64,000 bases of DNA from Prevotella sp. (GTDB taxonomy: Bacteria > Bacteroidota > Bacteroidia > Bacteroidales > Bacteroidaceae): the NCBI GenBank assembly GCA_016291595.1, contig JAEEXN010000003.1, positions 35,308 to 99,307 on the forward strand, in the 5' to 3' direction. Both the position numbers and the translations under genes were made by a program. Under the pieces are notes generated by a model. The model saw nothing but the letters and a program-made list of their open reading frames with translations, did not search any database and was not told the origin of the DNA. Below, piece after piece: positions 1 through 64,000 of this stretch (position 1 is its first letter; each line of letters opens with the position of its first letter).

Positions 1-892
1 AAGTGCGTCCTTTAGCGTCGGTGTATTTGGTTACAGCGGTATAGAACTCTGCGTAATTGTAAATTTTGAAATCTACGCGAGCATTCTCAACAAGGCGTCC
101 TTTCTGGTCTTTAACTATAAAATCAATACGGGCAGTCTCGGCGTAATTATCGATAACATTGATCTCGGTGAAATTCTGTGTGCGCAGGATAACCTCCTCT
201 GGGCCGTTGTAATCACCAAAGGCACGCGTATGCATCAATAAAGCACGCGAGGCGGGTGCGTTAAACCATCCCAGATTGAGCACGGCCTCCGGCTCACAAG
301 CTCCTATAAAGTACCATTTACCGTCAGCCCAGGCCTCTACCCATGCATGGTTGTCGTCGGTATGTGCCCAGCGTGGAGTGTAAACTTGTCGGGCAGGAAT
401 ACCTATGGCTCGCAAGGCGGCAACGGTGAATGTGCTCTCTTCGCCGCAACGCCCGATAGCATTACGGAGCGTAACCATCGGGCTGGTAGTACGTGCGTCA
501 GAGGGCTGATAGGTTACGTGCTCGTGGCACCAGTGGTTTACTTCAAGAATGGCCTCTTTCATCGACATTCCTTTTACGCGCTCTTTCAGAACAGGGTAGA
601 ACTCCATACGCGAACGGTCCAGATCCTCGTTATTCACACGCACGGGCAATACGAAATGGCGGAAAAGAAGTTCTGGAACTTGCTTTCCCCACGTCATCTC
701 TTGCCTGGCCACAAAGCTGCAATGCACATTCTCCTCAATGAACGAGCGGGGATAATCGGTCTTATCGGCCAGTGGCATATAGCGGTAGAGGAAATCTACA
801 GCCTCTTTCTCAGTCATAGGTTTTAGGTCGTCTGCGAATGAGAAGGTCGCGCAGAGGATGAGCAAAGATAATAGTATGTGTTTTCTTATCAT
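1..892 (-). CDS. Transglutaminase-like domain protein (5' part; runs off window start)
   Basis: Manual minus-strand translation from ATG at 892: signal peptide MIRKHILLSLLILCATFSFA, then FVLPVRVNNE and GRCGEESTFTVAALRAIGIPARQVYTPRWAHTDDNHAWVEAW (catalytic Cys/His motifs of the transglutaminase core). Absent from the ORF track because it has no stop inside the window. Confidence 0.85.
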   Translation of the reverse strand, partial: MIRKHILLSLLILCATFSFADDLKPMTEKEAVDFLYRYMPLADKTDYPRSFIEENVHCSFVARQEMTWGKQVPELLFRHFVLPVRVNNEDLDRSRMEFYPVLKERVKGMSMKEAILEVNHWCHEHVTYQPSDARTTSPMVTLRNAIGRCGEESTFTVAALRAIGIPARQVYTPRWAHTDDNHAWVEAWADGKWYFIGACEPEAVLNLGWFNAPASRALLMHTRAFGDYNGPEEVILRTQNFTEINVIDNYAETARIDFIVKDQKGRLVENARVDFKIYNYAEFYTAVTKYTDAKGRT

Positions 893-928
893 GAATTTGG
901 GATTTATGGGTTCATTAGGCAATGGAAA

Positions 929-1702
929 TCAGATGGATTCTTTTGTGGAGGAGCCGCATAGTTCTCGAATAGTCTCTCTTACGCGACGTGCGGTTGTCAT
1001 ATTCAATTCACATTCATCAACTCCAGGATTTCCCATGAAGACATCATGATTATGATACAGCGCCCGGCCTTTCATCTTCTCACGGGCGGAAAAGTGGAAC
1101 TCTCTGATATTCGTCTCTCGCTGAATGCGGGCGATGTTGCTTTCGTTTACTCCACACCCGGCCATTATGCTGATTCTGCCGGCGGCATGTTGGTGCAAAT
1201 CTTTGAGTAGTGGGATACCCTGTTCGGCATTCGATTGAAGACCGGAAGTGAGTATGCGATTGAATCCAAGAGCGATAATCTGCTCCATAGCCTCCATTGG
1301 ATGTCGGCAGCGGTCGAAAGCCCGATGGAATGTTACGCTCATACCGGCCGCATGCTGCATAAGCATGGCATTCGCCTCAATATCAATATCTCCATTGGGC
1401 GTCAGACAACCGAAAACGACTCCGTCACAATTGAGCTGACGCGCCATATCGATATCGATTGCCATTCGTTCGAGTTCTAATGGTGAATAGACGAAGTCGC
1501 CACCGCGCGGTCGTATAATCACATGCAACCGCGTTTCGTTTAGCAGCCGGCGGGCCGTCTTGATTTCTCCATACGACGGTGTCGTTCCGCCCTCTGGGAT
1601 GCCAGAGCATAGTTCGACGCGGTCGGCACCCCCTTCTTGGGCAGCCAGGCAACTCTCTACGCCGTTGGCACATATTTCGAATTGGAAATGGATATCTTTC
1701 AT
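929..1702 (-). CDS. cutC: Copper homeostasis protein CutC
   Basis: EICANG..A..GGADRVELC, GGTTPSYG, IIRPRGGDF, TFHRAFD and RILTSG motifs; start moved to MKDIHF (ATG 1702). Confidence 0.93.
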   Translation of the reverse strand: MKDIHFQFEICANGVESCLAAQEGGADRVELCSGIPEGGTTPSYGEIKTARRLLNETRLHVIIRPRGGDFVYSPLELERMAIDIDMARQLNCDGVVFGCLTPNGDIDIEANAMLMQHAAGMSVTFHRAFDRCRHPMEAMEQIIALGFNRILTSGLQSNAEQGIPLLKDLHQHAAGRISIMAGCGVNESNIARIQRETNIREFHFSAREKMKGRALYHNHDVFMGNPGVDECELNMTTARRVRETIRELCGSSTKESI

Positions 1703-1734
1703 GGTTGTAATTTTTATACCTATTATATATGGCA

Positions 1735-2928
1735 TTACTCGAGTTTATCTTTTGGCAGCCAATAAGCAACAAGGCCCAGCAACGGCAGGAAAGCGGTTAA
1801 CTGGAACACGAGTTGGATGCTCCACACATCGGCCATCCAGCCGAAAACGGCAGAGCCAATGCCTCCCAGGCCAAACGACAAACCGAAGAAAGCGCCGGAA
1901 ATCATACCTACGTTTCCTGGTAGCATGTCGGTTGCATAAACCAGTATGGCTGACATCGCCGACGACATGACCATACCAACGGTGATGGCCAGCACAATCG
2001 TCCATAGCAGGTTCGTGTAGGGTAGGAGCAACGCGAATGGAGCCGCACCCAGAATGGAACCCCAAATCACATACTTACGTCCATAAAGGTCGCCCAGCCG
2101 GCCGCCAATGATGAGTCCGATGGCAGATGAGATGAGAAATGCGAACAGGCAGTATTGTGATGCTACTATCGAGATGCCAAACTTGTCGATGAGGTAGAAT
2201 GTCAGATAGTTCTGAAGGTTGGTGAAGTAGAAATCTTTCGAGAACATAAGTATGAGCAGCACCACCAGCGCCAGCGTCACCTGCTTGCTTGACAAGCGCC
2301 CTTCGCTGTCGATGTCGTGCTTCGATTTCAAACGTCCGATAACGGTCAGTTGGTCGCGGTACCAATGGCCTAATCTGATGGAGACAAGGATGGCAAGAAT
2401 GGCAAACACCGACAACCAGCTGATGGATTGTTGCCCTCGCGGCAGAACGGCCAAGGCAACGATGATGGGGCCAAACGAACGTCCTACATTACCGCCCACT
2501 TGAAAAACGGACTGAGCCAGACCTTTCGCGCCGCCCGATCCCAGACGGGCAATCTTCGATGCCTCCGGATGCAGTACTGATGAGCCGCATCCGGCAAATG
2601 CCACGGCCACCAGAATCCATGCAAAACTGTTGGCAAATGCCAGAAGGAGAATGCCGGCAAGCGTAAAGCACATTCCAACGGCCAGACTGTATGGCTTGGG
2701 CTTCTTGTCGGAAATATAACCGACTATGGGCTGAAGCAGCGAGGATGTCAGTTGCGTGACGAGTGTAATGGCTCCAATCTGCAGGAAACTGAAGGCGAAC
2801 TTCTCTTTCAGCATGGGATAAATAGCAGGTATCACCGACTGCAACATATCGTTGAGCAGGTGAGCGAGGCTTACCATTACCAGCACGGAGACTACCGTCT
2901 TTTGTCGGGATTGCATGATTTGTGTCAT
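1735..2928 (-). CDS. MFS transporter, Fsr (fosmidomycin resistance)-like
   Basis: About 12 hydrophobic segments; HLLND..Q, GSSVLHPEASK, AQSVFQVGGN.G, GGRLGDLYGRK. Confidence 0.88.
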   Translation of the reverse strand: MTQIMQSRQKTVVSVLVMVSLAHLLNDMLQSVIPAIYPMLKEKFAFSFLQIGAITLVTQLTSSLLQPIVGYISDKKPKPYSLAVGMCFTLAGILLLAFANSFAWILVAVAFAGCGSSVLHPEASKIARLGSGGAKGLAQSVFQVGGNVGRSFGPIIVALAVLPRGQQSISWLSVFAILAILVSIRLGHWYRDQLTVIGRLKSKHDIDSEGRLSSKQVTLALVVLLILMFSKDFYFTNLQNYLTFYLIDKFGISIVASQYCLFAFLISSAIGLIIGGRLGDLYGRKYVIWGSILGAAPFALLLPYTNLLWTIVLAITVGMVMSSAMSAILVYATDMLPGNVGMISGAFFGLSFGLGGIGSAVFGWMADVWSIQLVFQLTAFLPLLGLVAYWLPKDKLE

Positions 2929-3032
2929 GGTTTATCGCTACAAAGATAACTAATTAATTTGATATAAAGCCAAACTTAGTTGATTATTCCCCTAAAAGAT
3001 GATACTCCCGTCGTTGGGTAATGCTTTATTTG

Positions 3033-3095
3033 CGCAGAGCAGCCTTCTGTAAACGCAGAGCAGCCCTCTATAAACGCAGAGCAGCCCTCTGTTGG
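3033..3095. repeat. 21-bp tandem repeat x3 (CGCAGAGCAGCCYTCTRTAAA)
   Basis: Units start at 3033, 3054 and 3075 in the divergent intergenic region. Confidence 0.9.
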
Positions 3096-3206
3096 TTTGG
3101 AATAGCCTTCATGCATGTGCATAGGATATCTGAATGGTTTTTTATCACTATTCTTCCGTTTCTCGAATTAATTCATTATCTTTGCACTCATAACAAAAAG
3201 TCTATT

Positions 3207-3770
3207 ATGAATAAAGTACAACTATTTTTGGCGTTTGCCTTTGCAGGAATGATATTTGTCAGCTGCAAGGAGAAAAACAAAAGCAATGACATTATAGCGC
3301 CCAAACCCGTCAAGGAGGTGCAGACCGGACCTGCAAGCATGGAGGTGATTAAGCAGGACCGCGAGGTGGACTGGGTGGGCAGCCAGTATCGGATAGAGAT
3401 TGTGCGTACACCCGATAAAGAGCTGGCCTTGACTAAGGATGAGGCAGGCAAGAAGTATTACGATAACCATATCACCGTGAAAATCCTGCGCAAGGACGGC
3501 TCGCAATTCTTCGGGCGCACCTTCACGAAAGCCGATTTCGTCTCTTATCTTGACGAGAGCACGCGAAGGGACGGGGCGCTTCTTGGAATCGTGCTCGACA
3601 AAGCGGAGGAAAACCAGTTGCGGTTTGCCGCGAGCGTGGGCTCTCCCGACGTGCTGAGCGACCAGTATATTCCTATGTTGCTGACTATTACCCGTATGGG
3701 AGCCGTTTCTATTGTAAAGGATAATCGGCTGGACGCTGGTGCCCCGGAAGAGGAAGACGAGGGAGTATAG
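3207..3770 (+). CDS. Lipoprotein, DUF4738-like
   Basis: Lipobox FVSC after MNKVQLFLAFAFAGMI; FFGRTFTK..F, FAASVGSPD..SD; start moved to ATG 3207. Confidence 0.75.
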   Translation: MNKVQLFLAFAFAGMIFVSCKEKNKSNDIIAPKPVKEVQTGPASMEVIKQDREVDWVGSQYRIEIVRTPDKELALTKDEAGKKYYDNHITVKILRKDGSQFFGRTFTKADFVSYLDESTRRDGALLGIVLDKAEENQLRFAASVGSPDVLSDQYIPMLLTITRMGAVSIVKDNRLDAGAPEEEDEGV

Positions 3771-3810
3771 AGAGTTGAGAAAAGTAAAACACTAATGATA
3801 ATTGAGAATC

Positions 3811-4569
3811 ATGATAAAGTTTGTTTCTTGGAATGTGAATGGCCTGCGTGCGTGTGAGGGAAAGGGCTTTAGCGACGCGTTTCGGCAGTTGGATGCCGAT
3901 TTCTTCTGTCTGCAGGAGACGAAGATGCAGGCCGGACAATTGGACTTGCAGTTCGAGGGCTATGAGTCGTATTGGAATTATGCTGACAAGAAGGGTTATA
4001 GCGGAACTGCTATCTTCGCGCGCAGAAAACCGTTGAATGTCAGTTATGGCATTGGCATAGACGAGCACGACCATGAGGGGCGTGTCATTACACTTGAGAT
4101 GGACGACTTCTATCTGGTAACTGTATATACTCCCAATTCGCAAGACGAGTTGCGCCGGTTGGACTACCGTATGCGTTGGGAGGATGATTTCCAGACCTAT
4201 TTGAGGCAGCTGGACAGCCAGAAGCCTGTTATCGTGTGTGGCGACATGAACGTAGCGCATCAGGAGATGGACCTGAAGAATCCCAAGACCAACCGTCGTA
4301 ATGCCGGATTTACCGATGAGGAGCGCGAGAAGTTCACCCAGTTGCTTGGAAAGGGTTTCGTCGATACCTTCCGTTGGAAATACCCTGAGCAGGTAACCTA
4401 CTCGTGGTGGTCGTACCGTTTCCAGGCGCGTCAGAAGAATGCTGGCTGGCGTATCGATTACTTCGTGACAAGCGAGAGGCTCAAGTCTCGTATTGAGGAC
4501 GCAAAGATTCATACCGAGATTTATGGCTCCGACCATTGTCCTGTAGAGCTTACCTTAAATGAGGACTAA
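3811..4569 (+). CDS. xth: Exodeoxyribonuclease III / AP endonuclease
   Basis: SWNVNGLRA, CLQETK, GYSG, VYTPN, GDMNVAH, GWRIDY, GSDHCP. Confidence 0.95.
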   Translation: MIKFVSWNVNGLRACEGKGFSDAFRQLDADFFCLQETKMQAGQLDLQFEGYESYWNYADKKGYSGTAIFARRKPLNVSYGIGIDEHDHEGRVITLEMDDFYLVTVYTPNSQDELRRLDYRMRWEDDFQTYLRQLDSQKPVIVCGDMNVAHQEMDLKNPKTNRRNAGFTDEEREKFTQLLGKGFVDTFRWKYPEQVTYSWWSYRFQARQKNAGWRIDYFVTSERLKSRIEDAKIHTEIYGSDHCPVELTLNED

Positions 4570-4622
4570 CAATTAATTGTAAGGCTCATCGGAGAAGAGC
4601 GGAGTTGTATCCTTTCAATATA

Positions 4623-4662
4623 AAACGCGCCTGAGAGTAGAGTCTCAAGCGCGTTTCTTTTT
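4623..4662. terminator. Intrinsic terminator between convergent xth and tnaA
   Basis: AAACGCGCCTGAGA-loop-TCTCAAGCGCGTTT stem followed by a T-rich run. Confidence 0.75.
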
Positions 4663-4689
4663 ATAGAAGAGTATGTTCTTTTGATACAG

Positions 4690-6066
4690 TTATCCAAGCC
4701 TCTTCAGCTGAACGGTGAAGTGGCGCATAAGTGGAGCTTCCCATTCGATGGCCACACCGCGGGTGATTTCTGCGCGACGGTCGTACACGTTCTTCAGCGC
4801 GGCGGCTATCACGTTCATGTGGTTGTCGGTATAAACGCGGCGGGCAATACAGAGGCGCAGCAAGTCCAGTCCGCCAAAGCGGTTCTCACGGGTCACGGGA
4901 TCGCGGTCGGCAAGAATATAGCCGATTTCGCAACCGCGGATGCCTGCCTCAAGATAAAGCTCGCATGTTAATGTCTGAGCAGGGAACTCTTCCTTCGGCA
5001 CGTTGCAAAGCACCTTGTCTGCATCGATGAAAAGGGCGTGACCACCTACCGGACGCTGATAAGGAATGCCGTACTCGTCAAGTTTCTTTGCTAAGTATTC
5101 TACCTGGTGGATGCGAGTCTCAAGCATATCGAACTCCGTATTCTCGTCAAGGCCCACAGCCAGCGCATTCAGGTCGCGGCCGTTCAGGCCACCGTAGGTG
5201 AGGAATCCCTCGAAAGGAATGCAGAACTGTTTGGCACCTTCGTACCAGTCCTCACGGTTGGTGGCAATAAATCCACCCATATTCACCAGTCCGTCTTTTT
5301 TGGCCGACATAGTCATACCGTCAACGTAGCTGTACATCTCAAGCGCTATCTCCTTGATAGTCTTGTCGGCATAGCCTTCCTCGCGCTTCTTGATGAAGTA
5401 GCTGTTCTCGGCAAAGCGGGCAGAGTCCATCACCACCGGAACATTATACTTGTGGCAAAGTTCGCAGGTCTCACGGATATTCTTCATCGAGACGGGCTGT
5501 CCGCCTACGGTGTTGTTGGTAACGGTAAGTACCATGAAAGGCACGTTACCCGGATTCTCCTTCAGAACCTTCTCAAGTTTTTCCAACGAGACGTTACCCT
5601 TGAAAGGAATCTCGAGCTGGGTATCCTTAGCCTCGTCGATGGTTACATCGATGGCCTTTGCCTTACGGAACTCAATGTGCCCCTTGGTGGTATCGAAATG
5701 GGCGTTGCCAGGAACCACGTTTCCCTCTTTCACCAGATAGGAGAACAGCACGTTCTCGGCGGCGCGGCCCTGGTGAGTGGGGATGACATACTTAAAGCCG
5801 AAAATGCGCTGCACCACCGACTGGAACTTATAGAACGATGAGGCGCCGGCATAGCTCTCGTCGCCAAGCATCATTTCCGACCACTGGCGGTCGCTCATGG
5901 CTCCCGTACCAGAATCGGTCAGGCAGTCGATATACACTTGTTCTGCCTTCAGCATGAATACGTTGTAATGGGCTTCTTTCAGCCATTGCTCTCTTTCCTC
6001 ACGTGTGCTCTTGCGGAGCGGTTCTATCATCTTGATTTTCCAAGCTTCTGCGAATGGTATTTCCAT
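4690..6066 (-). CDS. tnaA: Tryptophanase (PLP beta-eliminating lyase)
   Basis: LTDSGT, GDESYAG, THQGRAAE and PLP-lysine SAKKD. Tryptophanase-type residues HFDTT, CEIG and MRHFT, versus FTTT, MERG and RFFT in tyrosine phenol-lyase. Confidence 0.88.
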   Translation of the reverse strand: MEIPFAEAWKIKMIEPLRKSTREEREQWLKEAHYNVFMLKAEQVYIDCLTDSGTGAMSDRQWSEMMLGDESYAGASSFYKFQSVVQRIFGFKYVIPTHQGRAAENVLFSYLVKEGNVVPGNAHFDTTKGHIEFRKAKAIDVTIDEAKDTQLEIPFKGNVSLEKLEKVLKENPGNVPFMVLTVTNNTVGGQPVSMKNIRETCELCHKYNVPVVMDSARFAENSYFIKKREEGYADKTIKEIALEMYSYVDGMTMSAKKDGLVNMGGFIATNREDWYEGAKQFCIPFEGFLTYGGLNGRDLNALAVGLDENTEFDMLETRIHQVEYLAKKLDEYGIPYQRPVGGHALFIDADKVLCNVPKEEFPAQTLTCELYLEAGIRGCEIGYILADRDPVTRENRFGGLDLLRLCIARRVYTDNHMNVIAAALKNVYDRRAEITRGVAIEWEAPLMRHFTVQLKRLG

Positions 6067-6131
6067 AAAAATACAATACTTATTAATAAGTTAATAAATG
6101 AATGGGGTGGAATGAAAAAGAAATCGTTTGT

Positions 6132-6157
6132 TGCGCACCGGCAATCGTCTGTGCGCA
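6132..6157 (-). promoter_or_regulatory. Hairpin in the tnaA leader just downstream of the uORF stop (candidate attenuator element)
   Basis: TGCGCAC-N12-GTGCGCA stem, followed on the minus strand by ACAAACGATTTCTTTTTC and a C-rich, G-poor tract. Confidence 0.5.
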
Positions 6158-6164
6158 TCGCATA

Positions 6165-6236
6165 TTAGCATGAAAAATGGTCAAGCTCCTTGATGTTGAT
6201 GAACTTGTGTGAAATAAATGCTGTTGTGTTTAACAT
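6165..6236 (-). CDS. Putative TnaC-like leader peptide, 23 aa, MLNTTAFISHKFINIKELDHFSC
   Basis: Manually translated; lies between a consensus promoter and tnaA; K11, N14, I15 and a C-terminal DH match E. coli TnaC. Confidence 0.65.
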   Translation of the reverse strand: MLNTTAFISHKFINIKELDHFSC

Positions 6237-6270
6237 AGATAAGGCAACGGTTGGTGCTTTTTGTACGCTG

Positions 6271-6302
6271 CAAATATATACATTTTTTATGTCACCTCCA
6301 AA
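6271..6302 (-). promoter_or_regulatory. Bacteroidetes primary-sigma promoter of the leader-tnaA transcript
   Basis: Minus strand TTTG (6302-6299), 20-nt spacer, TATATTTG (6278-6271), matching the TTTG-N19-21-TAnnTTTG consensus. Confidence 0.8.
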
Positions 6303-6322
6303 TCTTCAGCACGTTTTTTTCA

Positions 6323-7669
6323 TTATAAATCAGCTGTTTCCAATTGTTTGCGCAAACGGTCGGCGGCAGCGTCGACAATAATAATTACCTCGTCGTCTGT
6401 CTTGCCATTTTCAGGCTCGCTCAGCATACTCATGGGCATGTTGCTCACATCGCCGAAATACTTCAGCTTGCCCGTAACAGGGCTCATGGTGTAGATACTC
6501 AACTGCAGGCTACTGAATAGACTGAAGTCGACCATATAGTCCAGATTACAGTAATTGTAGATGAGTGCGAAGTTGCTGCCGCGGCATGCTGCCACCCGCT
6601 CATGACGCACGCCATTATTGAGGATGAGCTCCTGAGCCGGACGAATCTCATCGGCAGGGAAAAACTCCATCAGTCGTCTGAGGTGTTTCATCTGTCTGCG
6701 GCCTGGGTCAGCGAGCGCCTGTTGCCACGATTTCTGCGTACCGTTGGCCCCGTAGGCTCCTTGAGCCTCGCCGTTTCCTATAAACTGCATAATCTCGTTG
6801 TTGCCGTAAGTATGGCCACAAGCTCCGGCAAAGACCGACCAGTAGGCATAGCGGCGCATGTCGCTGTCCGTCCATCGGGGCTCATCGGGATTGTGCAGAC
6901 CTTGGGGAATATTCTCGTAAGAGGGCTCACCGTCGAGTACGGGGCGCAGGGGCTTGTAGCTGAAGCACGAGTCAACATATTGGAAGTTGTCCTCTTCGGT
7001 ACCGTCGGGAATGGGGTAGTACTTGTCCCGTCCACGTTGGTCGTAGCGGCGGTGGCCGCTTTGGAACATGTTAAAGTCCAGCCACTTGCGGTTATTGAAC
7101 CATTTGGCAGAGAAGGTGCGGCCACGCGGATGATAAGTCATCAGATGCGTGTGGTCGATGCGCTTGATGTTGGTTGCCAGCGAGTCCCACACCTCAGGGT
7201 ACACATTGCCCTCGATGTCGCCGCCCATCAGCCAAATAATGTTCCGGTATTTGCCGTAGCGCTGAGCCAGAAACCGCCCGTATTCGGCAGCCTGCGAGGC
7301 ATCCATCTGGCCGCCTTTCACTACTGATCCCCACACAGCAACCATCGCAATATAGATGCCACGCTGGCGTGCCTCACGCACAATGAAATCCATTTTGCGC
7401 CAGTTGGGTCTTGCCCCGTCGCCCTTGATGACCTGCACCTGCACCACGTTGAACTCGTTTTGCCGGCAATCGTCCAGATACTGGCATATTTCCTGGCGGC
7501 TGAGCTTGTGAGGCAGCAGCCATCCCGTGTCGCCCAGCCAGAAGAACGGCTTTCCATCGGCATGTTGCAGATAGCGGTTGTTGGCTGAAACGGAGAGTTG
7601 CCAGTTTTCGGCTGACACGTTTCCGAGCGTCAGCAGCGAGATCAATGTGGTGAGAATGCAGGTTTTCAT
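6323..7669 (-). CDS. Glycoside hydrolase, DUF4038 / GH140 (apiosidase-like)
   Basis: Signal peptide; DGKPFFWLGDTGW, NIIWLMGGD, LMTYHPRG, WLDFNMFQSGH, PVLDGEPSYE, GACGHTYG. Confidence 0.82.
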   Translation of the reverse strand: MKTCILTTLISLLTLGNVSAENWQLSVSANNRYLQHADGKPFFWLGDTGWLLPHKLSRQEICQYLDDCRQNEFNVVQVQVIKGDGARPNWRKMDFIVREARQRGIYIAMVAVWGSVVKGGQMDASQAAEYGRFLAQRYGKYRNIIWLMGGDIEGNVYPEVWDSLATNIKRIDHTHLMTYHPRGRTFSAKWFNNRKWLDFNMFQSGHRRYDQRGRDKYYPIPDGTEEDNFQYVDSCFSYKPLRPVLDGEPSYENIPQGLHNPDEPRWTDSDMRRYAYWSVFAGACGHTYGNNEIMQFIGNGEAQGAYGANGTQKSWQQALADPGRRQMKHLRRLMEFFPADEIRPAQELILNNGVRHERVAACRGSNFALIYNYCNLDYMVDFSLFSSLQLSIYTMSPVTGKLKYFGDVSNMPMSMLSEPENGKTDDEVIIIVDAAADRLRKQLETADL

Positions 7670-7686
7670 AACGATTTTGTTTAAGC

Positions 7687-9807
7687 TTAGAATGTAATAG
7701 GAATCATGACTTTCACTCCGATGTTTCTTCCCATGTTGTAGAAGCCTTGTCCGCCGTCCTCGCGTTCGATGGGCAGATTCTTCATGCGGCTCAGATGACT
7801 CTGGTATGCCTTATTGGTCAGGTTCTCCCCGGTAAGGAAGAGCGAGAAAAGCTTTTTCCCGTTTTTGCAGATGTCTGTACCAGCCGCCATATTTAATAAG
7901 GTGTAGGCAGGAGTGGCTGTCTCCGTGCCATAGGCGGCATGATAGTGGTTCTGCCTGAAGTTGCAGTTGAGGCCAATCTTCACGAACGTATTACTGAACG
8001 TTTGTCCCTGCCGGAAGATGTCGTAGCGCAGTTCCGAGGCCCAGCGCGGAGCAGGTGTCATAGGCAGATACTTGCTGTCGGCAGGCTGATGGAGCTGCAC
8101 GGCATTTACATAACAGAAGGTATTGAGGAAATGCAGCTGGTCAACGGGATGGATGTCGAGGCTCGCCTCGCCGCCCCAAAGGCGTGCGTCGCCCTGCACA
8201 TACTTGAATTCGGGCAGTCCGTCCTTCATCTTGTCGCCATTCTGTTGGGCAAAGATATAGTTGTCGATAAGGTTTACGAACAGGGCCATTTGTGCCGAGA
8301 GATAGTCGTTGGTATAGTCCCAACCGGCGTCTATCTGCCAGCTGTGCTCAGCTTTCAGCTCGTTGTTGCCCACCTCGTAATGCTGGGTGCCTCCATGTCC
8401 GCCGTTCGAAGCCAGCTCGCTCAAGTTGGGAGCGCGGAATCCTTTCGAGAGATTCATGCGCAGGTGCATATCGTCCATCATGTGGTAAACGGCACCGGCG
8501 CTCCCTGAGAATCCTGTGAAGTTGCGGGTGAAACGGTCGAACTGTCCTGCCAGCGCAAAACTGTGCAGATGACGATTGTCGAGCCGCAGGCCGCCGGTGA
8601 TATTCCACTTTCCGATCTCGGTTCCGGCAGTCGCAAACGCACCGATGTCGAAAAGGTTATAGGCGGGAATAAGATACTCTTCGCCCAGGTTTTCCGACTT
8701 CTGGTACATGCCGTTGAGTCCAGCCATCAGCTTCCATCCGTTCAGCTCGGGCAGATGGTAGTGCAGGTCGTAGTTCAGGGTGTGCAGCTTGAGATATAGC
8801 CCCATCTCGTTTTCCTCCTCAAACTCCTTACGCTGGTTTTGCTGATAGCCCAGCAGCACCTTCATGCTTCCGTCACCCATATAGAACAGGTTGTCTATGA
8901 CGGCTTTGTAATGGTATATTTCTTGATAGGGAATGCCATGATGGTAGCTTTTGCCGTCGAAGGCCTCATGCTCATGATGATGCTCATCGTCATCGTCATC
9001 ATCGCCGTCGTGGTCGTGGTGGTGCTCGTGGGCGTCAATCATACTGGGCGTCACGTTGTAGTAGCCCATCCGCAGGTATGAGTGGCCCCAAGTCTTGTTC
9101 AGTCCCAGCAGTCCCGTCACAGCCCGTTCGGCAAACTGCGTGTTGGGCACGTAACCGTCCAGTTTGTTCTTATACGAGTGGGCCATCTTGTCGGTATATC
9201 GCCAGTTCCACACGAAGTCGTTCTTGTTGCCGGCAAAGCTCACCGAGTAGTCGAACAGTCCGTTGTTGGTCTGATACTCGCTGGTTACCGATGCACTCAT
9301 CCTGCCTGCTGGCAAGATCGGCTCGGGATGGAAAATCACCACGCCCGCCATCGCATCCGATCCGTAGAGCAGGCTGGCGGGACCTTTAATCACTTCCACG
9401 CGCCCGATGCTCAGCCCGTCGATCTCTATGCCGTGCTCGTCGCCCCATTGCTGTCCTTCCTGTCGTATACCGTCGTTGATGGTGACAATACGGTTGTAGC
9501 CCAGTCCGCGGATGACAGGCTTTGATATGCCGCTGCCGGTAGTAATTTGCGAAACGCCCGGCTGCCGCGAGATGGCATCGATGATATTCGTTGAAGAAAT
9601 GACTTGCAGCTCACGCTGGCTCAAGATGTTGACGGGAATGGGGAAATCCTTCTGTTTGGCGTCACCCGTCAAGCCTGTTACCACTACTTCGTTCAGCACG
9701 TGGTGGTGCTTGCTGCTGACGATGGTGTCCATTTGTGCATACGCACTATGCGCCGCTCCCAGCCACAGTATGGCGGTAAGCAGCATTAGAATATATGTTT
9801 TGTTCAT
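7687..9807 (-). CDS. TonB-dependent receptor with His/Asp-rich loop (probable metal uptake)
   Basis: TonB box LNEVVVTG; plug KPVIRGL..EGQQWGDEHG and VEVIKGPASLLYGSDAMAGV; FRAPNLSEL; C-terminal Phe; insert HEHHHDHDGDDDDDDEHHHEHE. Confidence 0.92.
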   Translation of the reverse strand: MNKTYILMLLTAILWLGAAHSAYAQMDTIVSSKHHHVLNEVVVTGLTGDAKQKDFPIPVNILSQRELQVISSTNIIDAISRQPGVSQITTGSGISKPVIRGLGYNRIVTINDGIRQEGQQWGDEHGIEIDGLSIGRVEVIKGPASLLYGSDAMAGVVIFHPEPILPAGRMSASVTSEYQTNNGLFDYSVSFAGNKNDFVWNWRYTDKMAHSYKNKLDGYVPNTQFAERAVTGLLGLNKTWGHSYLRMGYYNVTPSMIDAHEHHHDHDGDDDDDDEHHHEHEAFDGKSYHHGIPYQEIYHYKAVIDNLFYMGDGSMKVLLGYQQNQRKEFEEENEMGLYLKLHTLNYDLHYHLPELNGWKLMAGLNGMYQKSENLGEEYLIPAYNLFDIGAFATAGTEIGKWNITGGLRLDNRHLHSFALAGQFDRFTRNFTGFSGSAGAVYHMMDDMHLRMNLSKGFRAPNLSELASNGGHGGTQHYEVGNNELKAEHSWQIDAGWDYTNDYLSAQMALFVNLIDNYIFAQQNGDKMKDGLPEFKYVQGDARLWGGEASLDIHPVDQLHFLNTFCYVNAVQLHQPADSKYLPMTPAPRWASELRYDIFRQGQTFSNTFVKIGLNCNFRQNHYHAAYGTETATPAYTLLNMAAGTDICKNGKKLFSLFLTGENLTNKAYQSHLSRMKNLPIEREDGGQGFYNMGRNIGVKVMIPITF

Positions 9808-9856
9808 TCTGTAGCTTACTTTATTATTTGAAAATAACTTATTGATATAGATAAAG

Positions 9857-10210
9857 TTACAGAATGTATGGAGGCGCGCGTGTGGATTTGTAGGCTATGC
9901 TTCCTATTGGCAGCAGACTGCTGCAGTCGGTCAGGGCGCATAGGGTAGGGGTGAGAATAAATACGGTGATGAGAACGGTGGCAGCAACATACGGCAGATG
10001 GCACATCTGACAGATCACGCAGTCGTGAACTCCCATATGCATGGTGGTAAAGTGGCCGGAGTGTGGCTGATGGTTTACACATTGGGCGCACTCGTTCTCA
10101 TGGTTTGGCTGATACTCGTGGATATGAAAAAACGAGATAAAGAGCATGGGCAAGAATACTGCCAGCAGCACCCTCGACGCAAATGCTCTTCTCTTGTTTT
10201 TGTTACCCAT
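9857..10210 (-). CDS. DUF2946-like Cys/His-rich upstream ORF ending in RAPP
   Basis: N-terminal TM segment, HIH, CAQC, H-rich stretch, HDCVICQ, hydrophobic stretch, C-terminal RAPPYIL; TACCTTTG promoter box at 10247-10240. Confidence 0.78.
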   Translation of the reverse strand: MGNKNKRRAFASRVLLAVFLPMLFISFFHIHEYQPNHENECAQCVNHQPHSGHFTTMHMGVHDCVICQMCHLPYVAATVLITVFILTPTLCALTDCSSLLPIGSIAYKSTRAPPYIL

Positions 10211-10334
10211 GAACGATCATAAGTGTTGGTTTACGGGTACAAAGGTAATAAAAAAACGGAATTTAGCGTTTTTATATGGAAAAATATTACATTCCTTTCT
10301 ATTTTTTGTATTTTTGCAGAAAACATTTCTCTTC

Positions 10335-12329
10335 ATGAATAGATATTTCTTGTCTGCCATTATGCTTTTTCTTACGGCAGTCCTGACGCACGCGCAGACG
10401 AACAATATGCTCATCGACCGTATTATCAGACAACTGCAGATGGCCCCACAGGAGAAGACATACGTGCATACCGATGCAGCGGATTATGCGCCGGGCGACC
10501 GCATCTGGCTGAAGGTGTATGTGCTGAATGCGCTTAGCCACGAGCCTGTCGACGAGAGCCGTTATGCTTATGTGGAGTTGTATGGCCCTGATGGCAGAAT
10601 GGCCGACAGGAAACGAATTATCTGTCGTGACGGAGTCTATGCAGGTTATTTGGACATCCCTGCGAATGCTGCCAATGGAGTCTATTGGCTGCACTCGTAT
10701 ACCCGTTTGTCGCAGGATATGGTGAAGTATCAGGATGCGAAGCCTTTGTACGTCGGAGGGGTAACGGCCCGACACAAGTCTTCGGCAAAGAAAGACGCTA
10801 AGACTCCGGTCGCAGGTAGTGGGCTTCGCTACGAGCGGACGGGAAAGACTATCCGGGTGAGCACATCCCTTGTTGGCGACTCGCTCATGTTGCTGGCCCA
10901 TTGCCGGGCTTATCCGTTTTATTTAGGTAAGATCAGCAGGCAGCAGTCTGTCGTGTTTCATAGCGATTCCATCCCTCAGGGGGTAGTCTCGCTCTTGCTG
11001 ATGAACGGGCAGGCGGAGATTTTGGCCGAGCGGCTGTTGTTCTCAGATAATGGCAGCGAACTGTGCCGTCTGCAGGTGGCTCGTGAAATGTCTGACAGTT
11101 TGCGGCTGGCTCTCTCCATTGCAGACCTGCATGAGGGAGAGCAGGCCGATATCTCGGTGGCTGTGACGGCAGCTGCGTCGCAACAGCGTCATCGCGTCTC
11201 TTCGATAGTGGACCACATGTTGCTCCTGTCGGATGTGGAAGAGGGTGCGGAACGAGTGGGACTGCGCCGCGGGTCACAGGCGGATGTCGACTCTCTGCTG
11301 GCAGGCCAGCGTTGGACACGCTATGATATGAGTCGCATGCTGAAAGGCAATTTCGTGGTGCCGAAGACAATACGCGAGACCTCGCAGACCATCGGCGGAA
11401 GAGTGCGCACGCTCTTGATGCGCAAGCCCGTGGAGGGGGCAACTGTCAGCTTGATTTCTCCTCAGGCGGGCGTTGCGGCCTCTGCGGTAACCGATGCAGC
11501 CGGAAAGTTCTTTTTCCCCGATATGGATTTTCAGGAAGGCACCCAGTATGTGTTGCGAGCTGCCAAAAACACGGGCAACGAGCGGGTGGAGTTGGTGGTC
11601 GACGAGCAGAATTTTCCGCCGTTTTCCGTTCCTAAGACGACAGCCACAGAGAGCGTTCCGGAACGGATCTCGTCGGATGAAGAGCATAGCGCCACATACG
11701 CGCGTTCCATTCATTTGCAGAATGTCGATGTGACAGGCACCCGCCGCAACTCAGCCACGAAGGGAAACATATTCTCCGAGATGTCCGACATGTCGTTCGG
11801 TCTGCATCAGATTGAGGAGATGGACGCCACCTGTCTGCATGAGGTGCTCCGCCATATTCCGGGCGTCTTTGTGCGCGACAACCGATGTTATGTGCGTGCG
11901 GCTACATCTATCTATGGTGATAATCCTGCAGCCATTGCCATCGATGGCATTATTGTCGACGAGGAGTATGATCTGGACAATATCCAAATGCAGGATGTCG
12001 CGCGGGTGGACGTGTTCAAGACTGGGACGACCGTCATTTGGGGCTCGGCAGGAGGCAGCGGTGTCATTTCCATCACGACCAAGGCGGGCAACTACACGGA
12101 GAAGGAGGTCGACATGCCCAACATCAAGCGGTATACGCCCTTGGGCTATCAGCGTGCTACACCCTTCGCCTTGATGCCTGGCGCCCAGCAAACGCTCTAT
12201 TGGAACCCACATGTCACTTCCAACCGTATTGCCGTTTGTCGAGCCGACACGTTCACCGGCTGCCGTATCGTTATTGAGGGTGTCACCACCGAAGGGCGGC
12301 TCATTCATGAGGAGATAGAGTTGGAGTAG
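10335..12329 (+). CDS. Secreted protein with macroglobulin-like N-terminus, carboxypeptidase-regulatory-like domain and TonB plug domain, without a beta-barrel
   Basis: Signal peptide from ATG 10335; PQEKTYVHTD..Y.PGDRIW.K.Y; VTD..GKF.F; LRHIPGV, VARVDVFK..G.G.GVISITTK; TLYWNP. Confidence 0.75.
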   Translation: MNRYFLSAIMLFLTAVLTHAQTNNMLIDRIIRQLQMAPQEKTYVHTDAADYAPGDRIWLKVYVLNALSHEPVDESRYAYVELYGPDGRMADRKRIICRDGVYAGYLDIPANAANGVYWLHSYTRLSQDMVKYQDAKPLYVGGVTARHKSSAKKDAKTPVAGSGLRYERTGKTIRVSTSLVGDSLMLLAHCRAYPFYLGKISRQQSVVFHSDSIPQGVVSLLLMNGQAEILAERLLFSDNGSELCRLQVAREMSDSLRLALSIADLHEGEQADISVAVTAAASQQRHRVSSIVDHMLLLSDVEEGAERVGLRRGSQADVDSLLAGQRWTRYDMSRMLKGNFVVPKTIRETSQTIGGRVRTLLMRKPVEGATVSLISPQAGVAASAVTDAAGKFFFPDMDFQEGTQYVLRAAKNTGNERVELVVDEQNFPPFSVPKTTATESVPERISSDEEHSATYARSIHLQNVDVTGTRRNSATKGNIFSEMSDMSFGLHQIEEMDATCLHEVLRHIPGVFVRDNRCYVRAATSIYGDNPAAIAIDGIIVDEEYDLDNIQMQDVARVDVFKTGTTVIWGSAGGSGVISITTKAGNYTEKEVDMPNIKRYTPLGYQRATPFALMPGAQQTLYWNPHVTSNRIAVCRADTFTGCRIVIEGVTTEGRLIHEEIELE

Positions 12330-12352
12330 GGCAGAAGGTGACGGAAATAATG

Positions 12353-12395
12353 AAGGGGAAACAGCCGCTTCTGCCATTTCCCCTTGATGTGGTTC
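12353..12395. terminator. Hairpin between convergent genes
   Basis: AAGGGGAAA...TTTCCCCTT stem. Confidence 0.55.
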
Positions 12396-14709
12396 ACTTC
12401 AACAACTCATCCAAATAGTTGTAGAAATCCTGGCTTTCGCCCACGATGATTTTATTGATGGTGCCGTCGGGATTAATGATGATTTTCGTAGGATAACCCT
12501 CAACAGCATATTTCTCGGGAGTGCCGTCGGCAGCCTTGTTGTAGACGTGCAGCCAGGGCAACTCATTGTCCTTCACGGCTTTTTTCCATTTCCCTACGGT
12601 GTCGCGGCAGTCAACGCCAATGATTTCGAACTTGCCGCTGTACTTTTTATAGTACTCCTTCATGGCGGGCATGCCCTTGATGCACCATCCGCACCACGAA
12701 CCCCAGAAGTCGAGGATGACCCACTTTCCGCGCAGGCTTGACAGCGTAAGAGGTTTGCCGTTGATGTCGTCGAGGGTAAAGTCGGGGGCTTGCACTCCCT
12801 CCTTGATGGCATCCTTGGCTGCTTTGCGCATCTGCTCGTTCTCAGCCTGTTTCTTCAGGGCATCGATGGCAGGTTTCATACGGCCGTTGGCCACGAAGTA
12901 GTTGATGCCTTTTGCCAGCGTTTCCAGACTGTCGGCAGGCACGGAAGCGAGCAGCGTGACTGCGGCCTCTTGTCGCGGATGGTTTTTGATGTAGCTGATG
13001 ATGTCATCGTTCAACTGTGTACGGATTCTTTGCGCCTCTGCTACATATTTTTCTTTCGCCTCATCGTAAATTTTCTGGTTTTTCACCTTCTGCTTGCCCT
13101 TCACTGAGTTGTCGCGCAGTCCGAGGTCAGCCCATAGCTGTTCGATCTCGACTCTCTTCTCCGTGAGTTGCTTTGTGTAGGGTGCGAGCTGTCGTTGCAC
13201 CTCAGCGTAGTCGGTGTAGAAGTTGGAGCCGCTGATAGTGTGGTCGCTGATGCTACCCTTGACGACTATCTCTTCGCCTGGAATACCTGGGAAACTGATG
13301 CCAGCCATGTAGTTGCCGGGTTCCATGATGCTCATTTGCACAGGTGACTCCAACGGCAGTGTCAGGTCGAGATGTCCGTTGCTGACGGGATATTTCTTCG
13401 ACTCCATTGTTGAGCTGCCAAAGGGAACGGTGATGAGTGTCAAGGAGTCTTTCTGTGTGTCTATGTCGGCCACGATGTGGAGCGACTCCAGCTTGTTGCC
13501 GTAGATGTCCACTACACGGCGGTCCAGGCGTGCGTCGCGGCAGTTGGTTTCCACAATCTCGCCCTTTGGACCGATGAGCACGCAGTAGGGAATGCCATTG
13601 AAGTTGTAGGTCTTGGCCACTTGTCCGAAACCGTCTTTGCAAATCAACTGCGTCCACTTCATCTTCTCCTCGCCCAAAGCCTTGTGCCAGGCCTTGTTGT
13701 CGGTATCCATCGATACGCTCACGATGTCGAATCCCTGCGGATGATACAGGCCATAGAGCTGTTTCAGGTGGGGAATAGAACCGCGGCAGGGACCGCACCA
13801 CGAGGCCCAGAACTCCAGCAACGTGTAGTTGCCCTTGCCCAGATACTCCGACAACTGGTGGTCGCGTCCTTCGGCATCCATCAGCGTCACGTCGGCAAAC
13901 GGAGCTCCCTGGGCGGTACGCTTAATCACGTTGGCATGCTCCAGCATGGTCTGTCCCTGAGTGGTGGCCTTCATCTTGTCGCTGATGGCGGCCACGAGGC
14001 TCTCGATGGTGGGGTTGTCGAAGGTGCCGAGCGACTCGTCGAGTGCCACCACACCAGCCAGGTTGTCGCTGTTGCGCATGATGAAATCTTTCAGGAACGC
14101 GCAGGTGGCAGCCTTGGCAGAGTCCTGACGGGCCAGTTCTTTCACCACGTATGCCATCGGCGTCACGTTGTTTTTATCGTAATACTTACTGTGGAATGCA
14201 TCGCTCAGCTGGCTTCTGCGCTCCGTATAGTCAGTGCGTCCCTGTTTGTACTCGCGGTACAGGTCGTTCAGCGCGGAGCCGCTGATCTGCGTGTTCTTAT
14301 AGTTGTAGGTGTCGTAAACAGCCGTCAGGAAGTCCTCCTGCCAGTCGTTCACATTGCCCTCGACGTTCACTTTCTCGTTGCCCATAAACAACGGTAGTAC
14401 CGGGCGCATAGCTAAACGTCCGTTCTCCTGCTCGCCTCGGTTGTCGTTAGGAAAATACTTCAGCAGCAGCAAGCTAGGCTCAGCGAGTTTGCCCTTAAAC
14501 ACAAACTGTCCGTTGCGGATGATGGTAGAGTCGAGCACCACTGGACGATACTTCGTCTGTTCGTCGGTTCCGCTCTTGCACAAATAGATGGTTTTACCCT
14601 CTACGTTGCCGGTCAGCTTGCCCGTAATCTTGTAGCCTTTAGCCATTACTGTTGTCGACAGCATCACGGCTAATGTCATCATAATCAATCTGGTTGTTCT
14701 CATATTCAT
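12394..14709 (-). CDS. Tandem DUF4369 + TlpA/AhpC-TSA thiol-disulfide oxidoreductase with two thioredoxin domains
   Basis: Signal peptide; LLEFWASWCGPCR with cis-Pro GIP and ILDFWGSWCGWC with GYPT, each preceded by a DUF4369-like beta region. Confidence 0.88.
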   Translation of the reverse strand: MNMRTTRLIMMTLAVMLSTTVMAKGYKITGKLTGNVEGKTIYLCKSGTDEQTKYRPVVLDSTIIRNGQFVFKGKLAEPSLLLLKYFPNDNRGEQENGRLAMRPVLPLFMGNEKVNVEGNVNDWQEDFLTAVYDTYNYKNTQISGSALNDLYREYKQGRTDYTERRSQLSDAFHSKYYDKNNVTPMAYVVKELARQDSAKAATCAFLKDFIMRNSDNLAGVVALDESLGTFDNPTIESLVAAISDKMKATTQGQTMLEHANVIKRTAQGAPFADVTLMDAEGRDHQLSEYLGKGNYTLLEFWASWCGPCRGSIPHLKQLYGLYHPQGFDIVSVSMDTDNKAWHKALGEEKMKWTQLICKDGFGQVAKTYNFNGIPYCVLIGPKGEIVETNCRDARLDRRVVDIYGNKLESLHIVADIDTQKDSLTLITVPFGSSTMESKKYPVSNGHLDLTLPLESPVQMSIMEPGNYMAGISFPGIPGEEIVVKGSISDHTISGSNFYTDYAEVQRQLAPYTKQLTEKRVEIEQLWADLGLRDNSVKGKQKVKNQKIYDEAKEKYVAEAQRIRTQLNDDIISYIKNHPRQEAAVTLLASVPADSLETLAKGINYFVANGRMKPAIDALKKQAENEQMRKAAKDAIKEGVQAPDFTLDDINGKPLTLSSLRGKWVILDFWGSWCGWCIKGMPAMKEYYKKYSGKFEIIGVDCRDTVGKWKKAVKDNELPWLHVYNKAADGTPEKYAVEGYPTKIIINPDGTINKIIVGESQDFYNYLDELLK

Positions 14710-14900
14710 ATTATCTTTTAAATTAATGCTTCTTTTTTGTTTATCGTGGGAATCCTTTTATGTTCTGTACATAGAATCCCCTTTTTATCACTAATACCAT
14801 TTCAGGGTACTTTTGTAACTAGTATTTTTATTTGCTTTTATTTCTTTTTCCTTTGTTAACAGTTCTTCTCTCGCGCGCACTAAGAAGAATAAACACGTCA

Positions 14901-15288
14901 GTGTCACTAAATGGCGGAAATTTCGATGTGTAAAGGGTTTCCGGTTAGTGATACTTCATCCATTCCGCTCATCAGAAGAGGAACGGGAGAGTTGCAGTGA
15001 CGCTATTCTATAGTTAGTTTACAATCAAGTTCTAATTAGCCTATTAACTATGTTGCGATTCGGCATCAATTAGCTGTTCATTAAGCATCAATTACACTCT
15101 AATTAATGCTTAATTGAAGTGTAACTGATCGATTAATTAGCGTGTAATATATATACTAACTCGACTATAATATGTATACTAATTGCAACTGCGATAATAA
15201 TAGAGGATTATTTAGTGACGCCAAACACACCTGCCGTCACTGGGTTCAAATCCTTTCTGCAAGGGCGTTTCCGGTTGTTCGGTGACAG
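14901..15288. repeat. Non-coding element: GTCAC/GTGAC motifs flanking a degenerate AT-rich ~160-bp palindrome
   Basis: IR 14901-14910/14945-14954; inner IR 15088-15098/15118-15128; outer IR 15028-15039/15179-15190; repeated AAGGG(C)GTTTCCGGTT-like motif. Confidence 0.55.
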
Positions 15289-15402
15289 TAGCTCTCTTTT
15301 TATTTCTCAAGTGGGAGAGCCATTTAATAGCTATCTGCTGAATAGGATTCCCGGATAATGCTGGTTTAGCCACAAAAAACGCTTGAAAGTGCAAAAAAGA
15401 AG

Positions 15403-15441
15403 TTGTCCTGAGCAGAAAAGTGCTTTTTCAACTCAGGACAA
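15403..15441 (-). terminator. Intrinsic terminator after the DsbD-domain gene
   Basis: TTGTCCTGAG...CTCAGGACAA stem followed by CTTCTTTTTT on the minus strand. Confidence 0.65.
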
Positions 15442-15545
15442 TATAAAAAGGTGTCATTCTTCTTTTCGCGATGACGGGAATCTGCTATTTCCCGACGACC
15501 GCTCTCTGCGAAGAACATGCGGTCTTTATAGTTGTTTTGTTGTGC

Positions 15546-17477
15546 TTATTTCAGGTCGAAGCTCAGCTCCACGTCGCGCGGAGGCAGACAGGCATGCTCG
15601 TCGCAAGTCTGATAGTTCACGGTACAGGTAACCTTTCCTTTTCCGCTACCCTTCAGGCGCTGACGGAACATCACGTCGCCCTCGTAGATGGTGGTGCCTG
15701 TTGTGCCCAGATTCTTGAACGACGGAATCTGCAAGTCGCCCACCTTCTGGTAGTTGCCCTCGGTCTGAATGTCGAAGGTGGTGGCAATGTAGGGATCCTG
15801 GTCGGAGACGAAGCCGTAGATGTGGAAACCGTTGTGCATCTTCACGCGGATGACCAGCTCTTTGTCGCCGTTGGGCAGGTCGTTCACCACACCGGAGATG
15901 AGCACGGGGTTGTCGCGGTTGGTAGTTCCGCTAATCTCGGGTGTCTTCTGCTCGGGCAGCTCGTTGTATTTCAATACCGAGTAGTCGTTGCCCGGCACGT
16001 TCTTGTCCTGTGTGTTGACCATCCACAGCCATCCGCCGCTCTCGGTGAAGAACAGTTTGTTCTGATAGCGGTTGTACCAGTCGCGGTATTGCTTGGCCGT
16101 CTCGTAGCGCAACAGGGTGTAACGCTCCAGCAGTCGGCGGCCCTTTTCGGCGTCCTGTCCGCTCTCCCAGAGCGAGATGGCCTTGTCGAGCAGTCGCTTG
16201 TCGTTGTTGGGAATGCCCAGGCTCTTGGCATCCTCGTCGAGCTGCAGGCCGTAGCTGTTGAACGAACCGTAGAAGTAGGGAGTGTTCTCTTCGTAGTATT
16301 TGGCGTAGGCAGCCTCGTCGTTGCCGAATTTCTCGTAGAGAGGTCCAGCCTGCTGGCGAATCCACTCGTCGGCGGTGGGGATGGGCTGCGGCTGCCATTG
16401 CAGATACATGGCCATCTGGCGGCCAATCTCCTTGCCTGCGGCCTTGGCTGCCTTGAGCGAGTCGGACAGCTGTTTGGTCTGTGCGTTGAACTGCTCGATG
16501 CTTGTCTTATACTCCTCCCAGCATTTGCGGGTCACGCGATAGGCACTCTCTTTGGCCTCGATGCGGGTGGCAATGCCCTCAGAGAGCTTGCGGGCGATGA
16601 CGTGCTGTCCGGCAAACTTCGAGATATAGACAATGGCGTTGGCCAACAGAGGCTTTGCCTCGTCGGTCATGTCCATGGGTGCGGCGGCAAATCCCCAGTG
16701 GAAGAACGAGCCGTGGCGGCCCAGGGCCATCGCGTCGATGCTCTTCTGGCAGTTGCCGCTGCTGATCCACTCAGCCTCGGGAGAGTCCTCAAAGCCCCAG
16801 GGGCGGCTCACCATACCGATGAGGAACCCATTGTCGGTCATATAGCCCTTGGTGTTGACGCGCCACATCTTGGTGGTCTCGGGCAGCGTCTCGCCCACCA
16901 TCGGGGCAAACTCCTTGGCTCCCTCGGGCGTGGGACGGTCAACGAGCGTCATCTTCACCCGGTAGGGACCTTTGAAGATGGGGTGGCTGGTGCGCATTCC
17001 GAGGGCCCACTGGTCGAGACAGAGGCAATACCAGTCGGTCTTCAGTCCCAAGCGGCGGCCTACGCGCTCGCCCAGTTCGGCCATGGTGATAACGGGGCGG
17101 TCGAAGTCGTCGGGGAAATACTTGGCCTCGATGCGCTTCACGAAGCGCTGTCCGTCCATCACGGTCTGCTGCTGTTCAAGAGGCTTGGGCTGTCCGTCCA
17201 GCACGGTCACGTCGTAGTCGTACGACATCTTGTAGTTGTAGTCGTCGGCCATCACCACCTTCACCGTGGTGAAATACTCGCCCAGGAACTGCTCGAACGA
17301 GGCTGTGCGCTCCTTGATGCTGCGCTCGTTCTCGGCCTTGTCGTAGTCGGTGGCAAACGTCTCCAGATTGGAGTGGCCTCCCACGTAGAGCACACGTAGT
17401 TTCGTTTTCTTGACGGCACCCATCACGGTGATGCTCATCGTCAGCAGCAAAGTGCTGAGCAGAAAGATTTTTTTCAT
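15546..17477 (-). CDS. Secreted protein with C-terminal DsbD-N (DsbD-alpha)-like domain and unknown N-terminal domain
   Basis: Signal peptide; C-terminal GFHIYG...YQTCDEHACLPP (DsbD-alpha Cys pair); N-terminal alpha/beta region with WYCLCL. Confidence 0.78.
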   Translation of the reverse strand: MKKIFLLSTLLLTMSITVMGAVKKTKLRVLYVGGHSNLETFATDYDKAENERSIKERTASFEQFLGEYFTTVKVVMADDYNYKMSYDYDVTVLDGQPKPLEQQQTVMDGQRFVKRIEAKYFPDDFDRPVITMAELGERVGRRLGLKTDWYCLCLDQWALGMRTSHPIFKGPYRVKMTLVDRPTPEGAKEFAPMVGETLPETTKMWRVNTKGYMTDNGFLIGMVSRPWGFEDSPEAEWISSGNCQKSIDAMALGRHGSFFHWGFAAAPMDMTDEAKPLLANAIVYISKFAGQHVIARKLSEGIATRIEAKESAYRVTRKCWEEYKTSIEQFNAQTKQLSDSLKAAKAAGKEIGRQMAMYLQWQPQPIPTADEWIRQQAGPLYEKFGNDEAAYAKYYEENTPYFYGSFNSYGLQLDEDAKSLGIPNNDKRLLDKAISLWESGQDAEKGRRLLERYTLLRYETAKQYRDWYNRYQNKLFFTESGGWLWMVNTQDKNVPGNDYSVLKYNELPEQKTPEISGTTNRDNPVLISGVVNDLPNGDKELVIRVKMHNGFHIYGFVSDQDPYIATTFDIQTEGNYQKVGDLQIPSFKNLGTTGTTIYEGDVMFRQRLKGSGKGKVTCTVNYQTCDEHACLPPRDVELSFDLK

Positions 17478-17510
17478 ACGTCTTGACGATTATTTTATGA
17501 AAAGATGAAA

Positions 17511-17548
17511 ACCAAGGCCAACTTCAAAGAAGAGAGGCTGGCCTTGGT
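17511..17548. promoter_or_regulatory. Intra-operon hairpin after susD
   Basis: ACCAAGGCCA...TGGCCTTGGT 10-bp stem, a possible mRNA stabiliser or partial terminator. Confidence 0.55.
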
Positions 17549-17566
17549 ATCATGATCACAACCATC

Positions 17567-19027
17567 CTACCAGTTGTTGGTGAGATTGGAGTTCTTTTCG
17601 GTAGCGTTGACTGGGAACGGGAATATCCAGAGCTTCGAGTCGGGACGCAAGGTGTAGGTCTTGCCGCCGATGGTGTGGCTCAGCGTGGTGGCCCATTCGC
17701 TTTCAACGTTCCAGCGCTTGCGGGTGTAATAGGTCCAGTCGGTCCAGAGATACTCGGCTGCAACCGTCTTCTTCAGCCATTCAATGGCATCGGCCTTAGT
17801 GGTGACGGTCCCTTCCAGTTTCTCAAAACCTTCGGGCAGACGCTTGGCGCGCAGCTGGTCGAGCCAGTTCATGGCTGTACCGATATTGCCAGAGCGTATC
17901 TCGCATTCTGCGATGAAGAGATACATTTGCGGGACAGAGAGTCCTGCCTTATTCTGGTAGTGGTCGAAGTCCATTGCTGCATTCCATCCCGGCAGGCCGA
18001 TAGAAGCTCCGTAGTCAGAATAGTCCCTGCCTTGATAGATAAAGCCGGCATATTGTTTCGACATGACATCGGAGGTACCTCTGCGGCCATACTCCTCTTC
18101 CATCCAGTTCCACTCAGAGGGAGCAACCCATGAATAGTAATTCATGTCGGGAATCATGAACAGCGTCTCGGGATTGTTGCGGTCGTCGACAGGAACAACA
18201 AAATAGGTGTTTCCTAACATGCCATGAGCCTCTTCCACATTAGCGTAATAGTCGAAGAGCGTGTTGGTGATGCCGAGCACCTGCTTGGCCGTAGCCTCAG
18301 CCTCAGTGTAGTTGCGCATACCCATCAGGATGTGTGCTTTCAGGGCCAGTGCAGCTTTCTTGTCCCAGCGCATGAAGTTGAGGGCCTTGTCGGGCAGGGC
18401 GTTCAGGGCCAGGGCGTCGTTCACGTCTTGCAGCATGTTGTCGTAGCACTCTTGAATGGTGTTCTTGGGGTGCTGCTCCATGATGTCCATGTCTTCTTTC
18501 ATGTAAATGATGGCTGCATCATCGCCGTTCGAGCCGTTGTAAGCGGCAGCGAAACGCTGGAATACCATGAAATGGCAAAAGGCGCGAGCAACGAGGGCCT
18601 CTGCCTTGAGGGCATTCTTGGTTGCCTCGGGGCCGCTGGCCATATCCAACTGCTTGAGGATAGGATTGCTCACGCGGCCGATGATGTTGTAGCACGAAGT
18701 GTACTGTCCGTCGGTGTTGGCCTGTACGGCCAGGCGGGTAAGATTCTCCTGGTCGTCGAAATAGCCATTATAGATGGCTGCTGTCGATTTGTTATCCACG
18801 GTCAGAGGCACCGACACATCCGAATAAGCGTAGATGATGTTAGCGCCCACGCGCCGGGTGTTCATCGATGAGACGCCATCGTAGGTGTCGCTATTGAGCA
18901 GAAGGGCCAGGTCGTCGGTCGTGCTGAGGAGGTTTTCTCCTTTAGGCTGAATCTCTGTGAAGTCGGCGCAGGCTGTCGTTAACAACGCTGCCGAGCCAAG
19001 CATCAAGCTATATATAATCTTTTTCAT
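17567..19027 (-). CDS. SusD/RagB family outer-membrane lipoprotein
   Basis: Lipobox TTAC; KAEALVARAF.HF, ALALKAH..L, YLFIAEC..R.G...A...L..LR..R; immediately downstream of susC. Confidence 0.92.
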   Translation of the reverse strand: MKKIIYSLMLGSAALLTTACADFTEIQPKGENLLSTTDDLALLLNSDTYDGVSSMNTRRVGANIIYAYSDVSVPLTVDNKSTAAIYNGYFDDQENLTRLAVQANTDGQYTSCYNIIGRVSNPILKQLDMASGPEATKNALKAEALVARAFCHFMVFQRFAAAYNGSNGDDAAIIYMKEDMDIMEQHPKNTIQECYDNMLQDVNDALALNALPDKALNFMRWDKKAALALKAHILMGMRNYTEAEATAKQVLGITNTLFDYYANVEEAHGMLGNTYFVVPVDDRNNPETLFMIPDMNYYSWVAPSEWNWMEEEYGRRGTSDVMSKQYAGFIYQGRDYSDYGASIGLPGWNAAMDFDHYQNKAGLSVPQMYLFIAECEIRSGNIGTAMNWLDQLRAKRLPEGFEKLEGTVTTKADAIEWLKKTVAAEYLWTDWTYYTRKRWNVESEWATTLSHTIGGKTYTLRPDSKLWIFPFPVNATEKNSNLTNNW

Positions 19028-19041
19028 TGCTATATCTGTTT

Positions 19042-22000
19042 TTAGAGGTTCACGTTAAGACTGAAAATGTAGTTAGAGCGAGTGCGGATGCCCAAAGTCT
19101 CAGGATCTACACCCAGGTCGTTGGCTGTCCAGAGGGCTTTGGGGTTGTCAATCTGGAACTGCAGGCGTGCACGGTTCACGTGGAGGGCTCTCAGCAATGA
19201 GCTTGGCACGTTGTAGCCCAGCACGATGTTACGAATCTTCAGGAAAGAAGCGTCGTGAACGGCTCTGTTGCTGTAGGAGGGCTCGCTGCCCAGGGCACCC
19301 GACGAGTAGCGTCCGAATCCCGGAGTGTCGGTATGGTTCTCCGGAGTCCATGCATTGAGGAAGTAGCTGGCTACAGCACTGTATGAAGGCGTAAAGGTCT
19401 CGGTCTCTGCCAGGCAACGCATCACGTGGCCGCCGTAGTAGGCCATCTGCACACCCAGGGTGAAGTTCTGCCACTGCAGCTCGTTGCCAATACCGATGAT
19501 GGTCTTTGGCTCTGTCTGTCCGCTATACTCCATAATCTCAGGTCCGCCGCTTCCGTTATGCGAGATGACGCCGTTCTGTCCGTACCAAAGGGTCTCACCG
19601 GCGGGAACGCCATAGCCGTTTTCCTCTGTTCCGTCAGAGATACCTGCGAAGCGGTAGCTCCATACGGCGCTGGCGGGATATCCCTCCTTGAAGGGGTTGG
19701 AGATCAGCTGGTAACCGTTGACCGAAGGATTCTCCACCTTGGTCACCTTGTTGTCGTTGTGTGTGAAGGTGAAGGTAGTGCTCCATCCGAAGTCTTTCTC
19801 CGTGCGGGCGCGGAACCACTCGGCTGTGAGCAGCAGCTCAATACCGTGGTTGCGCATCTCGGCAGCATTGACCACCAGGCTGGTGAAACCGGTTGTGGGG
19901 TCGAGCGGCTTGTTGGAGAACACGTCCTTCGACTTCTTGTAATAGTAGTCCAGAGCTCCACGCAGGCGGTTGTCGAACAGCGAGTAGTCGATACCGATGT
20001 TGGTGATGTTGCTCTTCTCCCAGCGCAGATCGGGGTTGCCCGGGCTGGTGATGTTGGCCAATGGCAGGTAGGTGTAATAGTTGGTCTCGCCCGTAGAGGC
20101 CGTCATATACGATGTGGCGCTTTGGTAGATGTTACCTGTGCCTCCATAGCTGAAGCGCAGTTTCAGGTAGTTCACCCAATCCACGTCCTTCATGAACGAC
20201 TCGTTGTCGATGTTCCATGCGCCGCCGACTGACCATAGCGGTTTTCCGCGGTACTTCACGTTCAGGCCGTAGACGTCGGCATAGTCCTTACGCCACGATG
20301 CAAACACGTTGTACTTCTCGTCGTAGGTGTAGGTGAAGTTGGCATAGCCAGAGCCGTAGCGGTGGGTTATCTCGGTAATAAGTGCCATCGAGTTTTCGAT
20401 ATAGGGCTCAAATGCGAACTGGCTGCAGGGATAGCCGTTATAAAAATAGCTGTTGTTGCGCATTCCCTTGATGGTGTTGAAGTTGATGTTGTCGGTCAGG
20501 CTGGTCTGCAGCTGCTCGTCGTAGCCCAGCAGAATGGAGTTGTTGCCCCAGCTCTTGGTCTCGCGGAACTCCAGACCGGCAATGGCGTTGATGGCATGCT
20601 TGCCGAAAGTCTTGATATAGTCGAGCTGTCCGCGGGCTGTCCAATAGCGTCCCTCGGTGTTGGTGAATCGCTTGATACCGCCCGTCTCGGGTGTGAGATG
20701 GGTGACGACACCGTCTTGCAGCACGGTGAACGCATTGCGCAGTGTGCGTGCGGCATGGCTCTCCTGATTGGCATACCATTCGGTGCTGGTGTGGTCGGTC
20801 TCATAGACGAACAGTCCTCTGGCTGTCAGTCCGTCGATAATCTTGAACAGCAACTCGCCATGATAGCGCATGTGCTGGCGCTCATAGGTGGTGACATTAT
20901 TATAGAGTTCCTCTACGGGGTCGGAGCTCGTATCAACCAGCCCTTCTTTGGTAAACATGTCATAGTAGAAGTTTCCGTCGTACCAGCCAAAGAGCCGGCG
21001 GGCCGTTCCGTCTTCGTTGTAGAAAGGCTCGTAGGCCGGGTGAATCCAGATGTTCTGGCCACCGGAGCGGCCGCCTATGGTAGCATAGCTGTTATAGTCG
21101 CTGCCCTGATATTTCTGTTTGCCATACACGCCGTTGATGCCGACGTTGAAGGTGAGCCACTTGGCCAGGTCGAAGCTGCCTTTGTAGTTCACGCTCAGCT
21201 GGCGGTCCATGTGGTTGAGAATGCCCACGTTGTCGTGCTTGAAGTTCAGCGTCAGGTTGTTCTGCATCTTCTCGCCGCGGCTGCGCAGAGAGAGGTTGTA
21301 CTCTTGCATCACCTGCTGGCGATAGACTGCGTCGCCGAACTCCTTGGCGAAGTTGTTCTTGCTCAGCTGGCTTTTGATGCTCTGCAGCTCTGCATCGGAA
21401 ATCTCACCGGCAGCCCTGCGATAGTAAGCGTATGCCAGTGCAGAGATGGGTTCAGTTCCTTGAGTGATTTTTGGCTCGTAGTCGGCTGCCGTATTACCTG
21501 CTTCTCCATACCAGTAATCATAAAAATCCGACTCTATTTTTACTTGTTGGGCTGCATTCATATAGAAATTGTCGTTGTAGTCGAGGTTACGATTCTCTGT
21601 TAGAGAAAGGTTTGCAGAGAAATCTATCTCTACTTTACCTTTTTTCTTGGCGTTTTTGGTAGTCACAACAATTACGCCATTGGCGGCGCGGGCACCATAG
21701 ATGGCCGTGGCGGCAGCGTCTTTCAGCACGTTCACGGTCTCGATGTCGTAGATGTTCAGGTCGGTCAGCTTACCTTCCATGGGCAGACCGTCGACAACGA
21801 GCAGCGGACTTGTCTCTGCATAGAGCGAGCTGGTACCACGAATCTTGATCTCGCCGCCGTAGGTTGACAGACCGGCGATACGGCCTTCCAGGTTGCTGAC
21901 GATGTTGCTGGTATAACGGTCTTGCAGGGCCTCGGCTGTGATGGTGGCTGTGGCACCCGTCATGTTCTTCTTCGAGATGGTCTGATAACCCGTCACGACA

Positions 22001-22587
22001 ACCTCGTCGAGCGAGGCGCTGCTGGTCATCGTCACGTCCTCGGTCACGTGGCCGTTGCCTGCCTTCAGGTGAACGATGGCGTTTTCCATACCTACGAAGG
22101 TGAACTTCAGGTCGCAGGCATTGGCGGGCACTTTCAGGGTGTAGAAGCCGTTGCCGTCGGTGATGGTGCACACCTTCGAGTCGTCGATGCAGATGCTCAC
22201 GCCGGGCAGCGTCTCACCCATATCGTCTCTCACCACTCCCGTCACGGTGCGGGTACGTGCTCCCGAGAGTTTGCGTGTCACGGTGACGATGCTTCCCTCC
22301 AGGTCGTAGGTGCAGTTGATGCGGTTCATCACATCGTTGAGCACCTGGCGCACGGGTTTGTTCTGTGCCTTGACCGTCACCTTAGGGAAGGTCTTGGCCA
22401 GCTCGGCGCTGTAGATGAAGTTCAGTCCTGTTTGTTTCTTCACTTCTGCAAAGAATTGCTTCACAGTCACTTGCGTCATGTCGAGCGTCACGGTCTTGTC
22501 CTTTACCGACTGTGCAGACACCGAGAGTGTCAGCAGCGTCATGAGCAGAAGGACGACCATTCGTCTAGTTGCTTTGATTTTTTTCAT
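19042..22587 (-). CDS. SusC/RagA TonB-dependent transporter with N-terminal STN signalling domain
   Basis: STN-like N-terminus, carboxypeptidase-regulatory-like domain, LDEVVVTGY, VLKDAAATAIYGARAANGVIVVTTK, NPDLRWEK, DASFLKIRNI.LGY. Confidence 0.96.
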   Translation of the reverse strand: MKKIKATRRMVVLLLMTLLTLSVSAQSVKDKTVTLDMTQVTVKQFFAEVKKQTGLNFIYSAELAKTFPKVTVKAQNKPVRQVLNDVMNRINCTYDLEGSIVTVTRKLSGARTRTVTGVVRDDMGETLPGVSICIDDSKVCTITDGNGFYTLKVPANACDLKFTFVGMENAIVHLKAGNGHVTEDVTMTSSASLDEVVVTGYQTISKKNMTGATATITAEALQDRYTSNIVSNLEGRIAGLSTYGGEIKIRGTSSLYAETSPLLVVDGLPMEGKLTDLNIYDIETVNVLKDAAATAIYGARAANGVIVVTTKNAKKKGKVEIDFSANLSLTENRNLDYNDNFYMNAAQQVKIESDFYDYWYGEAGNTAADYEPKITQGTEPISALAYAYYRRAAGEISDAELQSIKSQLSKNNFAKEFGDAVYRQQVMQEYNLSLRSRGEKMQNNLTLNFKHDNVGILNHMDRQLSVNYKGSFDLAKWLTFNVGINGVYGKQKYQGSDYNSYATIGGRSGGQNIWIHPAYEPFYNEDGTARRLFGWYDGNFYYDMFTKEGLVDTSSDPVEELYNNVTTYERQHMRYHGELLFKIIDGLTARGLFVYETDHTSTEWYANQESHAARTLRNAFTVLQDGVVTHLTPETGGIKRFTNTEGRYWTARGQLDYIKTFGKHAINAIAGLEFRETKSWGNNSILLGYDEQLQTSLTDNINFNTIKGMRNNSYFYNGYPCSQFAFEPYIENSMALITEITHRYGSGYANFTYTYDEKYNVFASWRKDYADVYGLNVKYRGKPLWSVGGAWNIDNESFMKDVDWVNYLKLRFSYGGTGNIYQSATSYMTASTGETNYYTYLPLANITSPGNPDLRWEKSNITNIGIDYSLFDNRLRGALDYYYKKSKDVFSNKPLDPTTGFTSLVVNAAEMRNHGIELLLTAEWFRARTEKDFGWSTTFTFTHNDNKVTKVENPSVNGYQLISNPFKEGYPASAVWSYRFAGISDGTEENGYGVPAGETLWYGQNGVISHNGSGGPEIMEYSGQTEPKTIIGIGNELQWQNFTLGVQMAYYGGHVMRCLAETETFTPSYSAVASYFLNAWTPENHTDTPGFGRYSSGALGSEPSYSNRAVHDASFLKIRNIVLGYNVPSSLLRALHVNRARLQFQIDNPKALWTANDLGVDPETLGIRTRSNYIFSLNVNL

Positions 22588-23127
22588 GCTCTCTTTTTTT
22601 TAGTTAATATTAAGGTGTATTTGTTGTCACTTTTCTAGTTATACGGAGAAAAATCAAAAATGTACTCAATGATTTTTCACTTTTCATATGATTACAGTTT
22701 CTTTGTTAGCACATATACTGGACCATCGTGGTCAGAACCACCATCCAGAGTCATGACATTACCGTTCATCCAATATCCGATAGAGATGTCGGCTATGGTT
22801 AGCTCTTGTTTCTCCTCATTTAACAAAAATCTGTATTTCCCATTATCAAGGAAGTACAAGTTTTTTTCATTATTATTCCTTTTGACAATAACAACTCCTG
22901 TATTGCTGAATGTATATGTGTCTTTGCCAGACTCAAACGTTTTTCCATGGAAGCCCTTGCTAACCGTTGTCAACTCCCACTCGCCAAGTATATAGGTATG
23001 TATGCTCTCGTCAATTGGCGGGTTGTCGTCCTCTTTACACCCTTGGACGACCATTGCCGCAGTCATCAACAGCGTCATGAGCAGAAGGACGACCATTCGT
23101 CTAGTTGTTCTGATTCTTTTCATGCTC
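22534..23127. repeat. 58-bp direct repeat (22534-22591 and 23070-23127) encoding a shared start and signal peptide
   Basis: 38 bp identical plus 20 bp with 3 mismatches (55/58); encodes MKKIKATRRMVVLLLMTL in SusC and MKRIRTTRRMVVLLLMTL in the lipoprotein. Confidence 0.92.
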
Positions 23128-23129
23128 AT
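22692..23129 (-). CDS. Small lipoprotein, lipocalin-like
   Basis: Lipobox VQGC followed by KEDD; ILGEWEL (GxW lipocalin-type motif); AT-rich mature region. Confidence 0.7.
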   Translation of the reverse strand: MSMKRIRTTRRMVVLLLMTLLMTAAMVVQGCKEDDNPPIDESIHTYILGEWELTTVSKGFHGKTFESGKDTYTFSNTGVVIVKRNNNEKNLYFLDNGKYRFLLNEEKQELTIADISIGYWMNGNVMTLDGGSDHDGPVYVLTKKL

Positions 23130-23137
23130 ATTATATA

Positions 23138-23542
23138 TTAATTACCGTTTCTGATGTAGATACATTTAATGTTATTGATAGGTGGGTATTTGTCAAATTG
23201 ACCAAACTGCTCAATACTGATAATATTACCTTTTATATCATGGATGACCCCATATTGTTGATCACTGCTTATGGAGGATAGTGGAACGGGGTAAGTAATA
23301 TAAACCGTACTGTTGTTCCACTCGCCTTGAAAAATCTGTACCATACTAAAATCATCGACCTTCTCAAACACGAACAATGGTATTTTTGCAAGAGGTATCA
23401 ATTCTACAGGAACAGTCTTCCCATAAAGGGTTACGTCAAAAGTACCTCCTATATTATCTTCCCTGTCACTACACCTCGCTAATCCCATAGTCATGAGTAG
23501 AAGGATGGCTAATGTCGTGTATTTAATAATGGTTATCTTCAT
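23138..23542 (-). CDS. Hypothetical lipoprotein
   Basis: Signal peptide ending LARC then SDRED; AT-rich; co-oriented in the operon. Confidence 0.65.
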   Translation of the reverse strand: MKITIIKYTTLAILLLMTMGLARCSDREDNIGGTFDVTLYGKTVPVELIPLAKIPLFVFEKVDDFSMVQIFQGEWNNSTVYITYPVPLSSISSDQQYGVIHDIKGNIISIEQFGQFDKYPPINNIKCIYIRNGN

Positions 23543-23630
23543 ATTCTATGACTTTATTTGGAAGTAATTTATTTTTACGGATTACAAATCCATATAATCT
23601 CTATGGCTGGATAGAAATCCAGCAAAGGGT

Positions 23631-24788
23631 TTACTCGCTGATGATGATGTCCTTGCCGCGTACCTCGATGCGCAGGCCCGTCACCTTGTGGATGGCCTTC
23701 ATCGTGGGGAGAATCGACTCGTATTTGTCTATCTCGCCCGTGAAGCGCATCTCGCGGATAGCGTCGTCGTTAAACTCTACGCGCTTGTTGTACCAGTGGC
23801 CCAGCACGCGCATCAGCTGCTCGAGCGTGCAGTCGTCGAACATGAAGGTGCCAGTGTTCCAGGCGATGTAGGGCATGATGTCTACCTGACTGATGACAGG
23901 TTCTGTCTCGCCGGGCTGAAGGATGGCCATGTCGTTGGGACGCATCATACTCTCGGCGCCGCCGCGCGGGGTGATGCCGATGCTGCCGTTGACGAGCACG
24001 ACGCGGGTTGCCCCGATCTCGTCGCGCGTGTTGATGTTAAACTCGGTGCCATACTGGCGCACGTCGCCGTTGGGCGTATGCACGATGAAGGGGCGGCTCT
24101 TGTCTTTAGCCACGAAGAAATAGGCCTCGCCCTGCAGCTCCACCTCGCGTGTATCGCCGCTGAAGTGGATGGGGTAGGTGAGCTGGGTGCCATAATTAAG
24201 ATGTACGCGCGTACCATCTTCTAATGTCATCCAGAACTCCGAGTCGTGATGGGTAGTGACGGTACGGTCCTGAATGGCGGGTGCTGAATGGTGGGTGTTG
24301 ACGGCTTGCGCTTTAGCGATGGCCTCTTCGCTGCTCACACTGACGGGCTGGCCGTCGATGGTCACCACGGCCTGGTTCTTGCCCGATTGCTCTGCCCGCT
24401 GGATGGCTGCCATCACCTCGTCGGAGAGCTTGGGCTGCTCCACGCGGCTGTTGAACCACATGGCGGTGCCGACAAGAATGCAGAGGAAAACGGCAGCGAT
24501 GCGGAGCATACGCTTGATATTGTGAACTCTGGCGCTTGACTTATGAACAACCGGCTTATTGCCTTTTGGAATTCTCGTCTGGGTGCGCTGTGAGATAGTC
24601 TCCAGCATGTGGCGCTTAAGCGTCTCGTCGATGGAGGCATTCTCGTCGGTTTCCTGCCACAGTTCGCTCAAGTAGTTGTTCAGTTCCGCGTCGTTCAACA
24701 TGTCGGCCTGCTGGCGGAGGATGTCCAGTTCCTCGCTGCTCAGCCGGCCTTGCATATACTTTTTCAGAAGTGTCTTAAATGTGTGCAT
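23631..24788 (-). CDS. FecR family anti-sigma factor
   Basis: Single TM segment; LEDGTRVHLN.GT.L.YP, REVELQGEAYF.V.KD..RPFIV, YGTEFNI, IAW..G.F.F. Confidence 0.93.
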   Translation of the reverse strand: MHTFKTLLKKYMQGRLSSEELDILRQQADMLNDAELNNYLSELWQETDENASIDETLKRHMLETISQRTQTRIPKGNKPVVHKSSARVHNIKRMLRIAAVFLCILVGTAMWFNSRVEQPKLSDEVMAAIQRAEQSGKNQAVVTIDGQPVSVSSEEAIAKAQAVNTHHSAPAIQDRTVTTHHDSEFWMTLEDGTRVHLNYGTQLTYPIHFSGDTREVELQGEAYFFVAKDKSRPFIVHTPNGDVRQYGTEFNINTRDEIGATRVVLVNGSIGITPRGGAESMMRPNDMAILQPGETEPVISQVDIMPYIAWNTGTFMFDDCTLEQLMRVLGHWYNKRVEFNDDAIREMRFTGEIDKYESILPTMKAIHKVTGLRIEVRGKDIIISE

Positions 24789-24884
24789 AATGATGGTTGT
24801 TTTATAGTAATACTGATTTGAGCCTGATTTGTAATCATGCTTTTTCGTTTTTTTTATAAAAAAGTTGTATTTTAGCTGTTACTG

Positions 24885-25463
24885 CTATAATTGGCAGTAG
24901 AGAATCAGTAGTGGAGCAAAAGGCTCGAGCTCCTGACGGATGGTTTTCATGGCGGCTGTCAGGAGGTTGCGGACGGCCTGGTTGCTGATGCCCATGAGTT
25001 TTTCAATCTCAGAGTGAGAAAGGTTTTGCTCCTTACTCATCTCGAACACTTGGCGCTGGCGTGGCGACAACTTTGTCTTGGCTTTTTCCAGTTGCCTGAT
25101 GAATTCTTCCAAGCTGAGATTCTGTTCAGCCTCGTTGTAGCTGACCATCGAGGATGTAAAAGTGATGTAGTCGGGCATTAGCGGATTGCGCAACTGTTTG
25201 CGGAACTCATCGGCTATGCGGTGGTAGGCGATAGTGAACAGATACGACTTGAAGGAATGCTCAGGGTTAATGGTTTCGTGGTTTTCCCAAACTTTGACAA
25301 AAGTGTCTTGGACAATATCCTGAGCCGTAGATTCGGACTTGACAATCTTGAGGACAAACTGATAGAGACGTGCTACCCACTGGTCATACAATAGCTTGAA
25401 GCTGTCGTATGAGCCGGCATTCAGTCGTTGTAATAGTAGCATATCTTCTCTCATAGTTGCCAT
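24885..25463 (-). CDS. ECF sigma-70 factor
   Basis: AQDIVQDTFVKVWE and SFKSYLFTIA (region 2); LSPRQRQVF.MS....LSHSEI (region 4); adjacent to FecR. Confidence 0.94.
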   Translation of the reverse strand: MATMREDMLLLQRLNAGSYDSFKLLYDQWVARLYQFVLKIVKSESTAQDIVQDTFVKVWENHETINPEHSFKSYLFTIAYHRIADEFRKQLRNPLMPDYITFTSSMVSYNEAEQNLSLEEFIRQLEKAKTKLSPRQRQVFEMSKEQNLSHSEIEKLMGISNQAVRNLLTAAMKTIRQELEPFAPLLILYCQL

Positions 25464-25560
25464 TTCGTTGCAAAGTTAATCAAAAAAAAACAAATTAACA
25501 GAAAACGGGAGAAATATTTCGCAAACCGGCACAAAAAACTGTCGCTACAAAAAAGAAAAA

Positions 25561-25585
25561 AGGCAGACCTGCGAAAAGTCTGCCT
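25561..25585 (-). terminator. Intrinsic terminator after ribH
   Basis: AGGCAGAC-loop-GTCTGCCT followed by a T-run on the minus strand. Confidence 0.8.
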
Positions 25586-25608
25586 GATGTTGGATTGTCT
25601 GTTGAATG

Positions 25609-26085
25609 TTAGAACTTAGCCATTTTGATGGCGTCGATGGCACATTCGTCGCCCTTGTTGCCCAGCCGGCCTCCACTACGGTCCTGGGCCTGTTCGAGAT
25701 TGTCGGTGGTGAGCAGGCCGTAGATGACGGGAATGGCGCTGGTGGCGTTGAGATGGGCTATGCCCTGGGTGACGCCCTGACAGATGTAGTCGAAATGGGG
25801 TGTCTCGCCGCGGATGACGCTGCCCAGGATAATGATGGCGTCGTAGCCGTCGTTAAGTGTCATCTGATGGGCGCCGTAGATGAGCTCGAACGAGCCGGGT
25901 ACGGTCTTCACGTGGATGTTCTCGGGCAGAGCTCCGTGCTTCTCCAAAGTGCTGACGGCTCCCTTGAGCAAAGCTCCGGTAATCTCGGGATTCCACTCGG
26001 CTACGACAATGCCGAAGCACATGTTGCTGGCATCGGGAATCTTGTCGAACTCGTAGTCGGAAAGGTTATGAAGTGCTGTTGCCAT
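25609..26085 (-). CDS. ribH: 6,7-dimethyl-8-ribityllumazine synthase
   Basis: [42 protein letters not shown]. Confidence 0.96.
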
Positions 26086-26103
26086 CGTTGTTCCGGTTGA
26101 CAA

Positions 26104-26802
26104 TTACTCGCTAACGCGCTCAATATACTTGTCAATCTCCTGGCTGACAGCAGCGTTCACATACTTCTTCTTGATGTCCTGATAGATCTTCAGGGCCTCA
26201 GCCTTCTTGTTCTGGCTCTCGAGAATCTCGGCAGCCTGGATGAGGAAGGTGGGAGAGAGACTGTTGTTAGCCTTTGTGGAAGACTTTGAGTCGGCCATGT
26301 CGGCAGCCTTCTTCAGGGCGCTGACAGCTTTGTCGAGCTGGTTGGTATGAGCGTATGCGTTGCCCAAGGCTCCCTGTGCGGCGGGGCTGATCATCTGGTC
26401 GTTAGAACCGGAGAAACTCTCCAGACTCTTCACAGCCTCGGCCCACTTGCCAAGATTGGCGTAGCATAGTCCGGCATAGAGGTTTGCCAGATTGCCTGCG
26501 TCGGTGCTGCTATAATCGCTGGCTACCTTCGCGAAACCGGGGAAACCGGCACCGTCGCCATTGAGCGCTTTGTCAAACTGCTCGGCGTCGAAATACTCCT
26601 GACCCTTGGCCAGAACGGTGCTTGCCTTGGCCTCACGTGGACCAGACACATAGTTCTTATAGAGGGTTAAGCCAGCAAAGAGAATCACTATTGCGGCTAC
26701 TGCGATAAGGATAGCCTTCCGATACTTCATAAAGAAGGCTTCCTGTTTGTTGAGGGTCTCTTCAATAGGCTGACCCTGTTGCTTTACATTTTTGTTTGCC
26801 AT
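26104..26802 (-). CDS. TPR-repeat membrane-anchored protein (YfgM-like)
   Basis: N-terminal TM segment followed by TPR-like helices (ANLYAGLCYANLG, GALGNAYA); sits between ribH and recF. Confidence 0.8.
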   Translation of the reverse strand: MANKNVKQQGQPIEETLNKQEAFFMKYRKAILIAVAAIVILFAGLTLYKNYVSGPREAKASTVLAKGQEYFDAEQFDKALNGDGAGFPGFAKVASDYSSTDAGNLANLYAGLCYANLGKWAEAVKSLESFSGSNDQMISPAAQGALGNAYAHTNQLDKAVSALKKAADMADSKSSTKANNSLSPTFLIQAAEILESQNKKAEALKIYQDIKKKYVNAAVSQEIDKYIERVSE

Positions 26803-26950
26803 TATTTTTGTTGTTTTTGATGTTTCATTTGGGGCACAAAATTACAGAAATTCTCCCACATACTGAAATTTATTGCAGACTTTTTTCTTTTTTTGCCTAT
26901 TTTGCACTAACTTTGCCACTAAATTCGGCAAAGATATACTGACGACAGGC

Positions 26951-28072
26951 ATGATTTTAAAGAAAATTTCCATCATCAACTATAAGAATATTCAGTCGGC
27001 AACGCTGGAGTTGTCGTCCAAGATGAATTGCTTCATAGGGCATAATGGTGAGGGAAAGACGAATTTTCTGGATGCTGTCTATTATCTCTCGTTCTGCCGC
27101 AGCGCCGGCAATCCCATCGACTCGCAGGTGATTCTCCACGGGCAGGAATTCTTCATGCTCGAGGGCGTCTATGAGAATGAGGCAGGCGACGACGAGTTGG
27201 TCTATTGCGGCATGAAGCGCGGCGCCAAAAAGCATTTCAAGCGTAACAAGAAAGAATACAAGCGCCTGTCGGAACATATCGGTCTGATTCCGCTGATTCT
27301 GGTCTCTCCCTCCGATACGATCATGATTGAGGGCGGGAGCGAGGAGCGGCGCCGGCTGATGGACGTGGTCATCTCGCAATACGACCACGCATACATCGAG
27401 GCGTTGAACCGCTACAACAAAGCGCTTCAACAACGCAACTCGCTGCTGAAAATGGAAGAGGAACCCGACCCCACCTTGATGCAGATTTGGGAGGAGCAGA
27501 TGGCTGCCGAGGGCGAGCTGATTTACCAGAAGCGCAAGATTTTTGTGGAGGAGCTGATTCCCGTCTTTCAGGACATTTACCAGCGCATCTCAGAGGATAA
27601 GGAAAAGGTCTCGCTCAATTATATCTCCCATTGCCAGCGGGGCCCGTTGCTGGAGGTTATCCAGCGCGACCGCCTGAAAGACCGTGCCGTAGGCTACTCC
27701 CTGCATGGGGTGCATCGAGACGACCTGGAGATGCTTTTGGGCGGCTATCCTATGAAGCGCGAGGGTAGCCAGGGGCAGAACAAAACGTTCGTTTTGGCCC
27801 TAAAGCTGGCTCAATTTAACTTCCTGAAACGCACGAACAGCCAGACAACTCCGCTCCTGCTGCTCGATGACATTTTCGACAAGCTGGACGCACGGCGCGT
27901 GGAGCAGATCGTGAAGCTTGTTGCGGGTGAGGGCTTTGGCCAGATATTCATTACCGACACCAACCGCGCCCACCTCGACCAGATATTGCAGCATGGCGAC
28001 TTCGACTACCATCTCTTCCATGTGGAACAGGGACAGATATCCGTCGTCCGGCATCCGACGGACAACTCTTGA
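26951..28072 (+). CDS. recF: DNA replication and repair protein RecF
   Basis: Walker A GHNGEGKTN, G.HRDDL, GSQGQ, LLLDDIFDKLD..R, QIFIT. Confidence 0.96.
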   Translation: MILKKISIINYKNIQSATLELSSKMNCFIGHNGEGKTNFLDAVYYLSFCRSAGNPIDSQVILHGQEFFMLEGVYENEAGDDELVYCGMKRGAKKHFKRNKKEYKRLSEHIGLIPLILVSPSDTIMIEGGSEERRRLMDVVISQYDHAYIEALNRYNKALQQRNSLLKMEEEPDPTLMQIWEEQMAAEGELIYQKRKIFVEELIPVFQDIYQRISEDKEKVSLNYISHCQRGPLLEVIQRDRLKDRAVGYSLHGVHRDDLEMLLGGYPMKREGSQGQNKTFVLALKLAQFNFLKRTNSQTTPLLLLDDIFDKLDARRVEQIVKLVAGEGFGQIFITDTNRAHLDQILQHGDFDYHLFHVEQGQISVVRHPTDNS

Positions 28073-28113
28073 TACAGTTTACATTTTGTTCATCTCTAAG
28101 TGTATTTTCTCTT

Positions 28114-28404
28114 ATGTTTAAAAGAAATGTACAGACACTCGACAACGTGATTAATCAGTTCCTCCGTAAAGAGGGATTGGAGACGCCGTTGCTGCAGAAA
28201 CGCCTGATAGACGCATGGGAGACAGTTACCGGCGCAGTGGTAGAGAGATATACGGGTGAGAAGTTTATCAAGAACCAGACATTGTTCGTGAAAATCAACA
28301 ATCCAGCCCTGCGCTCCGACCTGTCGATGATGCGGTCGGAACTGGTGAGAAAGCTGAATGCTGAAGTAGGGAGTATGCTGATTACCGACGTGAGAATTTT
28401 CTGA
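28114..28404 (+). CDS. DUF721 / DciA family protein
   Basis: Follows recF; W..V.G, LFVKI.NPALRSDL. Confidence 0.85.
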   Translation: MFKRNVQTLDNVINQFLRKEGLETPLLQKRLIDAWETVTGAVVERYTGEKFIKNQTLFVKINNPALRSDLSMMRSELVRKLNAEVGSMLITDVRIF

Positions 28405-28476
28405 CAACAGGACTCATTCAGATGTAACAATTTTCTGACAACTGAAAATGAGTTCCAGATGTAAATATTCTTCTGA
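28395..28476. repeat. Tandem re-duplication of the DUF721 gene end
   Basis: AATTTTCTGACAAC at 28395 and 28429; CAGATGTAA at 28419 and 28456; degenerate third copy at 28467. Confidence 0.75.
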
Positions 28477-28514
28477 GGACTAAATTAATTACGGACGTAA
28501 AAAACTGCTGAAAG

Positions 28515-29045
28515 CTAAATCACCTCATCCACCTTCATGTCGTTCTCCTCTGCCGGAATTCCGGGCAGCTTCTGGAACGGGAAACAGACACCAATCTTAT
28601 AGGCTTGTGGAATCTTTGGAAGGAAACGGTCGTAGTAGCCTTTTCCACGCCCTAGCCGGTTGCATTGCAGGTCGAAACTCATTCCCGGCACGACGGCTAC
28701 GTCAATGGCCTCGTATCCCGTGAACGTTCTGCCGATGGGCTCCATGATGTCGAAGAAGCCGCCCATCAGGTCCTTCGGTCCTTCGTAATAGCGTATTTCC
28801 ATCTCTGTGTCGCTTATGACGGCAGGCAGGAGAATGGTCTTGCCCTCGGCCAGCAACTCGTCTATCACCTTGTGCGTGTTCACCTCGTCGGCCAGCGAGT
28901 AATACATCAGGATGGTCTTGGCGGCCTTCACGCGCGGGTGGGCCTTCAGCTTCTTGATGACCGGGAGCGACAACTCCTCCAACTGTTCGTTGGTAAATTG
29001 CTGCTTCTGCATGCGGATGTATTTTCTGAGGTCTTTCTTGTTCAT
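28515..29045 (-). CDS. 5-formyltetrahydrofolate cyclo-ligase
   Basis: K..LR, EV.T, I.EP, VVPG..FD..CNRLGRGKGYYDR. Confidence 0.94.
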   Translation of the reverse strand: MNKKDLRKYIRMQKQQFTNEQLEELSLPVIKKLKAHPRVKAAKTILMYYSLADEVNTHKVIDELLAEGKTILLPAVISDTEMEIRYYEGPKDLMGGFFDIMEPIGRTFTGYEAIDVAVVPGMSFDLQCNRLGRGKGYYDRFLPKIPQAYKIGVCFPFQKLPGIPAEENDMKVDEVI

Positions 29046-29087
29046 GGGCGAAAGGCTGCGGGTTTAGTTGGGTGAAAGGTGGTGAGG

Positions 29088-29192
29088 GCAGAGAGCCTCT
29101 TTATTCTTGCAGGGAGCATCTCGATTCGAGTCGAGGGCCCCTCTATTTGAGCAGAGAGCCCCTCCGTTCGGGTAGAGAGCCCATTTCTTCTT
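29088..29192. repeat. Degenerate 21-bp tandem repeat x5 (consensus near GCAGAGAGCCCCTCTATTCGA)
   Basis: Units start at 29088, 29109, 29130, 29151 and 29172. Confidence 0.75.
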
Positions 29193-29211
29193 GGCTTGTG
29201 TGGACGAGCTC

Positions 29212-30930
29212 TTAGCTGATGGCGACCAGATTGGGGCAGGATAGGGGAAGATGCTCGTACGGCATTTTTCCTCCTACTGCAACCTTCTTGTTCTCCTCAG
29301 GCTTGGGCTCGGGCTTCTTGGGGAAAGCCTCATTGTTCTGGAACACCTGCGTAGCGGCCTTGATGACCGGGTCGTCGATGTTCAGATAGCGGTTCCACGC
29401 GCTCTCGTCCAAGATGTTGTAGATGATGCGGCTGTTGATGTAGCGCTCCAACAACTTGTGCGACTTCATGATCATCAGGTTGCGGCGTTTCAGTCCGTGC
29501 TGGTCGGCATAGGTGGCGAACTTGTCAACCGTGTTCTGTCTCACCAGATAGTCCGAAAGTTCCATCATCTCCTTGAAGTTGTTCAGTTTCAGACGGTTGT
29601 CATCGGTATAGGTGAATGCGAACTGCAGGATGAGCCCGCTCATGCTGGCCTGCTTGTAGTAGGAGGTCATGCCGAGCGTGTCTTCCGGAACAAAGATGTC
29701 AGGCGTGATGCCACCGCCACCGTAGACAGTACGGCCGATGCTTGTCTTATAGGCTGGACCCGTATGCTTGATGCTGTCCTGGTTGAAGAACTCACCGTGC
29801 TGGTATCTCGTGATGAGGTCCTGCTCGTAGTTCTTGTCGCCGCCAGCCGCATAGGGTTTCTGGATGCAACGGCCCGACGGGGTGTAGTAACGGGCAACGG
29901 TTAGGCGGATGAGCGAGCCGTCGGCAAACGGCAGCTGCTGCTGAACAAGACCCTTACCAAACGAGCGGCGTCCGATGATGGTTCCACGGGCGTTGTCCTG
30001 AATGGCTCCGGCGAAAATCTCGGATGCGGAGGCCGAGCCCTCGTTGATGAGCACCACAAGCGGAATCTTCTGGTAGCTTCCGCGCCCGTCGCTACGATAG
30101 TCGTGGCGCGGCGACTTGCGGCCCTGGGTGTAGACAATCAGGCGGTCCTTCGGCAGGAACTCGTTCACCATCTGCACGGCCGACTGGAGGTAGCCTCCGG
30201 TGTTGTCGCGCAAGTCGATGATCAGATTCTCGAATCCCTCTTGCGAGAGTTTGGCCAGCGAGATGAGCAGGTCGGAATAGGTGGTCTCGCCGAAACTCTT
30301 GATGCGGATGTAGCCCGTTGTCTCGTCGAGCATGTAGGTGGCGCTGATACTCTTCACAGGAATGTCGCCGCGGGTAACGGTAAAGAACTGCTCCTTCTTC
30401 GAACCGTAGCGCAGGATGCCCAGCTTCACCTTCGTGTCCTTCGGTCCTTTCAGCCGGTGCATGGCCTCCTCGTTTGTGACAATCTTTCCCACGAAGGGCT
30501 TGTCGTCGATGCTCACGATCTTGTCGCCCGCCACGATGCCCGCACGCTCGGCAGGTCCATTGCTGATGACGTTCTGCACGTGGATGGTGTCCTCGCGGAT
30601 GGTGAACTCGATGCCCACGCCCGAGAACGAGCCTTTCAGGTCGTCGGTGGCTATCTGCACGTCCTTGGCATTAATGTAGACGGAGTGGGGGTCCAGCTCC
30701 GCCAGGATGAGCGGAATGGCCTTCTCGACCAGCGAGTCGACGTTGACCGTGTCCACATACTGGTCGTCGACAATATGCAGGATGTTGTTAAGTCGGTTGC
30801 TGCCGCTGTTGATGATGTTCAGGCGGTTGCCTGAGAAATGATTGGTATAGAATGTTCCAATCAGAATACCCACCACGACGCAGAACGCCATGATGACGGG
30901 CAGGTAGCGATTTGTCTTATTTTGTGCCAT
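29212..30930 (-). CDS. S41 family C-terminal processing peptidase with PDZ domain
   Basis: LDPHS.Y, FSGVGI, IIDLRDNTGG, SASASEI.AGA, SFGKGLVQ, ARYYTPSGR. Confidence 0.94.
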   Translation of the reverse strand: MAQNKTNRYLPVIMAFCVVVGILIGTFYTNHFSGNRLNIINSGSNRLNNILHIVDDQYVDTVNVDSLVEKAIPLILAELDPHSVYINAKDVQIATDDLKGSFSGVGIEFTIREDTIHVQNVISNGPAERAGIVAGDKIVSIDDKPFVGKIVTNEEAMHRLKGPKDTKVKLGILRYGSKKEQFFTVTRGDIPVKSISATYMLDETTGYIRIKSFGETTYSDLLISLAKLSQEGFENLIIDLRDNTGGYLQSAVQMVNEFLPKDRLIVYTQGRKSPRHDYRSDGRGSYQKIPLVVLINEGSASASEIFAGAIQDNARGTIIGRRSFGKGLVQQQLPFADGSLIRLTVARYYTPSGRCIQKPYAAGGDKNYEQDLITRYQHGEFFNQDSIKHTGPAYKTSIGRTVYGGGGITPDIFVPEDTLGMTSYYKQASMSGLILQFAFTYTDDNRLKLNNFKEMMELSDYLVRQNTVDKFATYADQHGLKRRNLMIMKSHKLLERYINSRIIYNILDESAWNRYLNIDDPVIKAATQVFQNNEAFPKKPEPKPEENKKVAVGGKMPYEHLPLSCPNLVAIS

Positions 30931-30981
30931 CTATTCTTTATAACTGATCGTTGTATGTTTGATACTTTATCACTTCTTGCT

Positions 30982-31425
30982 TTACTCCTTATCATCCTTG
31001 TCCACTTCCATCAGCACCACCTCGATGCCGGCGCGGCGGAGCAGGTCGATGCCGTCGGTCAGGCGGTATTGCTCGCCGTAGACCACCCGTTTGATGCCTG
31101 CCTGGATGATAAGCTTGGCGCACTCGATGCAAGGCGAGGCGGTGACATAGAGCGTCGAGCCGTCGCTGTTGTTCGAGCTGCGCGCGAGCTTGGTGATGGC
31201 GTTTGCCTCTGCATGCAGCACGTAAGGCTTGGTCACGTTGTTGTCGTCCTCGCAGACGTTCTCGAATCCGCTGGGCGTACCATTGTAGCCATCGCTGATT
31301 ATCATCTTATCTTTCACCACCAGGGCGCCCACCTGCCGCCGCTGGCAATAGCTGTTCTCGGCCCAAATCTGCGCCATACGCAGGTAGCGCTGGTCAAGCT
31401 TTCTTTGTTTTTCGTTTGATTCCAT
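30982..31425 (-). CDS. dCMP deaminase
   Basis: S.C.RRQVGA, GYNG, HAEANAI, SPC..CAK. Confidence 0.93.
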   Translation of the reverse strand: MESNEKQRKLDQRYLRMAQIWAENSYCQRRQVGALVVKDKMIISDGYNGTPSGFENVCEDDNNVTKPYVLHAEANAITKLARSSNNSDGSTLYVTASPCIECAKLIIQAGIKRVVYGEQYRLTDGIDLLRRAGIEVVLMEVDKDDKE

Positions 31426-33508
31426 TTCGTTTCAGTAATGCATCGATGGTTGGCTCGCCGCCGCGGAACCGCTTGTAGAGCGTCATAGGGTGCTCGGTGC
31501 CGCCCTTGCTCAGGATGCAGTCGCGGAAGCGCTGGGCTGTCTGTGGGTTGAAGATTCCCTCTTTCTGGAACACCGCGAAGGCGTCGGCGTCCAACACTTC
31601 TGCCCATTTGTAGCTGTAGTAGCCTGCGGCATAGCCGCCTGCCATAATGTGAGAGAATTGTACGGTCATGCAAGTATCGGGCAGCTGGCGGGTCACCATA
31701 GCCCGTTTCCAAGCATGCTTCTCAAACGGGATGATATCGTCGTTGAACTCGTCTTTCTTTGTATAATATGCCATATCGAGCAGTCCGAAGCTCACCTGGC
31801 GCAGGCATCCGTATGCTGCCATGAAATTGCGGCTCTTCCTGATGCGGTCGATCAGCTCGTCGGGCAGCGGCTCGCCTGTCTGGTAGTGGTAGGCAAACGT
31901 GCGCAGGAACTCTTTCTCGATGGCATAGTTCTCCATAAACTGTGAGGGCAGCTCGACGAAGTCCCACCATACGTTGGTGCCGCTGAGGCTCTCGAAGCGT
32001 GTGTTGGCAAACATGCCGTGAAGCGAGTGGCCGAACTCGTGGAGGAAGGTCTCCACCTCGCCGAGCGTCAGCAGCGCCGGCTTCTCGTCGGTAGGCTTCG
32101 TGAAGTTCATCACCACGCTCACATGCGGCCGCACATTCTCGCCCTTGCGGCTGATGTATTGTCCTTGATACTCGGTCATCCAGGCGCCGCCCTGCTTGCC
32201 CTTGCGCGGATGGAAGTCGGCGTAGAACACGGCCAGGTAGGAACCGTCGCGGTCGAACACCTCGTAGGCCTTCACGTCGGGGTGGTAGACGGGGATGTCG
32301 CTGTTTTCCTTGAAGGTGATGCCGTAGAGGCGGTTGGCGAGTCCGAAGACGCCCTCGATGACGCGGCTCAGCTCGAAGTAGGGTCGCAGCATCTCGGCAT
32401 CGATGTTGTATTTCCTCAGCTGCAGCTTGTGCGAGTAGAACGCGAAGTCCCAGGGCTCCATAACTTGCCGGCTGCCGGCTGTCTCGGCTCGAGAGCTGCC
32501 CCGTTTTCCGCCCTCAGCCTTCAAAAACATCCTCTCGAGCGCCTCCACCTCTTTCTCAGCGGTGGGCTTGTAGGCGTCGATCAGCTGGTCGAGCAGGCGA
32601 TACACGTTGCGCACGTTGGTGGCCATACGATGCTTGAGCACGTAGTCGGCATAGGTTCTGTAGCCCAGCAGCTGGGCAATCTCGCGGCGCAGGTTGATGA
32701 GCCGCTTGCATATTTCGAGGTTGTTTTCCGCGTTGTCGTGGATGCACACCTGGTTCTTGGCCATATACATCTGCCGGCGCAGCTCACGCTGGGTGCTGTA
32801 GGTCATGAACGGACCGTAGCTGGGCTGGTCGAGGGTGAACACCCATCCCTGCAAGTCGCGCTCCTTGGCGTTCTGGGCGGCAGCCTCGCGGGCGGTCTCG
32901 GGCAGTCCGTCGAGCTGGGCCTCGTCGGTAATGTGAAGCGTGAACGCCTTGTTCTCTTTCAGCAGGTTCTGCGAGAACTGTAGCGACAGCATCGAGGCCT
33001 CCTCGGTAAGCTTGCGCAGCTGTTCCTTACCAGTGTCGTCGAGCAACGCTCCGCTCCGAACGAACCCGTCGTAGCAGTTGTCGAGTAGCATTTTCTCCTC
33101 GGGAGTGAGCCGGCGGTGGTGCAGGTGTACGGCCTTGATGCGCTCGAAAAGGCGTTTGTTGAGCCTCACGTCGTTGGCGTGCTGGGTGAGTATCGGCTGC
33201 ATCTTCTGCGCCAGGGCGTCCATCTCGTCGTTCGTCTCGGCACTCAGCAGGTTGAAGAATACGGTTGATACACGGTCGAGCAGGTCGTAGTATCCCTCGC
33301 GGTCCTCGTCCTTGTTGATGATGGTGTTGTCGAAGGTCGGCTTGTCGGGATTGTTGATAGTCTTCTCTATCTGCTCGTTGTCACGGCGTATGCCCTCCAT
33401 GAATGCCTCCTCGTAGTCGCTCATGCTGATACGGTCGAAGGGCGCTGTGTCGTGGGGTGTCTTATATTCTTCGAAAAAGGGATTTATTCTTGTAGCTTTC
33501 TCTGTCAT
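31394..33508 (-). CDS. dcp: M3 family metallopeptidase (peptidyl-dipeptidase Dcp)
   Basis: FLHEFGHSLH, DFVELPSQF.E, FSHI..GGYAAGYYSYKWAEVLDAD. Confidence 0.92.
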   Translation of the reverse strand: MTEKATRINPFFEEYKTPHDTAPFDRISMSDYEEAFMEGIRRDNEQIEKTINNPDKPTFDNTIINKDEDREGYYDLLDRVSTVFFNLLSAETNDEMDALAQKMQPILTQHANDVRLNKRLFERIKAVHLHHRRLTPEEKMLLDNCYDGFVRSGALLDDTGKEQLRKLTEEASMLSLQFSQNLLKENKAFTLHITDEAQLDGLPETAREAAAQNAKERDLQGWVFTLDQPSYGPFMTYSTQRELRRQMYMAKNQVCIHDNAENNLEICKRLINLRREIAQLLGYRTYADYVLKHRMATNVRNVYRLLDQLIDAYKPTAEKEVEALERMFLKAEGGKRGSSRAETAGSRQVMEPWDFAFYSHKLQLRKYNIDAEMLRPYFELSRVIEGVFGLANRLYGITFKENSDIPVYHPDVKAYEVFDRDGSYLAVFYADFHPRKGKQGGAWMTEYQGQYISRKGENVRPHVSVVMNFTKPTDEKPALLTLGEVETFLHEFGHSLHGMFANTRFESLSGTNVWWDFVELPSQFMENYAIEKEFLRTFAYHYQTGEPLPDELIDRIRKSRNFMAAYGCLRQVSFGLLDMAYYTKKDEFNDDIIPFEKHAWKRAMVTRQLPDTCMTVQFSHIMAGGYAAGYYSYKWAEVLDADAFAVFQKEGIFNPQTAQRFRDCILSKGGTEHPMTLYKRFRGGEPTIDALLKRNGIKRKTKKA

Positions 33509-34135
33509 CTTTTCATCATACCAAATGATTCAACATGCAAAGATACGGCAAATAATCCGATATGCCTTCATTCTCTCTTATTTTTAACGAAAATTATTCT
33601 CATTCCTCACGAATATTTCCTTGGTTTGTCCACTCTTAGCCGATAACTGCACATTCTTAACCGTAAACTATGCGTTTCCCGCTGTGCCTGAGGGCGTCGT
33701 GGAGTTGCTTCCAACTTGCGCCGGAGACGATATTGTGATGAAATCCCAAGGCTTTCCTCTTGCCTTTGCAAGAATAGTTGCACAAGTTTCTTCAGCTCTG
33801 TCTCGTTGCGCAGGCGATATTGTGACAAATTCCCTCTACAAAATTGGACAATTGCTCCTTAAAAACTCTCACTTTCTGCCACCAAATGTATATCTTCATG
33901 CTCGATTCCTTTCCAATGAGGTTGGGATTGTGAAATTTTGCGCAACTCAAAAATGCGCCAAATAGAGGAAAAACCATCGGAACGAGGGGCTTTTGCACGT
34001 TTTTTGATGTCAGAGAGAGCTGGTTTTTGATGGATTTTGTGCTTTTTGCAGGTTTGGCATCTGAAGGATAGAAGGATTGAAAATGAAGTATCTCCTTGAT
34101 AATCAGCTTATTAGATGAATTAATAATGACCGAGC

Positions 34136-34281
34136 GTTACAGTTACAGTTGTTACAGTTGTTTTTTCGAAGGTGTCAGTTTCCTTATATTTATATATAAC
34201 TATCTATATATCAATTATTTATATAGATTTAAAGAAAGGGTACATACCTCATTTTTTAACTGTAACAACTGTAACTGTAAC
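34136..34281. repeat. Perfect 24-bp inverted repeat built from GTTACA units around an AT-rich 98-bp core
   Basis: GTTACAGTTACAGTTGTTACAGTT (34136-34159) and AACTGTAACAACTGTAACTGTAAC (34258-34281). Confidence 0.92.
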
Positions 34282-34387
34282 ATTCTGTCCAGGATTACTC
34301 ACTCACACTTCTTCTACAAGGCCTTTGCTTTTCTCTGATGAATTCAGAATCTTTGCAAGGTAGTAGAGAGATACGGCAGGGGTGAAT

Positions 34388-36016
34388 CTATTTGGCGATT
34401 CTCAGTACGGGTACGATTTTGTTGCAAGGCTCAGGCAGGCTGACCGTCAGCGCCTCAGCGGTTTGCTTGGCTTTCAGCTTTCCGTAGCCCAGCAGGTGGA
34501 CAGAGGAGATGGATTTGCGGAAATGCTTGTTGCCTTTGGCCAGCGACTTGATGACGAGCTTGCCGTCTGCGGGCCATCCCATAGCGGTGGCGTAGAGATA
34601 CTTCTTGGTCTGGTTGAACCTGATGTCGCGGGCGTCCATGTTGCCGTACTGGCTGTCGTTGAATCCCTGGGCGCTGAGCTTGATGTCCTTATCGGCCACG
34701 GGTCCCTCGCCGAATCTCACCCACGGGCGCGTGCCGAAGATGCTCTCGCCGTTGACCGTCATCCAAGCCTCCAGGTCGTCTAGTATCCGCGCCTCTTTCT
34801 CGTCGTAGGTGCCGTCAGCCCGCAGGGGAATGGAGAGCAGCAGGTTGCCGTTTTTCGACACGATGTCGACCAGCTGTTTCACCACGGTGGCTGCCGATTT
34901 GTAGCGGTCGCGCTCGTAGATGGAGGTGTTATAATGCCATCCGCCGATGCAGTTGCAAGTCTGCCAGGGCTCAGGAATGATCTCGTTGGGTGCGCCCCGC
35001 TCTACGTCCCAGGTGAGCGCCTTGCGCTGATGCTCGTTCAGAATCTTGCCGAAGACGACCGCCCTCGGGTTCTTGTTGTAGAGGTGGGTGGTGATTCGCA
35101 GGCCACAGTCGCTGAAGTCGTAGAAGGGCAGCACAGTCACGTCGAAGTAGATCAGGTCGGGCTGATAGCGGTTAATAGCGTCGAGGGTGCGGTCGTAGAA
35201 ATTGGTGACGAACTCCTGCGAGGGCAGGTTGGCGCCGTGGGTCCAGTCCCATTGGCTATGCAGTTGCTCGTTGCTCCACGAGCGGTCACTCATCTCGTGG
35301 TTCTGCTGGTAGAGCATCTGCGGGTCCAGTCCTTCCCACCATTTGCCTTTGCCGTCGGTCTTCGTCAGCTTGCCGTCGTAGTAGACACCCGCCTTCGGGC
35401 CGCGCTGGTCGTAGCGTTGGGCAGGCTCGTACCAGGTCCAGGCATGGTCGGCATGAAACGAGATGCCCAGCGGCAGACCGTATTTCTTTGCAGCCTTTGC
35501 CCAGCCCTCCAGAATGTCTTTCCGCGGGCCGATGTTTACCGAGTTCCAAGGCTGGTATTTCGAGTCCCATAGGTCGAAGTTGTCGTGGTGGTTGCCGAGG
35601 ACGAAGAAGTATTGTGCACCACACCGATTGTATCGCTCCACAAGTTTCTCAGGGTCCCATTTCTCGGCTTTGAAGAGTGGCAGGATATCTTTGAATCCCA
35701 CCTCCGACGGGTGGCCGTAGTGCTCGAGATGGTACTTGTACTTGCTGCTCCCCTCGATATACATCTCGCGGGCCATCCAGTCGCCGCTGCCCTCGACACA
35801 CTGGGGTCCCCAATGTGCCCAGATGCCGAACTTCGCGTTGCGGAACCACTCGGGCGTCTGGTGGGTCTCGAGCGACTGCCATGTGGGTTGATACTTGCCT
35901 GTCTGCATCTGCTCGTGCTCCTCAGATACAGGCACCTGATAGGCTGTTTGTGCCGTCGCTGCCGTCGTTCCGAATAGGCAGAGGCACAGGAATAAAACTG
36001 CGTATAATCTTTTCAT
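34388..36016 (-). CDS. Alpha-L-fucosidase, GH29
   Basis: Signal peptide; PEWFRNAKFGIWAHWG, HHDNFDLWDS, PDLIYFD, DIVSKNGNLLL. Confidence 0.92.
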   Translation of the reverse strand: MKRLYAVLFLCLCLFGTTAATAQTAYQVPVSEEHEQMQTGKYQPTWQSLETHQTPEWFRNAKFGIWAHWGPQCVEGSGDWMAREMYIEGSSKYKYHLEHYGHPSEVGFKDILPLFKAEKWDPEKLVERYNRCGAQYFFVLGNHHDNFDLWDSKYQPWNSVNIGPRKDILEGWAKAAKKYGLPLGISFHADHAWTWYEPAQRYDQRGPKAGVYYDGKLTKTDGKGKWWEGLDPQMLYQQNHEMSDRSWSNEQLHSQWDWTHGANLPSQEFVTNFYDRTLDAINRYQPDLIYFDVTVLPFYDFSDCGLRITTHLYNKNPRAVVFGKILNEHQRKALTWDVERGAPNEIIPEPWQTCNCIGGWHYNTSIYERDRYKSAATVVKQLVDIVSKNGNLLLSIPLRADGTYDEKEARILDDLEAWMTVNGESIFGTRPWVRFGEGPVADKDIKLSAQGFNDSQYGNMDARDIRFNQTKKYLYATAMGWPADGKLVIKSLAKGNKHFRKSISSVHLLGYGKLKAKQTAEALTVSLPEPCNKIVPVLRIAK

Positions 36017-36298
36017 GTGGCAAATATACAAAAAAATACAGCTGGCAAAGCGTGTGTTGCTTGCTTTTTTCCACTTCTTTTCTCTATTCTCTGCTAAAAA
36101 ATCGTCATTTCGGAGCCCGATAGTCGCCGAATCCGTTTTTTATCTGTATATTTGTGGCGAAATTACGTGTTTTTTGATGAGCGTATGATACAAAATAATA
36201 AGATTGTGACTTTGTGTGGAAATATCCGCCGCGCGATTGCCTACGCCACAAACTCGGGCAAGAAGGAGAACTGTCGGGAACGTAAGGAGGAGTGAGCT

Positions 36299-36712
36299 AT
36301 GGTGAAGCAAATTGAGATTACTTTGAAGCCCGTGCCACGAGGCTTCCATCTGGTGACCAGCCAGATACTGAGCCAGCTGCCGCCGTTGCCCAAAACGGGG
36401 ATCATGAACCTCTTCACGAAGCATACCAGCTGCGGACTGAGCATCAACGAGAACTGTGACCCGGATGTGCGTACCGATATGGAGACCATCTTCAACCGGC
36501 TGGTGCCCGAGAACCTGCCTGAGTACGAGCATACACTCGAGGGTTCCGACGACATGCCTGCTCACGCCAAGTCGACGCTGAGTGGTGTCAGTCTCACCAT
36601 TCCTATTACCGACGGCCGCCTGAATATGGGCACGTGGCAGGGCATCTATCTCTGCGAGTACCGCAGGTATGGGGGGGCCAGAAAACTGGTTGTGACCATT
36701 ATCGGCGAGTAG
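36299..36712 (+). CDS. YjbQ / UPF0047 family protein
   Basis: HTS..L.INEN.DPDV..D, H..EG.DDMPAH.K, MGTWQGIY.CE. Confidence 0.92.
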   Translation: MVKQIEITLKPVPRGFHLVTSQILSQLPPLPKTGIMNLFTKHTSCGLSINENCDPDVRTDMETIFNRLVPENLPEYEHTLEGSDDMPAHAKSTLSGVSLTIPITDGRLNMGTWQGIYLCEYRRYGGARKLVVTIIGE

Positions 36713-36820
36713 CTTGGGGGGATGGGAGTTGATGGGAATGATGGGAGGATTGCGACGTCAACGGCCCATCCATCCTTCGGGCATTCACCCTCCACACCCT
36801 TTTTCAGTAACTTTCCCTTC

Positions 36821-37930
36821 TTACCATCCTTCCGGAAGAATGATGTTCTTGACGTAGTGAGCCTCTTCGAAGAGCGGGGCTATCTGCTGGTCCGTGAAAC
36901 CGGCGATGCCACAGCCGATTCTGGTCACGAGGAACGTCAGTTCGGGGTGCTGTATGGCAAAGGCGATGAACTCTTCCACATACGGCTTGATGGTCTCTAC
37001 ACCGCCCTGCATCGTGGGAATGGCATAGCTCTGACCCTGCAGCCCGACACCTTGCCCCATAACGGCGCCGAACTTCCTGTACGCCACATAGGCAGCGCCT
37101 CCACCATGCATTCCGCGCAGGTTGCTGCCAAAAACGAAAATCTCTCCTGGTGCCAGCTCTTGAATAAACTCTGGCGTCGTTCTTTTCTTTTCCATATCCA
37201 TTTCGTTTTGTTCTTTCTTTTCCACAAAGTCTGAGCCCGTCGTTCCACGTCCCATGTGCACAATACAAGGCTCGGGCATAGAACGAGGCATTGGGGGAAC
37301 TCCTATAGGCATGGCCTCCTCGAGTACGGCGTGCTCCACATCCATCACCTCTGGCATATCGAAATCCAAGTCGAAGTTTTTCTTGAAGTAAGGAACGATA
37401 TAATGCTCTTTCAGCGTGTTATATCTTTGCGATACGGCTGCGGATGTGATACCCATCTGCGCGGCAATCTCCTTGGTCTTGAATCCGTTAACAAGCAGCA
37501 TAATGAGTATCGTTCTCGATTTTCTGTCAAGGCTCAGACTGTCGCAGATTTCCAAAATCAGCTTGTTGAAGTTCAGCCTCAGGTCCTTGCTGGTATCGAA
37601 CGACTTCAGGTATTCCTCGAAGGTCAGGGAGCCGTATTCCCTCTTATACCATTTCAAGGCGTCGAGCACAACAAACCGGAAGCCGTTGATCATCCACGTG
37701 CGGAGCGACACCTCGGGCGAGCGGTCCTCGAGCGGTTTCCAGTCGTGCTCCATCAGGTAGATGGCATACTGGTGGGCCAGCGACATGAAGTCGAGATTCT
37801 CTTTCTTGCTGAGCTCGTATTTCTTGTCGAACAAATGATAGGCGGCGTGACAGTACTCATAGAAGTACTGACGGATGATATGGCTGTCTCCTCTTCTGAA
37901 TCCCGCTATGATTTCCTGGTCGCTGAGCAT
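36821..37930 (-). CDS. ECF-sigma-like protein fused to a C-terminal macrodomain-like (A1S_2505-type) module
   Basis: N-terminal SDQEII, SLRTWM..GFRFVVLDAL (region 2) and GFKTKEIAAQMGITSAAVSQRY (HTH, region 4); C-terminal EIFVFGSN..G.HGGGAA, QSYAIPT, FLVTRIGCGIAG. Confidence 0.8.
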   Translation of the reverse strand: MLSDQEIIAGFRRGDSHIIRQYFYEYCHAAYHLFDKKYELSKKENLDFMSLAHQYAIYLMEHDWKPLEDRSPEVSLRTWMINGFRFVVLDALKWYKREYGSLTFEEYLKSFDTSKDLRLNFNKLILEICDSLSLDRKSRTILIMLLVNGFKTKEIAAQMGITSAAVSQRYNTLKEHYIVPYFKKNFDLDFDMPEVMDVEHAVLEEAMPIGVPPMPRSMPEPCIVHMGRGTTGSDFVEKKEQNEMDMEKKRTTPEFIQELAPGEIFVFGSNLRGMHGGGAAYVAYRKFGAVMGQGVGLQGQSYAIPTMQGGVETIKPYVEEFIAFAIQHPELTFLVTRIGCGIAGFTDQQIAPLFEEAHYVKNIILPEGW

Positions 37931-38055
37931 CGTTTTTTACGTTTTTGTTGCAAAAATAAGAAAAAAATCTCTTTGCGCCTTAATTTTTTTCCATTATCGT
38001 CTTTAAAGCTAATAAAAGGAGTTCATCAACAATTATTTCCTAACTTTAAAATATT

Positions 38056-38688
38056 ATGATTATGAAAAGAGTATTCAATTTGATTATCGTCGACGAGAGC
38101 GGATCAATGTCTGTCATCCGCAAGCAGGCCTTCGCAGGCATGAACGAAACACTTTCCACCGTCAGAACCATGCAAGAGAAGTTTCCCGATACAGAGCAAC
38201 ACGTCACCCTGGTGACCTTCGACAGCGAGCATATGAAGTGGCACTATAACGACGCACTTGCCAAGACGACGCACGACCTCAGCTGGAAGGCCTACAACCC
38301 CTGTGCCGCCACTCCGTTGTACGACGCCATCGGCAAGACTGTCTCGAAACTCAACGCGCAGGTAGCGGAGGGCGACAATGTGCTGGTGACCATCATTACC
38401 GACGGTGAGGAGAATTGCTCGAACGAGTGGACGCAGAAGATGGTGCGCAACCTGATAGAGAAGCTGAAGACGCAGCATTGGACGTTTACACTCATCGGCA
38501 CCGACAACCTCGATGTGGAAGGTATGGCCAAAGGTATGTGTATCGACGAGCACATGGAGTTCTGTCAGGACGAGGAGCACACGAAAGCGATGTTCTGCCG
38601 CGAGCGAAAGGCGCGCGTGAGATACAACAGATGTGTGAATGTGGGAGCGGCTATGCCGACAGGCAGTTTCTTCAAGGACGACGATTAA
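38056..38688 (+). CDS. von Willebrand factor A domain protein
   Basis: MIDAS motif IVDESGSM, TPLYDAIG, IITDGEEN.S. Confidence 0.9.
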   Translation: MIMKRVFNLIIVDESGSMSVIRKQAFAGMNETLSTVRTMQEKFPDTEQHVTLVTFDSEHMKWHYNDALAKTTHDLSWKAYNPCAATPLYDAIGKTVSKLNAQVAEGDNVLVTIITDGEENCSNEWTQKMVRNLIEKLKTQHWTFTLIGTDNLDVEGMAKGMCIDEHMEFCQDEEHTKAMFCRERKARVRYNRCVNVGAAMPTGSFFKDDD

Positions 38689-38735
38689 GCATCTTTGTGC
38701 CGCCTATCTGGCCGGCGAAGACGGGGTAGGGTTGC

Positions 38736-39299
38736 CTACTCTGTTTTCGTCGGTTTGGCTTTTCTGGCAAACTCGAACAACGACAGAGGCAGATGGCAGT
38801 AGCCTGTCGGATTCTTGTCGAGATAGTCCTGATGGTATTCCTCTGCTTGATAGAAGTTTTGCAGAGGCTGCTTCTCCACGGCCAGGGGAACCTCGTATTT
38901 CGCCTGTTCCTCGGCAAATACCTTCTCAATGACGGGCAGGTCAGAGACATCGGTATAGTAGATGCCCGTGCGGTAGCGCGTACCCTCATCGTGTCCCTGT
39001 TTGTTCAGGCTGATGGGGTCGATGGCCTTGAAAAACATCCTGAGCAGGAACTCAAGGCCTACCACGTCGGGCTTGTATCTTACGAGCACGGTCTCGGCAT
39101 AGCCTGTCTCGTCGGTATATACTTCCTTGTAGGTAGGGTTCTCTGTGTGTCCGTTGGCAAAGCCTACTTCCGTCTCAACGACGCCCTCTATCTGCTTGAA
39201 GTAATGCTCTGTACCCCAGAAGCAGCCTCCTGCGAGATAGATCTCCCTCACGTTCTCTCCGGCGCGAAGCCCGTCGGTCAGCAAACTGTCTTGACTCAT
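38736..39299 (-). CDS. msrA: Peptide methionine sulfoxide reductase A
   Basis: AGGCFWG, PTY.EV, Q..D.GT.YRTGIY, AEEYHQ.YL.KNP.GYCH. Confidence 0.95.
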   Translation of the reverse strand: MSQDSLLTDGLRAGENVREIYLAGGCFWGTEHYFKQIEGVVETEVGFANGHTENPTYKEVYTDETGYAETVLVRYKPDVVGLEFLLRMFFKAIDPISLNKQGHDEGTRYRTGIYYTDVSDLPVIEKVFAEEQAKYEVPLAVEKQPLQNFYQAEEYHQDYLDKNPTGYCHLPLSLFEFARKAKPTKTE

Positions 39300-39324
39300 G
39301 ATGATAATGTTTTTTGTTGGTGGG

Positions 39325-40017
39325 TTATACGTTATGGTTTGTTCTTTCTAAACTGTTTATTACTTTCAGGATTTCCTCCGCCCGGCTTACTATGAAGGTC
39401 GCCCCGGCACGCTCGAGCTCTTCTCTCGTCCCGTTGCCCCACGTCACGCCGCAAGTCCTCACACCGGCATTCACGCCCATCAGGATGTCGACGTTCATGT
39501 CGCCAACGACAAGCGTCTCCTCGGCGCGGAAACCAAGTGTGGTAAGAGTTTTCAACACAGGCTCCGGCTGGGGCTTGGCTTCTTTCACTTCCTGTACGCC
39601 GATGATCAGTGAGAACAGCCCGCTCAGCTCCATCCGGTTGAGCAGGTCGCTCAGCGACTCGCTGGTGCGCGAGGAGGCGATAGATAGAGTCTTACCGCTC
39701 TCTTTCAGCTTTGTCAGCATTTCCCTGACGTGCGGAAAGGGCAGGGGAGTAATCATATTCAAATTCCCGGCAAACAACCGCCGGTGAGTATCAGCACATT
39801 CGTCCAGCTCTTCTTTCGTCAGCTGGGGAAACATCTGCTTGTAGCAGTTTCGCAGAGGCAGTCCGATGGTGGATGCGCAGGTTTTCTCGTCTTGAACCGT
39901 CAGATGCAACTCGCGCATCACATTCTGCATGGTCACCACGATATTGCGCTGTGTGTCACCAAGCGTTCCGTCGAAGTCGAAGATGATGAGCCGGATGCTC
40001 GTAAGGTGCTGTGTCAT
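39325..40017 (-). CDS. HAD-family phosphatase (Gph/PpaX-like)
   Basis: FDFDGTL.D, ASS, KPQPE, VGD...DI. Confidence 0.9.
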   Translation of the reverse strand: MTQHLTSIRLIIFDFDGTLGDTQRNIVVTMQNVMRELHLTVQDEKTCASTIGLPLRNCYKQMFPQLTKEELDECADTHRRLFAGNLNMITPLPFPHVREMLTKLKESGKTLSIASSRTSESLSDLLNRMELSGLFSLIIGVQEVKEAKPQPEPVLKTLTTLGFRAEETLVVGDMNVDILMGVNAGVRTCGVTWGNGTREELERAGATFIVSRAEEILKVINSLERTNHNV

Positions 40018-40135
40018 AGGGTCGGTTATAACCTAAAAAACGTTTAAAACTCAGACAAAAGTACAGAATATTTTTGGATATTCGCTATATTTGCACATGA
40101 TATTACAAAACTTTATGAATTGAGTCGTTTTGAAT

Positions 40136-40846
40136 ATGGAGATACAAGAGTTCATTCAGAATTACCAAAAGGCATTTGGCGGTAAGGCACCGTTGCCTTT
40201 GTTGTTTGGCTATAGCGACGAGCCGGTTGCCGACCCGCAAAAGGTTGGCGGCTGTTTCTTCAAGAGGCTGCTGGACGCCAGAGAGGGCGAGCCTGTCAGT
40301 TTGAGTGCTGAGACCATCGGATGCGGGGGTGGTAAATTGTATACAGGCTTTTCCGATATGCCCGAACGGGTTCCGGGTTTCGTGTCGTTGAAGGAGAAAT
40401 ACAAGAAGACGCCTGAGATGGTGGCTGACTATGTTCAGTCGCTGGGAATGGAGATGGCAGAGAAGCCGTATCTGAATTTTGTCAGAATAGACAAGGCCGA
40501 CTCTTTCGACGGTACAGAGGGCGTCATGTTCTATGCCACTCCTGACATGTTGTCAGGATTGTGCGGATGGGCTTTTTACGACAGCAACGAGCCCGATGCT
40601 GTGGTGTCGCTGTTTGGCTCCGGCTGCAGCACGGTTGTGTCGATGACTGTCGTGGAGAATGCCCGACAAGGACACCGTTGCTTTCTGGGCCTGTTCGACC
40701 CTTCTGTTCGACCGTGGGTGGGAAAGAACGAACTGGGCTTTACTATTCCATTCAGTCGTTTTGTCCCGATGACGCAAACTATGAAAAACTGTTTCCTGTT
40801 CGGCTCACACGCGTGGGAGAAAATGAAGAAAAGACTTGAAGAATGA
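40136..40846 (+). CDS. DUF169-like protein
   Basis: GCFF..L, C.GG..Y.GF, PD.LSGL, FGSGC..., LGLFD...R. Confidence 0.7.
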   Translation: MEIQEFIQNYQKAFGGKAPLPLLFGYSDEPVADPQKVGGCFFKRLLDAREGEPVSLSAETIGCGGGKLYTGFSDMPERVPGFVSLKEKYKKTPEMVADYVQSLGMEMAEKPYLNFVRIDKADSFDGTEGVMFYATPDMLSGLCGWAFYDSNEPDAVVSLFGSGCSTVVSMTVVENARQGHRCFLGLFDPSVRPWVGKNELGFTIPFSRFVPMTQTMKNCFLFGSHAWEKMKKRLEE

Positions 40847-41184
40847 CGCTGCCCAAGTTTATTGTCACTATCGAAAAGCCACGTGACGGCAAACCCTTTC
40901 CTGATGTAGGCTATTTGCGTCTAGGTATGGTTAACCAGCATAAGGACCTGTTACAGCCTGGCGAAGAGTGTATCGGCGGGGGCTACTATCATTTCGACTA
41001 CACCTCCAACCGTATTCTGCTCGACCGCTCCTCCTATGATTTCGGCCGTCCGAAATGGCATCTGATAGAGGAGTTGAGGATTCCTTCTGTTTACAGGGGT
41101 ATGCGCCTGGTCTATCAGTATGATGACCGTTTCCACGACGACCTGATGGTGAGCGACGAACTGACCATTGCGTATTACGACTGA
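40843..41184 (+). CDS. Hypothetical protein
   Basis: ATGA overlap with the upstream gene; H..L, GGGYY, SYDFG. Confidence 0.7.
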   Translation: MTLPKFIVTIEKPRDGKPFPDVGYLRLGMVNQHKDLLQPGEECIGGGYYHFDYTSNRILLDRSSYDFGRPKWHLIEELRIPSVYRGMRLVYQYDDRFHDDLMVSDELTIAYYD

Positions 41185-41190
41185 CACAGT

Positions 41191-41313
41191 ATCGGATGCC
41201 TCCGTCGTAATTCAGTAACAAATGTTGCCTTTTTGACTCAGAATAGGATGATTTTCTTATTCAGAATCGGATGCTGCCTTTTTAACTCAGAATCGGATGC
41301 TGCCGTCGTAATT
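41191..41313. repeat. Multiple partial copies of the GH105 gene 3' end
   Basis: TCAGAATCGGATGCTGCC at 41261 and 41287; 22-mer at 41191 vs 41292 (20/22); TGCCTTTTTRACTCAGAAT at 41226 and 41275. Confidence 0.8.
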
Positions 41314-42684
41314 GAAAATAGGCTTGTCGGTCGGAACCTCCTCATCGTAGAACATCACGGCGCTATCGTTCAATTTGGGATGCTGACGTTTCAGTAGGTG
41401 AATCATCTCGGCACCTGCCCATATGACGGGTCCGTAACCATGAGCCGCCATAACGTGTACTGGTCGGTAGGCATAGAATCCGGCCTCGAAGCCCATCCCT
41501 GTCCCCACACATACATTCTCCACCTGTCCGCGCTCGTTGACGGCAGAATCTATCGCATGCCAACCTTGCAATACGACGGGACCGTAGGCTTTGGCGTCTA
41601 TCCATCCTTTGTTGATGGCGTGAGCGAAACAGTAGGTATAGATGGCTGTTGCAGACGTTTCCAGATAGGTTTCGGGACGGTCCAGCAGCTGATGCCAGAA
41701 CCCGTCGTGATGCTGAAGTGCCGCCAGTCCGCTTACATGTGCCCTCAGCAGGTTCATGATGTCGGTACGTCTGGGATGGTCGGCGGGCAGGACATCGAGC
41801 ACCTCACACATGGTGAGTATCGCCCATCCGTTGGCTCTTCCCCAATGAAAAGCGGGATGCGGGTTCATGTCTTCCACCCATCCGTGACGGAACAGTTTTT
41901 TCTCGGGCACGAACATGCGGTCGGCAAATTGTAACACTTGCTTTGCGGCCTCGTCGAAATAGCGTTGCTCACCTGTGTATTTTCCCATATAGGCGATGGC
42001 CGGAATGCCCATGAACATATCGTCGAGCCACACCGTGTTCTTATGAGGGCGCAGACGGGCAAAAGTGCCATCAGCAAGCCGGTATTCCTTGTTCATGATG
42101 TAGTCGATATAATTGCCGATGACTCCGTCGAGTGGGAGGGCGTTCTCGCTGACGCGCGCCTTGATCATGGATGCGCAGACGGCACCCGCATCATCGAGAG
42201 CATGAGGGTCTACCACGCGGCGCATGTTGCCGTCAATCTTCTTTCCTTTCTGGTAGAGGGCCTTGAATGCAGGAGCTGCTTCAGCTAGGAGTCTCATACG
42301 GCTGTCGACATAGTCTTTGTAACTTTTGTCGCCTGTCGCCTCGTAAGCGGCCAGAACTCCGGAGTAGGTTACGCCCCATTCGTAGCTGGTCAGCCTGAAC
42401 CCTCCTTGTTTCAGTTGCGTGTCTTCGTTGATGTCTTTTTTCTGTCTTACCTCACGTCCTGTCTTGCTGTCAATAAGCACGGCTGGGGTCTCCTCCGTGA
42501 TGTAGTTGAGCACACGTTTTATGGTCTGTTCTACGTTCATGACTGTTGGAACGCCATACTCCAGTTTGTAGTCTGGTTTCATCAGATGGAGTGGCGTGTT
42601 ACTATCGTTGATGTGCTGGGCACGCAAGCCGGCCGTAAATGCCATCAGCATGACAATGGTGCCAAAGAGTCTGGGATGCTTCAT
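41287..42684 (-). CDS. Unsaturated rhamnogalacturonyl hydrolase, GH105
   Basis: YEWGV, LDD.G, WLDDMFM, HGW, WGRANGW, LQ...GFWHQLLD, ETSATA. Confidence 0.9.
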   Translation of the reverse strand: MKHPRLFGTIVMLMAFTAGLRAQHINDSNTPLHLMKPDYKLEYGVPTVMNVEQTIKRVLNYITEETPAVLIDSKTGREVRQKKDINEDTQLKQGGFRLTSYEWGVTYSGVLAAYEATGDKSYKDYVDSRMRLLAEAAPAFKALYQKGKKIDGNMRRVVDPHALDDAGAVCASMIKARVSENALPLDGVIGNYIDYIMNKEYRLADGTFARLRPHKNTVWLDDMFMGIPAIAYMGKYTGEQRYFDEAAKQVLQFADRMFVPEKKLFRHGWVEDMNPHPAFHWGRANGWAILTMCEVLDVLPADHPRRTDIMNLLRAHVSGLAALQHHDGFWHQLLDRPETYLETSATAIYTYCFAHAINKGWIDAKAYGPVVLQGWHAIDSAVNERGQVENVCVGTGMGFEAGFYAYRPVHVMAAHGYGPVIWAGAEMIHLLKRQHPKLNDSAVMFYDEEVPTDKPIFNYDGSIRF

Positions 42685-42715
42685 ATTGCTATTTGTCGTT
42701 ATGATTCTTATCGTG

Positions 42716-44773
42716 CTATTTCAGGAAAGGGTTCACAGTCTTGTCGGGACCTAAATAGAATCCTGTCTGTGTGGGCTGATTGTATGCCGTGTTCTGTGCG
42801 GCTACGCTCAGGCGGTATGGGATGTCCTCTTCTAGACAGTTGATACGGTATTCGGTGGGTGTGGTAGTAACATACAGGCGCAGCTCACTACTCTCACGGT
42901 TACGTGTGAGTACTTCCTCGCGCCAGTCGCCAATGATGTCGGCACAAAGGTTGGGATTCGACTTGGAGCCATTGTTGAATTGGGCGTCTCTGAACCGCTG
43001 TACCATTTGCATACGTCCTGTGTTCCAGTCGTATTTGCTGACGGCACCGTTGTCGAGCATCTCGCGCAGCAGGTCGCCGTCCCACCAGATGCCAAAGTTG
43101 GTCGGTATGCGGGCACCTCGTATGCGCAGGGCATTGTTGTCGCCGTCATCCTCACTATTGTCTCTAATGTCTTTCGGCGTCACAATGCTACCCTTGATGC
43201 TGCGTATGCCGCCACTCTCGCTGCTCCACATCTCCAGTCCTGGGTTCGTGGGGTCGATGTCGGCAGCCATACAGCGTCCTACATCCTCATTGCTCTTGAT
43301 TTGGAAGATTACCTTGCCTGTGCGAGCATCGCGGAAATCACTTCCGTCGCGTCGATTCTCATGACAGTCCCATACCTGCAGGGCGTCGCTGGTGGGGTCA
43401 AAGACTGTCAGGTGAATGGCGTCACCGTGACCAAACCCTGTGTTGTAGAGTCCCGTTCCGTCGTTGTCGACAGCCATAGCTCCGTAAGTAATCTCGTCGC
43501 AGCCGTCACCGTCCACGTCGGCGATGCGCAGGTTATGGTTGCCTTGTCCGGCATAACTGGCCCATTGTGGAATGTTGCTGTCGAATATCCAGCGGTTCTT
43601 CAACTGCCGTCCATCCCAGTCCCAAGCTGCTATGACGGTGCGGGTGTAGTATCCACGGCAGAAGATACCACTTGCATGCATTCCGTCCAGATAGGCTACT
43701 CCAGCCAGATAGCGCTCAGAACGGTTGGCGTGGTCATCGCCCCAGTCGCTCACATTTCCCCGCTCAGGAACGTATTCGGCGGTAGCCATAGCAGCACCTG
43801 TCAGACCGTTGAATACTGTGATATATTCCGGTCCGTCCATGATGCGGCCTGTCTTGTTGTCACCGTGCACTTCTGTATTTAGGAACCGTCGTCTGGCATT
43901 GTGAATCTCTGTCTTGGTCATCGTCGAAGGCAGATTCTTCTCTTTTTCCTGCCACTCTCTACGTCTCCGCATGGCGTCCTCGCGCTCTTCTTGTAGTTTT
44001 CTTTTGTAAGCCTCAGGGTCTGCATTAATGGCGGCAATGCCGTAACGCCAGTCTGCATCCTTGTCGCCAATTACTTTGCCTTGTCCGTCCGTGGTGCCGT
44101 CGGCCGTCTTCACCATCATCTCGGCGCGGCCGTCCCCATCGAAGTCGTACACCATGAACTGTGTGAAGTGGGCTCCCGTTCTTATGTTACGCCCCAGGTC
44201 GATGCGCCACAACTGTGTACCGTCCAGCCTATAACAGTCGATGTAGGCGTTGCCCGTAAACCCGGCGAACATATTGTCTTTGGCGTTTGAGGGCTCCCAT
44301 TTCAGGAATATCTCGTACTGGCCGTCACCATCGACATCGCCGATGCTTGCGTCGTTAGCATGATATGTATAGTGCTGTCCGTCGGGCGAGATTCCACCTT
44401 CGGGCTTGTTCACGGGGATGGGCAGATAGCCCTCAGGAGCGTTAGCCTTGAGTGTATAGTTTCCGTTCTTACCGCCACCACGCACCTCATAGGTCGCGTC
44501 CGTATTCAGGGGTTGCTCGTCGATGAAGAAGGTGCCACTCTTCGCCAATGGCTTTTTGTTGAGTTTCACCCCATTACGGAAAATGTCGAAACGCTCGCCG
44601 GTCTTGTCGGATGTCAGCGTTCGCCAACTTACCATTACCCGCTCTCCATCGCGGATGGCCACCACGCCCCGGTTCAGATTCTCTCGTTTTATTTTATTCA
44701 TGTCATAACGGGGTTGCCCGTGACAAACGAACGACACAAGTAGGACTGTTAAGATTAGAATAGTTTTTTTCAT
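42716..44773 (-). CDS. Rhamnogalacturonan lyase, PL11 (YesW-like)
   Basis: ENLNRGVVA, ANDASIGDVDGDG.YE, IDLGRNIR.GAH.TQF.VYDFDGDG, RGYYTR, GQGNH, HGDA.H, YNQP. Confidence 0.93.
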   Translation of the reverse strand: MKKTILILTVLLVSFVCHGQPRYDMNKIKRENLNRGVVAIRDGERVMVSWRTLTSDKTGERFDIFRNGVKLNKKPLAKSGTFFIDEQPLNTDATYEVRGGGKNGNYTLKANAPEGYLPIPVNKPEGGISPDGQHYTYHANDASIGDVDGDGQYEIFLKWEPSNAKDNMFAGFTGNAYIDCYRLDGTQLWRIDLGRNIRTGAHFTQFMVYDFDGDGRAEMMVKTADGTTDGQGKVIGDKDADWRYGIAAINADPEAYKRKLQEEREDAMRRRREWQEKEKNLPSTMTKTEIHNARRRFLNTEVHGDNKTGRIMDGPEYITVFNGLTGAAMATAEYVPERGNVSDWGDDHANRSERYLAGVAYLDGMHASGIFCRGYYTRTVIAAWDWDGRQLKNRWIFDSNIPQWASYAGQGNHNLRIADVDGDGCDEITYGAMAVDNDGTGLYNTGFGHGDAIHLTVFDPTSDALQVWDCHENRRDGSDFRDARTGKVIFQIKSNEDVGRCMAADIDPTNPGLEMWSSESGGIRSIKGSIVTPKDIRDNSEDDGDNNALRIRGARIPTNFGIWWDGDLLREMLDNGAVSKYDWNTGRMQMVQRFRDAQFNNGSKSNPNLCADIIGDWREEVLTRNRESSELRLYVTTTPTEYRINCLEEDIPYRLSVAAQNTAYNQPTQTGFYLGPDKTVNPFLK

Positions 44774-44998
44774 AAGTGGTTTGTTTTATGTGTTTTCTTG
44801 TTTTTCAACCATGTTGCAAATATAGTAATTTGTTTCTTTTTTCAAGTATTTATTTGCCACTTTTATAGGCGGTAAATGTCAAAATGACAAAAATGAAAGC
44901 AGAAATCACATTTTTTGTAGTTTCGAAATCCTAGCACTCCGTCTTTTCGTGCCAGTTGAGCGCATTATATTCTATGTCTTGTGTTGGTAATGACGCAA

Positions 44999-45029
44999 AC
45001 AAGGGGGATAACTTCTGTTTCCCCCTTGT
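44999..45029. terminator. Hairpin downstream of the Zn-ribbon gene
   Basis: ACAAGGGGGA...TCCCCCTTGT stem. Confidence 0.6.
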
Positions 45030-45056
45030 CTATATCCATAATAGCCGTAACCCAGC

Positions 45057-45350
45057 CTATGTCCAAAACTCTTTCTCTCCAGTCTTCTCCATCGTGCCGT
45101 AACAACGAGGACACGTTTTCTTGTCCCATATCTTGATTTTGTCGCTGCCGCATTGCAGGCAAAGCCTTCCAACCTCACTACTGAAAGATGGAGCTACATC
45201 ACCAATGATTCCGCCTACAACAAGATTCTGGATGCTCTTGCAATCAGGACAGCTCACGCTGACAATCTGCTGCCTAAATAGGCCGCGTCCTTCATAGTCG
45301 GAAGCCTCGTAACCGCATTGTGTGCAACGATATTTTATTTTCCAAGACAT
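45057..45350 (-). CDS. Small double Zn-ribbon-like protein with four CxxC motifs
   Basis: CTQC, CPDC, CLQC, CPRC; last gene of a co-oriented run. Confidence 0.75.
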   Translation of the reverse strand: MSWKIKYRCTQCGYEASDYEGRGLFRQQIVSVSCPDCKSIQNLVVGGIIGDVAPSFSSEVGRLCLQCGSDKIKIWDKKTCPRCYGTMEKTGEKEFWT

Positions 45351-45376
45351 GAGAGAGTTAGTTGTAGAATGATTTG

Positions 45377-46507
45377 TTATGGGTTAATTATTTTAGATGC
45401 AATTCTTTTGGCCTTGGTCTCTGAGGCTGGCGAGAGGTGTCCTTTCAGATACGACTCAATGATAAGGGCGGCTATCGGGGCAGCCATGTCGGCTCCAAAG
45501 CCTCCATGCTCGATGTATACACAGATAGCTATCTGCGGGTCGTTAAGTGGGGCAAAGCCAATGAACGCAGAATGGTCGGCGCCACTGTTCTCGGCAGTAC
45601 CCGTTTTCCCACAGATGGGGTAGGTGGTACGGATGTCCGTGCACGTTCCCTTTTCCACAGCTAGTCGCATGCCTTCAATCACGGGAGGGTAGGCATCGGG
45701 AAACACCATAGTGCTCCGTTTACGTAGGAACCTCTGTGACAACGGGCGATCAGGAGTTCCCTGATGAATGTGCGGGGTATAGAAGAAGCCGCGGTTGGCA
45801 ATGGTGACAGCCAGATTGCATAGCTGCATAGGGGTGGCTGTGATGTCGCCTTGTCCCATTCCTGCCCATATAATGGTACGTGCATTCCATCCGTCTTTAT
45901 AACGGCGGCTGAGGTAGTTGGTGTTGGCGACGATACCGCCCTTTTCGCCTGGGATGTCGATATTGAGTGGTCCGCCCAATCCCATACTTCGCATATAGCT
46001 TGCCCATGTGTCGATGGCCTCTTCCTTGGTCTCGAAGACAAAATCGTCGTTGAGCATGGTCATGAATGTCGAAAGAAACCACGTGTTGCAAGAGAAAGCC
46101 AGAGCGTTGGCCAGCGATAATGGGGAGGCATGCTGGTGGCACCCAACATGGATGTTGCCGTCGGTAAAGCCGTTCTTGCAGTCGATGGTGGTCTCTGGTG
46201 TGATGATGCTCTCTGACAATAGGGTGAGGGCTTGTGCAGTCTTGAAAGTAGAGCCTGGCGGGTAGGCTGTGGCAATAGCCAGGTTAACGTTGCTACCCGT
46301 TGGTGAATTCGTTGCCAGGCAAATGATTTCTCCCGTAGAGGGTTTGATGGCCACAATGCTTCCCGTTTTCCCTTTTAATAGTCGTTGCCCTAGTTGCTGT
46401 AATGCCGGACGAACGGTCAGAGGACCGTCGTCCGGCAGATTCTGAGCTGTGGCATGCATATAGGCTAAGAGGCATAGACATGCCAAACAGATAAGTATTC
46501 TTCGCAT
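45377..46507 (-). CDS. Penicillin-binding transpeptidase-domain protein lacking the dimerisation domain
   Basis: YPPGSTFK (SxxK), SCN (SxN), GMGQG...TP.Q, GKTGTAE (KTG); signal-like N-terminus from ATG 46507. Confidence 0.88.
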   Translation of the reverse strand: MRRILICLACLCLLAYMHATAQNLPDDGPLTVRPALQQLGQRLLKGKTGSIVAIKPSTGEIICLATNSPTGSNVNLAIATAYPPGSTFKTAQALTLLSESIITPETTIDCKNGFTDGNIHVGCHQHASPLSLANALAFSCNTWFLSTFMTMLNDDFVFETKEEAIDTWASYMRSMGLGGPLNIDIPGEKGGIVANTNYLSRRYKDGWNARTIIWAGMGQGDITATPMQLCNLAVTIANRGFFYTPHIHQGTPDRPLSQRFLRKRSTMVFPDAYPPVIEGMRLAVEKGTCTDIRTTYPICGKTGTAENSGADHSAFIGFAPLNDPQIAICVYIEHGGFGADMAAPIAALIIESYLKGHLSPASETKAKRIASKIINP

Positions 46508-46564
46508 TCTTAGTAGTAAAAATGAAACTTGGAATTCCAAACTCGCAGTTCGAATATTCTAAGC

Positions 46565-47296
46565 TTAGAAAAGTTGCCTGAGAGCGTCAATCACAGTTCC
46601 TATAATATCTCCGTCGGAAGTTTCATCGTTTTTGATGTCACGTGCCGCCTGTTCGGCCCGGTCGAGTGCACGGATGATATCATCTTTGTTAACTGTGAAG
46701 ATATGATTGAACACGCCTATGCTGGTGACGTGCTCGCGTCCCTCGTATTGCATGCGTCCTACAGAACAGATAAAATAATTGTCGACGGTGAGGAGCTCGT
46801 TGAGCGCACTTTCGGCAGCCATTCCCATAACATATTTGCTACCCATTTGGATGACAGACTCGATGATGCCCTTTCCGGGGCCCATCTTCTCACTCATGGC
46901 AGCATTAAACTCTTGCTTAATAGCAGTTTGGTGAGCCTGCTTGTCGGGGCAGGTGAAAATCATCACGCCTGCAATAATGACGAGAATAAGCAAACTGATG
47001 AGGCTGCGGAGGCCGCAACCGCTACGTTTTGTTTTCTTCTCATCACGTGCTTTCTTCTTCATTTCATCAGCAGTCAGAGGTGTCTCGGCACCACCATCGG
47101 GATTATACTTAGGAGGTTCACGGCGGACGATACTGCTATCGATAACGGATCTCAGTTCAGCTACCTGCCAAGCAGGTGTCCAGTTTTCCATCGTGTCGCA
47201 CCACACTAATGTCTCAGGACGGATGCCCTTGTTGTACAACTCGCTGACCTCGAAGGGGCCAACCTGAGCGCCATTCTCAATGTAGTAATACTTCAT
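46565..47296 (-). CDS. GYF_2 (DUF4339) domain membrane protein with DUF4359-like C-terminus
   Basis: YY..NG.Q.GPF, TLVW...M..W..A..V.EL; TM segment; TCP....H; NYFICS.G. Confidence 0.78.
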   Translation of the reverse strand: MKYYYIENGAQVGPFEVSELYNKGIRPETLVWCDTMENWTPAWQVAELRSVIDSSIVRREPPKYNPDGGAETPLTADEMKKKARDEKKTKRSGCGLRSLISLLILVIIAGVMIFTCPDKQAHQTAIKQEFNAAMSEKMGPGKGIIESVIQMGSKYVMGMAAESALNELLTVDNYFICSVGRMQYEGREHVTSIGVFNHIFTVNKDDIIRALDRAEQAARDIKNDETSDGDIIGTVIDALRQLF

Positions 47297-47415
47297 TTCC
47301 TTTCTTCTGTTAAGTGAATAATAACGATTGCAAATAATGCCTTTTCATCCGTTTGACGTAAAAAACGGGAAATAGTTGCATCGTTTATTATTTTTTAACG
47401 ATATCCCCAAGATTC

Positions 47416-49656
47416 CTATTCTTTGCTGAAAGAGTAGGGTGCGTCCACAGATTTGCTGCCTCGCTGTCTTTCTGGAGCAGCTTGCATCTCGTAGATAATA
47501 GTCCCGCCTTTTAGCAACTCGTCGTGGTTAAGGTAGTTGTGGTTGTATACGGTACCGTTATAATACATTCTTCCGATGTATGGTTCCTTCACGTTTTTTG
47601 CCTTGACAACAAGTTTCTTTCCTAGAGGAAGATGGAGTGTCATATTCTCGAAATAGGGCGTTCCGATGGCATACTGTCCGGAACCAGGGCAGACGGGATA
47701 GAAACCCATCGCGGAGAATACATACCATGCTGACGTTTGACCGTTGTCCTCATCACCACAATATCCGTCGGGTGCAGAGGTGTAGAAACGATTCATCACC
47801 TCACGGATATGCTGCTGAGTCTTCCAAGGCTGACCTGCCCAATCGTATAGATATATCATGTGCTGAATAGGCTGGTTGCCATGTGCGTAGTTGCCCATGT
47901 TCATAATCTGCATCTCACGAATCTCGTGGATGATGCCCCCATAATAACTCTCATCGAATAAAGGAGGTACATTGAATACAGAATCAAGCATCTGTACGAA
48001 CTTGTCGGGCCCTCCCATGAGGCTAATGAGCCCTTCTGGGTCGTGGAACACAGACCATGTGTAGTGCCACGCATTGCCTTCGGTGAAGGCATCGCCCCAT
48101 TTAAGAGGACTGAAAGGAGTCTGGAAAGTGCCATCTTCGTTTCTTCCCCGCATAAGGAGAGTCTCACGGTCAAAGACGTTTTGATAATTCATCGCCCGCT
48201 CGCGGAAGGGTTTCAGCTCACGGCTGTTTTTGCCGAGTTTTTTCCCGAGCTGCAAGATGCACCAGTCGTCGTAGGCATATTCCAGCGTACGGGCGACATT
48301 CTCATTTATGCCGACATTATAGGGAACATACCCAAGTCGGTTGTAATATTCATATCCCAGCCTTCCTGTTGAGGATACTTGAGGGTGCACGGCGTTGGCA
48401 CCGTGGACAACAGCCTGCCATAGCGCCTCTATGTCGTAGTTAGTAAGCCCGATAGCGTGGTTTTTAAGATAGGCATCTGCCACCACCGAGGCGGAATTGT
48501 TGCCAACCATACAGCCACGATGGCCAGGACTGGCCCATTCAGGCAGAAATCCGCTTTCCCGATAACAGTTCACAAGTCCTTCCTGCATTTTCTCATTCAT
48601 CTCGGGATAGAGCAGGTTCAACAATGGGAACAGACAACGGAAAGTATCCCAAAAACCAGTGTCGGTAAAATAGTAGCCAGGACATACCTGCCCTGTATGT
48701 GGACTGTAGTGGACGGGCTTGCCTTTAGCATCCATTTCGTAGAAAGCGCGTGGGAAGAGCACCGAACGGTAGAGGCAACTGTAGAAAGTGCGCAGGTGGT
48801 CGGTATTTTCATCATCTATTTCAATGCGCCCCAGAATATCGTTCCAGTACTTGCGGGCCTGCTGGCATACCCGGTTAAAGTCGAAACCCTCACCCAGCTC
48901 GTTCAGGTTGTGCCTAGCTTGCTCGCTGCTGATGAACGACGATGCCACACGTATGCTAACTTTCTCGCTCCGGTGGGTACTTAGGGTGACGACGATACCG
49001 TGTCGTCCGTCAGTAACCTGTTGGCTGACAGTGAAATCATGGTCAAGTTCAATGATGAAATAGTTGCGGAAGTTTTGCGGTACGCCACCGCTGTTTTTTA
49101 CTGTGTAGCCCGTGATGCGGCGTTGGGCGGCATCGGCTTCGACGTGGGCATTGCCGTCAAATGCGTCGACAATGATGTTGGCCTGTTGTGTCTCAGGAAA
49201 GGTAAAACGCATCATGGCTGCCCGTGAGGTTGGCGTTACCTCTGCGTTGACATCCCAGTCGGCCAGATAGACTTGATAATAATATGGGGTTGCCGTCTCA
49301 GCCTTATGCGAGAACCATGAGGCACGCTCGTCTTCACCAAAACGAGGCGTGCCTGTTGTGGCCATGATGGAAAACTGACCGTAGTCATTGATCCAAGGTG
49401 ATGGCTGGTGGGTTTGCTTGATGCCGCGTAATTTGTCCTCGGTATAAACATACTGCCATCCGTCGCCCATCTTTCCAGTCTGTGGCGTCCAAAAATTCAT
49501 GCCCCAAGGCATTGCCACAGCAGGGTACGTGTTGCCTGTGGAAAGTGAATATTTCGACAGCGTTCCAACTAGTGTGCTTATATAATCGACAGGCTCAGTA
49601 GCATATGCGTTGATGAAGAGTATAGCCAAAGCCAGGGTTGTAATGATTCGTTTCAT
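47416..49656 (-). CDS. Alpha-mannosidase, GH92
   Basis: GNTYP, PWGMNFWTPQT, GFWDTFR, RTLEYAYDD, FTEGN.W.Y, YAHGNQP, GDEDNGQTSAWY. Confidence 0.94.
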   Translation of the reverse strand: MKRIITTLALAILFINAYATEPVDYISTLVGTLSKYSLSTGNTYPAVAMPWGMNFWTPQTGKMGDGWQYVYTEDKLRGIKQTHQPSPWINDYGQFSIMATTGTPRFGEDERASWFSHKAETATPYYYQVYLADWDVNAEVTPTSRAAMMRFTFPETQQANIIVDAFDGNAHVEADAAQRRITGYTVKNSGGVPQNFRNYFIIELDHDFTVSQQVTDGRHGIVVTLSTHRSEKVSIRVASSFISSEQARHNLNELGEGFDFNRVCQQARKYWNDILGRIEIDDENTDHLRTFYSCLYRSVLFPRAFYEMDAKGKPVHYSPHTGQVCPGYYFTDTGFWDTFRCLFPLLNLLYPEMNEKMQEGLVNCYRESGFLPEWASPGHRGCMVGNNSASVVADAYLKNHAIGLTNYDIEALWQAVVHGANAVHPQVSSTGRLGYEYYNRLGYVPYNVGINENVARTLEYAYDDWCILQLGKKLGKNSRELKPFRERAMNYQNVFDRETLLMRGRNEDGTFQTPFSPLKWGDAFTEGNAWHYTWSVFHDPEGLISLMGGPDKFVQMLDSVFNVPPLFDESYYGGIIHEIREMQIMNMGNYAHGNQPIQHMIYLYDWAGQPWKTQQHIREVMNRFYTSAPDGYCGDEDNGQTSAWYVFSAMGFYPVCPGSGQYAIGTPYFENMTLHLPLGKKLVVKAKNVKEPYIGRMYYNGTVYNHNYLNHDELLKGGTIIYEMQAAPERQRGSKSVDAPYSFSKE

Positions 49657-49708
49657 GGGTGATGCGTTTTTGGGTAATGGGTGTTGAATGTTAGGTGTTG
49701 GGGACTTG

Positions 49709-52222
49709 TCAATGGGTGTTGAGGGTCTTGTCCATGAGCACTTTCATCCAGAATCCTCCAATCACAGAACGGGCCTTGAAACCTACCATTCGCCCAGTCT
49801 TAGTGTCGTACCAGTCGCTGGTGGGTACACGGCTTTCGGTCTCGTTCATATAGGCATAGACGGGTTCCATGAATCGTAGGAATGTTTTCTTGTCCCTAGC
49901 CATAGCAGCCGTCCACATAATCCAGTCATTCTTTGTGTAATCTTTACGAATGTCAAGCGGAAGTCCGTAACGGTTTTGTTGTTTCAGATAGTATTGTATC
50001 TCGCGCTCCATGGTCGATGCCGGAAACACTTGTGTCTGCCAGAGCTTGTCCCACACCATATTGTATTTTTGGCTCCATGTGCCTTGTCGGTCGAAGGCCA
50101 ACCGGTAATGGTCGTCCTCGCGGGCGTCTTTCTCCCATTGTTCAGCCATCTTCTGTGCGCAGGTCATGTAGCTTTTTGCCACATTTTGGTCACCCTTCAT
50201 GCGTGCAATCTCGGCAAAGGCAGTCACGCCCATGATGGCCTTCACGGCTAAGTTGGCATTATGGGCCCAGTGGCCGGCAAAATCGTCGGTGCAGAGCTGG
50301 TTAGCAGGGTCCTGACCGTTCTGCGCAAGATAGTCGGCCCAGGTGTGCAGTAGTTCGTAGTATTTGTCCACGTAGGCCGTATTTCCGTCTTGTCTGCACA
50401 ACTGAGCTGCCAAAGTGAGCATGTTGCCCGCCTCCTCAAGAGGCATGTCACCGCCATAAACCTGACCATTTGCAATAGGGTATGTGCCAAGATCGTGGGC
50501 AGCGAATGGCTTTGTCCATCGGCCCGACAGCGAATAGTCGAAGATGGAGGTCATCATGGCCTTCTGCAGTTCGGGATTGTAAGCGAGGAACAGCGGTGCT
50601 TCGGGGTAGGTGAGGTCGACTGTGTTGACACATCCGTTTGAATTGTTCTCTTTCGAGAAGAACAAGAGGTTGCCGTCTTCATCTTGGAAAAGCTTGTGCG
50701 CAGCAATGACATGGCGATAGGTTGCCGACAGTATCTCGGCATAATGTGTGTTGCCAGCTTGTAGGCCGTCGTCGTAGATGAGTTTGTCGAAGTCACGGCA
50801 ACGTTGCATGATGGACGCATATTGAGTCTGCAGGCGGTTGAACATCTGGAAGATGCTAACCGTACCGCCATGTGCCCAGTAGGCTTTATATCGCTTGTAC
50901 ATATATTCAATGTCTTGCACCTCATCATAGCCTATCATCATGAAACTGGCTGCCTGTTGGACCCTCCCAAACTGATGAACAAAACTTAAAAGCGGCATCT
51001 GTGAGGCTTTGTGACAGTCTACCTTGTTTGAAGAATCTGGTGCCTGTCCCGTTTCCATAAACTTTGCGCGTGCTAGTTTTGCATCACTAATGGTGACTTC
51101 CCCATTGATAGCAGGAATGTAAAGATAGCCCCAGTCGATACAAATACCGTCGCCTTTCTTGGCAAGGATGGGCTGGTCGATGGTGCCCGTCATGGCATAT
51201 TTCATGCCCTGTTGCTCGACGATGGTGCTACGGGTAGGCTGTGTTGCCTTGTTGACAGCAAGTTCGGGAGTGGTGCTGATCATGAGTTGGCAGTCGTGCG
51301 ACTGTTTGTCAGTCGAACGTATCTGAAAAGAAATATAGTTGATGGGAGACGAGAGCAGGTCGTAGTCGTTGATGAGCATAGGTGCGGTGAATACAACATC
51401 GAGCTCCACAGGTCCACAAGCAAAAGTGTAATAGGTATTGGTGGCTAGCACGCTTACCGATAGCTGGCGGGCAGTTTCCGGCTTGACAGTATTCAGGTTG
51501 ATGTCTTTGAAGAGGCCAAAGTCGGTGTAAGCTCCGCCCGTCGTGTTGTGACAATGTGCGGCTATAACGTTCTGTCCTTCGTGCAACAGATGCTTCATTG
51601 AAGAGTCAAGGTGTAGCTTTACACCCTCGCGCCAAGACTCACCCGTGTCGGCAACTTTCTGTCCATTAATGTAAATTTCAAACACATCGTCGTGTGAATA
51701 GACGAGATATAAGTCTTCTTTCAGGTCGGTAGCCTCTAGTTCAAAGTTGCGGCGTACATACAGGTCGCTGTGCTCTTCACTCCATTGGGTGTGCACATAA
51801 TTTAGTCCGTTGCTACCCCAGGCTGCCCTACCGCGTTGCCATCCGCTAGGATTGTAGCTGGGAAGCGTCCATTCTGTACCTGACTGCTTTTCTCTGGTGT
51901 AATCAGCCTCCCAGGCTTTCTCATCGGCCATGGGAATGAGAGACTCCAATATGCAACGGTCAGTTCCCATCCAACGGTAAGTTTTTCCGTCCACTCTGAG
52001 CAAACCCTCTAGCGGCTTCTCGTCATCGGTCCAATGGCGGGTGATACCATCGGTGAGTTTGTCGAATGGTGACCATATGCTGAAGTAAGGGTCGCTAACA
52101 ACTAAAGGCACGGAAGGTACCCGTAGCTGGGTAGACTGATAGGGCTTGTAAAATTCAGGCACTTGCGCCCACAAGGTTGTGCTCATGATGACGCAAGCAT
52201 AGACAGATAGTATTCGCTTCAT
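49709..52222 (-). CDS. Glutaminase A-like (DUF4964/DUF5127/DUF4965) protein
   Basis: PL...DPYFSIWS, FSKEN.SNG...TVD..YP, HDLG.YP.A.G, MP.EE.GNM, QLCTDDFAG, WSQKYN.VWD. Confidence 0.85.
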   Translation of the reverse strand: MKRILSVYACVIMSTTLWAQVPEFYKPYQSTQLRVPSVPLVVSDPYFSIWSPFDKLTDGITRHWTDDEKPLEGLLRVDGKTYRWMGTDRCILESLIPMADEKAWEADYTREKQSGTEWTLPSYNPSGWQRGRAAWGSNGLNYVHTQWSEEHSDLYVRRNFELEATDLKEDLYLVYSHDDVFEIYINGQKVADTGESWREGVKLHLDSSMKHLLHEGQNVIAAHCHNTTGGAYTDFGLFKDINLNTVKPETARQLSVSVLATNTYYTFACGPVELDVVFTAPMLINDYDLLSSPINYISFQIRSTDKQSHDCQLMISTTPELAVNKATQPTRSTIVEQQGMKYAMTGTIDQPILAKKGDGICIDWGYLYIPAINGEVTISDAKLARAKFMETGQAPDSSNKVDCHKASQMPLLSFVHQFGRVQQAASFMMIGYDEVQDIEYMYKRYKAYWAHGGTVSIFQMFNRLQTQYASIMQRCRDFDKLIYDDGLQAGNTHYAEILSATYRHVIAAHKLFQDEDGNLLFFSKENNSNGCVNTVDLTYPEAPLFLAYNPELQKAMMTSIFDYSLSGRWTKPFAAHDLGTYPIANGQVYGGDMPLEEAGNMLTLAAQLCRQDGNTAYVDKYYELLHTWADYLAQNGQDPANQLCTDDFAGHWAHNANLAVKAIMGVTAFAEIARMKGDQNVAKSYMTCAQKMAEQWEKDAREDDHYRLAFDRQGTWSQKYNMVWDKLWQTQVFPASTMEREIQYYLKQQNRYGLPLDIRKDYTKNDWIMWTAAMARDKKTFLRFMEPVYAYMNETESRVPTSDWYDTKTGRMVGFKARSVIGGFWMKVLMDKTLNTH

Positions 52223-52231
52223 GTCAATCGG

Positions 52232-54472
52232 TTATTTTTTGATTACTTTTTTTATTTTCCCGTCAGATGTCCGGATGATATTGATGCCCTGCTGCGGGTG
52301 CTCAAGGCGCATTCCCCGCAAATTGTAAATGGCTGGCTGCTGTCTTGAAGCGTTCCTTCCTGTTATAGCGATAACGTCTGTTGTTGAAGCTTTTAGTGCT
52401 GACAAAGCCATGATGGAGGCGTATGCATAGTTGGTACTCGTGAAGGTCACCGATTTCAGGGGCTTTGTCTCCAATGGGATGGAGAAATCAAACAGACAGT
52501 AATGGTTATCACTGCTATATGAATTGTTGGCACGCTGGATATTGCCCAATGATGTTACAGCCTCGTCGCCTTTCAACGATTCTTTTCTTACGGACCAGTC
52601 GCGAATGGTGAAGACACCAGCATCGCTAGTTGTTCCATCAGAATAGTTCAGCCTGACACGCACCTGAGAATCACCATTCCCACTAGTCGCAAGCACAAAC
52701 AGTTCACTTGTTACTATTGGGAACTCGAACTCAAGGGTGCCTTGCTGCCCATTGTCACGTAAAGATAAGGTGTTTAGCTCGTCATATGGGGCTAATTGGA
52801 ATGTGGCTTGTTCGTGTGCTGATGTAATCGTCCGGTTACGTGGCAGTCCACCATTTCCTCGCAACGTCTCTGCATAGAGTGCACGGTCCACCCCATCGAT
52901 GGTTGCCGTAGTATAGTTATTTGCAGGAAGTGATTCTGCTACGATATCGGCATTCCACCCTGAGGCTACACTAATAGGATCTGTATCTACTACTCGTGGT
53001 GGCAGCAAATGGGCGTCAAGATATTGCAACCGTTTTCCTACCCATGTTTTTAAGTAATTTACAGCATCGTCGTAGCTCTTTGCATAATAGGGTATAGGCC
53101 AAATATAGGATCGTGTATATATCCCCCATGCCCTCTCGTTACGCTCGGCAGCACCACCACTCTTTATGAGTGTAGCCAGGGAGTCTATTGTATGCATAAG
53201 ACGTTGTGTGCTATGGTTGCTATTTCTGTATTGTTGCCAGCGCTCCTTCAGTGCACTAACATAATTCTCGTCTTGTAGCATGCGATACCAGTAGAATGGC
53301 ACGGGACAGTCATCCCATATATACTTAATGTTTAACTCATATTGCCAACAATCCGTTTTGTCACCATCAAAATAGTTTGCATTGCCCCATGCAATGTTAT
53401 AGTCCCATAAGGTGGTTTTCCATCTTGGATCTTTCCCCTCAGCCTCACTGCGTTTTTCCCCATGCTTGTACAGGTGTGTGCTCAGACGGTATCCGTCGAT
53501 GTTCATCGACAGTTCCGTGGCTAACATATAGTCAATAAACGACTGTACGTCAATTTTTTTTCGGTAACCAGCCTCAATGTCATTCCAATCGTCAGTCAAG
53601 AATGAGGATTCCATCTTGTTTACTTCCTGATGTAATGCTTCACGTGTTCCTGTGGGCAATTCTGCAAACTCGTCATCCTCTGGGTCACCATATTCGTATT
53701 TAATATTGTAATCCCATGCAACTTTTCTGCCGTCTAACGACTGCCAGGGATGGTAGCTAGAGATAAAATGAGGATCGTAGCCGTGGTCAACACTCACATG
53801 GTAGTCGCCTGTAAGATCTCCGTCTGTCTCACCTGGATCATTCAAGTCGAGACGGCTCTTTCCTTTCGAAACCCGTTCGCAGATAGCAAATACGCCATAA
53901 TAAGTACCGTCTAATATGACTTCGCATAAGTGTGCCTTTGGTACCCATTCGAACCAAGGACGTCCCAGTTCGAACGACAAGATGTCGCGAAACATCGTCT
54001 CGTCGCTCCATGGAGCTATGAATCCCCACTTGTTGTCCTTGGGCATACCCAATATGGACACTTTCTTTTTCTTACCGTCCAAATCGTTGCTCTCCAGCGT
54101 ACGGAAAGCATACGGTTTCTTGTCTGATTCTGTGAATGAACTGTTGCCACGATATTTAAGCGCTATCCAACCCTCATAGTCAACGTGTTGGCCAGGCCAT
54201 GAAATCGTGTCGGCGTGGTTTGTTTGCCCCTCACCGTTGTGGATGATTTTCATTTTGGCTAGCACATAGCTATCACGAAGGATCATTCTCCCGCCAGCTT
54301 CGATGAAGATAATGGGCAGGTTTGTCGATTCCACTTTCACATTCTTGTCGCGAAGTAGACTGCGGTAATTATCGCTCTCTTGGGCACATATTTGACTGGC
54401 AAACCAAAATAGCATCACCAGACAAATGAGGTGGGACAAAAAATTTGTTAGTTTTATCATTCTATAATTCAT
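52232..54472 (-). CDS. CotH kinase family protein with T9SS-type C-terminal tail
   Basis: KYRGNSS...KKPY, YYGV...ER, SFIDY....E...NIDG, WDYNIAWGN; tail IYNLRGMRL..PQ.GINI....DGK..KV. Confidence 0.85.
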   Translation of the reverse strand: MNYRMIKLTNFLSHLICLVMLFWFASQICAQESDNYRSLLRDKNVKVESTNLPIIFIEAGGRMILRDSYVLAKMKIIHNGEGQTNHADTISWPGQHVDYEGWIALKYRGNSSFTESDKKPYAFRTLESNDLDGKKKKVSILGMPKDNKWGFIAPWSDETMFRDILSFELGRPWFEWVPKAHLCEVILDGTYYGVFAICERVSKGKSRLDLNDPGETDGDLTGDYHVSVDHGYDPHFISSYHPWQSLDGRKVAWDYNIKYEYGDPEDDEFAELPTGTREALHQEVNKMESSFLTDDWNDIEAGYRKKIDVQSFIDYMLATELSMNIDGYRLSTHLYKHGEKRSEAEGKDPRWKTTLWDYNIAWGNANYFDGDKTDCWQYELNIKYIWDDCPVPFYWYRMLQDENYVSALKERWQQYRNSNHSTQRLMHTIDSLATLIKSGGAAERNERAWGIYTRSYIWPIPYYAKSYDDAVNYLKTWVGKRLQYLDAHLLPPRVVDTDPISVASGWNADIVAESLPANNYTTATIDGVDRALYAETLRGNGGLPRNRTITSAHEQATFQLAPYDELNTLSLRDNGQQGTLEFEFPIVTSELFVLATSGNGDSQVRVRLNYSDGTTSDAGVFTIRDWSVRKESLKGDEAVTSLGNIQRANNSYSSDNHYCLFDFSIPLETKPLKSVTFTSTNYAYASIMALSALKASTTDVIAITGRNASRQQPAIYNLRGMRLEHPQQGINIIRTSDGKIKKVIKK

Positions 54473-54762
54473 GAGTTTGCCGCAAAGTTACATGTTTTTT
54501 TCTGAATAATAAAATTATTTATAAATAGTTATGAGAGTGTAAAACTACTTTTCTGAAATTGCATTTTTTATCATATAAAAAAACAGTTTTTTACAGAATA
54601 TTTCCTTTATACAAATGTAAAGATTGTATAATCGTAATATATTGTAAATCAATTGCTTATTATTGTGGTTGGAGATAATAATTTATACATTTCATGTTTT
54701 CTCTTCACCTTAAAAGGATTTTGCGTAACTTTGCGCTGTATTATTAAAAGTATTTCAACACA

Positions 54763-55863
54763 ATGAACCTGAAAACAACTGTTTTGATTTTTGTTTTATG
54801 CGAAAGTACGCTTACTGCTGCAGGACAAGCCTTGCCATCAAAATCGTATGCTGAGACAATTGCTGCCCCTTCTGATAATACTAGAATGACACGGCGACCA
54901 TCGCCAGAGCAACGTTTGTTTCATTCGGATGCTGTAGAGAGAAAAATTGAGGAAGTAAAGAAACTCCTTCGTAACACTCCTTATTTGGCATGGATGTTTG
55001 AAAACTGTTTCCCGAACACGTTGGATACGACGGTACACTATAGTGTCGTTGAAGGTGACGATGACACGTTTGTTTACACGGGTGATATCCATGCCATGTG
55101 GCTGCGTGACTCTGCTGCGCAGGTTTGGCCATATGTACGTTTTTCAAATACAGATGAAAAGATTAGGAAAATGGTACGTGGAACAATTTTGCGTCAGCTA
55201 AAGTGCATATGTATCGATCCTTATGCCAACGCGTTTAATATTGAGGCTACAGGAGGAGAGTGGGCTAGCGACTATACTGATATGAAACCTGAACTGCATG
55301 AGCGAAAGTACGAGATAGATTCGTTGTGCTATCCCATCCGCCTCGCTTACTATTATTGGCAGGTAACAGGCGACACAAGTATTTTTGGCGAGTTGTGGCA
55401 GCGTGCTATGGATAAGATACTTCAAACATTTCTGGAGCAGCAACGTAAGGAAGGCCGTGGGACTTACCATTTTGAGCGATCTACACCACGACAGTACGAT
55501 ACCCTCAGTCACAATGGTTATGGTAATCCCGTAAAACCCGTTGGGCTGATTGCATCTTCCTTTCGTCCATCAGACGATGCAACAGTGTTTCAGTTCCTCG
55601 TTCCTTCGAACTTCTTTGCTGTCTCGTCGTTACGCAAGGCTGCTCAGATTCTGGAACAAGTAAATGGAAATGTTCAATTGGCAGTCAAAGCAAAAGATCT
55701 GGCAAATGAGGTGGAGTATGTTCAGGGTGGGAGTACGGCTGTCGCAACACTTACCGTCAAATCCCCTGGAAGCCGGCATATCTATAATCTCTCAGGCCAG
55801 CAGGTTGACGACAATTGGCGCGGCATACGCATTCAAGATGGGAAAAAGATTCTAAGAAGATAA
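54763..55863 (+). pseudogene. GH125 alpha-mannosidase truncated after about 318 aa and fused in frame to a T9SS-type tail
   Basis: MFENCFPNTLDTTV, TGDI.AMWLRDS, ERKYEIDSL, FRPSDDA, PSNFFAV; the C-terminal third of GH125 is absent and replaced by ..IYNLSGQQV...RGIRIQDGKKILRR. Confidence 0.75.
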
Positions 55864-55884
55864 AGGAATACAAACAGGAAATTT

Positions 55885-55920
55885 TCATTTAGTCAGATAA
55901 TCATCATTTAGTCAGATAAT
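55885..55920. repeat. 17-bp direct repeat TCATTTAGTCAGATAAT x2
   Basis: Copies at 55885-55901 and 55904-55920. Confidence 0.85.
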
Positions 55921-56074
55921 TATCGTAAGAACGGCATAGCAGCTGGCTCCGTCTTTTTTTGTAAGGACAATAGCGGCTGCTATGCTTCTTTTTGATAGGC
56001 AGATACACGTTAAACAGAATGAAAAAATGAGGGATTATTTTGGCGGTATAGCATAAAAATGCTACATTTGCGAA

Positions 56075-57907
56075 ATGAAAATGATAAGAACACTCTACAA
56101 TCAAGTCGGAAAATACAAGACGGCCTCTCTGCTCACGCCCGTGTTTACAGCCTGCGAGGTTGTGATGGACGTGCTCATCCCTTATGTCACGGCCTCGCTG
56201 ATAGACAAGGGCTTGTCGGCAGGCAATATTCAGAATGTGTATCTCTACGGGGCCATCATGCTCGGTATGGCCTTTCTCAGCCTTGCTTTTGGCATTCTTG
56301 CCGGCCGTTTCGCATCGTATGCGTCGAGCGGTTTTGCGAGTAATCTGCGAAAGGCGATGTACCGTAACATCCAGCGTTTCTCGTTCTCGGATATTGACAA
56401 GTTCTCAGCTGCCGGTCTGGTCACGCGCATGACGACCGACGTGAGCAACCTGCAGAATGCATTCCAGCAGATCTTGCGAGTAACGGTACGCGCTCCGTTC
56501 CGGCTCGTCCTTTCCATCGTCATGTGTCTGGTCATCGACTCGCGGCTGAGCATTATCTTCATTGTGGCGATGGTGATTCTTACGTGCTCCATCAGTTACA
56601 TCATCTCGAATGTGTCACGACTCTTCACGAAGGTGTATGAGCAGTACGACCAGCTGAACCAGAGTGTTCAGGAGAATGTGTCGGCCATCCGCGTCGTGAA
56701 GGCTTTTGTGCGCGAGGATTATGAGAACGAGAAGTTTGCGCGTGCTGCCGACGGACTTTACAAATTGTTTGTCCGTGCGGAGACTTTGATGGCCTGGAAC
56801 CATCCTATTATGAATATGGTGATGTACGGCTGCATCATAGCCTTGTCGTGGTTCGGAGCCCATTTCATCGTTGGCGGAACCCTGACAACGGGCGAGCTGA
56901 CGTCTTTGTTCACTTATGTGATGTCGATTCTGATGTCGCTGATGATGCTCAGCATGATATTTGTGATGCTCACACAGAGTGCTGCCAGCGGCAAGCGTGT
57001 TGTTGAGATTATCGACGAGGAACCCGATATCCAAGACCCCGCAAATGCCCTGACTACGGTAGCCGACGGCAGCATCAGTTTCAATCATGTGCGTTTCGAC
57101 TACCAGGATTGTATCGGGAGCAGAATCAACGGTGGTGAGAGCTCTTCAGATGCCCAACAGCCGGAGCCTGTCAGGAAACACCGCCGTTCCGCGCTCTTCG
57201 ATATCTCGTTCGATGTGCGCTCAGGCGAGACCATTGGCGTGATTGGTGGTACGGGTAGCGGAAAGTCATCGTTAGTCAACCTCATCAGCCGTCTGTACGA
57301 TGTGTCGAAAGGCTCGGTGATGGTTGGCGGACACGACGTGCGCGAGTACAGTCTGTCCACCTTGCGCAATGCCGTCTCGGTGGTGTTGCAGAAGAATGTG
57401 CTCTTCAGCGGCACCATCCTCGACAACCTGCGCTGGGGAAAAGAAGACGCAACGCTCGACGAGTGCCGTGTTGCCTGCCACTGGGCCCAGGCCGACGAGT
57501 TTATCGACCAGATGCCCGATGGCTACGACACGTGGATAGAGCAGGGCGGAACGAATGTCTCGGGCGGACAGAAACAGCGCTTGTGCATAGCCCGTGCCTT
57601 GCTGAAGCGGCCCCAGATACTGGTGCTCGACGATTCTACGAGTGCCTGCGATACGGCTACTGACGCGAAGATCCGGAGAGCTTTCCGCGAAGAGCTGCCC
57701 GATATGACGAAGATCATTATTGCCCAACGCATCTCGAGCGTGAAGGACTGCGACCGCATTCTGGTGCTCGACAACGGACGAATGACGGGCTACGACACGC
57801 ATGAGAACCTGCTGAAGACCAACGAGCTGTATCAGGAGATCTACAAGATTCAGACGGAGGCCGGCGGCGACTTCGACAAGCCCGGCGAGAAAGGAGGTGC
57901 AGCATGA
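56075..57907 (+). CDS. ABC exporter, TMD-NBD half with degenerate site
   Basis: 6 TM segments; GGTGSGKS, VSGGQKQR, LVLDDSTSA, IIAQR (non-canonical Walker B and switch). Confidence 0.94.
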   Translation: MKMIRTLYNQVGKYKTASLLTPVFTACEVVMDVLIPYVTASLIDKGLSAGNIQNVYLYGAIMLGMAFLSLAFGILAGRFASYASSGFASNLRKAMYRNIQRFSFSDIDKFSAAGLVTRMTTDVSNLQNAFQQILRVTVRAPFRLVLSIVMCLVIDSRLSIIFIVAMVILTCSISYIISNVSRLFTKVYEQYDQLNQSVQENVSAIRVVKAFVREDYENEKFARAADGLYKLFVRAETLMAWNHPIMNMVMYGCIIALSWFGAHFIVGGTLTTGELTSLFTYVMSILMSLMMLSMIFVMLTQSAASGKRVVEIIDEEPDIQDPANALTTVADGSISFNHVRFDYQDCIGSRINGGESSSDAQQPEPVRKHRRSALFDISFDVRSGETIGVIGGTGSGKSSLVNLISRLYDVSKGSVMVGGHDVREYSLSTLRNAVSVVLQKNVLFSGTILDNLRWGKEDATLDECRVACHWAQADEFIDQMPDGYDTWIEQGGTNVSGGQKQRLCIARALLKRPQILVLDDSTSACDTATDAKIRRAFREELPDMTKIIIAQRISSVKDCDRILVLDNGRMTGYDTHENLLKTNELYQEIYKIQTEAGGDFDKPGEKGGAA

Positions 57908-59823
57908 GACAGCCTAATTTCAATCGTGGACCACGCGGACATGTTCAGGCGGGTTTCCAGAAAGTAGACAAGCAGAAGCGCCAGATACTGTGGCGGCTCA
58001 CCAAGTACGTGCTGCAGAACTATAAGTTCTCGTGCCTGGCGGTGATGGCTTGTATTGCGATCTCGAGTGTGACCACGCTCGTCTCGACGCTCTTCACGCG
58101 TACCTTAATCGACGATTATATCGTGCCGCTCACTCAGGTCGACAATCCCGAGTATGCGTCGCTGGCGCAGGCGTTGTTCAAGCTGGGCCTCGTGCTTTTC
58201 TTCGGCGTCGTCTGCTCGTTCACCTACAACCGTCTGATGATTAACGTCAGCCAGGGAACGCTTCTCCGCCTGCGCAAGAGCTTGTTCGAGCATATGGAGA
58301 AGCTGCCCATCAGCTATTTCGACTCGCGCACCCACGGCGACGTGATGTCTACCTATACCAACGATGTCGACACGCTTCGCCAGATGATCGGCTCAAGTCT
58401 GCCCCAGGTGTTCAACAGCATCATCTCGCTGGTGGTTACCTTCGCCTCGATGGTGGTGCTGAGCATTCCGCTGACGCTGGTCAGCATCATCATGGCCGTT
58501 GTGATGATGTTCACCACGACGAAACTGGGCAAGCGCTCGCGGGCGTTCTTCAAGACACAGCAGCTGAAGCTGGCCGAGGTGAACGGCTTCATCGAGGAGA
58601 TGATGACCGGTCAGAAGGTGGTGAAGGTGTTCTGCCACGAGGCGAAAGCCATCGAGCGGTTTGAGAAAATCAACGAGGACTTGCGGAGCAGCAACTACAA
58701 CGCCAACAAGATTGCCAACATCGTGATGCCTGTGAACGGCAACCTGGGCAATCTGGGCTATGTGCTCATAGCGGTTGTCGGAGCCACCGTGGCCTTGAAT
58801 GCGAGTCCTTCCTTGCTCACCTCGCACCTCTCGCTGGGTACCATCGTAGCCTTCCTGACGCTCAACAAGAGTTTCACCCAGCCCATCTCGCACCTCAGCC
58901 AGCAGATCAACAGCGTGCTGAACGCCTCTGTGGGTGCCGAGCGCGTGTTCAACCTGATGGACGCGGAGCCTGAGGTCGACGAGGGCACGTGGGTGATGGA
59001 GAATGGCTGCTGGGTGAAGGGCTCCGACGAGCCGGCTGCCAAGGGCGGCAAGCGTTCGGCATCTGCCGCCATCCAGTCAACACCCATTCAGGGCGACGTA
59101 GACTTCAAGGACGTCGACTTCAGCTACGTGCCTGAGAAACAGGTTTTGTTCGATATCGACATCAACACCAACCCGGGTCAGAAGATAGCCTTCGTGGGCG
59201 GCACGGGAGCCGGCAAGACCACGGTCATCAACCTCATCAACCGTTTCTACGATGTGCAGAAAGGCCGCATCCTGTTCGACGGTATTCCTGTCGACGACAT
59301 CAACAAGTCGAGCCTGCGCAAGTGTCTGGGAATGGTGCTTCAGGAGACCCATCTGTTCACCGGAACGGTGCTCGACAATATCCGCTACGGCCGGCTCGAC
59401 GCTACCGACGAGGAATGCATCGAGGCTGCGCGGCTGGTAGGCGCCGACGACTTTATCCGCCGTCTGGCCAATGGCTACGCGACCATGCTCAACGGCGACG
59501 GAGGCAACCTGAGCCAGGGCGAGCGCCAGCTGCTGGCCATCGCCAGGGCCGCCATTGCCAACCCGCCTGTGCTCATTCTCGACGAGGCCACCTCGAGCAT
59601 CGACACCCGTACGGAGACCCTGGTGCAACGCGGTATGGACTCGCTCATGAAAGGCCGTACCACCTTTGTCATTGCCCACCGGCTCTCCACCGTGCGCAAC
59701 TCCGACATCATCAATGTGATGGACCACGGCCGCATCATCGAGCAGGGCAGCCACGAGCAGCTGCTCGCGCAGAAAGGCAAGTACTACCAGCTATACACCG
59801 GCGACGACTCCATGCTGAAGTAG
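57904..59823 (+). CDS. ABC exporter, TMD-NBD half (heterodimer partner)
   Basis: ATGA overlap; GGTGAGKT, LSQGERQ, LILDEATS, IAHRLST. Confidence 0.94.
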   Translation: MRQPNFNRGPRGHVQAGFQKVDKQKRQILWRLTKYVLQNYKFSCLAVMACIAISSVTTLVSTLFTRTLIDDYIVPLTQVDNPEYASLAQALFKLGLVLFFGVVCSFTYNRLMINVSQGTLLRLRKSLFEHMEKLPISYFDSRTHGDVMSTYTNDVDTLRQMIGSSLPQVFNSIISLVVTFASMVVLSIPLTLVSIIMAVVMMFTTTKLGKRSRAFFKTQQLKLAEVNGFIEEMMTGQKVVKVFCHEAKAIERFEKINEDLRSSNYNANKIANIVMPVNGNLGNLGYVLIAVVGATVALNASPSLLTSHLSLGTIVAFLTLNKSFTQPISHLSQQINSVLNASVGAERVFNLMDAEPEVDEGTWVMENGCWVKGSDEPAAKGGKRSASAAIQSTPIQGDVDFKDVDFSYVPEKQVLFDIDINTNPGQKIAFVGGTGAGKTTVINLINRFYDVQKGRILFDGIPVDDINKSSLRKCLGMVLQETHLFTGTVLDNIRYGRLDATDEECIEAARLVGADDFIRRLANGYATMLNGDGGNLSQGERQLLAIARAAIANPPVLILDEATSSIDTRTETLVQRGMDSLMKGRTTFVIAHRLSTVRNSDIINVMDHGRIIEQGSHEQLLAQKGKYYQLYTGDDSMLK

Positions 59824-59841
59824 AGTGGGGCAGAAAGCCAC

Positions 59842-59885
59842 CGAGGGGGGATTTTCCCTAAACGTTTAGGGAAAATCCCCCCTCG
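59842..59885. repeat. Perfect 44-bp palindrome with no spacer
   Basis: CGAGGGGGGATTTTCCCTAAAC|GTTTAGGGAAAATCCCCCCTCG. Confidence 0.95.
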
Positions 59886-59974
59886 TTTTAGGCATAATCC
59901 CTTGCTTATGATGGCAAATGACATTAATTTTGCCAATGAAAACAAGAAGTTTAACAATATAAAAACCGAAGATT

Positions 59975-60343
59975 ATGAAAAAGTTAATGTTAACAATGGC
60001 AATGCTGATGACGATAGCCATCTCCGCCACCGCAATGACATACCGTGAGGCTCGCAATTATGCTCGTGTAATGACCGACAGAATGGCTGTTGAGCTCAGG
60101 CTTACCAACCGTCAGTATCGCGAGGTATACGACATCAACTACCTCTATGTCAACAACCCTGTAAGAAAAGACCGCGCCCTGAGCCGCGTGCTCACCCCGC
60201 GTCAGTTCGAAAGATATATGAGGATGCACCACGCTCCAGTGGCTGTGTACCATCCCGTGCCGGTGAAGCACCATCCGGTGGCAAAGCCCAAGCACGGCCA
60301 TAAGGCTCACGCTCACCGTCCGGGCGTCTACACAGGCTGGTAG
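59975..60343 (+). CDS. Small exported helical protein with His/Pro-rich tail
   Basis: Signal peptide MKKLMLTMAMLMTIAISATA; TDRMA.EL.LT..QY..VY.IN; TAATTTTG box upstream and a terminator downstream. Confidence 0.8.
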   Translation: MKKLMLTMAMLMTIAISATAMTYREARNYARVMTDRMAVELRLTNRQYREVYDINYLYVNNPVRKDRALSRVLTPRQFERYMRMHHAPVAVYHPVPVKHHPVAKPKHGHKAHAHRPGVYTGW

Positions 60344-60406
60344 TTCCGTAATTCCGATTATATACCTTCGCGCAAGTGAAGTCCATTGATTGTCAGAATT
60401 TACACA

Positions 60407-60437
60407 GGCGGGGCACGGGTTGCCCCGCTTTTCTTTT
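60407..60437 (+). terminator. Intrinsic terminator
   Basis: GGCGGGGCA-CGGGT-TGCCCCGCT followed by TTTCTTTT. Confidence 0.8.
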
Positions 60438-60654
60438 GTCTTTCCCCAACCGCCGGTCAGCCTCATTATAAGATAAGATGCACCTCGGCAAAAAAAGAAA
60501 ACTTTTTCTTTTGTTCAATGTCAACACAGACATGTCATTATTTGCTCATATGAGAGTAATATGGGCATAACATCATGTTAATGTCTGACATTCTTGCAAT
60601 ACTTTGCGGAAAAATCAGTAACTTTGCAACAATAAATTCATCTGATATTGCATA

Positions 60655-61518
60655 ATGAACGATAATTTCGTCATACAACTCTTTGAGGGTAAAAAAGTCC
60701 GCATCGTATGGGATGCAGAACAGGAGAAGTACTATTTCTCTGTAACGGATATAGTGCAGGTCTTGACAGATTCTGTGAATCCACGTGATTACATAAAGAA
60801 GATGCTTAGACGTGACCCAGAACTGAAATCCAAGTGGGGGACAATTTGTCCCCCTGTTGTAATGCTGGCTCCTGACGGCAAAAGGCGCAAAACCCAAGCT
60901 GCTGACCTTGAAGGCATTTTTCGTATTATTCAGTCAATTCCATCAAAAAAAGCAGAACCCGTAAAAAAGTGGTTGGCAGAAGTCGGTGCTCAGCGTATTG
61001 ACCAGATGATAGACCCTGAGTTGACCTTCCAGATGGCCGTCGAGGACTATCGCCGTCAGGGTTACAGCGACCGTTGGATAAACGAGCGCATGCGTTCCAT
61101 TGAGATGCGTAAGGAGTTGACAGACGAGTGGCACCGCTCTGGTGTTCATGAGCCGAAGGACTTTGCCATCCTCACCAATGTTCTAACCAAGGCTTGGAGT
61201 GGTATGACTACGGGCGAGTACAAACGACACAAGGGACTGACGAAAGAGAATCTGCGCGACAACATGACGAATGTCGAACTGGCACTTAATACTCTTGCAG
61301 AAGTTGCAACAACAGAAATAGCCCGTCAGCGCCAAACGCAAGGTATGAGGGAGAGTCGGCAGGCCGCACAAGCTGGAGGCCAGATTGCGAAGAATACCCG
61401 AGATGATCTCGAGCGTCAACTTGGTCGAACTGTAATATCATCCGAACGTGCCTCCGACTATCTCAAACCTATAGAAAGTAATGATGCTGAGGCACAACCA
61501 CTTCCTGAAGAAGAATAA
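60655..61518 (+). CDS. BRO-N domain DNA-binding protein (phage antirepressor-like)
   Basis: FEGKKVR.VWD...EKYYFSV.DIV, APDGK.R.T, FRIIQSIPS.KAEP.K.WLA, LRDNMT..EL; TAACTTTG box at 60619. Confidence 0.85.
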   Translation: MNDNFVIQLFEGKKVRIVWDAEQEKYYFSVTDIVQVLTDSVNPRDYIKKMLRRDPELKSKWGTICPPVVMLAPDGKRRKTQAADLEGIFRIIQSIPSKKAEPVKKWLAEVGAQRIDQMIDPELTFQMAVEDYRRQGYSDRWINERMRSIEMRKELTDEWHRSGVHEPKDFAILTNVLTKAWSGMTTGEYKRHKGLTKENLRDNMTNVELALNTLAEVATTEIARQRQTQGMRESRQAAQAGGQIAKNTRDDLERQLGRTVISSERASDYLKPIESNDAEAQPLPEEE

Positions 61519-61539
61519 CACTATCAAGTAAACAGAATC

Positions 61540-62430
61540 ATGAGGCAAAACACGTTCGTATATCATCTCACGGCGTTCCTGGTGGTAGCCATCTGGGGAA
61601 GCACGTTCGTGTGCACCAAGATTCTGCTGGTCAGCGGGCTTACGGCGGCTCAGATCTTCACGCTGCGCTTCATCATCGCCTACGTGCTGCTGCTGGCATT
61701 CTCGCTCGTGCGCAGGCCGTTCCGCTGCTGGGCAGACACGTGGCAGGACGAGCTGCTGCTGGCCGCGCTGGGACTGACGGGCGGCACCCTGTACTTCCTG
61801 ACCGAGAACTCGGCGATGAACTACACCACGACCACGAACACCTCGCTCATCGTGTGCTGCTGTCCCGTGTTCGCCTCGCTGCTCATAGGCCTGTTCTATC
61901 GCTCGTTGCGCCTGAGGCCGGTCCAGGTGGCGGGAACCCTGATGGCCGTGCTCGGTGTGGCGGCGGTCGTGCTCAACGGCCGTTTCGTGCTCCATCTGTC
62001 GCCCCTTGGCGACGCGCTGGCGTTGGGCGCCAACCTGTGCTGGGCAGTCTATTCGTTGCTGATGATTCCCGCCAACAAGCGCTACGATGCGGTGTTCATC
62101 ACCCGTAAGGTGTTCTTCTACGGCCTGCTGTTCATGATTCCCTATTTCGTGCTCTTCCCCGAGACACCGGCGCTCAGCGTGCTCCGTCGCGGCGACATCC
62201 TGCTCAACCTGTTCTTCCTCGGCAGCATCGCCTCGATGGCCTGCTTCCTGGCTTGGACGTGGGTGATGCACAAGCTCGGCGCCATCGTGGCCACGAACTA
62301 TGTCTATCTGAATCCGCTCGTAACGATTCTCTTCGCCTGGTGGATTCTCAGCGAGCAGATCACCGTCTGGTTCCTCGTGGGCACCGTCCTCATCCTCGTT
62401 GGAATGTATCTGGCCGACAAGCGGAAATAG
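61540..62430 (+). CDS. DMT/EamA family transporter
   Basis: About 10 TM segments; IWGSTF, LRF.IA, GDALAL, YLNPLV. Confidence 0.92.
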   Translation: MRQNTFVYHLTAFLVVAIWGSTFVCTKILLVSGLTAAQIFTLRFIIAYVLLLAFSLVRRPFRCWADTWQDELLLAALGLTGGTLYFLTENSAMNYTTTTNTSLIVCCCPVFASLLIGLFYRSLRLRPVQVAGTLMAVLGVAAVVLNGRFVLHLSPLGDALALGANLCWAVYSLLMIPANKRYDAVFITRKVFFYGLLFMIPYFVLFPETPALSVLRRGDILLNLFFLGSIASMACFLAWTWVMHKLGAIVATNYVYLNPLVTILFAWWILSEQITVWFLVGTVLILVGMYLADKRK

Positions 62431-62486
62431 CGTCCGTCCGGAGTTCCCTTTCTTTATTGGTAGTTGCAAACACATGGAAAAGTAAG

Positions 62487-63224
62487 ATGAATATGAAAGC
62501 GAAAACAGTTTTTACGTCCCTTCTGCTCCTGTCGATGCTCTCATGGGGTACGGCTGCCTCCGCCCAGTCGCAGGACGTGAAGCCCGCCAGTCAGGGCAGT
62601 TTCATCAGTAAGCTGAACGCCATGCTCAGTCAGATGACCGACGAGCAGAAGGCCTTTGCGCGGGCCAACTGGCTGGTGGCTCCAACCGAATACAAGAGCA
62701 CGAACAGCCATCCCTCCGCCTTCATGATTTCGCCAAACCCTGCCCCCGACACCCAGCAGACCTTCGAGTGCGCGGGCTGCTCCAGCGCCTATCTGCTCCG
62801 CTTCTACGGAGCCGATGCCGACGGCGTGAAGCTGTTCCATCAGCCCACCTTCCCCTGTAAGCACGACGAGGGCGCCTATCCCCGCTGCTTCAAGGCTCTT
62901 TTCGAGGAGCAATACGCGGGCTACACCACCGACTATTTCACCGGAACGACCGACGACCTGAAAGATGCCGTCAGTCAGGGCATTCCCGCCATCGTGCTGC
63001 TCTTCAGTCCCCGCGGCCTGCATTATGTGCCGGTAGTCGGCTACGACGAGACGCATTTCTACATCCAGGATTCGGTCGAGGATTACCGGAATGCTCCCGG
63101 CAACAAAGACTACAACAGGGTGGTGGACATCCCCACCTTCGACAAGCTGTGGAACATTCCCCTGGAGAGCTGCCAGCGCCTTTTCGTGATTGTCAAAAGA
63201 GCCCCCTCCGGCTCCCCCGAATAG
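62487..63224 (+). CDS. Secreted papain-fold (C39-like) cysteine peptidase
   Basis: Signal peptide from ATG 62487 or 62493; Q..FECAGCS, LHYVPVVGYD, YIQDS (Cys-His-Asp). Confidence 0.78.
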   Translation: MNMKAKTVFTSLLLLSMLSWGTAASAQSQDVKPASQGSFISKLNAMLSQMTDEQKAFARANWLVAPTEYKSTNSHPSAFMISPNPAPDTQQTFECAGCSSAYLLRFYGADADGVKLFHQPTFPCKHDEGAYPRCFKALFEEQYAGYTTDYFTGTTDDLKDAVSQGIPAIVLLFSPRGLHYVPVVGYDETHFYIQDSVEDYRNAPGNKDYNRVVDIPTFDKLWNIPLESCQRLFVIVKRAPSGSPE

Positions 63225-63228
63225 GAGC

Positions 63229-63248
63229 CCCCTCCTTCGAAGGAGGGG
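63229..63248. terminator. GC-rich TTCG hairpin (terminator or REP-like)
   Basis: CCCCTCCTTCGAAGGAGGGG palindrome just after the stop codon. Confidence 0.55.
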
Positions 63249-63274
63249 AGTTCAGAGCTGCTTGAGACCCACTT

Positions 63275-63420
63275 TATTATGCATTATGCATTATAAAATA
63301 TGCATTAATATTATGCATTATGCATTATAAATTATGCATTAATATCATGATGATAAGAAGGATAATAATAATAGTATTAATAATGATTAATAATTATTAT
63401 ATATTATATTAATATATGTT
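63275..63420. repeat. AT-rich low-complexity tract: TATGCAT heptamers in a ~34-bp duplicated unit, then a TAA/ATT run
   Basis: Six TATGCAT copies in 63275-63343. Confidence 0.85.
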
Positions 63421-63800
63421 AATTTCTATTTTGGTAATACCCCTGTCCGTTCTTCCGCACGGGCGGACACAATATTACGCGCGGATGCAACAATGTGACA
63501 ATGTGACAAAATTCAAAAACCAGCATTCATGGTGTGCGGAATGATGATGAGAGAATGCAGGGTAACTCTCTGAGTGTCTGGAGTTTCCCTCCACGCCGAC
63601 AGAGTGCGTGTTTACATATGTTAACATGAAATTACTCTAAAATTAACACTTTTTCATACCGTACAGAGGCCGAAATTTGGTGGTTTGAAGAATTTTTTGT
63701 ACCTTTGTAGTATGAGAGATGTGAGCTGAAGGGCCCTCAGAATGCACTCCCGAGAGACGAAGGACACTACTACTAACTACTAAATATGTTAAACCGACTA

Positions 63801-63869
63801 TTGAGCCAGCAGCTCTGCTGCGCCTTGAACCTTGAACTTTGAGCCAGCGGCTCTGCTGCGCCTTGAACC
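63801..63869. repeat. 31-bp direct repeat x2 joined by TTGAAC(C/T) heptamers
   Basis: TTGAGCCAGCRGCTCTGCTGCGCCTTGAACC at 63801 and 63839. Confidence 0.88.
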
Positions 63870-63947
63870 AAGAAAAAAGGAAGGATTGGCGGGAGATTCA
63901 AAAAAAATGTGTATATTTGTATTCGAAACAACTACATCGACAAATCT

Positions 63948-64000
63948 ATGAAACAATTTGTACTGACATTATGCGCTCTGCTGTCGGCCTTGCATCTGGC
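63948..64000 (+). CDS. 5' end of a secreted protein (runs off window end)
   Basis: TATATTTG box at 63912-63919, then MKQFVLTLCALLSALHL, which reads as a signal peptide. Confidence 0.6.
   Translation, partial: MKQFVLTLCALLSALHL

Follow-up and report, generated by a model that had tools for sequence, protein, structure and literature searches.

Gut tryptophanase makes indole, which serves as a signal and from which indoxyl sulfate is derived. The regulation of the tryptophanase gene (tnaA) matters because, in one study (PMC13039869), the abundance of tnaA genes was not mirrored by fecal indole. Here, we ask whether the tnaA gene of a Prevotella sp. (assembly GCA_016291595.1) is controlled by a leader peptide that is read by the ribosome. 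The initial annotation of the window, i.e., the whole 64,000-nt stretch of DNA that was analysed (contig JAEEXN010000003.1, positions 35,308 to 99,307), had proposed that a short upstream open reading frame (uORF) encodes a TnaC-like, divergent or convergent nascent-peptide sensor without Trp. The features of the locus, in window coordinates, are as follows:

6271..6302, minus strand: promoter-like site of the Bacteroidota type (TTTG 6302–6299, 20 nt, TAtaTTTG 6278–6271)
6165..6236, minus strand: leader peptide uORF, 23 aa plus TAA, from translation and family conservation
6174..6203, minus strand: conserved core F12–F21, aromatic-x-N-I-K-x-[RIL]-D-x-aromatic, from family counts; F21 is the putative stall position
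6132..6157, minus strand: 7-bp-stem hairpin, from 7 nt past the stop codon; candidate polymerase pause
6067..6131, minus strand: U-rich spacer with C>G up to the tnaA ATG (12 C and 3 G by direct count); candidate Rho-loading region
4690..6066, minus strand: tnaA, tryptophanase, 458 aa (NF053783, 918.5 bits)

The layout described by the initial annotation was recovered throughout. The 23-codon uORF at 6236–6165 translates as claimed into a peptide with three Phe, two His, and no Trp, and the promoter-like site lies 34 nt 5′ of its ATG at 6302–6271, where TTTG, a 20-nt spacer, and TAtaTTTG match the Bacteroidota −33/−7 promoter consensus; a sigma-70 promoter and terminator scan made no call within the window leader. 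The 98 nt between uORF and tnaA are indeed U-rich and hold more C than G (21 C, 14 G). The 7-bp-stem hairpin was located at 6157–6132 (stem 6157–6151/6138–6132, 12-nt loop), and a U-rich run at 6123–6115 begins 8 nt past the stem and was not called a terminator. Taken alone, this hairpin is not beyond chance, and shuffled versions of the entire leader fold just as well (z = −0.81). An Rfam scan of 5900–6500 returned three chance snoRNA matches, all under the gathering score. The gene behind the leader is a tryptophanase, as had been claimed, and not a tyrosine phenol-lyase: ORF 6066–4690 scores 918.5 bits against the NF053783 TnaA model (cut-off 750) and 550.7 against the tyrosine phenol-lyase model, under its cut-off of 720.7. 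Rho is encoded in the window's genome, and no second copy of the leader was found there, the runner-up reaching 12.7 bits and having no start codon. In the sequencing runs, which consist of contigs that cannot show transcript ends, X5 covers parts of the leader thinly and neither X7 nor X9 reaches the uORF, which is missed by two of the three RNA runs; run X1 is probably DNA.

The leader peptide family

The window uORF is genuine, being one member of a peptide family that is widespread in Bacteroidales and shares the ten-residue core [FY]-x-N-[ILV]-K-x-[RIL]-D-x-[FY], followed by a stop codon 0–13 codons further on. For training, TnaA relatives were collected and the motif aromatic-x-N-[ILV]-K-x-[RIL]-D was sought up to 600 nt upstream. 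It occurred on the sense strand at 33 of 106 loci, which take in eight distant lyases and three loci with less than 100 nt upstream, and on the antisense strand at none. All 33 members carry F or Y two residues past the Asp, a position outside the search pattern, and have an in-frame ATG 8–18 codons ahead of the core and a stop 0–7 codons after it. A matrix built from the 33 training cores was then run at a threshold of 10 bits on new loci from across the order, for which 130 of about 200 matches were fetched, leaving 127 after two duplicates and one short locus had been dropped. Of these held-out Bacteroidales tnaA loci, 91 reached the threshold on the sense strand, and 0/127 did so on the antisense strand. 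The conservation upstream of tnaA that the initial annotation had proposed to look for is thus present, and it is far beyond chance.

Across all 124 members, which were picked with a matrix that favours Lys and are counted descriptively since kin are not independent, the core holds K in 124, D in 124, the final F/Y in 122, N in 118, and R in 109, with I or L in place of the Arg in the remaining 15, which form the window's clade. The first core position is F in 69, Y in 53, H in two, and W in none. The first reading had overlooked both K16, which is invariant, and the aromatic residue F21, which is nearly so. Conservation is concentrated in the C-terminal 10–13 residues, and the N-terminus is variable. 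An in-frame ATG opens the uORF in 113/124 members, with TTG or GTG candidates in 11, and a TAnnTTTG no more than 65 nt from the start of the uORF is present in 113/124 members compared with 7% in shuffles. The stop codon follows the last aromatic directly in 23 members (TAG 9, TAA 8, TGA 6), and the remainder extend by 1–13 codons.

Codon use argues that the peptide itself is under selection. The invariant Lys is encoded by AAA in 66 and AAG in 58 members and the invariant Asp by GAT in 67 and GAC in 57, an even split of silent codons; motif-based selection inflates residue invariance and pN/pS, but not such even synonymous codon use. All six codons are in use for the core Arg, third codon positions vary most, and other reading frames have no silent bias. 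In the 33 training cores, pS was 0.92 and pN 0.23, values inflated by motif selection. The cores at loci L031 and L002 encode the same protein as the window's with three and four DNA changes, respectively, all of them silent, and are followed by unrelated spacers.

Several features that had been singled out in the window peptide are clade-specific and were rejected as functional, namely, K11 (16/124 members), the DH dipeptide (H20 in 18/124, and DH out of register with F12-N14-I15), and the His codons. A leader that works by counting Phe and His codons is likewise unlikely, with His not conserved and only two aromatic positions conserved. We also rejected the K-x-R stretch as an arrest motif of the macrolide type (+X+), because the window's clade has I or L for R, and the conserved D and F beyond the motif further counter this reading. 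Searches of Pfam and NCBIfam with 81 members gave three weak single-member matches, none to a leader family, and PDB sequences gave no match to the leader peptides at E ≤ 10. Pattern matches that read F-x-N-M-K-L-R-D were discarded as leaders since they fall in a coding protein, DUF4250. The stretch F-[IVM]-N-M-K-L-R-D-x-Y begins some 12 residues into this 55-aa protein (L276:1468-1638 and 20-odd similar matches in L276–L305), resembling the leader in sequence and position, and the likeness may be chance.

Genes behind the leader

The leader is linked near-exclusively to tnaA and to other operons for the catabolism of aromatic amino acids or protein. In a blind scan of metagenomes for the DNA pattern, which was independent of tnaA, covered 50 of 64 parts, and finds only members with a stop right after Phe, at least 119 matches were listed. 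The next gene was TnaA in 92 of those listed, 11 reached the contig end, and 16 had no or another next gene, none of these with a promoter. Of the 81 listed matches with both a start codon and a promoter, 77 preceded tnaA and four reached the contig end. A profile search of 200 genomes of the window's family gave seven strong matches, the window included, all of them before tnaA.

The reverse does not hold: within the window's family, only six out of 26 tnaA genes are preceded by the leader. Many close tnaA relatives of the window have no leader and an unrelated upstream region, and no leader was found at tnaA loci labelled Alistipes. In Bacteroides thetaiotaomicron, PMC7366714 gives tnaA (BT_1492) a primary start that leaves a 23-nt 5′ UTR, which is too short to have room for a leader; this leaderless gene may explain why the leader was missed. 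TnaA is 91–98% identical among rumen records labelled Prevotella, Muribaculaceae, and Sodaliphilus (window 4690–6066; L031–L065), and within the window's genus, matches came from only seven out of 36 genomes, two of them partial or distant. Near-identity together with sparse occurrence suggests a horizontal spread of tnaA. The leader was not found upstream of four out of four tyrosine phenol-lyase genes or of five other tryptophanase-family lyases. Beyond the order, none of 29 tryptophanase-family upstream regions drawn phylum-wide (28 from outside the order, among the best 30 of about 150 matches) scored, and a profile search of 300 genomes of the phylum gave three weak matches outside Bacteroidales, none of which fits the strict pattern. 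Several Bacteroidales also encode ORFs of ~890 aa with two tandem tryptophanase-family domains (L027–L029, L360/L363).

Possible new contexts came from 40 pattern matches that were fetched as not adjoining a listed tnaA. Eleven proved to precede tnaA after all, 16 were chance-like, and one lay at a contig end. Four others stood before a fused oxidoreductase that matches indolepyruvate ferredoxin oxidoreductase best, at a score under the model cut-off (hereafter IOR-like), two of these uORFs having no ATG. Six stood before an ADP-forming acyl-CoA ligase, one before a SusC gene, and one before a thiolase-like gene 596 nt away. The leaders at IOR-like or acyl-CoA ligase genes are L309, L310, L313, L315, L317–L319, L322, L327, and L328, with two leaders on the single 2.4-kb contig of L327. 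In several loci (L317, L318, L322, L328, L340), ligase and oxidoreductase lie side by side or next to an aminotransferase or tnaA, a neighbourhood that fits the route from aromatic amino acids to aryl acids. No tryptophanase was found in seven of the genomes with an IOR-like or acyl-CoA ligase leader, which are 88–98% complete. The leader also stands, with its own promoter, before SusC in three genomes of one genus (L306, L307, L348; G375:C13, G397:C28, G524:C14), where tnaA was found in 0/14 genomes. At two of these, L306 and L307, further genes of the operon encode SusD, DUF4984, LRR and BACON proteins, and a subtilase (peptidase S8), so that it is likely a protein-utilisation locus.

Comparison with TnaC and the exit tunnel

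The reference for comparison was TnaC, the leader of E. coli tnaCAB (Pfam PF08053; b3707, L241). According to PMC8429421, it needs W12, D16, I19 (a medium-sized hydrophobic residue), and P24, the last at the site of stalling, for its function, while residues 1–8 are dispensable. In PMC8429421 and PMC10941005, the Trp side chain is held in a pocket between W12, I15, and D16 and the A752:U2609 pair, and its backbone by U746, G748, and uL22 K90. The Bacteroidales leader resembles this system as a short uORF between promoter and tnaA, with a variable N-terminus ahead of a conserved C-terminal core. Rho is encoded, and the spacer may resemble that of E. coli tna in being C-rich. In the ungapped register, F/Y12 takes the place of W12 and is followed by N14 and I15, with a basic residue at position 18 in most members.

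The differences are equally marked. The absence of W12, D16, and the terminal Pro from the window peptide extends to the family, in which Trp12 is found in 0/124 members, Lys stands at the Asp16 position and Asp at the Ile19 position in 124/124, and only two members end in Pro. Trp occurs anywhere in the peptide in only four of 124 members, always near the N-terminus and never in the core. Counted from the first core residue as +0, the Bacteroidales core ends at +9 compared with +12 in TnaC, and 86/124 members end before +12. Any of the three stop codons may stand directly behind the core, so that the leader is not RF2/UGA-specific; the spacer is 31–206 nt (median 83) compared with 220 nt in E. 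coli tna, and the leader also precedes operons without tnaA.

PF08053 or any NCBIfam leader model matched 0/81 members at E ≤ 1; PF08053 also missed two out of two gammaproteobacterial TnaC-like peptides, so a distant homology may have escaped this search. An hhalign comparison of the family with TnaC gave a probability of 0.2%, and E. coli TnaC reached at best −10.5 bits when scored with the family matrix (p = 0.25, or p = 0.08 with gaps). For seven fetched TnaC-type peptides, from a set spanning Aeromonas, Vibrio, Photobacterium, Microbulbifer, and a Salmonella plasmid (L459–L466), the register that places W on F/Y and also aligns N, I, and the basic residue was the best of 13 (p = 0.25). 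These gammaproteobacterial leaders likewise stand before tnaA, their core starts with aromatic-x-[NT]-[ILQ], and three of seven have an aromatic at +9. However, they have W at +0 and D at +4 in 7/7 and P at +12 in 5/7, whereas W at +0 or D at +4 occurs in 0/124 Bacteroidales members. Two Vibrio leaders (L460, L463) have the W and D and no Pro at +12. The similarity to TnaC is not significant and homology is not demonstrable by these comparisons; the Bacteroidales leader fails membership of the TnaC family and, on the best reading, works like TnaC.

On the ribosomal side, 23S rRNA positions U746, G748, A752, A2058, and U2609 carry the E. coli bases in five of five Bacteroidales genomes. The Bacteroidales host differs at uL22 position 90, which is Gln in all 28 Bacteroidales read, the window's genome included (L393–L422; 30 loci, two of which were not parsed), and 23S position 1782, like uL22 90 in the exit tunnel, is C rather than U in five of five genomes. 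As aromatic-x-N-I-K stands where TnaC has W-F-N-I-D, we speculate that the invariant peptide Lys16, at the position of Asp16 in TnaC, supplies the charge given by uL22 Lys90 in E. coli. The Q90 could equally mean that Trp cannot bind in the E. coli way.

Two other known systems were compared. SpeFL, an ornithine-sensing arrest peptide, is also an amino acid-sensing leader before a catabolic enzyme; it differs in ligand, gene, and hosts, and is set apart here by description rather than sequence. Attenuators that respond to tRNA charging carry runs of regulatory codons before biosynthetic genes, and like these, including the trp leader of Bacteroidota, the Bacteroidales leader has a uORF behind a Bacteroidota promoter and hairpins downstream. 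Unlike them, it has no core Trp codon, a conserved peptide, catabolic targets, and no Rfam match. Such attenuators should have clustered Trp codons and a conserved terminator and antiterminator, whereas here Trp occurs in 4/124 members, none in the core, and no pairing is conserved in position.

Proposed mechanism and its alternatives

The short variable N-terminus, C-terminal core, own promoter, and catabolic targets suggest an arrest peptide. Of the initial annotation, the nascent-peptide sensor stands as the best reading, and the specific TnaC look-alike features are not supported. We consider it probable that the peptide senses Trp, stalls the ribosome near Phe21, and relieves the premature termination of tnaA. 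From sequence, we infer translation of the uORF, stalling, Trp as the ligand, induction rather than repression, and a downstream switch. When Trp is plentiful, the free amino acid would occupy a site in the exit tunnel next to the aromatic-x-N-I-K segment of the nascent chain, and translation would be arrested at Phe21 or immediately past it. The stalled ribosome would prevent transcription from ending in the 98-nt spacer, allowing expression of tnaA and turning on indole production. A stall at or next to the final aromatic is suggested because 23/124 members stop right there and the others 1–13 codons later, and it should not be specific to UGA and RF2 because any stop codon occurs after this residue.

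For the downstream switch, we estimate about even chances for Rho occlusion, smaller ones for a hairpin or intrinsic terminator, and the smallest for translational control. The C>G bias of the spacer is modest, with a C/G ratio of 1.47 in the leader family, 1.18 at leaderless tnaA, and 0.97 in other UTRs of the window's own genome, a rough control. Stable hairpins (−8 kcal/mol or lower) follow the core in 66% of cases compared with 31% in shuffles, and loosely defined hairpin-plus-U sites at the same energy in 34% compared with 8%. Hairpins are thus enriched across the family yet not fixed in place, and no pairing of a terminator or antiterminator was conserved in position.

Against Trp sensing speak the missing W12, D16, I19, and P24, uL22 Q90, the want of a positionally conserved RNA structure, and the many tnaA genes without a leader. 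Also against it speak the leaders before IOR-like and acyl-CoA ligase genes in the seven genomes with no tryptophanase found, enzymes that would also serve Phe and Tyr. The leading alternative, which we hold to be a good deal less probable, is a broader aromatic sensor that reports protein digestion, through either free Phe, Tyr, or Trp in the tunnel or the charged tRNA at the final Phe/Tyr codon. The four IOR-like, six acyl-CoA ligase, and three SusC/SusD-peptidase S8 loci behind the leader fit such a sensor, F/Y in the place of W12 could reshape the pocket, and the last core position is restricted to F/Y in 122/124 members, with 88 of these 122 codons ending in U. This last bias may be compositional, as 70/122 codons at the first core position do likewise, and a lone codon would be a weak sensor of tRNA supply that leaves the invariant N, K, R, and D unexplained. 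The four tyrosine phenol-lyase genes without a leader and the Trp-specific enzyme that comes next in 92 of the 119 blind matches listed also weigh against this alternative.

It is unlikely that the peptide responds to a product or another cue (indole, aryl acid, pH) or acts with the opposite sign, stalling being a feedback that lowers tnaA expression. The loss of the E. coli Trp carboxylate contact through uL22 Q90 (contact as given in PMC8429421) would fit a different cue, and hairpins more common than in shuffles would permit wiring in either direction, but the rRNA pocket is intact. The catabolic leader-peptide operons known to us, tnaCAB and speFL-speF, are moreover induced by their substrates.

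Slightly less credible still is a peptide that acts in trans as a small protein, e.g., on tryptophanase, or that causes a ligand-independent pause. A conserved protein sequence is not in itself proof that the peptide acts in cis, and the small protein DUF4250 has ten residues much like the core, about as far from its start. However, members are as short as 15–20 aa with unconserved N-termini, are always the first ORF after a promoter of their own, stand before a transporter and enzymes unrelated to one another, and have a conserved part that finishes at or near the stop codon. A conserved RNA or DNA element with an incidental ORF, for which a weak pairing signal inside the core codons could be cited, is very improbable given the most variable third positions, the six Arg codons, the other frames without silent bias, and the lack of an Rfam family at gathering score.

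Extending the preferred Trp-sensing reading, we tentatively suggest, as a possibility more doubtful than the reading itself, that Bacteroidales evolved their own arrest peptide for Trp, fitted to a uL22 without Lys90, in which the peptide Lys takes the carboxylate contact, and that the sensor also moved before aromatic 2-oxoacid fermentation genes and peptidase-bearing SusC/D loci. If true, gut, rumen, and sediment anaerobes would possess a ribosome-read regulon for the catabolism of protein and aromatic amino acids, and the pairing of uL22 Q90 with the peptide Lys would bear on the adaptation of arrest peptides to ribosomes that differ between lineages. Arrest peptides that sense metabolites are known in small number; we found none described for Bacteroidota and, in the open-licence literature, no description of a Bacteroidales tna leader peptide. 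From the ten-residue signature, it can be predicted for a given Bacteroidales tnaA gene whether it should be inducible, and leaderless ones, such as that of B. thetaiotaomicron with its 23-nt UTR, should escape leader-based control.

Elsewhere in the window, a TonB-dependent receptor with a His/Asp-rich run is encoded at 7687–10210 on the minus strand, behind a 117-aa His/Cys-rich protein, and the two look like a metal uptake pair.
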